A stretch of DNA of 64,000 nt. Origin: Candidatus Latescibacterota bacterium (GTDB lineage: Bacteria > Latescibacterota > UBA2968 > UBA8231). The notes under the pieces were generated by a model that saw only the letters and a program-made list of their open reading frames with translations, was not told the DNA's origin and made no database searches. The stretch is from positions 2,089,175 to 2,153,174 of the forward strand of contig CBDAOB010000004.1 in the NCBI GenBank assembly GCA_965197905.1. Reading direction: 5' to 3'. This document shows, one piece after another, positions 1-64,000 of this stretch; position 1 is the stretch's first letter; each line of letters opens with the position of its first letter. The translations under genes and the position numbers were made by a program.

Positions 1-1
1 G

Positions 2-412
2 ATATTTATTGCGTTGAGCCTCATAATACTCGTGGCCGCCTTCAATATCATGTCGATACTCGCCATGTCGATTCTGGCGAAAACGCCAGAGATCGGCATA
101 CTCAGGACCATGGGTTCGACCGCGTCCGGAATTCGCCGGATATTCGTATATCAGGGCATGGTGATCGGCTCCGCTGGGACAATCCTCGGGTGTCTGATCG
201 GGTTCGTTTTGTGCGTGTTGCAGCAGCGATTCAAGCTGATTTCCATTCCAGGGGACGTCTACATCATAAATTCGCTTCCGATTGATATGGAATCGTTGGA
301 TTTCGCCTTGGTATCCGCCGTGAGCCTCGGCATCTGTTGGTTGGTGTCCTCCTATTCAGCTCGAAAGGCTGCCGCGCTGATGCCCGTCGAGGCGATTCGC
401 TACATATTGTAG
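2..412 (+). CDS. Lipoprotein-releasing ABC permease LolC/LolE, C-terminal part (5' truncated by window edge)
   Basis: FtsX-type C-terminal motifs (LIILVAAFNI, EIGILRTMG, YIINSLP, AAALMPVEAIRY); frame open from base 2; directly upstream of lolD. Confidence 0.85.
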   Translation: MFIALSLIILVAAFNIMSILAMSILAKTPEIGILRTMGSTASGIRRIFVYQGMVIGSAGTILGCLIGFVLCVLQQRFKLISIPGDVYIINSLPIDMESLDFALVSAVSLGICWLVSSYSARKAAALMPVEAIRYIL

Positions 413-1105
413 ATGTGTTCGGGAATGACTGCTTCACCTGCATTGCAGGCGAGAGGAATTCAGAAGGTGTTTCGGTCGGGAGACGAGGAGCTCGTCGTTC
501 TCGAAGATGTGAATCTGGAGGTTTGTCGGGGAGAAGTATTGGCCATAACCGGGGCTTCGGGTGTGGGCAAGAGCACTTTGTTACATATCATGGGGACGCT
601 GGAGCGTCCGTCAGGTGGTGAGCTGGAGATCGATGGTCAACGAGTCTTTGAGCTTACCGAAACGGAAACGGCCCAATTTCGCAACCGCCACATCGGCTTC
701 GTATTTCAGTTTCACCACCTTTTGCCGGAATTCACGGCCCTTGAAAACGTTCTTCTTCCCGGAATGATTGCTGGAATCGATGTAGCCGAGCTGAGAAAGT
801 ACGCCACCGAACTGCTCGGTACCGTGGGGCTGCAGGATCGCATGGAGCATCGTCCGGGCGAGCTTTCGGGGGGCGAGTGTCAGCGAGTTGCCGTTGCCAG
901 GGCACTGGCCATGAAACCAAAGATCGTACTGGCCGATGAACCATCGGGCAACCTGGATACTGCCACTAGCGCGACGCTGCACGGAATGATTAAAGATCTC
1001 GCGAAAGCAGAAAATCAGACGTTTGTGATAATGACCCACGACCAGTCGCTTGCTTGCAGCGCAGATCGCGTCGGAAAACTCGAATATCGTTCGCTGCTTC
1101 TGTGA
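413..1105 (+). CDS. lolD: Lipoprotein-releasing ABC transporter ATP-binding protein
   Basis: Walker A GASGVGKS, LolD motif GFVFQFHHLL, LSGGE signature, LADEPSGNLD. Confidence 0.9.
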   Translation: MCSGMTASPALQARGIQKVFRSGDEELVVLEDVNLEVCRGEVLAITGASGVGKSTLLHIMGTLERPSGGELEIDGQRVFELTETETAQFRNRHIGFVFQFHHLLPEFTALENVLLPGMIAGIDVAELRKYATELLGTVGLQDRMEHRPGELSGGECQRVAVARALAMKPKIVLADEPSGNLDTATSATLHGMIKDLAKAENQTFVIMTHDQSLACSADRVGKLEYRSLLL

Positions 1106-1108
1106 GGA

Positions 1109-1648
1109 ATGTTGATCATGAAATGCGAACAATGTAACCAACACGAGGCAACTGTCGAGTTTACGCACATCGTCGAAAGCGAGAAGAGAACCAGCCGCCT
1201 GTGCAGTGCTTGTGCATCGCAGATCAAGGGTGCTGAGAGTGAAAGCCCCGCCGTCGAAACAAAGGTGAAAAAGGCAACCGCCAAAGCCTTGAAGGAAGAA
1301 GACTCATCTACAGCGGCGCGCTGTGGTGGTTGTGGAGCAACCTACGAGGACTTCAAGAAGTCGGGCAGATTGAGTTGCCCCGAGTGTTATATTGCTTTCC
1401 AACCACAGGTTGACCGACTCTTAAACCGTTTGCACGGCGCTGTGCAACATCGAGGCAAGAACAAAGCCTCGCCGCAAGATCTACCGGATCCGGGTGACGA
1501 ACTCGAAACGTTGCAGGCAGAGCTGGAAGCGGCCGTCGCGGAGGAGGCCTTCGAGCGAGCGGCAGAGCTTCGCGACCGGATCAAACAGGTCGAAACCGAG
1601 TTGGACGACGGCGGCCCAGATCAGGAAACCACAGAGCAACCAGTTTGA
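1109..1648 (+). CDS. mcsA: Protein-arginine kinase activator McsA
   Basis: Four CxxC motifs plus C-terminal UVR motif (EAFERAAELRDRIK); upstream of mcsB. Confidence 0.9.
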   Translation: MLIMKCEQCNQHEATVEFTHIVESEKRTSRLCSACASQIKGAESESPAVETKVKKATAKALKEEDSSTAARCGGCGATYEDFKKSGRLSCPECYIAFQPQVDRLLNRLHGAVQHRGKNKASPQDLPDPGDELETLQAELEAAVAEEAFERAAELRDRIKQVETELDDGGPDQETTEQPV

Positions 1649-1694
1649 GCGGTAGCACAGATTGTCCTAGCGTCATCGGATAGAGGTTTGCTCA

Positions 1695-2756
1695 ATGGAT
1701 CTCATCGAACTCTCACAGAATCTCGCAAGCTGGCTGCGTGGCACCGACGATGCCGACGGCATTGTCGTGAGTTGCCGCACGCGCCTGGCTCGGAACCTAA
1801 CGGCACAACCATTCGCCCAGCAAGCTAATGAGGAGAATGAGAGGGAGGTTATCGAACGGGTTTTGTCGGCTGCCCGGCGCATCGGAGCGATGCGAGACGC
1901 GGCATTCTTCAAAATGGACGCGCTCGATGCCAGCGATCGCCGCCTGTTGATGGAACGCCATTTGGTGAGTCCGGCGCTGGCCCAGAGCAAGGGTCAGCGC
2001 GGAGTGCTGTTTAATGCTGATGAGTCGCTGAGCGTTATGATCAATGAGGAAGATCACCTGAGACTGCAGGCGATTCTTCCGGGTCTGAGCTCGGAGAAGG
2101 CGTGGGGACTGATCAATTCTCTGGACGACCAATTGGGCGCCGGCCTCGATTTCGCATATTCGGAGAAATACGGGTATCTCACGGCCTGTCCCACGAATAC
2201 CGGCACCGGACTACGGGTATCGGCTCTCATGCATCTGCCTGCGCTGGTGTTGACGGAGGACATCGAGCGAGTTCTGCGCGGGTTGACGCAAATGTCGTTC
2301 ACTGCCCGCGGTGTTTACGGTGAAGGCACGAACGCTGTCGGCAACCTGTTTCAGATCTCGAATCAGGGTACGTTGGGACACAAAGAGGAAGAATTAGTCG
2401 AAAATTTATCGACATTGGCAGAGAGATTGGTCGAGTACGAGCGCGACGCTCAAGAGACCCTCCGCAAAGAAGCAAGCGACCAGGTCGAAGACAAAATCTG
2501 GCGGGCCTATGGCATTCTCAGCAACTCCCGTGTATTGAGCAGCCAGGAATTCATGAACTTGCTTTCGGCGGTGCGGCTTGGCTACAGTCTTTCAATGATG
2601 CCGCGCGTTACCTCAGCCTTTTTGAATCAGTTGATGATCATCACCCAACCTTCACATTTGCAGGCAGAGGCAGGGCGAAAATTGAAACCGGATGAACGCG
2701 ATGTAATCAGGGCCTCTCTCGTGCGTCGGCGCCTCCGTGATCATCTGGCAACGTGA
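1695..2756 (+). CDS. mcsB: Protein arginine kinase McsB
   Basis: Guanido-phosphotransferase motifs SCRTRLARN, INEEDHLR, GYLTACPTNTGTGLR, FQISNQ. Confidence 0.92.
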   Translation: MDLIELSQNLASWLRGTDDADGIVVSCRTRLARNLTAQPFAQQANEENEREVIERVLSAARRIGAMRDAAFFKMDALDASDRRLLMERHLVSPALAQSKGQRGVLFNADESLSVMINEEDHLRLQAILPGLSSEKAWGLINSLDDQLGAGLDFAYSEKYGYLTACPTNTGTGLRVSALMHLPALVLTEDIERVLRGLTQMSFTARGVYGEGTNAVGNLFQISNQGTLGHKEEELVENLSTLAERLVEYERDAQETLRKEASDQVEDKIWRAYGILSNSRVLSSQEFMNLLSAVRLGYSLSMMPRVTSAFLNQLMIITQPSHLQAEAGRKLKPDERDVIRASLVRRRLRDHLAT

Positions 2757-2767
2757 CGCAGACGTTC

Positions 2768-2796
2768 TTGACAAGAGTACCCGTTTTTGGTAGTTT
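2768..2796 (+). promoter_or_regulatory. Putative sigma70 promoter of clpC
   Basis: TTGACA (2768-2773), 17-nt spacer, TGn-TAGTTT (2791-2796). Confidence 0.6.
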
Positions 2797-2924
2797 CAAA
2801 ACCGAGCTAAAAGTGCCGTTTGGTGTTATTTTTGTTGAGTTTAGTATCAATAGGAAACTGGCGCTATCTCGGTGATTTAGCCGGTTAGATAGTGATGAAC
2901 GGACCGCCCAGGAGGGCATCTAGA

Positions 2925-5390
2925 ATGAACAACATGTTTACCGATGGCGTGAAGCGTGTCATGCAGTTGGCGCGCGAGGAATCGGCGCGTCTTGGCCATA
3001 ACTACATCGGGACGGAACACCTGCTCCTGGGGATCATCAAGGACGGCAAGGGGAAAGCCGTCACGATTTTGACCAATCTGGGATTGAACCTGGAAACCGT
3101 CAAAAGCAGCGTCGAAGATTACGTGGCCACTTCTGGTGGCACTATGACGATCGGGGAAGTGCCATTCACTCCACGCGCAAAACAGATCCTCGAAGTGGCG
3201 GCTAACGAGGCCAAAGAGATGAAAACCCAGTTCGTGGACGTCGAGCACCTGCTGCTGGCGTTGCTCAAGGACAAGGAAGGGGTCGCAGCTCAAATCCTTG
3301 CTGCTTTTGGCGTTGACTATAAAACCGCCAGCGAAGAAACACTGGCTGTCTTGGAAGGAAAAACTACCGGGCGGAAGGAGAAGGGAAAGAAAAGCAAAAC
3401 ACCTTTTCTCGATCACTTTGGGCGCGATCTAACGCAGCTTGCGAGGGAAGGAAAATTAGATCCAGTAATTGGTCGTCTCAAGGAGATCGAACGCGTAACT
3501 CAGATCCTGAGTCGCCGGAAGAAAAATAATCCGATCCTGATTGGTGATCCGGGGGTTGGGAAGACAGCGATCGTAGAAGGCCTCGCCCAGCGGATCATCG
3601 AAAAACGCGTGCCGCAAATTTTGCTCGATCGCCGATTGGTAACGCTCGATATGGGTGGTGTAGTGGCCGGTACGAAATATCGCGGTCAGTTCGAAGAACG
3701 TATCAAGGCGGTGATGAACGAGCTGCAGCAGAACGCCGACGTAATCATTTTCATCGATGAGTTGCACACCATCGTTGGCGCCGGGAGCGCTGAGGGCACG
3801 CTGGACGCCTCAAATATGTTCAAGCCGGCGTTGGCGCGGGGCGAACTGCAGTGCATCGGCGCAACGACTCTCGATGAGTACCGCAAGTACATTGAAAAGG
3901 ATGGCGCCTTGGAACGTCGGTTCCAGACCATCATGGTGGATCCGCCTTCGGCCGAGGACACGGTAAAGATCGTCCAGGGTTTGCGCAGCAGTTACGAAAG
4001 TCACCACCACGTCGAGTTCAGTGACGAGGTGGTCGAATACGCGGTGCGCCAGGCAGACCGTTACATCAGCGACCGGTATCTGCCGGATAAGGCGATCGAC
4101 GTAATCGATGAAACCGGCTCGCGAGTGCATCTTGCACGCCTCAGTCCACCGGAAGAGATCGGCAAACTAGAAGGCCAGATTCAGGAGATCAACGGCCGCA
4201 AGAACGAGTCGGTGGAAAAGCAAGATTTCGAGGAAGCCGCCCGCCTCCGCGACGAGGCGTTCGGTCTTGGAGAAAAACTGCAACAGAAGCGTCGGGCATG
4301 GGAGGAGCAGGTTCGCGACGAAGTGGTTCAGGTGAGCGAGGACGACATAGCCGAAGTTATATCCAGTATGACTGGCATTCCCATCGTGCGTCTCGCCAAG
4401 AGCGAGAGCGAGCGATTGTTGAACATGGAAGATGAGCTCAAGAAGGTCGTGATGAGTCAGAACGAGGCTATCGCGTCGATCTCCAGAGCCATTCGCCGCA
4501 GCCGAGCCGGGCTACAAGACCCGAAACGCCCCATTGGGTCATTCATTTTCCTGGGGCCCACCGGAGTGGGAAAGACCTATTTGGCGCATAAGTTGGCCGA
4601 ATTCCTGTTCGACGACGAGGAGGCACTCGTCACCGTGGATATGTCCGAATACATGGAAAAGTTCTCCGTATCCAGGCTCATAGGAGCACCTCCTGGTTAT
4701 GTAGGGTTTGACGAGGGTGGTCAGCTTACCGAAAAGGTGAGGCGTCGGCCTTACTCAGTCGTCTTGCTAGACGAAATCGAAAAAGCCCATCCCGACGTGT
4801 TCAATATCTTGCTGCAGATTCTCGACGAGGGACGCTTGACGGACAGCACCGGACGCAAGGTAGATTTCCGTAATACAGTGATGATCATGACTTCCAACAT
4901 AGGTACCCGGGAAGTCGGAACGGGTGGAGTTCTCGGTTTCCAAAAAGCCGACGGCGAGGCGATGCAGGAACTGATGCAGTCGAAGATCAACGACGAAATG
5001 AAAAAGGCATTCAATCCAGAGTTCCTGAATCGAGTCGACGATTCCATCATTTTCAGAGCTCTCACCAGAGAAGATATTGCGAAAATCATCGACGTTGAGT
5101 TGATCAAATTCAAAGAACGCCTTTCCTTCCGCGACATTAAGGTTCGCATCACCCCCTCAGCAAAGAGTCTGTTGGCCGAGAAGGGGTTCGATCAAACCTT
5201 TGGTGCCAGATACCTGAAGCGGACCCTCCAGAAACTCTTGGAAGACACGCTGGCTGAAGAGATTCTCCAAGGAACCTTCGGAGAGGGTAGTTACATTCGG
5301 GTCACTAAGAAGGGGGAAGACCTGGTGTTCTCCGACGAAGGTGAGGGGAGCGACCAGACGGAAAGCAAAAAAAAGGAAACCGCCGGCTGA
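2925..5390 (+). CDS. clpC: ATP-dependent Clp protease ATPase ClpC
   Basis: Clp_N repeats (GTEHLLLG), two AAA+ modules ([16 protein letters not shown]), UVR middle domain, LGF ClpP loop; GGAGG SD before ATG 2925. Confidence 0.95.
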
Positions 5391-5498
5391 CTTCGAAGGT
5401 CTAATTGGTCACGCCTTGATCAGGCAACGTAGGAAAACAGCCGCTTTGCATTAGGTAAAGCGGCTGTTTGAGTGGGAGTCCTTTCCTAGAATTCCAAC

Positions 5499-7784
5499 AT
5501 GAATACAACCCAAAAACTGACAGGTACCGTTGTCCTGGCGGTACTTATCGCGGTCCCGTGCCATGCTCAGAAGGTGGTTGAGGTCGAGATCGAGGGGGAA
5601 CTCAACAAGGTCGCCAAGTCGCTCATTTTGTCGACGATCGGGCTCGCGCCCGGAGTTGAACTCTCTCAAGAGAACGTTCAAGCAGCCGTACGCGACCTCC
5701 AGGGATTGGGCGTCTTCGAAGATATACAGATATGGGGCGAACGCGTGGCGGGTGGCATCAAGGTTATCGTGGTTGTCGAAGAATATCCCACCTTGGAAGA
5801 CGTTCGATTCAAAGGCAACAAGCACGTCAAGGAAAAGGATATGGAAGAGAGCCTGGCATTTGTGACGGGTCAGGTGATCGCCCCGAAGGACATTGCGCGG
5901 GGCAAACAAAAGATAATCGATCTGTACCAGGACAAGGGTTATCTCCGGGCTGAGGTGGACGGCAAGTTGTTTGATTCCGAAACCGAAGGCAAAGTGTACC
6001 TGCAGTACAACGTCGTCGAAGGCGAAAAGGTTAAAATCCGGCGCATTCGAATCCTCAACGCCGAGGCTGTTTCCGAGGGAAAAGTCAAGAAGCAGATGGA
6101 AACAAAGGAGAAGAAGTGGTGGAGAAAGGGCGAGTACAAGGCGGACACCTATCGCGAGGACAAGGACAAAATCCTCGCCTTCTACAAAAGCAAAGGGTAT
6201 TACCAGGCCGACATCCTCAGAGACAGCATTTATTACGACGAAACGCGACAGAACCTGTTTATTGATATCCAGGTGGAAGAAGGTCAGAAGTACCGCATGG
6301 GTGCCATCTCCTGGGATGGCAACGCCCTGTTTGAGAGCGATTTCCTGGCCGAAAGGCTGCCCATTGATGAAGGCGACGTCTACAAATTCAGCGGTCTGGA
6401 ACTGACGCATCTGGTTCGCACGGCCTATCTCGACAAAGGTTATCTGGACACCGAGGTCATTCCCCAGGAAACGTTGCGTAGCGACTCGGTTGACGTCGCG
6501 TTCAAGATTTTCGAAGGCGAGCCCTGGAAAATTCGACGGATCAACATCAAAGGAAATACCAAAACTAGAGAGAAGGTCATCCGCAGGGAGCTGGAATTGA
6601 GGCCGGGTGATATCTATCAGCAGGAGTTGGTGCAGGAGAGCCAACGTCGCGTTTACATGCTGAACTTCTTCAAGAACGTGGAGATCGAACCGGAATTCGG
6701 GTCCACCGACTCCGACAGGCTAGTCGACCTGAATTTTCAGGTCGAGGAGCAACCGACCGGTCAAGCTTCGATGGGCGCTGGTTATAGCCAACGCGACAAG
6801 CTGGTCGGGCAAATAGGTCTGCGGATTCCCAACTTCCGCGGCATGGGTCAAAATCTCGACTTCAGCTGGGAATTCGGCACCAGGCGCAAGCAGTTTTTGG
6901 TTGGTTTTACCGAGCCCTGGTTGTTCGATACTCCCACAAGCCTTTCGGTCCGGGCTTTTCTGCTGAATCAACAGTATTTCAATCTGTATGACCGCCAGTC
7001 AAAGTCAGTGAACGTGCGGATAGGCCGGCGCCTGCAACGGCTTTCGTATTCAAGCCTATCCCTGGGATATCGGCTGCAGACCGACAGTTACAACGATTTC
7101 AGCAACAGCATCAACGAGAGCTTGCTTTCCAGCGGGCGCTATGAAACCCGCAGAACCAGTAGCTTCGAATTGACATATCAAAGGGATACCCGCGACCTTG
7201 CACAGTTCCCGACCAAGGGAACCCTTTTCAGCTTTCGACCCGAGATCGCGACCTCGTTTACCGGAGGCGAGGTCGATTTTCATAGCCACGAGGTGCGGTT
7301 CAACTACTATCGCCCCAGCTGGTGGAAGTTTATTCTGAGCGTCGAGACCAAGATGTCAGTCATCGACGGATTTTCCAAGTGGGACGACGAACATTTATCC
7401 TTCTTCGACCTCTTTACGCCGGGAGGCATCGACTGGTGGGACGGCGTCGTCCGCGGCTACCCAGATCGATCGCTGGGCCCCCGCTCCAGCGGAATTCCAC
7501 TCGGTGGCCGCTCCATGATCGTCTTGAATCTTGAATATCGCTTCCCGGTAGCGGAGAATCAGGTATTCGGCCTACTTTTCGCGGATGGAGGCAACGCGTG
7601 GAAAGATTTGGCAAGCATGAGTCCGCTGGACTTGCGACGATCGGTAGGATTCGGATTTCGTATCATGACACCGATGCTGGGCATGATCGGGTTCGACTTC
7701 GGATATGGATTTGACCGCCGGAAGGTCGACACCAATCCGGCTGGATGGAACACCCACTTTCAGTTCGGACCGCAGTTCTTCTAA
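5499..7784 (+). CDS. bamA: Outer membrane protein assembly factor BamA
   Basis: Signal peptide, POTRA repeats (GNTKTREKVIRRE), VRGY lid motif, C-terminal Phe. Confidence 0.93.
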   Translation: MNTTQKLTGTVVLAVLIAVPCHAQKVVEVEIEGELNKVAKSLILSTIGLAPGVELSQENVQAAVRDLQGLGVFEDIQIWGERVAGGIKVIVVVEEYPTLEDVRFKGNKHVKEKDMEESLAFVTGQVIAPKDIARGKQKIIDLYQDKGYLRAEVDGKLFDSETEGKVYLQYNVVEGEKVKIRRIRILNAEAVSEGKVKKQMETKEKKWWRKGEYKADTYREDKDKILAFYKSKGYYQADILRDSIYYDETRQNLFIDIQVEEGQKYRMGAISWDGNALFESDFLAERLPIDEGDVYKFSGLELTHLVRTAYLDKGYLDTEVIPQETLRSDSVDVAFKIFEGEPWKIRRINIKGNTKTREKVIRRELELRPGDIYQQELVQESQRRVYMLNFFKNVEIEPEFGSTDSDRLVDLNFQVEEQPTGQASMGAGYSQRDKLVGQIGLRIPNFRGMGQNLDFSWEFGTRRKQFLVGFTEPWLFDTPTSLSVRAFLLNQQYFNLYDRQSKSVNVRIGRRLQRLSYSSLSLGYRLQTDSYNDFSNSINESLLSSGRYETRRTSSFELTYQRDTRDLAQFPTKGTLFSFRPEIATSFTGGEVDFHSHEVRFNYYRPSWWKFILSVETKMSVIDGFSKWDDEHLSFFDLFTPGGIDWWDGVVRGYPDRSLGPRSSGIPLGGRSMIVLNLEYRFPVAENQVFGLLFADGGNAWKDLASMSPLDLRRSVGFGFRIMTPMLGMIGFDFGYGFDRRKVDTNPAGWNTHFQFGPQFF

Positions 7785-7884
7785 GCGCTTCCTCTCTCTT
7801 TTCTCGCCCGCCGAAGCCATCGACCCGCACGTTCAACCTCTTCTCAAATCGCTAGCGTAGTACCATCATCCAAGAGGGAATCTC

Positions 7885-8430
7885 ATGAAACCGTTTCGCG
7901 TTGTTGCGTTCGTGTTGGCCAGTCTGGGGTCAGCGGTATCTTATGCCGATGTTAAGCTGGGATATATAGATTCAGATATCGTGAAGGATCGTTTGCCCGA
8001 GTTTCGAGAAGCTCAACGCAAGCTGGACCAGCTGCGTCAGGACTACGAAAGGGAAGCTGGTGATCGGCAGGGAAAACTGCTAAAGCTGCAAGAGGACTTT
8101 CGGAAACAGGAGCTGCTGATGAGCGAAGCTCGACGGCAGGAGCTGCAGGATGAATTTGACGCCAAGGTGCAGCAGCTGCAGGGCTTCAACGTGCAAAAGT
8201 TTGGCCCGGAGGGCGAGTTGGTCCGCAAGAACGTGGAACTCTCAGGTCCTATTTTTAAACAAATCAACGATGCGCTTCAGGCGATCGGCCGAGAAGACAG
8301 TTACGACTTCATTTTCGACGTCGCCGGCAATAGTTCCATCATCTTCGTGGCGGAAGACAAATACAACCTGACCGAAGATGTGCTTAAACGGCTGGATGAG
8401 GAGCGGGAGGAACGCGAAAAGGGCAGATAG
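7885..8430 (+). CDS. skp: Periplasmic chaperone Skp/OmpH
   Basis: Signal peptide, KLGYID, coiled coil, YDFIFD...YNLT; follows bamA. Confidence 0.88.
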   Translation: MKPFRVVAFVLASLGSAVSYADVKLGYIDSDIVKDRLPEFREAQRKLDQLRQDYEREAGDRQGKLLKLQEDFRKQELLMSEARRQELQDEFDAKVQQLQGFNVQKFGPEGELVRKNVELSGPIFKQINDALQAIGREDSYDFIFDVAGNSSIIFVAEDKYNLTEDVLKRLDEEREEREKGR

Positions 8431-8461
8431 CGAACCCCTCGCAGCGACACTACTCCAGCCG

Positions 8462-11400
8462 TTACTTCAACAATGTCATTTTTCGCACCTGCGTGAAATC
8501 GCCGGCTTGCAGGCGATACAAGTACAACCCGCTACCCACCATTCTACCGTTGTCATCGCGACCATCCCACGTCCTTGTATGATACCCCGCCTTGTGGTTC
8601 GAATCGGACACCAGAACACGGATCTTCTGGCCCAGGACGTCATACACGCTAAGCAGGACGGGGGCGGCAACCGGAAGCGCGTATTGGATCGAGGTAGAGG
8701 GGTTGAACGGGTTCGGAAAATTCGTCTCGAGCGAGAACGAGCTGGGAAGAATAGTCGTCGAGCCGAGGTCTGTTACCCTCCTTGCGGATTCGCCCGCGCT
8801 TCCAAGAAAGGTCTCCGTGACTGCAACCACTGCGTCCCCGGGCACACCGTTCAGCCGGAAACGCAATTCCGCCAGCGTGCCATGGCCCGACACGGAAGCA
8901 CCCGATGTCAGGGCGTTGCCAAAAACCACCTGGCCGGGCTCGCGAGAAAACACGGTGAAAAGATCGGCGCGCGCGCCGTTTACCTCCAATACATGCCCAG
9001 GGCCCTCGCTGGCTTCGGAGAATTCCATTTGGTCCGGGTCGTACTCAACGACCACACCGAAGGCGTGAATCCGATCGGCATTGTCGATGCGAATGCGGAC
9101 GGTGGCGATCCGATTCGAACCAAGCCCATTTCCAACGGCCGTGAGCGAGACGAAAGCTTCGCTGTCCTCGCGTGTGCTGGACCCCCATGATTTGCTAGTA
9201 ATGGAGTTCCCGAAATTGTCGACGAACACGAAGAAGTCGTCGAACGTGATGCCACCCGAACTATCCAGATCGAATTTGGAATCGAAATCCGGGCTCGACG
9301 TTGTCTCCCCGAAGTGGTCCACAAACAAGAAGAAGTCGTCGAAGTTAACGGTGTTGTTGCCGTCGAAATCTCCCGTCAAAGTGGCCGGCGCCTCGACCAG
9401 AAACTCATCCGCTGCCGAAAACTCACCAACCAACTCCCCCTCCTCCGCGCGCACACGCCAGTAGTAGGTAGTACCTTCTTCGAGGTCGCGGTCGATGGTC
9501 CATGCGGTGAATCCAGACCCCTGATCGCCAACCCCCGCCTGCAACCCCGAAGTGGATGCCGTTACGTTGCTGAAATCGGATATCGTCGACACCTGCAGGG
9601 TGTAGATGACTGTGGCTCCTTCGCTCACGGGCATCGAGTTATCAAACACCAGGACCGGCCGCAGGAAGTTGTCACCGGTTCGCGATAACTGGGCCGGCGC
9701 CGATGGAGCCGCCAGTGCTGTCGGCGTCACGGTTACCGTGGAGCTCGGATCGCTTTGATTTGGGGAGCTGGCCCGGTCGATGGCTGTTATTTGATAGTCA
9801 TACGCGGTTCCGTTCACCAACCCCAGATCGGTGTAGGACGATTGCTCAACGCGGCTGGCGATTTCCGCAAACGCATCAGACCCTGTGCGGCGGAAAACAT
9901 TGTAGCCGGCAAGATCAGCTTCCGTGTTGGCATCCCAATTCAGAATGATCTGCGATGAGCCGGCGGTTCCAGCCAAGTTAGCTGGAGCGGCCGGCGCCTG
10001 AGTGTCGGCTTCTGACAGGGTTGCAAAACCAACTGAGAAGGTGCTGTCGGCCTGGTTGCTGGCGCGATCCACTGATCCGACCTTGTAGAAATAAGTGGTA
10101 CCGGGCAGGAGGTTGGTGAGCGTAATCTCGTGCTCGGTCACATCCTTGGTGTCGCCAATATTAACATCCAGCAGGTTCACGTCGGTCCCGAACTCCACGA
10201 AACTGTCGCCCAGCTCATCCGTATCCCATGTCACGATCGCGCTGGAGTCGGCAGCGGTTACGACGACATTGGAGATGGCCGGCGCCGTGAGATCCTGCTC
10301 CGCATCGGTACTGAAGGTCAGAACGGCACTCTCCGTGGGGCCGTTGCTGCTCAGATCCAACGACGAAACCTTGTAGAAATAGGTGGTCGCAGCGTCGAGA
10401 TTGGTGAGCGTAATCTCGTGCAGGTCGTCGGTTGTCGATAGCGTGCGAATGAATCCCAAGTCCTGGGAGGTACCGAACTCTACTTCCCCGGTGGCCTCCT
10501 CGTCAGTTGTCCATGAATGGTAGCGCTGGCATCGTTCCTTATACACCACCTCAGGTGCGACGGTTATCTCGGGAGCGACAAGATCCAAGTCGGGGTTGGT
10601 GGTAAATACACCCTGTGTGCTTTCCGTGGCTCCGTTGCCTGTGGCATCCGTAGACCCCACGATATAGTTGTAGGTCGTGCCGGCGGAAAGATTGCTCAGC
10701 GTCAGCTTGTGGCTCACTTCGTTGTCGCCGGAGGTCTCTTCATCGTCCAAACTTGCCGTGCCGAATTGTATCTCGCTGTCAGCGGGTTCGTCTGTGGTCC
10801 ACTCGATAACCGCCGTATCGTGGGTTTTAGCAGATATGGTTGGACCCGACAGGATGACGGGGAACTGGGTATCGGCATCACTGTTGGTCACGAAACTGCC
10901 CGATCCCCCCGGGGGTTGTTGTATTCTTGCCACCTTGGCAGAGGTCGTCACGTTGGGGTCGAAGGTCACTGTCTTTAGGTTCGCGGCCGTCGACTCTAGA
11001 CGATATCCGTAAGTCGTGTTCGGCTCGAGACCGGTAATCGTGACCACATGTTTCTGCCCGAAACGTGGTCGGCCGTTGGGCGCGAAATCGATGCGCTCAA
11101 ACTCGTCCGCCGTGCCCAAGGTGCCGTTATCGCCGAGGGTGCCGAAGAAAACCGTGCCCGAGGTCTCCACATCGGTGGCCCAGCGGAATATGGCCACCTT
11201 ATCGCGCGCCAAAACCTGTGGCCCTTCCGTGATCTCCGGCGGGAGAGTATCCCCTTCGGCAGAGGTGGTGAATTTCAGATCCCGACTCCACCGCCGATTA
11301 CCCCGCGGATCGGAGGTGATCGTATCGCCGTCGGAAACGGCGGTCAATCGGTAGCGGTACACCGTCTGCGGTTCTAGGCTGGTGAGGGTCAGGGTTTGCC

Positions 11401-25612: not shown

Positions 25613-26155
25613 TTGATAATCCTCGGAATAGACCCCAGCAGCACCAGCACTGGCTTCGGCCTGATCCATTACGATCGAAGAAGGTTTCGGTATCTGAACT
25701 GCGGCACGATCCGAACCAAGACGGGTCAGCCTTTTGACGAACGCTTAGTGACCCTGTACCAGCGAATGGCTGAGATCGTCGCCGAGACTCGCCCGGACGA
25801 GGTTGCGATTGAAAGCACGTTTCATGGCAAAGATCCCAACGCGGTCGCACGCTTGGGAGAAACCCGTGGGGTTCTGTGCTTGGCGGTCAAACAGGCTGCC
25901 TTGCCGCTCGTCAATTACGCGCCCGCAGAGGTGAAGAAAGCCGTAGCTGGAAGTGGTCGGGCAACGAAAGAGCAAGTGCAGTTCATGATAACGAAGCTGC
26001 TGAAGCTGAAGGAAGCCCCGCGACCCTTGGATGCCTCCGATGCGCTCGCCGTGGCTCTGTGCCACGCTCACAACGTGACCTTTCGCCCCCCTTCCGGCGG
26101 ACGGCACCCGAAGCCCGAAATCGAGGCGCTGCTCATGCGCGCAAGCACCCGTTGA
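25613..26155 (+). CDS. ruvC: Holliday junction resolvase RuvC
   Basis: ILGIDP, AIES, EVKKAVAGSGRATKEQVQFM, DASDALAVALCH; TTG start inferred. Confidence 0.93.
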   Translation: MIILGIDPSSTSTGFGLIHYDRRRFRYLNCGTIRTKTGQPFDERLVTLYQRMAEIVAETRPDEVAIESTFHGKDPNAVARLGETRGVLCLAVKQAALPLVNYAPAEVKKAVAGSGRATKEQVQFMITKLLKLKEAPRPLDASDALAVALCHAHNVTFRPPSGGRHPKPEIEALLMRASTR

Positions 26156-26234
26156 CGCGGGAATCCGGCATCGATTCGCAACGGCGTCTCGAAGTCGATC
26201 GTTTCCCCCGAGTTGGCGTCCGGATACCTTCGGA

Positions 26235-26834
26235 ATGATCAAGTCTCTAAAAGGCATATTAGCACAGAAATCGCCAACGTCCGTTGTCCTCGACGTCAAC
26301 GGGGTGGGGTACGGCCTCTCGATTTCGCTCTTTGCGTACGATCAGCTGCCAGCCGAGGGTGAGTGCACCCAGATCCTAACCTACCAATACGTGAGAGAAG
26401 ATCGACTCGAGCTGTTCGGGTTCGTCGACGAGCGCGAGCGCGAGATGTTTGTGCATCTCATTTCAATCTCGGGCATCGGCCCGAACTCCGCGCAAATCAT
26501 CCTGTCGGGGATGTCGTTGGAGGACCTGCAGACGGCAATCGTGAATGAACGCGCCGGCGAATTGACTTCAATCAAAGGTATCGGCCGCAAGACTGCTGAA
26601 CGTATGGTCGTCGAGCTAAAAGACAAGATCCCCGTCGCCCGGAATTCCCAGGTCGAGGACAAAGAAGGAGTGGTCAGCGGCGAGTCAGACGTGGTCGAAG
26701 AAGCTGTTCTCGCGTTGGCCGCACTGGGGATAAATCCAGCGTCCGCGAGATCCGCCGTCCGGGCGGCCATCAAGAGAAACGGCGACGCACAAAACGTGCA
26801 GACGCTGATCAAACGCGCCCTTCAGGAGCGCTGA
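26235..26834 (+). CDS. ruvA: Holliday junction branch migration protein RuvA
   Basis: DVNGVGY, VRED..LFGF, HhH motifs ISGIGP and [12 protein letters not shown]. Confidence 0.94.
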
Positions 26835-26836
26835 CG

Positions 26837-27865
26837 TTGGAAGACCGCATAATCGATCCGAATGCAGACGACGACGATCTGAGATTTGACCGCACCTTGC
26901 GGCCAACCTCTCTCTCCGAGATGCTGGGGCAGGTGCGCATCAAGGAGCAGCTCCGCATTGCCATTGAGGCAGCAAGGCAACGCGGCGAGGCAATGGACCA
27001 TGTGCTGCTCTACGGTCCTCCGGGCTTGGGAAAAACGACCATATCACACGTCATAGCGCGGGAGCTTGCCGTCGATATCCATCCAACATCCGGCCCCCTT
27101 CTGGAACGTCCCGGAGAGCTGGCTGGAATACTAACCAAACTTGGACCGCGGGATGTATTGTTCATCGATGAGGTGCACCGAGTGAACCGGGTGGTCGAGG
27201 AGTATCTCTATTCGGCGATGGAGGACTACCGCATCGACATCATGATCGATCAGGGCCCGCAGGCGCGTTCGGTATCGATTCCCCTCGAACCGTTTACGCT
27301 GATCGGCGCTACAACGCGACAGGCTTTGCTCACCTCGCCGTTGCGGGCGCGCTTTGGTATTACGCTCCATCTCGATTATTACACCGTTGACGAGCTCACG
27401 CAGATAATCCTGCGCGATGCCGAGCTACTCGGATTTGTCGTGGATGCCGACGGCGCACGGGAGATCGCACAACGAGGCAGAGGCACCGCCCGGACGGCCA
27501 AGCGCCTATTGGCTCGCGTTCGAGACTTCGCCCAGGTCAAAGGAGATGGGTCCGTCAATATGAGCACGGTCACCAAAGCGCTGGACATGCTCAATGTAGA
27601 CGCAGTTGGTCTCGACGAGATGGATCTCAAGCTTCTCAGTGCCGTTGTCGACCGGTTCAACGGAGGACCGGTCGGACTCGACAATCTGGCAGCGGTCATC
27701 GGCGAGGAGGCAGAGACGATTTCGGACGTATATGAGCCGTACCTGATCAAGGAGGGGTTCTTGAAACGGACACCCCGAGGCCGGCGAGCGATGACACGGG
27801 CGTATGAGCACCTGGGACGTCCCTTACCCACCGAACAGGACCCCGATCAGCTGGATCTGCTGTGA
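26837..27865 (+). CDS. ruvB: Holliday junction branch migration ATPase RuvB
   Basis: [39 protein letters not shown]. Confidence 0.96.
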
Positions 27866-27927
27866 GATTCGTTTCCATTCGCGGCCGTCCAGGTCGATTA
27901 TCGCCGGGATGGTGACCTGAGGACCCG

Positions 27928-28605
27928 GTGCTCGTACTTGCCCTAGACACCTCCACCCCGAGCGGCAGTGTTTGCCTGCTCGACCGGGACAAAGTCATCG
28001 CCGGACGGCTCTTCGATCCCGGCATTCGGCATTGCCAACGTTTGTTCGTGGAGATCGATGAGCTGTATAAACTGAGCGGCTACGAGGTGGCAAACACGGA
28101 TGCCGTCGCAGCGACCATAGGCCCCGGCTCTTTCACCGGCCTTCGCATCGGACTTGCGGCGGCCAAAGGGATCTGTTTCGCCGCCGACAAACCTCTCGTG
28201 ACTGTTTCAACACTCGAGGTGCTGGCATCACGGTTGCCTTTCTCGCTCTATCCAGTGTGCGCCATGATCGACGCCAGAAAGGATCAAGTGTACGCGGCAA
28301 CCTACGATATGTCGGAGGACTATCCGGTGGAGCTTTCCGCACCACGCGCGGTAGAACCGGATATCCTGATTGGAGAACTGGCGGGGGGGCCGGTAATCTG
28401 CACAGGAAACGGAGCTCACGTGTTTGCCAATTTGCTAGCTGAAAACCCACTCGCAAAACGGTCCCCTCTGCATTGTTCGGGTATGGATGCGTCCGCTACC
28501 GGTTGGCTAGCGATACGCAAGATAGATGCGGGCTTGTTCGCCGACGTGAATTCGGTCGAGCCCCTATACCTGCGGGCTCCCGATGCCCAGGCGCCCCGGG
28601 GTTGA
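27928..28605 (+). CDS. tsaB: tRNA t6A37 biosynthesis protein TsaB
   Basis: LALDTST, GPGSFTGLRIG, IDARK..VY, EPLYLR. Confidence 0.92.
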   Translation: MLVLALDTSTPSGSVCLLDRDKVIAGRLFDPGIRHCQRLFVEIDELYKLSGYEVANTDAVAATIGPGSFTGLRIGLAAAKGICFAADKPLVTVSTLEVLASRLPFSLYPVCAMIDARKDQVYAATYDMSEDYPVELSAPRAVEPDILIGELAGGPVICTGNGAHVFANLLAENPLAKRSPLHCSGMDASATGWLAIRKIDAGLFADVNSVEPLYLRAPDAQAPRG

Positions 28606-29159
28606 ACCATTCGACCGGAACTAAATTGCGCACATTCGATAACCGTTCCACTCACCTTCCCCTGCGACGCCCTGACTCGCCGGAGCCGCCTGAAACACGC
28701 AACAGTTCGCGCCGATGTGTGTTGCCGCTCAACACCAGTCACATCCAATCGGCACTGGCCATTGAACGTCTATCGTTTGAATCGCCGTGGTGTGCGCTCG
28801 ATTTTCAATCGGTTTTCGACGATGCGTGCTCGCTGAGTCTCGGTTTGGAGCTCGACGGCAGCCTGGTAGGATACGCCATCGGCTATCTGGAAGTGCCATC
28901 GTTTCATCTTACCAATTTGGCGGTCGATCCGAGCCACCGCAGGATGGGACATGCCAACGTGCTCGTATGGGGAATCATGGCCCAGGCGATCGAGGCGGGT
29001 TGCGATGTGTGCACGTTGGAGGTGAGGGCATCCAACGAGGGTGCCCAGCGGCTGTACCGCATGCTGGGCTTTGAGGTGGTAGATGTTTGGCGCCGGTTTT
29101 ACACAGCCCCGTCCGAAGACGCCCGCATCATGTATAGAGCTCTGAACCGCCATGGCTGA
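28602..29159 (+). CDS. rimI: Ribosomal-protein-alanine N-acetyltransferase RimI
   Basis: IERLSFESPW, HLTNLAVDPSHRRMG, LEVRASN..A..LY...GF, EDARIM; follows tsaB; start uncertain. Confidence 0.82.
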   Translation: MNHSTGTKLRTFDNRSTHLPLRRPDSPEPPETRNSSRRCVLPLNTSHIQSALAIERLSFESPWCALDFQSVFDDACSLSLGLELDGSLVGYAIGYLEVPSFHLTNLAVDPSHRRMGHANVLVWGIMAQAIEAGCDVCTLEVRASNEGAQRLYRMLGFEVVDVWRRFYTAPSEDARIMYRALNRHG

Positions 29160-30282
29160 TGTCGTACTGCGAGGCCTGAGCAAGACCTACGATGGAGAGA
29201 TTGTCGCCGTCAGCAACGTCGATATCGAAATCGGGCACGGCGAGTTCGTCGTGTTGGTGGGCCCCTCGGGCTGCGGTAAGTCCACGACATTGCGGATGAT
29301 CGCCGGCTTGGAGGAGGTCACCGAGGGCGAGATCCTCATCGATGGCCAAGTCGTAAATGAGGTGCGGCCGAAAGATCGCGACATTGCCATGGTTTTTCAG
29401 AACTATGCCCTTTACCCTCACATGACGGTGTACCAAAACATGGCCTTCGGGCTCAGGCTCAGGAAGTTTGGCAACGATGAGATAGAGCACCGGGTTCAAG
29501 ATGCGGCCGGCATTCTGGGCATAGCCGATCTGTTGGATCGCAGGCCGAAGGAGCTCTCCGGTGGCCAAAGGCAAAGGGTGGCCGTGGGGCGAGCGATTGT
29601 CCGCAAACCCAAGGTGTTTCTGTTCGACGAACCGCTGTCGAATTTGGACGCCAAATTGAGAGTGCAGATGCGGGCGGAAATCAGTAAGCTGCACGCTCAA
29701 ATCGATGCGACCATGATCTACGTAACTCACGACCAGGTGGAAGCGATGACTATGGGTGACCGAATTGTCGTTATGAAGGATGGCATCGTACAGCAAATCG
29801 ACCAGCCACTCCATCTCTACAACCGGCCGACAAACAAATTCGTGGCAGGGTTCATCGGAAATCCGGGTATGAATTTCTTTCGCGGGAAGATTGTCGCGGA
29901 CCACGGAGGCGATCTGGTCTTCGACGATGGTGTGTTGAATCTTCGACTGCCTTCCCAGGTCAAAGGAGCTTTGAAAGCGCGAATCGATCGCGAGGTTATC
30001 CTCGGTATCCGGCCTGAGCACATTCGCAATCCGGAGACGATGGGTCGCGAAGCGCAGGTTGAAACTATCTCGGCTCGCGTCGAGGTGGTGGAACCCATGG
30101 GAAACGACGTATACCTCTATCTGAACACCGGAACTTCCAGTTTTGTCGCGCGCGTCGAGCCCGACCACCTTCCCGACGTGCACGATGAAGTCAGTTTGGC
30201 CGTGGCTGTGGACAAGATTCACTATTTCGACGAGACCAGCGAGGTCAACGTCGCATTAGACCTGGAAGAGGTCCGATCTTGA
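29152..30282 (+). CDS. Sugar ABC transporter ATP-binding protein (MalK/MsmX/UgpC type)
   Basis: GPSGCGKST, RDIAMVFQNYALYPHM, LSGGQRQR, DEPLSNLDAKLR, C-terminal TOBE domain. Confidence 0.9.
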   Translation: MADVVLRGLSKTYDGEIVAVSNVDIEIGHGEFVVLVGPSGCGKSTTLRMIAGLEEVTEGEILIDGQVVNEVRPKDRDIAMVFQNYALYPHMTVYQNMAFGLRLRKFGNDEIEHRVQDAAGILGIADLLDRRPKELSGGQRQRVAVGRAIVRKPKVFLFDEPLSNLDAKLRVQMRAEISKLHAQIDATMIYVTHDQVEAMTMGDRIVVMKDGIVQQIDQPLHLYNRPTNKFVAGFIGNPGMNFFRGKIVADHGGDLVFDDGVLNLRLPSQVKGALKARIDREVILGIRPEHIRNPETMGREAQVETISARVEVVEPMGNDVYLYLNTGTSSFVARVEPDHLPDVHDEVSLAVAVDKIHYFDETSEVNVALDLEEVRS

Positions 30283-30291
30283 GTAAGCTCG

Positions 30292-31371
30292 ATGTCGCTC
30301 GCTAATGTCCCAGGCCAAGAGGGCGCAAAAACCCTTGCCGCGGCCTGGCTGCGAAACCAGCGCATACCCCACTCAATACTGATCAAGGGACCTGCCGGCA
30401 CTTCGAAACGCACACTCGCAATGGAAGTTGCCAAGGCCGTCAACTGCGCCCAACCGGGCAACGGTGCTTGCGATTCGTGCGCCTCATGCCGCAAGATCGA
30501 CAGCCTGGTACATCCGGATGTGCACGCGTTGATGCCGTTGGTAGCCGGCAGCAAGAAGAGCGGCGACGCAAGAGATCAGATGAGGTCGGAGGTGATGGGG
30601 TATCTAAACGACCATACAACCCTCGCGGTGAGCAACGTGAATATCGCGCGGGATCATCTGCTAAACCTTCAACGGGAGATCTACTTCGCCCCTACGGTGG
30701 GAAACCGGAAAATAGGAATTGTCTTCGAAGCTGACCGGATGCATCCCGCTGGTTCCAATGCCCTACTAAAGACACTCGAAGAACCTCCGAATCGTGCGCT
30801 CCTCATTCTGGTATCGACGTTCCCGGAGCGTCTATTGCCTACTATTCGGTCTCGCTGCCAGAATATGGTGACCCACGCTCTTGGCAGGGAAGAGCTGGAA
30901 GAGCATTTGCGTCCTTTAAAACTTGCTCCAGATCGTTTGGAACTAACCCTGCGTTTGGCAGACGGAAACCTGCACCGCGCCAACCACGTTGCCACAGGGA
31001 GCATCGACGCAACACGTACGCGGGTGGAGAACTTTCTGCTGTCAGCCTGCAAGAAGGAGGACAAAGAATTCTGGCGACTGACGGCGGAAATCGGGGTCAA
31101 AGCGGAGCGCCAGGAACTGGAGCGTTTTTTGGAAACCTGCTCCCAGTACTTGAGGGATCTGTTCCTGATCAAATACGGTCGCGAGCATCTGGCGCGGCAC
31201 ATCGACCGGAGCGAATTCTTGCACCTGGTGGATTGCCTCACACCTGAGATGCTGGAAACTGTAGCTGCGGAGGTGGACCAAGCCTTCCAGAACATAACGC
31301 AGAACGTTGCCCCCTCTCTGGCCTTGGTTGACCTCTGGCGTCGCCTTGGTCCACGGGAAGTTTCCCGCTGA
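30292..31371 (+). CDS. holB: DNA polymerase III subunit delta'
   Basis: ACDSCASC zinc motif, HPDV, NALLKTLEEPP, LLPTIRSRC. Confidence 0.88.
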   Translation: MSLANVPGQEGAKTLAAAWLRNQRIPHSILIKGPAGTSKRTLAMEVAKAVNCAQPGNGACDSCASCRKIDSLVHPDVHALMPLVAGSKKSGDARDQMRSEVMGYLNDHTTLAVSNVNIARDHLLNLQREIYFAPTVGNRKIGIVFEADRMHPAGSNALLKTLEEPPNRALLILVSTFPERLLPTIRSRCQNMVTHALGREELEEHLRPLKLAPDRLELTLRLADGNLHRANHVATGSIDATRTRVENFLLSACKKEDKEFWRLTAEIGVKAERQELERFLETCSQYLRDLFLIKYGREHLARHIDRSEFLHLVDCLTPEMLETVAAEVDQAFQNITQNVAPSLALVDLWRRLGPREVSR

Positions 31372-32207
31372 TGCACCGACCACCGCCACTAAAAAGGTAC
31401 GGTCAACACTTTCTCAGCGATGGCACGGTCATCGAGAAGATCGTTCGTATCGTGTCGCCCGGTGCAGATGATTTACTGCTCGAAGTCGGTCCCGGAAGGG
31501 GGGCGCTCACCAAACGCCTGGTGGAGATCGCGGGACCGATCGCGGCCGTGGAGATAGACGAACAATTGTCGGCACTCTTGCAGGAGCGCTTCGCCGCCAA
31601 CGACGTAAGCCTTCTCAACGCTGACATTCTTCAGGCGGATTTTCGCCGTATCCTCAGTGAAGGCGGAAAGAAACTCCTGTATGTCGTCGGCAATCTGCCC
31701 TACAATATTACGGCGCCGTTGTTGTTCAAGCTGCTCGACAACGCCGAGCTCATCAATCGGTCGTTGCTGATGGTACAGCGGGAGGTGGCCGAGCGTCTGG
31801 TCGCGACGCCCGGAAGCAAGGCGTACGGCGTCTTGTCCGTGTTGTTGGGCTTACGCGCCGATGTAAACATTCGAATTCGGGTGAATCGGCGCGCGTTCAA
31901 GCCGATTCCCAAGGTCGATTCGGCCGTGGTGGAGATTGATTTTCTCCGAACACCCCGATACGAGATTCACGACGTTGGAGGGTTGCACCGGCTCGTTCGA
32001 GCCTGCTTCGGGCAACGGCGCAAGATGTTGCGCAATTCGCTGCTCGCCATGAGTGTCGCGCACCCCGAGGTTTCGCTGGAGGAGATCGTCGCGCCAACAG
32101 GAATCGAGCTTTCGCGACGCCCGGAAAGCCTCGCGCTGGCGGAGTTTGCCGAACTCTCAAATGCATTCTCCGCCGCGCGGGGTGCCACCGCGAATACGCG
32201 GTGCTGA
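31371..32207 (+). CDS. rsmA: 16S rRNA m6,2A1518/1519 dimethyltransferase
   Basis: GQHFL, LEVGPGRGALT, VGNLPYNI, MVQREVAERL, PKVDSAVV, FGQRRKMLRNSL. Confidence 0.94.
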   Translation: MHRPPPLKRYGQHFLSDGTVIEKIVRIVSPGADDLLLEVGPGRGALTKRLVEIAGPIAAVEIDEQLSALLQERFAANDVSLLNADILQADFRRILSEGGKKLLYVVGNLPYNITAPLLFKLLDNAELINRSLLMVQREVAERLVATPGSKAYGVLSVLLGLRADVNIRIRVNRRAFKPIPKVDSAVVEIDFLRTPRYEIHDVGGLHRLVRACFGQRRKMLRNSLLAMSVAHPEVSLEEIVAPTGIELSRRPESLALAEFAELSNAFSAARGATANTRC

Positions 32208-32208
32208 T

Positions 32209-34140
32209 GTGGTCATTCGGTGCAGGCTGTTCGCCGTGGCGTTCGCGACCTTGCTGACGAGCACGGTGTGGGGATCGCAGTATACCTTACGCTTCAACAA
32301 GACGAGCTCGCGGATGAGCTGGAACCATCGACTTCCCAGCTGGCAATATTCGATTCCGGTGCGCTCCATAGCTGGACCTGATTCAACGACAGCTCTGCGC
32401 GTGTCGACGTCGGCGAGCCTGAGCTACATCCTGGACGAACGGAACGACGTCAAGACCTGGCAGGACAGAGGTCTAGTCAACTGGTCAGTCAACTATCCAG
32501 TATTGGGTTCAAAGGCGGAAGTCGGGGTCTCGGGGAACGTGGAAACCCGCAATGCCACGCTTCAGAAGCAGAAGATCCGCAACCAGACCTACGGTGCTCG
32601 TCTTCAATACAAACCGTTGGACAAGGGTGTGTTTCGAACGCTGCGGGCGCACGTCGCTCCTGGACTCATAACCGCGAGCCGCGTTAGCCGAGCCAAGCTA
32701 GATAGCACGATTCAGGAGCGCGGTGTTCAATACGACGCCCAGATCAGTACCGATCCAGTATTTCGAGTCCGGGGACGGAAACTAAATACTTCGATGCGTT
32801 TGACGAAGAGGGACAATACCCTCGAGAACAACAAGGATTTGAGTGAAACGCTATCCCTAAATATGGGGTACAAGTTACCACGCAATGCAAATGCAAGCCT
32901 CGCAGTCAGCGAATCTCGTACCGAACGCGGCGTAACCCGTTCGGTCGTCGAGGCCGACGCCAACCGTTTCGGGGTGACTGACACGACCATAACAGCTGAC
33001 ATCGCGGCCACGCGAAACAGTTCAATTACATCCAAAGCCGATTTCAAAGTCATGAGTTTCAAGCTCGACACGAAGTTATCTTACATCGAGAACTTGAACA
33101 CCAACACCGCCAGTGATTCGGAAGACACCGGCAATAGATATTTCGGCACCGACCGCGAGAGCAAGCAGTGGCGTCTAGGTACCAACGTTTCCGGCAGGTT
33201 GATCGATCAGCTGGTTGTGCGGACCTCAATCAACCACAAGGTCAGGGATCAGCGATTCCTCCCGGTAGAGTTCCGAGACGGCAGAAGGCATCGCGACGAC
33301 AGTGAAGATCGGAGGGATCGCGACCTTGCCGTAAACGCGTCTCTCGATTGGCAAGTGCGGACCAAACATACGTTGAAATTTTCGAGCCAGGTTCGTTCGA
33401 TTCGCGACAAAAATCCGGGCTCCCCGAAACAGAACAGAGATACCTTTCGCAACACCTCCGCTTTTTCGTACTCGGGGACCTACGCTAGTGGACTTCAGTT
33501 GACGGTGGGTGTCGGATCCAGTTTCTATCATCGCGTCAATCTGCACGCCAGCCGCTCGAGCGACAACTCGCGCAATCGCGATCTCAATCTTGACATCAAC
33601 ACCCGTTACGAGCGTCTGGGGGCCAGCATTACCCACACTTTTGGCGTTTCGGCCAGACGAACCATATACGACTTCGACCGCCAGGTAAATTCGCGGGATT
33701 CCGATCGCAGGAGCAACATCCGGAGAGGGTGGAGTATGCGCCACACAATCCAGCGCCGATTCACCTCCGCGCTCCAGGTCAACTCGAGCTACGCCTACAA
33801 GGCCGATGATTTCGGTCGCTTCATAGTCGAGGACAACGCTCAGATCGTAGAGGAAGACAACAGCGACCACACGGCCAGCTGTGGCGTTTTGTACCGCCCC
33901 AACAAGGCGTTTTCCGTAGCTACAAATTACACCTACAGGTTGGACAGGCAGTGGGACCATGTGTATGACAATTTTCGCGAGTTCCGATCGTTGGTGATCC
34001 GCAACAAACACGAAAACCTGAGTGTCACTTTCGATTACAAACCGACGAGGGATTCGACCTTGAACTTTCGAAGTAGCCGATCGCGGCAGCTGAGCGGCAC
34101 CTTCGATAGTTTCAACATTGGCTACGTGAGAACCATCTGA
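32209..34140 (+). CDS. Hypothetical exported protein, probable large outer-membrane beta-barrel
   Basis: Signal-like N-terminus from GTG 32209; alternating amphipathic strand pattern rich in S/T/N/R/Y; ends FNIGYVRTI. Confidence 0.55.
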   Translation: MVIRCRLFAVAFATLLTSTVWGSQYTLRFNKTSSRMSWNHRLPSWQYSIPVRSIAGPDSTTALRVSTSASLSYILDERNDVKTWQDRGLVNWSVNYPVLGSKAEVGVSGNVETRNATLQKQKIRNQTYGARLQYKPLDKGVFRTLRAHVAPGLITASRVSRAKLDSTIQERGVQYDAQISTDPVFRVRGRKLNTSMRLTKRDNTLENNKDLSETLSLNMGYKLPRNANASLAVSESRTERGVTRSVVEADANRFGVTDTTITADIAATRNSSITSKADFKVMSFKLDTKLSYIENLNTNTASDSEDTGNRYFGTDRESKQWRLGTNVSGRLIDQLVVRTSINHKVRDQRFLPVEFRDGRRHRDDSEDRRDRDLAVNASLDWQVRTKHTLKFSSQVRSIRDKNPGSPKQNRDTFRNTSAFSYSGTYASGLQLTVGVGSSFYHRVNLHASRSSDNSRNRDLNLDINTRYERLGASITHTFGVSARRTIYDFDRQVNSRDSDRRSNIRRGWSMRHTIQRRFTSALQVNSSYAYKADDFGRFIVEDNAQIVEEDNSDHTASCGVLYRPNKAFSVATNYTYRLDRQWDHVYDNFREFRSLVIRNKHENLSVTFDYKPTRDSTLNFRSSRSRQLSGTFDSFNIGYVRTI

Positions 34141-34164
34141 ATCAATAATAGGAGATGCTGATCG

Positions 34165-35085
34165 ATGGCGATGGCTCAATCGGACAAGATCTGGTTTAAT
34201 GGTGAATTGATAGATTGGAACGATGCAAAGATTCACGTTCTCTCGCATGTCGTGCACTACGGGTCCAGCGTTTTTGAAGGGATTCGCTGTTATCGCACGA
34301 AAAGAGGGCCGGCGGTTTTTCGCCTAGACGACCACATGGGCAGACTCTATGACTCAGCCAAGATTTATCGAATGAATATTCCGTACGAAATCGACGAATT
34401 GCGCAACGCCGTTCTCGAGACTATTCGCATAAATAATCTGGAAGCGTGTTATGTGCGCCCGGTCGTGTTCAGGGGTTACGGAGCGATAGGCGTCTTGCCC
34501 TTCGATGCTCCGATCGATACGGCTATTGCCGTATGGGAGTGGGGGCAGTATCTGGGTGAGGAGGCGGTGGAAAAGGGAGTCTCCGTGTGTACGTCATCCT
34601 GGAACAGGATGGCGCCAAACACCATCCCCTTCCTCGCCAAGGCGGGAGGAAACTATCTCAATTCGCAGCTGGTGAAAATGGAGGCGAACCTGGACGGCTA
34701 CGACGAAGGCATTGTACTGGGCACCGACGGATTGGTCAGCGAGGGGAGCGGGGAGAATATCTTTGCCATCAAAAACGACAGCATCTACACTCCGTCATCG
34801 AGCTTTTCCATTCTCCCGGGCATTACCCGCCACAGCGCTATAACGCTGGCAAAGGACATGGGGTTCAAGGTAGAACAGCGGCCTATCCCCAGGGAATTTC
34901 TGTATTTAGCGGATGAATTGTTTTTTACTGGAACGGCCGCCGAGATAACCCCGATTCGCGCCGTTGACAAGATACCTATCGGCAGCGGTAAACGGGGTCC
35001 GATCACGAGCAAGTTACAGGAAGCCTTTTTCGCGATCACCAACGGCGACCAGGACGATCGTCATGGTTGGCTGACCCACGTCTGA
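34165..35085 (+). CDS. ilvE: Branched-chain amino acid aminotransferase
   Basis: [47 protein letters not shown]. Confidence 0.95.
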
Positions 35086-35099
35086 CGAAGGAGATCACC

Positions 35100-36947
35100 A
35101 TGAATTTTCGCCGTTTTGCCGGCATGCTAATCGCGTTCGTATCGGCGATGTTGTCCTGGGACCTCGAGACTGTTTCCGCGGAGTCGGAGTGGGAAACGGT
35201 TCAGGGGACACTGAAGATCACGCGCGATAATATTGTGCTGGACGGCACGACCAGTGCTCCGCTCCGGTACGAAGGCACTGATTCTCCCCAAAGCGGGGAT
35301 TGGATGGTGCGTCACACGTTATCCGATCCGGAGAATCTGAATCCGTATACCTCGAGTGATGCTGGTGCCAGCCGGATCATGGGATACATCTTCGAGAGTC
35401 TGCTGTATGCCGAACCGGACCCGCCATTCGCGCTCAAAGGACACCTGGCAACCGGTTATCCTGCCATTTCCGATGACCGACTCTCTTACCTCTTTGAGAT
35501 ACGGTCTGACGCCGTATTCGCGGACGGAGAGCCGGTGACGGTGGACGATGTGCTTTTCAGTATGAAGGTAATCAAGAATCCCGTGGTTTTGGCGCCTCAT
35601 CTGCGCAACTACTTCTCGGCGGTCAAAGATGTCAGGATCGAAGCGGGGAGTAAGATCAGATTCGTTTGCGACGAACCTTATTTCCGAAACGACCTGGTGC
35701 TCGGAACATTCGAGGTATTACCGAGGCATTTCTACGATCCAGATGGACTCTTGGAACCAGTGATGATGAAGAGCCTTGTCGACGGCTCGTGGGAAACGGG
35801 CGAGCACGCAGAACGAGTCAGAAAGTTCGCCGAGCAGTTCAATCAAAATTTTAACCGCAAAGTGCTAGGTTCGGGCCCGTACGGCATCGAAAATCCCGAG
35901 ACCGACATCGTCACCCAACAGAAGGTGGTTTTGACCCGCAGTTCGAATCATTGGGCCACGGGAAAGGAATCTCTACCATCTTCCGGTTACGTAGACAAGC
36001 TAGTGTTCAAGGTAATCAACAATATGGATGCGGCATTCGTAGAGCTGACTAACGGAAACCTCGACCTGTATGTGCTGCAGCCTCTCGAGTTCAAGGAAAA
36101 GAGTTGGTCGAAGGGTTTTACCGATCGTTTCTTGAAAGGCATCGCATACGGCAGCGGGTACACCTACATAGGATGGAACAATGCGCATGCCATTTTTCGC
36201 GATCCGCTCGTGCGCAAGGCCATGACACATCTTACCAACAAAGAAGCGATGGTAACCAATCTTCTTTTCAGTCTCGGGGAGCCAGTTCTAAGCCCCATCC
36301 ACAAGTTTCGCCCGGAATACAACCTCGACCTGGAAACCATTCCGTACGATCCAGACAAAGCCTTGGATCTTCTCGAGGAAGCAGGCTGGGATGATATGGA
36401 CGGCGACGGCGTGTTGGACAAGGAAATCGATGGCACGCGCGTGCCTTTCAAGTTCGAATTTCTGGTGAACTCCGGAAACCAAATCCGCAAGGATATCGCG
36501 CTGATCATGCAGGACGAACTTGCGGATATCGGCATTGTCTGCGAAGTCCGGGAACTGGACTGGTCGATTTTTCTACAACGGGTCAAAAGCAAGGACTTTG
36601 CTGCTGTAACGCTGGGGTGGACGGGCAGCCTGCGTTTTCCGCCGGATGGATACCAGATCTGGCACTCCTCGCAAGCAGCGGGTAATGGTTCGAATTTCAT
36701 CAGCTTCAGCAACGCAGAAGTAGACGAGATCCTAGAACAATATCGTCGGGAGTTTGACTTGGACAAACGGATTCTGCTCTACAAGCGGTTTCAGGAAATA
36801 CTTCATGGTGAACAGCCATATACCTTCTTGTGGAAGGGTCGGTCAGCGACGGCCTACAGTCGTAGATTCAAAGGTGTGAATTGGTATCCCGCGGGTCCGC
36901 AAACGAGAGAGTGGTGGGTTGGTGTGGAAGATCAACTATACCGGTAG
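35100..36947 (+). CDS. Peptide ABC transporter substrate-binding protein (SBP family 5)
   Basis: DPENLNP, FADGEPVTVDDVLFS, GSGPY, VRKAM, YDPDKALDLLEEAGW, EQPYTFL. Confidence 0.88.
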   Translation: MNFRRFAGMLIAFVSAMLSWDLETVSAESEWETVQGTLKITRDNIVLDGTTSAPLRYEGTDSPQSGDWMVRHTLSDPENLNPYTSSDAGASRIMGYIFESLLYAEPDPPFALKGHLATGYPAISDDRLSYLFEIRSDAVFADGEPVTVDDVLFSMKVIKNPVVLAPHLRNYFSAVKDVRIEAGSKIRFVCDEPYFRNDLVLGTFEVLPRHFYDPDGLLEPVMMKSLVDGSWETGEHAERVRKFAEQFNQNFNRKVLGSGPYGIENPETDIVTQQKVVLTRSSNHWATGKESLPSSGYVDKLVFKVINNMDAAFVELTNGNLDLYVLQPLEFKEKSWSKGFTDRFLKGIAYGSGYTYIGWNNAHAIFRDPLVRKAMTHLTNKEAMVTNLLFSLGEPVLSPIHKFRPEYNLDLETIPYDPDKALDLLEEAGWDDMDGDGVLDKEIDGTRVPFKFEFLVNSGNQIRKDIALIMQDELADIGIVCEVRELDWSIFLQRVKSKDFAAVTLGWTGSLRFPPDGYQIWHSSQAAGNGSNFISFSNAEVDEILEQYRREFDLDKRILLYKRFQEILHGEQPYTFLWKGRSATAYSRRFKGVNWYPAGPQTREWWVGVEDQLYR

Positions 36948-36974
36948 CATCTGATTGCACCAATATTGACATAG

Positions 36975-38273
36975 ATGTTTCAGTACGCCCTACAACGCAC
37001 CCTGCTAGCGATCCCCACGTTACTGGGAATCACCCTGATCTCCTTTCTCATCATGCACCTGGCTCCCGGAGATCCTGTCGATCTGTTTCTCGGCGGCGCT
37101 GCCGGGGGCGAGGGGATTTCGACGGATCGCCAATCGGATTTCGCGAAGACGCGCAGAGACCTGCGACGCCAACTCGGCCTGGACAAACCGTTGCACGTCC
37201 AGTACCTCAGCTGGTTGTCAGGCTTGATTCTAAGAATCGAGCGGTTGGACAACTATGACCGGATGGCGATCGCGGTCGATCAAACCCTCTCGAAACTGGA
37301 TCAAATCCAGCTCAGCCAGCTGCAGGAGACAAAGGGGCAAGAGCGCAAAGGGAAGTTCCTCGCCTTTCACCGACAGCTATCCCGCGACGCCGATGTCTTG
37401 GTCCAGTCTTCCTTCTGGAAGGGCAAGAGCATCAAGGTGTCGGGAAACTACAGGTATGAAGGTGCAGGACTGGAACTCTGGCGCTCGTTCGGTTTCCGTT
37501 TCGTGACGCTGAATTTCGGACGTTCCTTCAAGGACCAGCAACCGGTCATCAAACGCATACTCGCAAGGTTGCCGGTGACCGTGGAAATCAACGTCCTGGC
37601 CATTTTGATCGCATACGTCATCGGCGTACCGCTGGGCATCTTGCTGGCACTCAAGCAGGACAGCCGAACCGATAGACTTTTGACGTCCGGTACCTTCGTA
37701 TTGTGGTCGATGCCTTCGTTTTGGGTGGGCATGCTGCTGATAACCTTCTTCTGCAATAGGGAGTTTTTGTTCTGGTTTCCGGCGTCGGGCATCCAATCGC
37801 TGAACGCTACGGAGGAATGGGGCACCTGGCGTTTGTTCAAGGACCACGCCCACCATATGGTCTTGCCCGTCCTGGCGTCGTCGTACTCCAGCTTCGCGGT
37901 CATTTCGCGGTTCATGCGTACGAGCATGCTGGAGAATCTCAGACTGGACTATGTGCGCACGGCGCAAGCCAAAGGGCTTGGTTACAATGTGGTGGTCCTG
38001 CGGCACGTTTTGCGCAACTCCTTGATCCCCATTGTGACCCTGTTAGCTGGTCTGTTGCCCGGATTGTTTGCCGGTTCGGTGTTCATTGAGACGATTTTTA
38101 CCGTTCCCGGGCTTGGTTTTCTTGGGTTTCAATCCGTGATTGTGCGCGATTACCCCGTCATCATGGCGATATTCACCATCAGCGCCGCCCTGTTCCTTTT
38201 GGGGATTCTCCTTGCCGACATTCTGTTGAAGGCGGTAGACCCCCGAATCGAATTCTCGAGAGTCGAAGGTTGA
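36975..38273 (+). CDS. Peptide ABC transporter permease (OppB/DppB type)
   Basis: HLAPGDP, GLDKPL..QY, NFGRSF, EAA motif DYVRTAQAKGL, RDYPVI, DPRI. Confidence 0.9.
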   Translation: MFQYALQRTLLAIPTLLGITLISFLIMHLAPGDPVDLFLGGAAGGEGISTDRQSDFAKTRRDLRRQLGLDKPLHVQYLSWLSGLILRIERLDNYDRMAIAVDQTLSKLDQIQLSQLQETKGQERKGKFLAFHRQLSRDADVLVQSSFWKGKSIKVSGNYRYEGAGLELWRSFGFRFVTLNFGRSFKDQQPVIKRILARLPVTVEINVLAILIAYVIGVPLGILLALKQDSRTDRLLTSGTFVLWSMPSFWVGMLLITFFCNREFLFWFPASGIQSLNATEEWGTWRLFKDHAHHMVLPVLASSYSSFAVISRFMRTSMLENLRLDYVRTAQAKGLGYNVVVLRHVLRNSLIPIVTLLAGLLPGLFAGSVFIETIFTVPGLGFLGFQSVIVRDYPVIMAIFTISAALFLLGILLADILLKAVDPRIEFSRVEG

Positions 38274-38276
38274 GGC

Positions 38277-39332
38277 TTGCAAGCAGCTGAGAAGGGAGAG
38301 GAGGCACTTGAGCTCGAGGAGCGCGCGGGACAGTCCTACGCCCGCATTGTCTGGCTGCAGTTTCGTCGAAATCAGCCGGCGATCGCTGGGCTGGCCGCTG
38401 TGGGAATACTGGCCATCATCGCCGTTGCCGCCGACTTAATCGCGGGGAACAGACCCTACTACATGGAGTATCGCGGAAACACCTACTTTCCCGCATTTCG
38501 CCAATACGCTGTTCACCTTGGCCTCATGGATTGGCCAAAGGAGCTTCGCCGGCGGAAAAACTTCAAACGGCTGAAGACCGATGTAGCCGTTTTCCCCCCC
38601 GTCCCGTACGCGGCGAGCGAGATAAATCTTTCTCACAAGTACCAGCCGCCAAACGGCGAGCATTGGCTGGGTACCGACAGGTTGGGTCGGGATGTCCTGT
38701 CCAGCCTGGTTCACGGCACGCGGTACGCCCTTACCATCGGGCTGGTCGCGGTGGGCATCTCGCTGATAATCGGTATTTCTCTGGGAGCGTTGGCGGGGTA
38801 TTTTGGAGGTTGGCTCGATCTGTTCCTGTTATCTCGCATGTTTGAATTGTGGGCGGCCATACCATCGATCTTTTTGATCATCACTGCCGCGGCCTTCTTC
38901 CCGCCAAGCCTGTTCTTTGTGATGCTCATCATCGGCCTGACGGGTTGGGTGGGGATTGCCCGGCTTGCCCGCTCCCAATTTCTGCAGCTACGAAGCTACG
39001 ACTACGTTGCAGCCGCCCGCAGCTTGGGCTGCTCGAGCAGGCGGATCATGTTCCGCCACATGCTGCCCAACGCCCTGGGACCGCTACTGGTGCCGACCGC
39101 ATTTGGCGTGGCGGGGGCCATCTTGATGGAGTCCGGCTTGAGCTTCCTGGGAATCGGTGTGCCGGCGGAGGCGATCACCTGGGGTTCGCTACTGGCTGGT
39201 GCCCGCAGCAACGCTTCGGCGTGGTGGTTGGTTGTTGTTCCAGGAACCGCCATTTTCATTACGGTTACCATGTACAACCTCCTGGGTGACGGATTGCGAG
39301 ACGCATTGGATCCCAAAATGAAAGCGGGCTAG
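38277..39332 (+). CDS. Peptide ABC transporter permease (OppC/DppC type)
   Basis: HWLGTDRLGRDV, DYVAAARSLG, RHMLPN, ESGLSFLG, GDGLRDALDP. Confidence 0.9.
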   Translation: MQAAEKGEEALELEERAGQSYARIVWLQFRRNQPAIAGLAAVGILAIIAVAADLIAGNRPYYMEYRGNTYFPAFRQYAVHLGLMDWPKELRRRKNFKRLKTDVAVFPPVPYAASEINLSHKYQPPNGEHWLGTDRLGRDVLSSLVHGTRYALTIGLVAVGISLIIGISLGALAGYFGGWLDLFLLSRMFELWAAIPSIFLIITAAAFFPPSLFFVMLIIGLTGWVGIARLARSQFLQLRSYDYVAAARSLGCSSRRIMFRHMLPNALGPLLVPTAFGVAGAILMESGLSFLGIGVPAEAITWGSLLAGARSNASAWWLVVVPGTAIFITVTMYNLLGDGLRDALDPKMKAG

Positions 39333-39350
39333 AGGCAGTCGCCGGTCAAA

Positions 39351-40458
39351 TCAGGTAGTCCCCTCGTTGCGCCACCAGCGTACCTCTGAGTCGTCGCCAA
39401 GAGCACTGACGATCACGTCGAGCAAGCCGTTTCCGGTCAAGTCTGCGACGATGACTTGATTGGCATTCCAGGTTTCTTTGAGCACTTGAACGCTCCACGG
39501 CCTCGCGGGTCCCCTTCGTGTTTGAACAGGGACAGACCGAACCCTCTCTTGCCATAGGACGTGGCCAAGACTTCCTGTTCCCCGTCGTTATCGAGGTCAG
39601 CGGCAATCGCTTCGAAGGCTCCAGGACACGAAGGGGAGATTGTATGTTTCTTCCAAGGACAACGTGTCGGCTCCCCCTCGTTTTCGTACCAAACGATCTG
39701 GTGATCCACTTCTGCTTTGTCTTCCACTGACCGCATCCCCAGGGCCATGACGACATCCAGATGGCCATCACCGTCCATATCAACCGGATTGCCGTGGGTG
39801 GCACGGTATCGATGATGTGTTTGGACCAGCCCGCGCTCGCCGAAGCGCCTGTATTCTCGTACCACACCACCTGATCGCCCATGAACGCGGTTCCCAATAG
39901 GTCGGGGAGCCCGTTGCCATTAAAATCGGCTACGCGCATGGTGCGAGTTTCGCTCATCGATTCTTCTATGGCGCGTTGGGTCCAACCGTCAGGGCTTTGT
40001 TCAAACCAGGCGAATTGATTCCCCTTCCTCCAGCTGGATGCGGCCACATCCAGACGGCCGTCCCCGTTGAAGTCGGCCACCGCCACATCGTACGCCCCAG
40101 GCAAGGTGCCCTTCGCAATGTATTCGTGGTGCCAGGAAGCCGTGTCGCGCGGATCCCCTTCAAATCCGAACCACAGCAGGCTGCCGTTGATGTTGTCGAC
40201 GCTGACAATCTCCGGGGATCCATCACTGTTAATGTCGGCGATGGTGTGGCGTTCCAGCCACTCTTCCTTGCGCTCGTGAATAGTGTGGTTCGTGAAGGTT
40301 TCGCTGCCGTCATTTTCGAACCAGTAGAGCCCGACATCGGTGTCGCAGGCCACCAGGTCGGGCAGCCCGTTACCAGTAAGATCGACTGCTGATACGCCGT
40401 AGGCATACTCGAAGCCGCCTTTGAGCTGGAACTCCGTAAAACGGATGTGTTGATACAT
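39351..40458 (-). pseudogene. FG-GAP/VCBS-repeat beta-propeller protein with two frameshifts (about 39800 and 39500); pseudogene or consensus errors
   Basis: Seven D-x-(N/T/D)-G-(D/N)-G-type repeats spread over three frames; corrected frame ends EVRWWRNEGTT* at 39351. Confidence 0.7.
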
Positions 40459-40607
40459 ATTCCTCTGCTCGCGTTAGTGCGATCTATCGTTCCTCTCAGT
40501 AGGAATGCTTTTGTGGCGTGACTGTCAAGGTATCACGGCCTTGCGGTGATCGGCAATACAGTTTTGTTAAAAACACTCGGCGCGACATCCTATAAGGAGA
40601 ACTCCAA

Positions 40608-42143
40608 ATGAACGAACCGGCCCTGATCCCTCAACCGTTCATAGACTGGTATGAGATCTGGGCAGGTCAAGCCGGCGTCAACGAGCACGGCGAGACCGGG
40701 CTCAAGGACCCGCCAACGGGCGTCCAACTATCAGTGCAGCCGGCGCGCCGCTCAGAGATATTCTTCCGCTCCGAAAAACCATGGGAACAGGTACGGATGG
40801 TGTATCCTTGCGTAATCCACGACGAAGGCCGTTACCGAATGTGGTTCTGGACCTGGGGAGAAGGGGAAAACAGAGCGCGCTACAACGGCTACGCGGAAAG
40901 CGCGAACGGATTCGATTGGGAGAGACCCGAGTTAGGATTGGCGTCGTACGAGGGGTCCACATCCAACAACCTGCTCTCTAGGCACGAAGAATTCGAAATA
41001 AACACCGTATTCCTGGATCCAACGAGTGGTTCCTCGGAACGCTTCAAAGCGATTGGAACCCGAACGTTGTTCTTTCGCAACGGAGAGCCTGAACCGGAGA
41101 TGGACTGGGACAGGTTCAACGAGCTTCGAACTCAGACGGGATATCAGGGCGATCCGACGGTAAACGCAATGAACCTGGTGGCTGAGAAGTTCGGAGTAAC
41201 GCGGGAAAACGCAGTTATGGGCGCAGTATCGGCCGACGGTTTGCGCTGGAGCGTGCTGCCGGAACCCTTGGTGAATGTGGGGAACAGCGTGTTGGATACG
41301 CAGAATGTGGCGGCTTACGAGCCTGAAAGTGGCGAGTATGTCGCCTACCTGAGAGGCATGTACCACAACGAGGGGAAGTTTGGGTACGGCGGTCGACGGG
41401 CGGTGCGCAAGGTATCGGGAAGGGAGTTTGGCAACTGGGGCCCGCCGCGTTACGTGTTGGTAGCCGACCCACAGGACCATGTTTCTGACGACATCTACAC
41501 CTCCTGCTATTGTCACTATCCCGACGTGCCCGGACTCCACCTCATGTTCCCTTCGATTTACCACCGGCTCGATTCCGAACAGGACGTACAACTGGCGGTG
41601 AGTCGCGATGGTTGGCACTGGGTCCGACCCGAGCGCAAGCCGATCATAACCCTGGAGAGCGACACCGGCCGCTACGGCAGAATTCGCTCAGGTCCCAACC
41701 TCGTGGCGCTCAGCGACGAGGAGTGGGGTCTGCCCTACGACTGCCGCTACAGCCGACACGACCACGGTCCGGCTCAACTGCCTGAGGGCGAGTTTCGCTG
41801 GGCGTTATGGAAGAGGGATCGACTGGTAGCTCTGGAGGCGCCGGTGGAAGGAAGGGTTACGACGATTGCTCGCATCTGCCACGGCCGCGAGCTGCACCTC
41901 AACTTTCAGACGAGAAGGGCGGGTTGGATTCGGGCGGAAATCGTTACGCCGCCCACCGAGCCCAACAAAACGATCCGTGCGCTGGACGGGTTTACCCTGG
42001 AAGACTGCGATCCGCTGGCGGGAGACGAGATGGATCGAGTGGTTACCTGGAAGGGGCAGGCAGACCTCTCCTCGCTGGAGGGGAAACAGGTGGCCATTCG
42101 ACTGCAACTGGCCCGCGCCAAGCTTTTCTCAACGGCTATGTAG
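40608..42143 (+). CDS. Hypothetical beta-propeller protein (GH32/GH43/GH130-like fold)
   Basis: AAGGAG SD; Asp-box-like S.DG..W repeats (SANGFDW, SADGLRW, SRDGWHW), DTQN, C-terminal beta-sandwich (IRLQLARAKLFS). Confidence 0.6.
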   Translation: MNEPALIPQPFIDWYEIWAGQAGVNEHGETGLKDPPTGVQLSVQPARRSEIFFRSEKPWEQVRMVYPCVIHDEGRYRMWFWTWGEGENRARYNGYAESANGFDWERPELGLASYEGSTSNNLLSRHEEFEINTVFLDPTSGSSERFKAIGTRTLFFRNGEPEPEMDWDRFNELRTQTGYQGDPTVNAMNLVAEKFGVTRENAVMGAVSADGLRWSVLPEPLVNVGNSVLDTQNVAAYEPESGEYVAYLRGMYHNEGKFGYGGRRAVRKVSGREFGNWGPPRYVLVADPQDHVSDDIYTSCYCHYPDVPGLHLMFPSIYHRLDSEQDVQLAVSRDGWHWVRPERKPIITLESDTGRYGRIRSGPNLVALSDEEWGLPYDCRYSRHDHGPAQLPEGEFRWALWKRDRLVALEAPVEGRVTTIARICHGRELHLNFQTRRAGWIRAEIVTPPTEPNKTIRALDGFTLEDCDPLAGDEMDRVVTWKGQADLSSLEGKQVAIRLQLARAKLFSTAM

Positions 42144-42172
42144 GGGGTGCGCCAGGGACCGAAGGGAGAATG

Positions 42173-43468
42173 TCAACGTTGGAGGAAATCCGGGATCTTT
42201 TCGTTGGCGGTGATCTGCTCCAGCGTCTGCCGTTGTCGTATAGGGTGGAAGGTCCCATTGTTGGCGATCAGAACCTCTGAGGCTTCGGGGAAGGAATTAT
42301 AGTTTTTGGCAGACTGGCCCGCGCAGTAGGCTCCAGTGGCACCGATGACCAGAATATCTCCAATATGGGTGGTGGGAAGTTGCCGTGGGCGCAATCCTTC
42401 GGGGTTGTTCGGCTCGGGGGTTAACACGTCCCCGCTCTCGCAGCAGTGTCCAGCGATAATGTAATCGAGATTCTCCGCACTTGGCGCGGACGCGTCAGGA
42501 AAGACGTGAACCGGGTGCTGCGCGCCGTACATGCTGGGTCGCAACACCTCGGTCATTCCCGCATCGACCTTGATAAAGTTGTAGCCGTTCGGTCCCGTGT
42601 CCACGACGTCGATAACCGAACACACGAGTACGCCGGCGTTGGCGACGAAGAAGGTTCCGGGTTCGATCTCCAGCGTGAGTTTGCGACCGTGGGAGTCGTA
42701 GAAGCGCTCGAACTCCTTGACGATTTGGTGTCCGGCGGCATTTAGATCGGTTGCCTCTTCATCAGGCATCCGTGCCACCTTATAGCCCCCGCCCAGGTTT
42801 ACGGAAACCACATCGGGAAGTCGCGCGGCGATACCCAAGGTCAATCTGGCACAATGTTGCCAGACTGACGGGTCACTGCCCGACCCTATGTGGGAATGCA
42901 GGCGATCGACCGTGAGCCGATATTCGGTCGCCATCTCAAGAACCTGATCCAGGTATTCATGCCAGATTCCGAAACTGGAGGAAGGTCCCCCAACGTTGGT
43001 GCGATTGCTGTGCCCCGATCCCAGGCCTGGGTTTATCCGTACAGACAAGTGCCCCCCTTCGGAGCGGTGGCCGAATTCTCGAAGTTGATTCAAGGAACAG
43101 GCGTTGAAGAGCACGCCCTCTTTCATCAATTCCTCCAGATCGTCCGGAAGTTGCTGCGCGGTAAGTTGAATCTGGTGGCCGGGAATGCCCGCGGCCAGAG
43201 CCCGGTGAACTTCAAACCCACTGCTGGCATCGATGTGCAAACCGAGCCGATTGAAGATGCTCAGCAGTGCCGCGTTTGGGCAGGCCTTCATGGCGTAGCG
43301 CGCCGTCAAGCCGTACGGATTCGGGAACGCCAGGACGGCGCGCGCGCGGCGCTCCAGCTCCGCCTGGTCGTAGACAAACGTGGGGGTGCCGAAATCCCGT
43401 CGGATATCGCCGGCCTGAGCATGGTTGAGCAAGCATCCTGGACTCATGTAATGGTCTCTATGTTGCAA
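42173..43468 (-). CDS. lysA: Diaminopimelate decarboxylase
   Basis: YAMKA (PLP Lys), DASSGFE, RINPG, HSHIGSG, NLGGG, IEPG, RPSMYGAQH, CESGD, GAY; start may be 43447. Confidence 0.9.
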   Translation of the reverse strand: MQHRDHYMSPGCLLNHAQAGDIRRDFGTPTFVYDQAELERRARAVLAFPNPYGLTARYAMKACPNAALLSIFNRLGLHIDASSGFEVHRALAAGIPGHQIQLTAQQLPDDLEELMKEGVLFNACSLNQLREFGHRSEGGHLSVRINPGLGSGHSNRTNVGGPSSSFGIWHEYLDQVLEMATEYRLTVDRLHSHIGSGSDPSVWQHCARLTLGIAARLPDVVSVNLGGGYKVARMPDEEATDLNAAGHQIVKEFERFYDSHGRKLTLEIEPGTFFVANAGVLVCSVIDVVDTGPNGYNFIKVDAGMTEVLRPSMYGAQHPVHVFPDASAPSAENLDYIIAGHCCESGDVLTPEPNNPEGLRPRQLPTTHIGDILVIGATGAYCAGQSAKNYNSFPEASEVLIANNGTFHPIRQRQTLEQITANEKIPDFLQR

Positions 43469-43547
43469 TATTTATTGGAAGTAAGTAGGTTTTCCAACTA
43501 AGTATCCAACTCCCGATTAACGGTGTCAAGGCGCCGAAAAAAAGGGC

Positions 43548-45371
43548 ATGCCCACCTACATTCTCGGTCTTTCCGCCTTCTATCACGACAGCGCCGCCTG
43601 CCTTATTCGCGACGGCGAAATCATCGCCGCTGCTCAGGAAGAGCGTTTCACCCGCATCAAGCACGACCCCGGTTTTCCGCTCCACGCAGCACGCTACTGT
43701 CTTGCTGAAGCGGGCATCGCGGCCAAGGATTTGCGCTGCATCGGATTCTACGACAAACCGCTCCTGACTTTCGAGCGGCTGTTGGAGACGCATCTGGCGA
43801 CCGCCCCCAAAGGCATTCGGCTTTTCTGGAAGAGCATGGCTGTATGGCTGAAGAAGAAGCTATGGATTCCCCAACTGATCCAACGCGAGCTAGAATTCGA
43901 CGGCCCGGTCCTTTTCGGTGACCACCACGAGTCACACGCCGCGAGCGCATTCTACCCTTCGCCCTTTGCGGAGGCGGCGATCATCACCCTCGATGGGGTC
44001 GGCGAATGGACCACCACCAGCTACGGATACGGCAGAGGGGCGGATATCCACACCCTGGCCGATATCAAGTTTCCCCACTCTCTCGGTTTACTCTACACCG
44101 CCATCACCTACTTCACCGGTTTCAAACCCAATTCCGGGGAGTACAAGCTGATGGGGTTGGCGCCGTACGGCCAGCCCCGATACGTAGATCGCATTATGGA
44201 GAACGTGATCGATCTCAAGGAAGACGGATCGTTCAAGCTGGACATGCGCTATTTCAACTACCTCGCCGGCCTCACCATGACCAATCAGCGGATGGCGGAG
44301 CTGTTCGACGGTCCGCCACGAAAGCCCGAATCGCCTCTTACGCAGCGGGAAATGGATCTGGCGCGATCGTGCCAGCAGGTCACTGAAGAGGTGATGCTGC
44401 GCATCGCGAGAACTGTCCACCGCGAAACCGAGATGAAACATTTGTGCCTGGCCGGTGGGGTGGCGCTGAACTGTGTCGGCAATGGTCGCATTTTGCGGGA
44501 AGGGCCTTTCGAAAAGATCTGGATCCAACCGGCAGCAGGCGATGCAGGGGGGGCGTTGGGTGTGGCTCTCTCGCTGTGGTATCGATATTGCGAGAATGAC
44601 CGCAGAGTCCCTGGCGCCGGCGATGGCATGGGGGCGTCGTTATTGGGTCCTTCCTTCGATGACGAGCAGATCCGGGAGTTCCTCGAACTGAATGTGGCTC
44701 CCGGAGAATTCATGAGTCGGGAGCAGTTGCCGGTACGAGTCGCCGAGCTGCTCAACGATGAAAAGGTGGTCGGTTGGTTCAGCGGCCGCATGGAATTCGG
44801 TCCGCGGGCATTGGGCGCCCGCAGCATCATTGGTGATCCACGATCGCCCAAGATGCAATCGGTGATGAATCTTAAAATTAAGTTTCGCGAGAGCTTTCGT
44901 CCGTTCGCGCCGTCGGTATTGCGGGACCGGGTGCAAGATTTCTTCGAAATAGACGCCGACTCACCGTATATGCTTCTCGTCGCACCGGTAAAGGAAGATC
45001 GGCAGATACGGATGACCGCGGACGAGGAGAGCTTGTTCGGAATAGACAAGCTGAATATCCCACGTTCGGACGTTCCGGCGGTCACGCACGTCGACTATTC
45101 AGCGCGCATTCAGACGGTCCGGAGAGAAGAGAATCCACCGTATTACGACTTGATCCAGGCTTTCAACAGCATTTCCGGATGCCCGCTGATCGTCAATACG
45201 TCGTTTAACGTGCGCGGCGAGCCGATCGTCTGCACTCCGGAGGATGCGTACCGCTGTTTTATGCGTACGGAAATGGATTACCTGGTTTTGGGGAACTACC
45301 TGCTCGACAAGAGATCTCAGCCTAACTGGAGCGAGAAGGAAGACTGGCGTGAAGAGTTCGAATTGGACTGA
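43548..45371 (+). CDS. Carbamoyltransferase (NodU/CmcH/SxtI family)
   Basis: HDSAA, QEERF, HHESHAASA, GEYKLMGLAPYG, AGGVALNC, EFGPRALG, KFRESFRPFAP, NTSFN. Confidence 0.93.
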   Translation: MPTYILGLSAFYHDSAACLIRDGEIIAAAQEERFTRIKHDPGFPLHAARYCLAEAGIAAKDLRCIGFYDKPLLTFERLLETHLATAPKGIRLFWKSMAVWLKKKLWIPQLIQRELEFDGPVLFGDHHESHAASAFYPSPFAEAAIITLDGVGEWTTTSYGYGRGADIHTLADIKFPHSLGLLYTAITYFTGFKPNSGEYKLMGLAPYGQPRYVDRIMENVIDLKEDGSFKLDMRYFNYLAGLTMTNQRMAELFDGPPRKPESPLTQREMDLARSCQQVTEEVMLRIARTVHRETEMKHLCLAGGVALNCVGNGRILREGPFEKIWIQPAAGDAGGALGVALSLWYRYCENDRRVPGAGDGMGASLLGPSFDDEQIREFLELNVAPGEFMSREQLPVRVAELLNDEKVVGWFSGRMEFGPRALGARSIIGDPRSPKMQSVMNLKIKFRESFRPFAPSVLRDRVQDFFEIDADSPYMLLVAPVKEDRQIRMTADEESLFGIDKLNIPRSDVPAVTHVDYSARIQTVRREENPPYYDLIQAFNSISGCPLIVNTSFNVRGEPIVCTPEDAYRCFMRTEMDYLVLGNYLLDKRSQPNWSEKEDWREEFELD

Positions 45372-45406
45372 ACCTTGCGGGTTGAGGTGTTGATGGACTG
45401 GGGAGT

Positions 45407-45832
45407 ATGATCGACAAGAGCGGATTCTGGCGCATACCTTCGGCATCCAGGTCTGAGCTGCGCACATTCGGACTCGTCATGGCCCTCGCCGCCGCGGCGA
45501 TCGCACTGCTTCTGTGGTACCACGGGTCCGTCGACACCGCACAAGGCGTGGGTCTGGCGGCAGCGGCATTCATCGGACTCGCCCTCGGCATTCCGTCGAT
45601 TCTGCGACCGCTGTATACCGTCTGGATGTTGCTTGCCCGGGTACTAGGATTCATAAATACGCACATACTGTTGGGACTGGTTTTCTACACCATTTTCACC
45701 GCAATCGGGCTGGCCATGCGCTTGATCCGGCACGATCCGCTGGATCGCAAACTCGACGCGGATGAAAAGAGCTACTGGTCTCGGCGCGAGCCTTCTCAGT
45801 TGCCGCGAAAGCACTTCGAGCGGCAGTTCTGA
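45407..45832 (+). CDS. SxtJ-family membrane protein
   Basis: LRTFG, P..LRPLY..WM..A..LG.IN...L, DPL, SYW, ERQF C-terminus; follows the carbamoyltransferase. Confidence 0.8.
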   Translation: MIDKSGFWRIPSASRSELRTFGLVMALAAAAIALLLWYHGSVDTAQGVGLAAAAFIGLALGIPSILRPLYTVWMLLARVLGFINTHILLGLVFYTIFTAIGLAMRLIRHDPLDRKLDADEKSYWSRREPSQLPRKHFERQF

Positions 45833-45946
45833 CGGCTCATTGAGCCGGCTGGCCATCTTGATATTATCTATTGCCACAGCTATATTTACCCGCTTTGGGA
45901 GAAGGCTCTGAGGCACCCAGAAACAGCTTCCGCTCAGCGGTCTGAG

Positions 45947-46411
45947 GTGGCCGCCGCAGATCGCCGCTGGATCGAGTTGGCATTGGAGGAAGCACGCCTC
46001 GCCGCCACCAACGGTGAAGTTCCAGTTGGGGCTCTCGTCGTTCGAGAAAACAAGGTCGTCGGGCGCGGGGCCAATGCCACGGAACGTGAGCAAGACCCGA
46101 CTGCCCATGCCGAGATCCTGGCTATCAGGCAGGCCGCCGAATACCTTGGGACAAGGCGCCTGAACGACACGACCTTATACGTTTCTCTGGAACCCTGTTC
46201 CATGTGTGCAGGAGCTATCGTGCTCGCTCGTATCCCGTTACTCGTCTTCGGAGCCCACGATCCCAAGGCGGGCGCCTGCGGGTCGTTGCGGGACGTGGTC
46301 CGCGATACTCGTCTCAATCACCAATGCGAGGTACGAGGCGGAGTGATGGAACCCGAGTGCGGCGGTTTATTGAAGGAATTCTTTGCGGACATCAGGTCGT
46401 CGACAGCCTGA
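45947..46411 (+). CDS. tadA: tRNA adenosine(34) deaminase
   Basis: EVPVGA, DPTAHAE, LEPCSMCAGA, DPKAGACGS, LNH. Confidence 0.93.
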   Translation: MAAADRRWIELALEEARLAATNGEVPVGALVVRENKVVGRGANATEREQDPTAHAEILAIRQAAEYLGTRRLNDTTLYVSLEPCSMCAGAIVLARIPLLVFGAHDPKAGACGSLRDVVRDTRLNHQCEVRGGVMEPECGGLLKEFFADIRSSTA

Positions 46412-46422
46412 CAGCAGGTTTG

Positions 46423-46513
<91 letters not shown>

Positions 46514-46532
46514 TCACGAACGATGCAAATCG

Positions 46533-46623
46533 GGAGAGATGACCGAGTGGTCGAAGGTGCACGACTGGAAATCGTGTGTAGCGCGAACCGCTACCGTGGG
46601 TTCGAATCCCACTCTCTCCGCCA
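46533..46623 (+). tRNA. tRNA-Ser (GGA)
   Basis: GGAGAGA/TCTCTCC acceptor, anticodon loop CTGGAAA, long variable arm, GCCA. Confidence 0.96.
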
Positions 46624-46808
46624 TATATATTCTGTAACCCCTTTATAAACAAAATATTATGTAAGATAAGAAAACTCTATCCCCTCATTTTTACCTCCAT
46701 TCTTTAACGGAATGAACGGGACCATACTGGACTTTCCGCGGTTCCGGCTGCCACCTCGGAGGCCTGGTTCCCTTGAGAGCCGGTCGATGTTGTCCCGGAG
46801 AGCGTCGA

Positions 46809-47093
46809 TCAGACCGTGGAGACGCGGGGGGCGAAGAAGATGCCCGTGAAGTGGTCCCGGACGAAGGTGTCCGCCTGGGGGTTGTCGGCACGTAGCGCCT
46901 CCCGGTCTTCGTCACTGAGGCGGACGGTGCGGTTTTCGATGGTGGCCCGGACCGCGTGGTGGCAGTAACGCAGCCGGTCGTTGGCCACGACCGCGATCCC
47001 CTTGCTCTCGTACATGTAGGCCACGACCGCCGGAGAAAACGTATAGGCCGACGACACCCCACCCGGGGTGTGCTTCCAGATCCAGCGCGGCAT
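46809..47093 (-). CDS. Hypothetical 94-aa protein divergent from cas3 (MPRWIWKHTPGG...FFAPRVSTV)
   Basis: GGTGGAG SD 4 nt before the ATG; GC-rich third positions; TATAAT on the minus strand at 47187-47192. Confidence 0.5.
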   Translation of the reverse strand: MPRWIWKHTPGGVSSAYTFSPAVVAYMYESKGIAVVANDRLRYCHHAVRATIENRTVRLSDEDREALRADNPQADTFVRDHFTGIFFAPRVSTV

Positions 47094-47213
47094 CGGTCTC
47101 CACCAGGAGTGTTGCTGGAGTTTGAGACAACCCGGTTGTCCTTGGCAAGAAGCCGGAGGAACTGAATCCTCATGAGTTGGATTGCCATTATACACCAGGA
47201 ATGAGGACGCAGG

Positions 47214-49442
47214 ATGTACTATGCACATTCCCTCAAAGGTCAGTCGAGGGAATACTGGCAGCCGCTCCGGGAGCACCTGCTCAAGGTCAAAGACGAGGCA
47301 GCGGCGCGGGGGGCCAAGTTTGGAACCGACAAAGCTGCGGGATTGGCTGGGCTTTTGCATGATCTTGGCAAGTACACAGAAGCGTTCCAGAAGCATATAG
47401 ATGGCTCGTCGATCCAAGTTGATCACTCCACGGCCGGTGCCCAACAGGTTTGCGTTCTTGACACGGCAACGCCAAACGACCGGGGCATGGCGCAGCTTAT
47501 CGCTTATACCATCGCCGGGCACCACGCTGGCTTGCCGGATATGCAAAGCGGGACCGGCTCACTCAATTCGCTTGATGAGCGGCTAAAAAAGACACTCAAC
47601 CCGCTTGACTCGACTTGGGAGAAGGAAATTCGGCCAGTCGCTACTGGTCTTTGGCCCGAAGGGTTCACACTAGGGAAAGACCGTGAGACGACGGCGTTTC
47701 AGCTCTCCTTCCTGACGCGGATGATCTTCTCGTGCCTCGTTGACGCAGATTTCTGCGACACCGAGGGCTTTTACGCTGATGCAAAAGGCGAGACCGTTGA
47801 CCGCGACTGGCCGACGCTCCCAGAAATAGTTGATCCGCTACGCGATAGGCTCAACAACCACTTCGCCGGACTTGCCAGCGAGGGCAAGGTCAATCGTCTG
47901 CGCCGCGAGATTCTGGAGCATGTTCGCGCTCAAGCCGATTGCTCTCCGGGCCTGTTCTCGCTCAACGTACCGACCGGCGGCGGCAAGACGCTGACTTCCC
48001 TCGCCTTCGCCCTCGACCATGCCAAAGCACACGGGCTTGAGCGCATCGTCTATGCCATTCCCTTTACTTCAGTGATTGACCAGACCGCAGGGATTTTCCT
48101 CGATGTGCTGGGTGAGGGCGTCGTCCTTGAACACCATTCGGCGATTGACGAAACCAAGTTCACAAAGCGGGAGGGAGCCGATAAACTGCGGCTCGCCATG
48201 GAGGACTGGGCGGCCCCCATCGTCGCGACCACCAACGTCCAGCTCTTTGAAAGCCTGTTTTCCCATCGCCCGTCGCGGTGCCGCAAGTTGCACAATTTGG
48301 CTCGTGCGGTCATTGTCCTCGACGAAGCGCAGACCATTCCCCTACACGTGCTCCGACCGGCGGTCGCCGCCCTTGATGAACTGGCTCGCAACTATGGCTC
48401 TTCAATAGTACTATGCACCGCGACCCAACCGGCACTCAAGGCACCTGAATTAAAAGGGGGCTTTGTCCAAGTCCGCGAACTCGCGCCTGACCCGCCGCGC
48501 CTGCACCAGAAGCTCGTCCGTGTCAGAATCTCCAACGGGGGCGCACTCAGCGACGAGAGCCTATGCAATGCCCTCACACAAACAGCGCAAGGCATGGTCG
48601 TTGTCAACAGCCGGAGACACGCCTTAGACCTCTTCCGGCAAGCCTGTGAAGCTGACATCGACGGCGTCGTGCATCTGAGTACGCGACAATACGCAGCGCA
48701 TCGTCGCCGCATTCTTGCGGATGTTCACCAGCGGTTAAAGGAAGGCAGGCCGTGTCGATTGGTTGCGACTTCGTTGGTCGAGGCGGGCGTTGATTTGGAT
48801 TTTCCGAGGGTCTGGCGGGCCGAGGCGGGGCTTGATTCGATTGCCCAAGCTGCCGGGCGGTGCAATAGGGAGGGACGACACGATGTTGCAGACAGCATTG
48901 TCACCGTGTTCCAATCAGAGGAACATCCAAGTCCGCCTGAACTACGCCAGCTTGCCGGAGATATGCAGCGCATCATCAGTCGTCATGATGACTTGCTCTC
49001 GCCGGAGGCCATGGAGGATTATTTCCAAGAGGTGTATTGGCGCAAGGGGGAGGGGCTCGGTGATGATGTTCTGCAAAAATTCACGGCTGATAGGAACGGA
49101 ACATCGTTCTCCTTCCGCGAAGTTGGAGAGACGTTCCGCCTGATCCAGAGCGGACTTGAGCCAGTGATCGTCGCCCGAGAAGAGGAAGCGGGTAAGGCGG
49201 TGCACGATCTCGCTTATGCTGAACGGCTTGGCGGCGTGGCGCGGCGGCTCCAGCCTTATATTGTGCAAGTTCACCCTCGCTTCCGGGCGCAACTTGTCAC
49301 AAATAATCACGTATGTTTTGCGGCACAGGAACGCTTCGGCGACCAGTTCGCCGTTCTCTTCACTCAAAGCCTCTATCAAGAAGAGGTCGGCCTCCTTTGG
49401 GAGGACGCGGATGCGCTCGGCGATGAGGTGATGCTTATATAA
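47214..49442 (+). CDS. cas3: Type I-C Cas3 HD nuclease-helicase
   Basis: YAHS, LREHL, LLHDLGKY, HHAGL, LVDAD, VPTGGGKT, DEAQ, TATQP, EAGVDLDF, QAAGRCNREG. Confidence 0.96.
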   Translation: MYYAHSLKGQSREYWQPLREHLLKVKDEAAARGAKFGTDKAAGLAGLLHDLGKYTEAFQKHIDGSSIQVDHSTAGAQQVCVLDTATPNDRGMAQLIAYTIAGHHAGLPDMQSGTGSLNSLDERLKKTLNPLDSTWEKEIRPVATGLWPEGFTLGKDRETTAFQLSFLTRMIFSCLVDADFCDTEGFYADAKGETVDRDWPTLPEIVDPLRDRLNNHFAGLASEGKVNRLRREILEHVRAQADCSPGLFSLNVPTGGGKTLTSLAFALDHAKAHGLERIVYAIPFTSVIDQTAGIFLDVLGEGVVLEHHSAIDETKFTKREGADKLRLAMEDWAAPIVATTNVQLFESLFSHRPSRCRKLHNLARAVIVLDEAQTIPLHVLRPAVAALDELARNYGSSIVLCTATQPALKAPELKGGFVQVRELAPDPPRLHQKLVRVRISNGGALSDESLCNALTQTAQGMVVVNSRRHALDLFRQACEADIDGVVHLSTRQYAAHRRRILADVHQRLKEGRPCRLVATSLVEAGVDLDFPRVWRAEAGLDSIAQAAGRCNREGRHDVADSIVTVFQSEEHPSPPELRQLAGDMQRIISRHDDLLSPEAMEDYFQEVYWRKGEGLGDDVLQKFTADRNGTSFSFREVGETFRLIQSGLEPVIVAREEEAGKAVHDLAYAERLGGVARRLQPYIVQVHPRFRAQLVTNNHVCFAAQERFGDQFAVLFTQSLYQEEVGLLWEDADALGDEVMLI

Positions 49443-49449
49443 TGGTAGG

Positions 49450-49479
49450 GGTGTCCCTCGTGCGGAGGGTATTGAATAC
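49450..49479 (+). repeat. Solitary degenerate CRISPR repeat between cas3 and cas5
   Basis: GGTGTCCCTCGTGCGGAGGGTATTGAATAC resembles the array repeat: CGTGC core, CCCTC/GAGGG stem, ATTGAA 3' motif. Confidence 0.55.
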
Positions 49480-49507
49480 CACAATACCACAGAAAAGGAG
49501 TTCGTCC

Positions 49508-50167
49508 ATGTTCGGAATACGTCTGCTCGTGGGAGGCGAATACGCCTGTTTCACGCGACCGGAAATGAAGGTCGAGCGCGTGTCCTACGACGTGATGACG
49601 CCTTCGGCGGCACGCGGCATTTTGGAGGCCATTCACTGGAAGCCGGCCATCGTCTGGCGCATTGACCGCATTCACGTTCTCAAGCCGATTCGGTTCCAGT
49701 CGATCCGGCGCAACGAGGTCGGCAAGAAAATTCCCATGGGGTCTGTCCGCACGGCGAAAAACAGGGGATCCATTGAGACCCTCTACACCAAAGTTGAGGA
49801 TGATCGCCAGCAACGTGCCGCAACCGTCTTGGTCAACGTTGAGTACGCCATTGAAGCGCACTTTGACATGACGGACGAAGCGGGCGAAAGCGATAACGTG
49901 GGCAAACACCTCGACATCTTCAATCGCCGCGCTAGAGGCGGGCAGTGCTTTCACCATCCCTGTCTCGGAACGCGAGAATTTGCCGCAGACTACACACTCA
50001 TCGAGAACGACGACCTGCCGCCAGCGATTGACGAGAGCCGCGACTTAGGCTGGATGCTCTACGATATTGACCACGAAAACGAACGACAGCCGCTTTTGTT
50101 TCGCGCCGAAATGAAACAGGGGGTTGTCGAAATTCCCTCACCCAACTCGCCGGAGGTACTGAGATGA
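49508..50167 (+). CDS. cas5: Type I-C Cas5c (Cas5d; pre-crRNA endoribonuclease)
   Basis: ACFTRPEMKVERVSYDVMTPSAARGILEAIHWKP, IRRNEV, PCLGTREF, DLGWMLYDID; AAGGAG SD. Confidence 0.96.
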   Translation: MFGIRLLVGGEYACFTRPEMKVERVSYDVMTPSAARGILEAIHWKPAIVWRIDRIHVLKPIRFQSIRRNEVGKKIPMGSVRTAKNRGSIETLYTKVEDDRQQRAATVLVNVEYAIEAHFDMTDEAGESDNVGKHLDIFNRRARGGQCFHHPCLGTREFAADYTLIENDDLPPAIDESRDLGWMLYDIDHENERQPLLFRAEMKQGVVEIPSPNSPEVLR

Positions 50168-51984
50168 GCATTCTGGCTTCTCTTGAGCGTGCCTATCATC
50201 GGCTCGCAACAGAGAACAAAGTGCCGCCGATTGGCTACTCCAATGAGCGGATCGACTATTGCGTCGTCCTGAAGGCCGATGGCCAGCCCGATGGTCCGCC
50301 TGTGGACCTACGAGACCACTCAGGGAAGAAACCTGTAGCCCCGCGACACTCAGTTCCGCGACCAGAGAAGCGGGCGGGTAAAACGCTTTTGCCGAGCTTC
50401 CTCTGGGACAAGGTATCGTATTCGCTGGGTGCCATGGAAGACTTGGAAGGCGAGGACCCACACACCAGAGAGCGTCGTGCCGATCGGGTGGCGAAGCAGT
50501 ACGAGGCTTTTCAGGACCGGCACCTCGTTGTCCTGCAAAATGAAAGCGACGCAGGGCTTGTGGCCTGCCGTTGTTTCTTGAAATGGTGGAAGCCAGAGTA
50601 CTTCGACGCGCATGGCTGGCCAGACGAAATGAAGGGGGCCAATGTGGTGTTCCGGTTGGAGGGAGAGCAAAACTTCATACACGACCGCGAGGCCTCACGT
50701 CAACTATGGGCTTCGCAGATGAATCAGGATCACGAACCGGGCCAAGCCGTTTGCTTGGTGACCGGAGAGAGATCCCCTATCGCTCGATTGCATCCCTCGA
50801 TCAAGGGGGTGCGTGGCGCACAGTCTGCCGGCGCATCCATCGTCTCTTTCAATCTCGACGCCTTTGAGTCTTATGGGCACAAACAGGGCGATAATGCACC
50901 CGTAAGCGAGGACGCTGCCGCCGCCTATACGACTGTGCTCAACCACTTTCTCCGTACCAACGAAAACAAAGTCCAACTCGGCGACACCTCGACTGTATTT
51001 TGGGCCGATGGCTCGAATGCGGAAACAGTGGCGCAATGCGAGGCACTATTTTCCTTCTTGGCCAATGACACAGGCGACGCGATAAGCGAGCAGGCCATCA
51101 AGTCCATTCTCGAAAAAATGGCAAGGGGCCGTCCCATGGAGGAAATCCGCCCGGATTTGCCCCAAGGTGTGCGCTTCTACGTGCTGGGGTTGGCCCCCAA
51201 TGCAGCGCGTATTTCGATTCGCTTCTGGCTGGAGGACGACTTTGCGACGTTTGCAGAGCATATCCTCTGGCACTATCGGGATATGCGCCTCGACCCGCGG
51301 CCGCGGGTCGAGGCGCCAAGCGTTCGGCGCTGCCTACTTGAGACCGCCACGACGAAGGTAAAAAACCGATACGAACATATCCCTTCCCAACTCGCTGGGG
51401 ATATGCTACGCGCGATCCTGACAGGTCGCCGTTATCCGCAGACGTTGTTTTCCACGATTCTCATGCGACTGCGGTCGGATAAGGCCATAACGGCCCTTCG
51501 CGTAGCCTTACTCAAAGCCGTGATCTGCCGAAATAGGCGCAAGGATGACCATTTAACAAAGGAGAATTTTATCGTGTCCCTCAATCCCACAAACGCCGAC
51601 TCCGGCTATTTGCTAGGCCGGCTATTTGCCTGCTTTGAGTACGCGCAAACGCAAGCCCTCGGTGGCAAGGTCAACGCCACGATATGCGATAAGTACTATG
51701 GGGCGGCTTCGGCGACGCCGCGGTCTGTATTTCCCATCCTGCAACGCAACGCCATGAACCACCTGTCGCGTCTGCGGAAAGACCGGCCTGCAACGCATCG
51801 CTATATCGACAACACAATCGCCCAGATCTATGGGTGCGCCACGCCCGATGAGCTGTTCGTGGCGACGCTGACGATGGAACGTCAGGCCCTCTTCGCCATC
51901 GGCTACTACCACCAGAAAAACGATTTTTACACCAAGTCCGCCCCCCGTGAGGAGGGCAAAGAAGAAAAGGAGAACGAAGAATGA
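50164..51984 (+). CDS. cas8c: Type I-C Cas8c (Csd1)
   Basis: FLWDK..Y, CLVTG, ARLHPSIKGV, SIVSFN..AFESYG, VLGLAPNAARISIRFW, YLLGRLFA, FAIGYYHQ. Confidence 0.95.
   Translation: MSILASLERAYHRLATENKVPPIGYSNERIDYCVVLKADGQPDGPPVDLRDHSGKKPVAPRHSVPRPEKRAGKTLLPSFLWDKVSYSLGAMEDLEGEDPHTRERRADRVAKQYEAFQDRHLVVLQNESDAGLVACRCFLKWWKPEYFDAHGWPDEMKGANVVFRLEGEQNFIHDREASRQLWASQMNQDHEPGQAVCLVTGERSPIARLHPSIKGVRGAQSAGASIVSFNLDAFESYGHKQGDNAPVSEDAAAAYTTVLNHFLRTNENKVQLGDTSTVFWADGSNAETVAQCEALFSFLANDTGDAISEQAIKSILEKMARGRPMEEIRPDLPQGVRFYVLGLAPNAARISIRFWLEDDFATFAEHILWHYRDMRLDPRPRVEAPSVRRCLLETATTKVKNRYEHIPSQLAGDMLRAILTGRRYPQTLFSTILMRLRSDKAITALRVALLKAVICRNRRKDDHLTKENFIVSLNPTNADSGYLLGRLFACFEYAQTQALGGKVNATICDKYYGAASATPRSVFPILQRNAMNHLSRLRKDRPATHRYIDNTIAQIYGCATPDELFVATLTMERQALFAIGYYHQKNDFYTKSAPREEGKEEKENEE
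51574..51984 (+). CDS. cas11: Cas11c small subunit from an in-frame internal start in cas8c (136 aa, MSLNPTNADSGYLLGRLFA...)
   Basis: AAGGAG at 51559-51564, GTG at 51574 in the cas8c frame; matches the known I-C architecture. Confidence 0.75.
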   Translation: MSLNPTNADSGYLLGRLFACFEYAQTQALGGKVNATICDKYYGAASATPRSVFPILQRNAMNHLSRLRKDRPATHRYIDNTIAQIYGCATPDELFVATLTMERQALFAIGYYHQKNDFYTKSAPREEGKEEKENEE

Positions 51985-52925
51985 CCGCACTCAATCATCG
52001 CTACGACTTCGTCTATCTGTTCGACGTCAACAACGGCAACCCCAACGGCGATCCGGACGCAGGCAACCTCCCGCGCCTCGACCCGGAAACGAACCAAGGA
52101 TTGGTCACGGATGTCTGCCTCAAGCGCAAGGTGCGCAATTTCGTTGAACTGGCTAAGGGCGACGAGTCCGGCTACGCGATCTACGTCCAGGAAGGTGCTC
52201 TGCTCAACGAGCAACACCGGAAGGCGTATCGGGTTGTGCGCCCCAACGACAAGAAGGTCGAGAGCAGCAAGAAACTAAGCCCCCAAAGCGACGAGGAGAT
52301 GGATAAACTGCGCGGCTTCATGTGCGACAATTTCTTTGATGTACGCACCTTCGGTGCGGTAATGAGTACCGGCATCAACTGCGGCCAGGTCCGCGGGCCG
52401 GTACAGATGACCTTTGCGCGGTCCATTGATCAGATCGTGCCGCTCGAAGTGTCCATTACGCGCATGGCAGCGACCAACGAAAACGAAAAGAAGGAGCGCG
52501 AGGATGCCAGCGATGAAAACGCGGGCGACGAGCGGACCGAGCACCGCACCATGGGTCGCAAACATATTGTGCCCTACGGACTGTATCGGGCGCACGGCTT
52601 TGTCTCCGCCAAGCTCGCCGAACGCACGGGCTTTTCGCCGGACGATCTCGACGTCCTCTGGAATGCCTTGACGCAGATGTTCGAACATGACCACTCGGCC
52701 GCCCGCGGCGAAATGGTTGCCCGTCGGCTCATTGCCTTTAAGCACGCCAGTGCCTTGGGCAACGCGCCCGCGCATAGGCTCTTCGAGCGGGTGAGTGTGC
52801 AGCGTGCAGAAGCGGATGGTAGCGAAGGCATCCTGCCGCCTGCCCGCAGCTTTGCTGACTATCGTGTAGAGCTCGACTTGGACGATATGCCGGCAAATGT
52901 CGAGGTCGTCGAGCCGATCACATAG
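51981..52925 (+). CDS. cas7: Type I-C Cas7 (Csd2)
   Basis: RYDFVYLFDV.NGNPNGDPDAGNLPR, TDVCLKRKVRN, DVRTFGAVM, TMGRK, FEHDHSAARG. Confidence 0.96.
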   Translation: MTALNHRYDFVYLFDVNNGNPNGDPDAGNLPRLDPETNQGLVTDVCLKRKVRNFVELAKGDESGYAIYVQEGALLNEQHRKAYRVVRPNDKKVESSKKLSPQSDEEMDKLRGFMCDNFFDVRTFGAVMSTGINCGQVRGPVQMTFARSIDQIVPLEVSITRMAATNENEKKEREDASDENAGDERTEHRTMGRKHIVPYGLYRAHGFVSAKLAERTGFSPDDLDVLWNALTQMFEHDHSAARGEMVARRLIAFKHASALGNAPAHRLFERVSVQRAEADGSEGILPPARSFADYRVELDLDDMPANVEVVEPIT

Positions 52926-53028
52926 ACGCCTCCGTGCGGGGTACGGAATGAAACAAACGGAGCGGAGATGCCGATGCGTGAAGCGCAGTTCGGGCGGTCA
53001 CCCCCAGTGCAGGGGCATGGATCGGACC
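52925..53028 (+). CRISPR. Cryptic mini-array (degenerate repeat, 42-nt spacer, degenerate repeat) between cas7 and cas4
   Basis: GACGCCTCCGTGCGGGGTACGGAATGAAAC (52925-52954; 24/32 with 2 gaps) and GTCACCCCCAGTGCAGGGGCATGGATCGGACC (52997-53028; 25/32 ungapped) versus the array repeat. Confidence 0.7.
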
Positions 53029-53672
53029 ATGGAATGGAGCCGGTACCCGTGTCGGCACTGCAACATGCGGTGTACTGTATGAGGCAATGTGCTCTGATCC
53101 ACTTGGAACGGCTTTGGGAGGAAAATCGATTTACCGCTGAAGGTCGGGTACTGCATCAAGTCATTGACGAAGCCGGGCGTCGGCGCAAGGCAGGTGTACG
53201 CCAAGTAATGTCGCTCCCGATCTACAGCATCCGGCTCAATCTTACAGGCCTCGCCGATATGGTCGAGTTCCGCGAAAGCCGGACGGGTACGACCCCGTTC
53301 CCGGTCGAGTTCAAACGCGGCAAGGCCAAAGTACATCGCGCCGACGAGGTGCAACTCTGCGCCCAGGCACTGTGCCTTGAGGAAATGACCGGTACAGAAG
53401 TGCCAATGGGGGCCTTTTACTACGGCCAAACCAAACGGCGGAAGGAAGTGTCTTTTGACGCCGAACTCCGCACCCTGACCGAGACGACAGTTGTGCAGGT
53501 AGCCACGCTCTTTGCGGGAGGCCGCACACCGCCAGCCGAATACGAAGCGGCCAAATGCCGTGGCTGTTCGCTGCTCGACCAGTGTCGCCCGAAGGCGATG
53601 GAGCGTTCGGTTATAGCTTGGCGGACGCGTACCCTAGCATCGCACCTTGCCGAGCCTGGAGAATACCCATGA
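52968..53672 (+). CDS. cas4: Cas4 exonuclease
   Basis: VSALQHAVYC.RQCALIH, G.ADMVE, PVEFKRG, QLCAQALCLEEM, C..CSL...C; start 52968/52974 (good SD) or 53034 (weak SD). Confidence 0.93.
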   Translation: MPMREAQFGRSPPVQGHGSDHGMEPVPVSALQHAVYCMRQCALIHLERLWEENRFTAEGRVLHQVIDEAGRRRKAGVRQVMSLPIYSIRLNLTGLADMVEFRESRTGTTPFPVEFKRGKAKVHRADEVQLCAQALCLEEMTGTEVPMGAFYYGQTKRRKEVSFDAELRTLTETTVVQVATLFAGGRTPPAEYEAAKCRGCSLLDQCRPKAMERSVIAWRTRTLASHLAEPGEYP

Positions 53673-54703
53673 GGCGGTTGCTCAATACGCTCTATGTTAC
53701 TACGCCTGAAACACGTCTGACCAAAGACGGCGAGAATCTGGTCGCGGAAGTAGAGGACGAGGAACGTGCGCGGGTGCCGCTCCACATGCTGGGATCTGTG
53801 GTGGTGTTCGGCGGCATCTATATATCTCCACCCCTGATCCAGGCCTGTGCTGCCGGCGGCATCGTCTTAGTGCTCCTGAGTCGATTCGGCCGATTTCAAG
53901 CCCGAGTCGAGGGACCGGTCTCTGGCAACGTGCTGCTGCGTCGCGCACAATATAGGGCCAGCGACGACCCAGAAGAGATCGTCCGCAGCATTCTCGTCGG
54001 CAAGATCGCCAATCAGAGAAGCGTCCTGCAAAGAGCCCAGCGAGATTACGGTGGGGAGCTTGAGCCTTCTGGCCGCGAAGCCATGTCCGCCGCGACGAAT
54101 CGCCTTCGGCAGATTGTGCAACGTATCAGCGACGGCCACGACAGTATCGATAGGCTACGCGGTTTTGAAGGCGAGGCCGCACGGCTCTATTTCTCCATCT
54201 TTGGCCACCTGATCCGCGTACCCGACCCAGAGATGGCATTCGCCGTCCGCAGCCGCCGGCCGCCGCTGGACCCGATGAATGCCCTGCTCTCGTTTCTCTA
54301 TACCCTTCTCGTCCACGATTGCAGATCGGCCGCCGAAAGCGTGGGCTTGGATCCGGCTGTAGGCTTCTTTCATAGAGATCGGCCCGGCCGTCCGAGTCTC
54401 GCGCTAGATCTTATGGAAGAGCTGCGGCCAGTCTTGGCTGACCGGCTCGCGCTATCGCTAGTCAATCGTCGGCAAGTTCGCGCTAAAGACTTCCAAGTCC
54501 GAGAAGGCGGCAGCGTCTCAATGAGCGACGCCGCTCGCACGACGGTTCTCAGTGCTTGGCAGGAGCGAAAGCGCGTAGAGCGCCGTCACCCTTTTTTGGG
54601 GGAGCAGGCACCGCTCGGCTTGGTTCCATATCTCCAGGCGCAGTTGCTGGCTCGGCATCTTCGAGGCGACTTAGATGCCCACCCGCCGTGGTTATGGAAA
54701 TAA
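53669..54703 (+). CDS. cas1: Type I-C Cas1
   Basis: MRRLLNTLYVTT, SGNVLLRRAQY, LRGFEGEAA..YF, RRPPLD..NALLSFLY, H.DRPGRPSLALDLMEE. Confidence 0.96.
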   Translation: MRRLLNTLYVTTPETRLTKDGENLVAEVEDEERARVPLHMLGSVVVFGGIYISPPLIQACAAGGIVLVLLSRFGRFQARVEGPVSGNVLLRRAQYRASDDPEEIVRSILVGKIANQRSVLQRAQRDYGGELEPSGREAMSAATNRLRQIVQRISDGHDSIDRLRGFEGEAARLYFSIFGHLIRVPDPEMAFAVRSRRPPLDPMNALLSFLYTLLVHDCRSAAESVGLDPAVGFFHRDRPGRPSLALDLMEELRPVLADRLALSLVNRRQVRAKDFQVREGGSVSMSDAARTTVLSAWQERKRVERRHPFLGEQAPLGLVPYLQAQLLARHLRGDLDAHPPWLWK

Positions 54704-54761
54704 GGCTATTCAACATGCCCTTCTGAATGATAGTCGCTCTCTCACAAGGAAATAACCGACC

Positions 54762-55052
54762 ATGATGGTTCTCGTTACGTATGATGTCTCGACGACATCC
54801 GATGGCGGCGCACGTCGGTTACGACGTGTCGCTAAGCTGTGTCGCGATTTTGGACAAAGGGTACAATTCTCAGTGTTTGAGATCGAGGTGGAGCCGGCGC
54901 AATGGGCCGCCCTGAAGGCGCAGCTTGAGACGATCATCAATCCAGAAACCGACAGTCTCAGGTATTATTTTCTCGGTGCTAATTGGAAGCGGCGTGTAGA
55001 GCACGTCGGTGCCAAACCGACCGCCGACTTGAACGGAACATTGATCGTCTGA
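54762..55052 (+). CDS. cas2: Cas2
   Basis: VLVTYDV, RLRRVAK.C.DFGQRVQFSVFE, DSLRYY.LG. Confidence 0.96.
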   Translation: MMVLVTYDVSTTSDGGARRLRRVAKLCRDFGQRVQFSVFEIEVEPAQWAALKAQLETIINPETDSLRYYFLGANWKRRVEHVGAKPTADLNGTLIV

Positions 55053-55238
55053 AAAGGATGGTGCGAACCACAAGAGGTCAGGTAAACACGGGGAGATCCG
55101 CGCATCGTCTAACCCACTGAGATTTAAAGGGATTCGAGTCACGATGGTGCCGGTAGCTATTCTTAACTAAGGAAGCCGGATAGGGTTCGCGCCAGCCAGT
55201 CTCTCACGTATTGTTACATAATGTATTAGCTTGCCGCA
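55053..55238 (+). promoter_or_regulatory. CRISPR leader
   Basis: Between cas2 and the first repeat; inverted GCGAACC (55063-55069)/GGTTCGC (55184-55190) motifs typical of I-C leaders; AT-rich proximal end. Confidence 0.8.
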
Positions 55239-57117
<1,879 letters not shown>

Positions 57118-57230
57118 CCGGCTGGGGCACCGTTGGCAAGACGGCGGTCGCTGGCGCCAAGGACCGCGATACCGGCCAAATCGCCGCCGAAGTCGTTCCC
57201 GACACTAAGGCCGATACCTTGCAGGGATTC
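57118..57230 (+). pseudogene. IS1595-family transposase internal fragment
   Basis: Translates as (R)AGWGTVGKTAVAGAKDRDTGQIAAEVVPDTKADTLQGF, matching the IS1595 GRG..GK..V.G..DR segment. Confidence 0.75.
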
Positions 57231-57840
57231 GATTACTTCTCCATTGGCTAAAAATTGCACGGTTCATTGTTTCAACCACACAGCACGAATCGGGCAACCG
57301 TAGTTCGTCTCGCAACTCAGACGAGTCCATTGATGAGTATAGTGCCGATTTTTTTGGGGGATATTACGTACAACCCACTCTAGGGTCCGGCACTGAAACA
57401 CGGCCCCCCCGCCGCTTGGACATGGCCCCACGGCGCCCCCCGTCCGACCCCATTCCCCGCCGGATCTGCCAGCCCCACGAGCTCCTCCGCGCCCAGCTCA
57501 CCCATCCTCAACCGCCGGACTTCGGCGGCGGCGGGCCGTCCTGCCCCGCCGGAGCTGCGGCGCAACCGCCCTGGACCCCCGGTCAACCAGGGCCGGTGCG
57601 GGAGCGACCATGCTGCTTCAATCCTCCCCTTGCTTGTGTCGGTGTCTAATAGGCCCTTTGGGCGTGAAAATCCGCGGGCTTTTGACTAACGATAATATCT
57701 CTTATCGTTGGTATGAACCTGCCACGTGTGCACCTTATCCTCACTGGTGGAGCAGCGCCGAGGCGGCAGAAATCGAGCCGCGAACGCCTTCATGCCCCCG
57801 TGTCGCCCCCTGAAAAAAACCTTGACACCGCATCATCACA

Positions 57841-57877
57841 CCACGCATGCAGGAGGCCGCCACGCATGCAGGAGGCC
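57841..57877 (+). repeat. Tandem duplication of CCACGCATGCAGGAGGCC (19-bp period)
   Basis: Two copies, each with an AGGAGG SD, before the ATG at 57881. Confidence 0.8.
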
Positions 57878-57992
57878 ACAATGACAGCCGCCCACCGCCC
57901 CGCCCCCAACAGCGGCATCGGTATCACATGCCACGCGGGGAGCCGAGGCGCTCCCCCCCCCCTCCACACATGCTTCGAGGAGGAGGGCTACG

Positions 57993-58253
57993 GTGAAGAA
58001 TAGGACCTGCTCCTACGTCTATGAGTCTGGAGCGGAGTGTGGCCGCCGGCATCTTGCCCGCGGCTATTGCGAATTGCACTACCAGCGCTGGTTGCGCGGT
58101 TCCAGCATGGAGGCCGCCATCGAGGCGCACGTCCACCACACCGGGTGCAGATATTGCGCCAGGAAGCACCACGCCAACGGCCTCTGCAAGATCCATTACA
58201 CCCGCGCACGGAGAGGCGGGAAGACTATGGACCGCCCTATCCAGAGACGGTGA
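57993..58253 (+). CDS. Phage-type small protein with two C-C-C-H zinc-binding repeats (like HNH endonuclease N-termini)
   Basis: AGGAGG SD; C..ECGRRHLARGYCELHYQRW and CRYCARKHHANGLCKIHYTR. Confidence 0.6.
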   Translation: MKNRTCSYVYESGAECGRRHLARGYCELHYQRWLRGSSMEAAIEAHVHHTGCRYCARKHHANGLCKIHYTRARRGGKTMDRPIQRR

Positions 58254-58264
58254 AGGACGAAGAA

Positions 58265-58390
58265 ATGAGCGGACCGCCCTATGCGCTCCAACGCCTGGCG
58301 GCCATCAGCAACTTCTCCGGGGGCAGGTCGTCCGCGTTCATGCTCCACCACCTCCTCGAACACGACGACGGCCGCCTACATGCGAAGCGC
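58265..58390 (+). pseudogene. N-terminal fragment of a phage PAPS-reductase-like (PP-loop) protein
   Basis: SNFSGGRSSAFMLHHLLE motif; similarity lost after about 40 codons. Confidence 0.6.
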
Positions 58391-58819
58391 CCTTGGAGTC
58401 AAGCCACCTTGTGGCAGCGGCCTTGGCAGCTATTTCTTGTAATCAAGCGAGAGAAGCCGCCGCATGACAACCCGCGTGTCGGCTTTCCGCCGGTGGCGGA
58501 TGTTCTCGACTCCGAGCGTCCGATAGATCGCCTTCCCCCCGGAAATCCGGCACGTCCGCCCGCCGCCATTGACTAACGACCACTCGCTCTCCACCGCCGA
58601 TCTGCGCTCCACCAATGCCTTGACGAATCGAGACGCCGTGATCCGGGGCGCATCGAAGTAATGACAGAATTGAGCCCGGATAAAGACGCCGCTATGGAGA
58701 CAGACAAGCGCAATCCATTCCGCCCCCCAGGGGACGAGGAACGCGCAAGAACGCTGATATCGGCGCTGTGGAGCGTTCAGGGAAGGTTGTGGCCGAAGTC
58801 GCCGACGATCTCTCCGGCA

Positions 58820-59140
58820 AGGGGCGTACTCGCTTTTATCAAGCGCGCCATCGAACCTGACGTTTCGACGCTGGTCACGGACGAATACGGGGCCTACAAC
58901 GTGATGCGAAGAATCATGGATCACTGCGTGATTCAGCATTCTCAGCGCTATGTCGATGGCGAGCTCCACACCAACACGATAGAAGGCGTCTGGTCTCTGC
59001 TCAAGCGCGCCTGGTATGGCTCTCATCACCACTACACCAGGCGCTACACGCCGCTTTACGTGGCTGAAGCGTGCTAAAAGTACAACCACCGCAAGGACGA
59101 TAACGCCTTCGGCTCGTTTATCAGGGAGTGCTTTGTATAG
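58820..59140 (+). pseudogene. IS1595-family transposase C-terminal half with a premature stop (59075-59077)
   Basis: LVTDEYGAY, HSQRYVDGELHTNTIEGVWSLLKRAWYGSHHH, YVAEAC*KYNHRK. Confidence 0.85.
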
Positions 59141-59284
59141 TGCCGCTGCGGTTTGGGGAAGTGCCTGAGATACTACGACTTGACCGCATGTCGCGCATGG
59201 CAGTGATTCTCATCTGCGCGTGCGCTAGCGGTGTGTGGGCGCCCCGAAAGCCATTGAGGACGCGCTTGTCGAAGGGCAGCCGGT

Positions 59285-59458
59285 TCACAATCTCCCGAGC
59301 ATTCTCCTGTGCTTGCAAAAGATGCATAATTCCTGATACTTATGTGCCTGATCGTGCTCTTTGCCGCAGCCCGAGCACTTGAAGCCAAATTCATTTCCTT
59401 CATAGTAGACAATCCGTTTGCCGAAAGGGTCCACGTGAATTACCTTTCGTCTTGGCAT
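59285..59458 (-). CDS. Small zinc-ribbon protein (57 aa, CSGC...CIFC)
   Basis: GGAG SD before ATG 59458; two CxxC motifs. Confidence 0.5.
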   Translation of the reverse strand: MPRRKVIHVDPFGKRIVYYEGNEFGFKCSGCGKEHDQAHKYQELCIFCKHRRMLGRL

Positions 59459-59622
59459 GGGGTCTCCATGTCTTTGGCCCTGAAAGCTGCTGTAACAGCT
59501 TCGGGCCGGGTTTGCCGTCAAAAAGGGACGGCGCCTGATATTGGTGAAAACAGGGGCGGTATTCACCGCATCCTCTCAGGAACTTTCTGGTCGTCTGCCT
59601 TTCCAGTTCCTGCCTGATTATG

Positions 59623-59662
59623 GAAAACGGGCCTGCGAGCTACAACTCGCGGCCCGTTTTTC
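59623..59662. terminator. Long hairpin, probable bidirectional terminator
   Basis: AAAACGGGCC-t-GCGAG-ctacaa-CTCGC-GGCCCGTTTT. Confidence 0.6.
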
Positions 59663-60701
59663 AATGTACGATCAAGGGCTGAAAATGGCTACAGCCTGAA
59701 CCAACTCCCCCCTACCACCTGTCAGGCGGGCGAATGACCCGGCAGAAGGGCTGCTTGCTTGCGGCTGTCACCTTGGCGGCGGTGCGCGGCACGCTGTAGG
59801 GCTCGGCCTCACTCACGTCCACCTCGTAGCCCATATCGGCCATGGCCTGAATGGTGACCGAGGACATTGGCGAAACCTCATCGAACACTGAGGTCATGAG
59901 TTCTCCGTCCATGACGGACTTGCGCCAATGGCTGTCCCTGCCGTTGCCGTGATCGGGATCGTTTTCCAGCGGGACTCTATTTCCCCTATAGTAATTGCCC
60001 CCGGAGAGACTGAAGGCGGTTACGGCCTTGATGCCGCTGAAGTAGCTGTCGGGGGCCGGAAGATGAGCCGGGTGATCCTCTGAGGGGCTGTGGAGAAGAC
60101 CCCAATCCTCAAAGAGCCTGGGGATGGTAATTCTGCCAATAATAATTGCGCGCCTCGATAGCCCCGCCGCGGCCCAAGGCGTCATCGTCGCGGACCGGGC
60201 CGGCGACAAAGACCCGCACGTCGTCCACCACGTCGTCCACACGTATATCTCCATAGTGGGGGCGGTAATTGCTCCACTAGGCGTCCCACTCGCCAGTGAG
60301 ATCCCTGGTGTCGAAGGGGGAATGGATGTAAGAGTAATCGGGAATGTCGCCGGTGATGACACGCTCCCAACGCTCTGCCGCCTGGCGGAAGAGGTCTTTC
60401 TGGTGTTCGGTGTAGGAGCTTTGGGGGACGAACAGCAGCTCGATGTTGAAGCTCGTTTCCGCGTCCCCTCCGAGCTCGACGGCGTACCTGTTCAGCTCAT
60501 TGCCGTGTTCGTCTTCGAGGATGATGTCGACGGTCCCTTTCTGGGAGGCGAGCAGATATACGCTCCGGCTGTTGGAGGTCTCCCATTCATTGATATGGGT
60601 GTAGGTTCTGATTTACGTATTTGTGCATAAAAAGCGGGACCCCAATTCCAGGCACGAATGTACTTTGGGTGTAAGGACATACGCCCAAACCCGGAAGGAG
60701 G

Positions 60702-60982
60702 TCCCAGATGGAAAATACGCAGGATCTGAGCGCGTGTGTGACGAAATTGCAGGAGAATGTCCTGCAGTGGGAAAACCGGCTGCAATCCGAACAAGGAGGA
60801 CCGGCAGCGTTTCGCCTGGCGATGAACGAGCATGCGAGCTGCTCCCAGATGGAAAATACGCAGGATCTGAGCGCGTGTGTGACGAAATTGCAGGAGAATG
60901 TCCTGCAGTGGGAAAACCGGCTGCAATCCGAACAAGGAGGACCGGCAGCGTTTCGCCTGGCGATGAACGAGCTGCGAGCTGC
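60702..60982 (+). repeat. Tandem duplication (141/140 bp) of the transposase 5' end
   Basis: MENTQDLSAC...RLAMNE encoded twice; copies differ by one inserted A. Confidence 0.9.
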
Positions 60983-62279
60983 TTTTGATGAGATCGGTCG
61001 GACCGGTTTCCTGCGATTGGCGCACGCCTGTGAGGTCGCCTCCGACACGTTGGGTAACGACGGTCGGCTGTACCGCTTCAAGCAAATGGTCGACAAGGAG
61101 TGGATGAGTCTGTGGGGCAAGGTCGTAGTGCCACGTCGGCTGTATCAGGAAGACCATGGCGGACCGAGCCGGGTGCCGCTGGATGAGCGTTGCGGCATGG
61201 TGAATCGATTCATGGTGCCGGAGTTGGAGCGTGTGACGGCGTTTTTGGGCGCCCGGTTGGTCCCGGCCGAAGTCGAGGACAGCTTGGGTGAAGTGCTGCC
61301 GGAGCCGCCATCGCGTACGGCTATCCAGCACGTATTGACCACCGTCGGACAGTGTGCCGAGGACGGGGCCGAACAGCTCGAGCTGGCCTTGCAAGGCGCG
61401 GCGCCGCTGGACGCCGAGGGCGACACGCTCGTTGTGAGCTGGGACGGCGTCACCGTCCCCCTGCGAGAGCCAGCGCCCAAGCGCGGACGTCCGGCCGAGC
61501 GACCGATGGCCACGGCCACCGACACCACGCCCACCGCCTGGAAGGAGGCGGGTGTGGGCATGGTCGCCACCTACCTGACGCCGCTGGATCCAGAGGTCGA
61601 AGAGCCGGAACGAGTCGATGTGCGCTATGCCGCGCGTATGCCGGAAGCGAAGATGACGACCCTGGTCAACGGCCTGGTGGAGCAGACGGCCCGGGCGTTG
61701 CAGCAGGGTGGCTACGACCATCGTGTCGTTTTGGCCGACGGCAAACGAGAGATCTGGCGCATCGTCGACGAGCATGGTGTGTTCGAGGGTTTCACCCGCA
61801 TTCTGGACTTCTATCACGCGGCGCAGCATCTGTCGATGGCGGCGGAGCACCTTTTCGGCAAAAAGTCGGCGAAGGCGGATCGCTGGTATCGATCCTGGCG
61901 GCACAAACTGCGCCATACACCCAACGCCGTGGCGGGCTTGATCCGCTCTTTTTCCTACCACCGTCGCAAACTCCGAAGACGATCGGACCGTTATCGCCAG
62001 GCGACCACCGAAATGGGCTACTTTCGCAACAACCGGGACAAAATGGAATACGCTGGCTATCACGCCTCGGGCTTGATCATCTCCAGTGGCCCTGTGGAGG
62101 CCGCCGCCAAGACCATCGTCGGCCACCGACTCAAACGCAGCGGCATGCGATGGACCCGCCACGGAGGTCAGCAGATCCTCAACCTACGAGTCCAGGTGCA
62201 ATCGAAACGATGGGATGCTTTCTGGAACTGGTATCTCCAGCAGACCACACCCATAACAACCCTGAAAAGGGCAGCGTAA
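60708..62279 (+). CDS. ISKra4/UPF0236-type DDE transposase with duplicated N-terminus
   Basis: SWDG, LADG...IW, LDFYHA..HL, SG.VEAA.K....RLKRSGMRW. Confidence 0.88.
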   Translation: MENTQDLSACVTKLQENVLQWENRLQSEQGGPAAFRLAMNEHASCSQMENTQDLSACVTKLQENVLQWENRLQSEQGGPAAFRLAMNELRAAFDEIGRTGFLRLAHACEVASDTLGNDGRLYRFKQMVDKEWMSLWGKVVVPRRLYQEDHGGPSRVPLDERCGMVNRFMVPELERVTAFLGARLVPAEVEDSLGEVLPEPPSRTAIQHVLTTVGQCAEDGAEQLELALQGAAPLDAEGDTLVVSWDGVTVPLREPAPKRGRPAERPMATATDTTPTAWKEAGVGMVATYLTPLDPEVEEPERVDVRYAARMPEAKMTTLVNGLVEQTARALQQGGYDHRVVLADGKREIWRIVDEHGVFEGFTRILDFYHAAQHLSMAAEHLFGKKSAKADRWYRSWRHKLRHTPNAVAGLIRSFSYHRRKLRRRSDRYRQATTEMGYFRNNRDKMEYAGYHASGLIISSGPVEAAAKTIVGHRLKRSGMRWTRHGGQQILNLRVQVQSKRWDAFWNWYLQQTTPITTLKRAA

Positions 62280-62666
62280 AAACGAGGCTACACCCATTGA
62301 TATTGTCGTCGCATCCATAGAGGCTGGATCTGAATCCCCACACCTGAGTCTGGAGGGGTTGCCGGTGCGGACATTGACGCGGTCGCTGTAGCTGCCGGCA
62401 TACGCCGCCGCCGTGGACACGCTCAAGGTGAACGGACGCCAGGGTATCTCCGTCGGCAATGAAGGTCGTTTGCGTGGGATCGGGACTCAGAAAGGCTTGC
62501 AACAGGGGCATCTGCGGCGGCCATGGGCTCGCCGATGTGGTAGGTATTCGCTGGTTTCGGGTTCGTGTAGATCCAAGCGCCCAAGAGCGCCAGGTCGGTC
62601 AGTCGATGATGCTGTCCGAGTTGATGTCCGCCAGCTCGAAATCGTATGAGCTGTCCAGGGCGGGCC

Positions 62667-62988
62667 AGCCGACGAGGTGGTAGAGCAGCATCAGGTCCCA
62701 ATGATTAACCTCGCCTGTGCCATTGATGTCGCCGCGCATGTCGCCGCCGACGGCTTTCTTTTCGCTCGGCCCGTCAATCGCCTCCATCCGGGAGGACTCC
62801 AAAGGGGGCGTCCTGGGCGCCGGCGAGCCGACGAGGTGGTAGAGCAGCAGCATCAGGTCCCAATGATTAACCTCGCCGGTGCCATTGATGTCGCCGCGCA
62901 GGTCGCCGCCGACGGCTTTCTTTTCGCTCGGCCCGTCAGGCGCCTCCATCCGGGAGGACTCCAAAGGGGGCGGCCTGGGCGCCGGCGA
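62667..62988 (-). repeat. Tandem duplication (about 160 bp) of a linker plus dockerin half
   Basis: APR.PPLESSRMEA.DGPSEKKAVGGD.RGDINGTGEVNHWDLMLL(L)YHLVG occurs twice with a few substitutions. Confidence 0.88.
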
Positions 62989-63533
62989 CAGCACGTGGGT
63001 GGAAGATTGTGGGGTGAAGAGGAACGAGGTGTCGAGGTAGGTCTCGTGGGCGTCTCTCGCCAAAAGCCACCACGGAGCCTTGCCCGGGGCCACCTCGACT
63101 GAGAACCTGCCCTTTGCATCGGAGGTGGTTCGAGCTTCGAGGGTGAAGGATCCACGGTGCAAAAGAATGACGCTGGCAAAGGCCACGGGCTCGCCGTCTT
63201 TAGCCTGGATGCGCGCCTGGAAAGTGGGCGGACTGGCGGTGGTGGGTGGGGTGGTGTCCGGTTGACAGGACCAAATGACAAGCATTAGAATTACTGTTGA
63301 ATAGAGGTACATGCAGCCCCCCTTCTCTCTCTTTGCAGGGAATGGCAGGGGGCGAGGGCGGCGCGGGAGTTCACAGCTCCGGCGCCGCTTACATCACGCC
63401 CCAAGAAGTGGGAACAATGCGTTCATTCAGGGCGGCGAAGGCGCAGATTGTATGAGTAGCCAGCGCCCGGGCCAGAATTAAAAGAAGGCCGGGCGCTATC
63501 AACTCACGCAGATGTGTGCGGGAATCCCTGCGG

Positions 63534-63677
63534 ATGAGCGTCAAGCATCTTCACCGCTACATCGAGGAATTTGCCGGCCGGCACAATGTCCGCGACAAGG
63601 ACACCCTGCCACAGATGTCATTGCTGGCCGTTGGCCTGGTCGGGAAGCGCCTGAGATACGACGACTTGACCGCATAG
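63534..63677 (+). pseudogene. IS1595-family transposase extreme C-terminal fragment
   Basis: MSVKHLHRYIEEFAGRHNVRDKDTLPQM...GLVGKRLRYDDLTA*. Confidence 0.82.
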
Positions 63678-63743
63678 GGACACTTACTGAATTTTTGTCA
63701 GCCCAACTCTCAGATCCCCAGTAGAAGGGAATAATTTGGTAAA

Positions 63744-64000
63744 ATGAGAATTGAACCCGAAATCGCGGGTGTCACGGTTGTCATGTGTGGCCAGTTCAAT
63801 CCTGCGATTTTTACACCTGCGTGGTTCGGATGGCATGGGCTTCTTTCCGAAAAGCTGGTCGACAGCGCAGATCTGAAAATCAACCATCCTCAGATTGCAG
63901 AATTTAATGCGGATTGGCTCAATATGCACGTCGTTCTTCGCCGCTTTTTGATTGGCACGGACCAGTCACCCGTTGTTCGCCTGCGGGACCTAGCTATCCG
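63744..64000 (+). CDS. Hypothetical protein with a G-x-FNPAIF-x-P-x-WF motif (3' truncated by window edge)
   Basis: Open frame to the window end: MRIEPEIAGVTVVMCGQFNPAIFTPAWFGWHGLL...; purine-rich SD upstream; absent from the ORF track because there is no stop. Confidence 0.65.
   Translation, partial: MRIEPEIAGVTVVMCGQFNPAIFTPAWFGWHGLLSEKLVDSADLKINHPQIAEFNADWLNMHVVLRRFLIGTDQSPVVRLRDLAI

Follow-up and report, generated by a model that had tools for sequence, protein, structure and literature searches.

The element between cas7 and cas4 in the type I-C system of a Candidatus Latescibacterota bacterium is probably a decayed repeat-spacer-repeat relic of the I-C array that has been reused as the translation start of cas4, and not a working regulatory RNA. 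Its two degenerate repeats, here called psiR1 and psiR2, descend from the array repeat and have decayed neutrally, and the region carries coding signals. Throughout, the window is the whole stretch of 64,000 nucleotides that was analysed.

On the forward strand, cas7 (Csd2; present in the open reading frame list, TIGR02589, E 3e-114) occupies 51981..52925 and ends in a TAG stop (52923-52925), whose final base doubles as the first base of psiR1 (52925..52954), a non-coding degenerate I-C repeat of 30 nt. It is followed by a 42-nt 'spacer' (52955..52996) that serves as the cas4 translation-initiation region, containing an A-rich leader, two GGAG motifs, ATG 52968 and ATG 52974, and cas4 codons 1 to 7-9. 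The degenerate repeat psiR2 (52997..53028, 32 nt) lies within the cas4 frame, where it is translated as SPPVQGHGSD. Downstream, also on the forward strand, are cas4 (52968..53672), cas1 (53669..54703; TIGR03640, E 4e-150), joined to it by an ATGA overlap (ATG 53669, TGA 53670-53672), and the CRISPR array (55239..57126), with 26 perfect repeats, one repeat with a single mismatch and a degenerate terminal copy (57095-57126, 23/32 identical to the repeat). These coordinates and letters, with two degenerate repeats around a 42-nt piece bearing two GGAG motifs and in-frame ATGs, agree with the original prediction. So does the size of the 'spacer', since regular array spacers measure 32-43 nt, though just one of them is at least 42 nt long.

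Descent from the array repeat is clearest for psiR2, which matches the 32-nt repeat at 25 of 32 positions ungapped and is the top non-array match genome-wide (score 32, runners-up 28; Smith-Waterman, both strands of the 6.69-Mb genome). For psiR1 the match is 24-25 of 32 positions, at the cost of two or three gaps. Since about 207 of 334,480 80-nt windows reach its score of 23, that score alone says little, and psiR1 is judged by position: it lies on the same strand as psiR2 and one spacer length (42 nt) upstream, a placement with a chance of about 6e-4. Each pseudo-repeat shares 25 positions with the true repeat, while the two share 22 with each other. The 3′ end of psiR1, GAATGAAAC, resembles a crRNA 5′ handle and is kept in five loci. 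In psiR2, as in the degenerate terminal repeat of the array, the 5′ two thirds survive and the 3′ end is gone; unlike the array copy, psiR2 sits 2.2 kb upstream of the array, beyond cas4-cas1-cas2 and inside a reading frame.

Neither pseudo-repeat qualifies as a type I-C direct repeat, whether by profile or by invariant positions. Against a covariance model (R1) built from 47 distinct I-C array repeats, psiR2 gives no match at E<=10, and psiR1 matches as a fragment only (6.2 bits, E 5.5). Solitary repeats elsewhere in related loci score far better in the same model: 28.5 and 30.6 bits in locus L035, 24.3 in L191 and 53.3 in L049. Ten positions (C3, G19, G21, G23, G24, T26, G28, A30, A31 and C32) never vary among the 47 repeats; G21 is altered in both pseudo-repeats, G19 in psiR1 and A31 in psiR2, with A at 21 and C at 31 in psiR2, and T at 19 and C or A at 20-21 in psiR1. 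The one Rfam match is that of the array repeats to CRISPR-DR9, below the gathering score; the pseudo-repeats match nothing there. Another solitary pseudo-repeat stands directly before cas5c in the window (49450-49479), and a search for its target found none. The cas1-cas2 gap of the window, considered as a third pseudo-repeat, was rejected as not significant (score 10-13, no covariance-model match).

The repeat-spacer-repeat arrangement is confined to one narrow Latescibacterota clade, represented by seven distinct loci, a number that gives low power for weak selection. Within these loci the cas7-cas4 gap spans 79-108 nt, whereas it is 74 nt or shorter in 52 of 57 non-clade I-C loci with arrays. 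Set against a null whose 99th percentile is 20 (1591 windows), a repeat score of 22 is attained by one of those 57 loci, within a 707-nt gap, and 77 of 79 metagenome I-C loci score below 22. The original prediction had counted absence from related loci as evidence against a regulatory role, and the 57 and 77 other I-C loci outside the clade indeed lack the arrangement. A metagenome scan for further clade members found none, the best match having 66% Cas4 identity. Two metatranscriptome runs yielded contigs with parts of the cas genes of a 90-95% relative. One such contig ends at 52982, and DNA-run contigs break at 52930 and 53007; assembled contigs cannot show RNA ends.

For regulatory mini-arrays, the Shmakov pipeline takes conservation among closely related loci as its criterion; inside this clade, the arrangement is present in four of the seven distinct loci and degraded in three (n=7 only). 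Between the window and L005, differences amount to 8/30 in psiR1, 8/42 in the spacer and 9/32 in psiR2, and third-codon-position divergence in cas7 and cas4 is 0.22-0.27. The pseudo-repeats thus diverge at about the synonymous rate of the flanking genes, which points to neutral decay. Relatives carry deletions of 11 and 5 nt in psiR1, and in-frame deletions of 18 and 12 nt in psiR2 (L035 and L006). L006 retains TCGCCCCCCGT and L033 retains CGTGAACTGAAAC at the psiR1 site, which suggests that the unit is older than the clade.

Alongside this decay, comparison across the clade shows ATG 52968 or ATG 52974 to be the probable start of Cas4, with psiR2 translated, as the original prediction held. 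GGAG motifs lie at 52959-62 and 52964-67, and ATG 52968, 52974 and 53034 all share the cas4 frame. Downstream (3′) of the upstream ATG, both indels are multiples of three (18 and 12), while none of the four on its 5′ side is (11, 5, 5 and 1). Between the window and L006, all six differing letters over the FGRSPPVQ codons are synonymous. The best-kept columns of the gap are AACAAAC..AG and ATG. The claim of a cas4 ribosome site and start codon within the 'spacer', made from the two GGAG motifs and the two ATGs, is borne out. The most likely translated form has 234 residues (from ATG 52968) or 232 (from ATG 52974); the 232-residue form occurs in public collections in an 18-protein cluster, and the 15 members listed have 231-234 residues except one of 154. 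The in-frame ATG at 53034..53036 (forward strand), earlier put forward as the possible true start, is better read as an internal methionine and at most a minor alternative start: only GGA stands directly upstream, and the codon is ATG in five of the seven distinct clade loci and ACG or ACA in L006 and L033.

The protein segment gained in this way is loosely constrained. The Cas4 profile TIGR00372 (E 1.3e-36) aligns its positions 2-179 to residues 27-207 of the 234-residue reading frame, leaving the N-terminal 24 residues outside. Protein-level constraint on this tail is weak, the ratio of divergence at codon positions 1+2 to that at position 3 being about 0.55-1.0, and a five-residue patch over the loop and 3′ stem of psiR2 varies widely inside a 90% cluster. 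Alignments of the N-termini of distant Cas4 proteins (L112, L150 and others) to the tail were discarded, these being short, unrelated acidic N-termini.

The most probable history is that one repeat-spacer-repeat unit of the I-C array was placed between cas7 and cas4, probably by a single insertion, in the common ancestor of this small clade, parting cas4 from cas7. Initiation of cas4 translation now probably takes place within what was the spacer, at ATG 52968 or 52974, with a GGAG serving each, and the ribosome reads on through the former second repeat. Because that repeat is open in the cas4 frame, it encodes part of a Cas4 N-terminal tail of 22-24 residues. The repeat-like letters themselves are probably neither under selection nor needed as an RNA guide, and processing by Cas5c probably does not occur; the parts that appear to be kept are the leader, the start codon with its Shine-Dalgarno site, and the brief FGRSPP motif. 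Some observations count against a relic, namely the short stems in the four closest lineages, pairing-neutral changes in L031, the hairpin of L032 and the kept GAATGAAAC end, to which can be added the weak protein-level constraint on the tail and the low power of seven distinct sequences.

The original prediction proposed that Cas5c excises the cas4 start, and a version restricted to the window's sub-clade would have Cas5c bind and cut the two residual hairpins and remove the ribosome site and start codon, leaving Cas4 and the ATGA-coupled Cas1 inverse to free Cas5c. We regard this as unlikely. In the available portions of 10.1101/2024.12.27.630466, I-C solitary repeat units directly before cas5c give rise to 49-50-nt crlRNAs, and Cas5c, cutting both in vivo and in vitro, cleaves them 3′ of the hairpin to give an 11-nt 5′ handle. 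The element belongs to the same subtype and would have the same processing enzyme, a pseudo-repeat precedes cas5c in the window as well, and the psiR1 3′ end remains handle-like. Promoter and terminator scans of 52600-53200 and 46400-47300, with a consensus that may not fit this phylum, found no sites, so cas4 is probably co-transcribed with cas7, and the ATGA overlap would extend any effect to cas1. Unlike the solitary units, however, the element lies at the cas7-cas4 junction, scores 6 bits or nothing against their 24-53 bits, and has no target.

Folding weighs further against excision. The claim that hairpin potential is retained stands in so far as short stems exist, with 4 bp in psiR2, at canonical places in the four closest lineages (the window, L031/L191, L032 and weakly L005; 5 bp for psiR1 in L191 and L032). 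It is weakened in that these folds are no better than those of shuffled sequences. The true array repeat folds at -15.1 kcal/mol with a 7-bp stem; psiR1 alone reaches -8.9 kcal/mol in a non-canonical register (33/200 shuffles equally good), psiR2 reaches -12.6 kcal/mol with a 4-bp inner stem (58/200 shuffles equally good), and the minimum-free-energy fold of the 161-nt context is devoid of canonical hairpins. Across the clade alignment, the share of paired cells is 61%, which 207 of 500 shuffles also attain. Two cases look more favourable. The window and L031 differ at two stem pairs (14-28 and 17-25), each time by a C/U change that leaves a G-C or G-U pair intact, and in psiR2 of L032 an A.C mismatch has become C-G, giving a hairpin of -19.8 kcal/mol (z -2.86); this clustered L032 change could stem from quasi-palindrome-templated mutation instead of selection. 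Against them stand the altered invariant positions beside the cut site in both copies, their rejection by the covariance model, divergence at the neutral rate, and the loss of both hairpins in three of the seven loci (L035, L006 and L033), where cas4 and its upstream start nevertheless persist. That the worn repeats in the window's sub-clade still recruit Cas5c, with the cas4 ribosome site and start codon cut from the operon mRNA as a crRNA-like piece, is unlikely. Were it true, free Cas5c would hold down the adaptation genes cas4 and cas1 until pre-crRNA or an anti-CRISPR titrates the enzyme. Cas5c sites would then recur along the I-C operon, the others being the pseudo-repeat in front of cas5c and, in a relative, one at the cas1-cas2 junction.

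The other role first proposed, that of a regulatory guide, is very improbable. Here a 74-nt crRNA-like RNA of the CreR/crlRNA type would sit in Cascade and repress a TTC-flanked promoter of partial complementarity outside the cas locus. There are precedents: according to the sections consulted of 10.1101/2023.03.10.532045, CreA and CreR are degenerate mini-CRISPRs that direct Cascade to promoters and so repress them, with creA-like elements reported for I-C, and Table 1 of PMC10120712 lists repeat-like sequences in 34% and mini-arrays in 7% of 1206 I-C loci. Within the clade itself, L035 has a convincing element of this kind, a solitary repeat before cas5c (at the cas3-cas5c junction) whose TTC-flanked target lies in the neighbouring promoter-like region. 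In the window, however, no TTC-flanked target with more than 7/10 seed matches exists in 45000-55300 in registers -3 to +3. A genome scan for TTC plus seed, proposed with the original prediction, returned seven sites with at most one seed mismatch, at chance level (mean 10.7 for 300 control 42-mers), and none in the window. The best genome-wide match, C4:393548(-), agrees at 18/24 positions, in the 3-5% tail of controls, and was rejected as a target for its seed mismatch at position 5 and its location within an open frame that runs for 1000 codons or more. A quasi-palindrome in the spacer (minus strand, 52979) gives a self-complementary match of 7/10 seed positions, judged to be chance. Further, the conserved spacer letters are the Shine-Dalgarno site and ATG and not the seed, and the pseudo-repeats fail the repeat model.

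In common with CreA/CreR (10.1101/2023.03.10.532045, as far as its consulted sections go), the element has a spacer enclosed by two repeat-like sequences in an intergenic part of a cas locus, psiR2 being the more degenerate; their defining trait, a spacer partly matching, through its seed, a PAM-flanked promoter site, was not found for it, and whereas CreR genes adjoin the promoter of an effector gene, it occupies the cas7-cas4 junction, where no promoter-like site was found. Likewise, it resembles the mini-arrays in the consulted sections of PMC10120712 in its two repeat-like sequences around one spacer, its position between genes of the cas operon and a distal repeat more degenerate at its 3′ end. 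It differs from them in having no cas-promoter target, in being limited to a narrow clade, and in that its spacer and distal repeat are the start and coding sequence of cas4. Reuse as a cas4 start or coding sequence is not mentioned in those sections, which name I-C once, in Table 1, and which regard many such mini-arrays and repeat-like sequences as spurious duplications without function. A cas4-overlapping palindromic candidate belongs to PMC9067536.

Chance resemblance, in which a Cas4 N-terminus rich in proline and glycine, and in G+C, happens to yield repeat-like letters, is scarcely credible: the region is translated and FGRSPP is conserved, yet psiR2 leads all 334,480 genome windows outside the array, the non-coding DNA exactly one spacer length upstream holds a second repeat-like piece, other portions of the true repeat survive in L006 and L033, and the N-termini of other I-C Cas4 proteins are short and unrelated.

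Read as a relic, the element offers a worked example of the fate of most stray CRISPR repeats in cas operons, which decay while useful parts are kept for another job: what was once a spacer would now provide the ribosome site and start codon, and what was once a repeat would code for protein. For this clade, the start of cas4 would be set at the upstream ATG. The same clade holds both a real candidate and a relic, told apart by covariance-model score, a PAM-flanked target, and divergence relative to the synonymous rate of neighbouring genes, and caution is due wherever a scan takes any repeat-spacer-repeat of a cas locus for a regulatory guide.

Between cas7 and cas4 of the window lie two degenerate copies of the type I-C array repeat, psiR1 (52925-52954) and psiR2 (52997-53028), enclosing a 42-nt 'spacer'. 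We regard this unit as probably a repeat-spacer-repeat relic that was reused as the translation start and coding sequence of cas4. The window, at the end of contig C4 in a genome of 6.69 Mb and 58% G+C whose close relatives are Candidatus Latescibacterota MAGs, holds one complete type I-C locus. It comprises cas3 (47214-49442), cas5c (true start ATG 49508, not the first ATG of the open reading frame, 49442), cas8c (50164-51984), cas7 (51981-52925), cas4, cas1 (53669-54703, overlapping the cas4 stop as ATGA), cas2 (54762-55052) and an array of 27 repeats from 55239. One array unit is irregular (56083-56137), consisting of a 15-nt spacer, a repeat copy (56098-56129; 28/32, degenerate at its 3′ end) and 8 nt before the next repeat. 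Tandem duplications occupy 60702-60983 and 62663-62988 (periods 141 and 162 nt, two copies each, 99% and 94% matches). A second Cas4-like domain (L024, G000:C4:15322-15891; 38% identity) lies elsewhere in this genome, within a 586-aa open frame whose counterparts in relatives span 578-599 aa.

Ungapped, psiR2 matches the 32-nt array repeat at 25/32 positions, and in a Smith-Waterman search of both strands of the whole genome it is the top match outside the array (score 32 vs 28 for the next best). psiR1 matches at 24-25/32 with gaps. Its score of 23 is equalled or exceeded in about 207 of 334,480 genome windows, so it counts by position alone, on the same strand and one spacer length 5′ of psiR2, where the chance of such a match is about 6e-4. 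The spacer lies at the upper edge of the array's range (32-43 nt). Each pseudo-repeat shares 25 identities with the true repeat and 22 with the other, consistent with both deriving from a real repeat rather than from duplication of a non-repeat site. Two degenerate repeats around a spacer of array size, as described in the original prediction, are borne out here, and the two GGAG motifs and three in-frame ATGs that it described are present.

Cas4 has candidate in-frame starts at 52968, 52974 and 53034, and five lines of evidence point to initiation upstream, at 52968 or 52974. ATG 53034 is replaced by ACG or ACA in the related loci L006 and L033, both of which have an in-frame upstream ATG with GGAG. 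Indels 3′ of the upstream ATG (18 and 12 nt) are both multiples of three, whereas none of the four on its 5′ side is (11, 5, 5 and 1 nt). The window and L006 differ by six letters in the FGRSPPVQ codons, and every one of these differences is synonymous. The 232-aa product of ATG 52974 has an exact match in public collections, where neither the 212-aa nor the 234-aa form was found. The cluster of the 232-aa form has 18 proteins, and the 15 listed measure 231-234 aa except for one of 154 aa. Directly 5′ of ATG 53034 there is GGA only, where the original prediction had noted a weak Shine-Dalgarno site. The tail is only weakly constrained, with a first-plus-second to third position ratio of about 0.55-1.0 in the tail and about 0.2-0.3 in the Cas4 core. 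Within the 90% cluster, five residues spanning the psiR2 loop are variable (VQGHG, VQGRR, REGDG, VLERD, VQEHR). In other I-C Cas4 proteins the N-termini are short and unrelated, with 4-16 residues before PIPLSALQH.

On the relic reading, one repeat-spacer-repeat unit would have been left behind at, or inserted into, the cas7-cas4 junction in the ancestor of the clade. Because the true repeat has no stop in the frame of cas4, initiation could move into the former spacer, where a Shine-Dalgarno site serves an ATG. The former repeat would then have become part of a floppy Cas4 N-terminal tail while the rest of the unit drifts. The unit's origin can only be inferred; candidates are a second-array remnant, integration of a spacer at a lone repeat, or, following the Discussion of Shmakov et al. 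(PMC10120712), duplication of a terminal unit.

The alternative that Cas5c excises the cas4 ribosome binding site and start codon, silencing the gene, is unlikely. In its favour, the four closest lineages retain short stems, pairing is kept across two C/U changes, and L032 has gained a C-G pair. Hairpins are gone in three of the seven loci, however, and the unit decays neutrally. Between the window and L005, psiR1 (8/30), spacer (8/42) and psiR2 (9/32) differ at the same rate as third codon positions of cas7 and cas4 (divergence 0.22-0.27). The hairpin potential noted previously survives as stems of 4-5 bp vs 7 bp in the true repeat; it is unexceptional in energy, equalled by 33/200 (psiR1) and 58/200 (psiR2) shuffles, and the canonical hairpins do not form when the 161-nt context is folded. 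Paired cells in the two canonical stems of the alignment reach 61%, equalled by 207/500 shuffles, and the most conserved gap columns are AACAAAC, the Shine-Dalgarno site, ATG and TTCGGG, not the stems. A covariance model of 47 distinct I-C array repeats with a 7-bp hairpin, searched with filters off, rejects both pseudo-repeats: psiR2 has no match at E<=10 and psiR1 only a fragment (6.2 bits, E 5.5). Solitary repeats in L035 (28.5 and 30.6 bits), L191 (24.3) and L049 (53.3) score higher under the same model. Positions adjoining the cut site that are invariant in 47/47 repeats are altered in both psiR1 and psiR2, which, with the model, argues against efficient Cas5c processing.

Less probable still is a CreR-type guide acting on a remote site; it lacks its defining target. 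Allowing no more than one mismatch across 10 seed positions, the genome holds 7 TTC-flanked sites, vs a mean of 10.7 for 300 control 42-mers, and none is inside the window. The best (18/24, in the 3-5% tail of controls) was rejected as a target, lying within an open frame of at least 1000 codons and mismatched at seed position 5. Shifted spacer registers gave no target in 45000-55300. The proposal of a target beyond the window thus finds only chance-level matches. Chance resemblance to the repeat is excluded for practical purposes by where psiR2 ranks in the genome and by the presence of its partner psiR1.

Searching 61 related genomes for Cas4, which matched in 20, and scanning GTDB genomes recovered the arrangement in seven distinct loci: the window (L002; Cas4 identity 100%), L031/L191 (96%), L032 (93%), L005/L192 (92%), L035 (89%), L006/L193 (80%) and L033 (about 80%). 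Both pseudo-repeats can still be made out in the window, L031, L032 and L005. Deletions in L035 remove 11 nt from psiR1 and 18 nt from psiR2; L006 has no recognisable psiR1 and a psiR2 shortened by 12 nt; in L033 both have decayed. Part of the true repeat, TCGCCCCCCGT, survives in L006, and CGTGAACTGAAAC survives where psiR1 would lie in L033, so the unit is older than the clade. Outside the clade, 57 I-C loci that carry cas7, cas4 and an array were scored, using the repeat of each locus. In 52 of them the cas7-cas4 gap does not exceed 74 nt, and only one reached a score of 22, inside a 707-nt gap (null from 1591 coding windows: 99th percentile 20, maximum 27). Among 79 metagenome I-C loci (Cas4 identity 50-66%), 77 fell below 22; the exceptions were a contig-edge artefact and a score of 23 with a generic repeat. 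The arrangement is thus restricted to one narrow clade, outside which absence from related loci, named beforehand as counting against the prediction, holds. Within the clade, L192 (G004) has an internal TAA in cas4 and only two repeats seen 3′ of cas2, and may be degenerating. L191 is 96% (Cas4) and 98% (Cas7) identical to the window and only 75-77% in Cas3 and Cas8c; its cas8c match (L191:1277-4282) extends over 3 kb vs 1.8 kb, which suggests module exchange or insertion within the operon.

Table 1 of PMC10120712 records repeat-like sequences in 34% of 1206 I-C loci, with mini-arrays in 7%, and the same paper calls many of them spurious. creA-like elements are recorded for I-C (10.1101/2023.03.10.532045). 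Solitary I-C repeats directly 5′ of cas5c are reported to yield crlRNAs with an 11-nt 5′ handle, Cas5c cleaving 3′ of the hairpin and targets carrying TTC or TTA (10.1101/2024.12.27.630466). One palindromic candidate RNA over the 5′ end of a cas4 is listed, with no function given in that source (PMC9067536). In our literature search, neither a Cas4 N-terminus derived from a repeat nor a mini-array at cas7-cas4 was found described; supplements of bioRxiv preprints, outside that search, may list such loci.

The window's own solitary degenerate repeat (49450-49479, gap 49443-49507), directly 3′ of the cas3 stop and 28 nt 5′ of the cas5c start, fits the published I-C crlRNA genes in position; no target was found for it within the window. 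A hairpin occurs at this site in 6/7 clade loci with differing stem letters (CCCTC/GAGGG, CCTCCC/GGGAGG, TTCCC/GGGAA, CGCTCC/GGGGCG, then TATTGAAA), and repeat-derived sequence 5′ of cas5c scores at least 22 in 12/58 I-C loci. L035 carries a full crlRNA-like gene here (L035:891-1052), with the 28.5-bit repeat, a spacer of about 30 nt, a terminator-like hairpin with a T run, and TTGACA. Its spacer has a TTC-flanked match at L035:1014, in an AT-rich stretch 5′ of cas5c (9/10 seed, mismatches at 6 and 12); only 5/1000 shuffled spacers find any such site, and the element probably mediates CreR-like autorepression. L191 has a crlRNA-like RNA gene (L191:493-620) without the target stretch. Well-kept solitary repeats also lie between cas1 and cas2, directly 3′ of the cas1 stop, in L035 (6171-6201; 30.6 bits) and L082 (6203-6231; scored by Smith-Waterman only, 43); the window's cas1-cas2 gap has no significant repeat likeness. 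The cas7-cas4 unit, for its part, is a real but ordinary relic, and its small twist is its reuse as a translation start and coding sequence.
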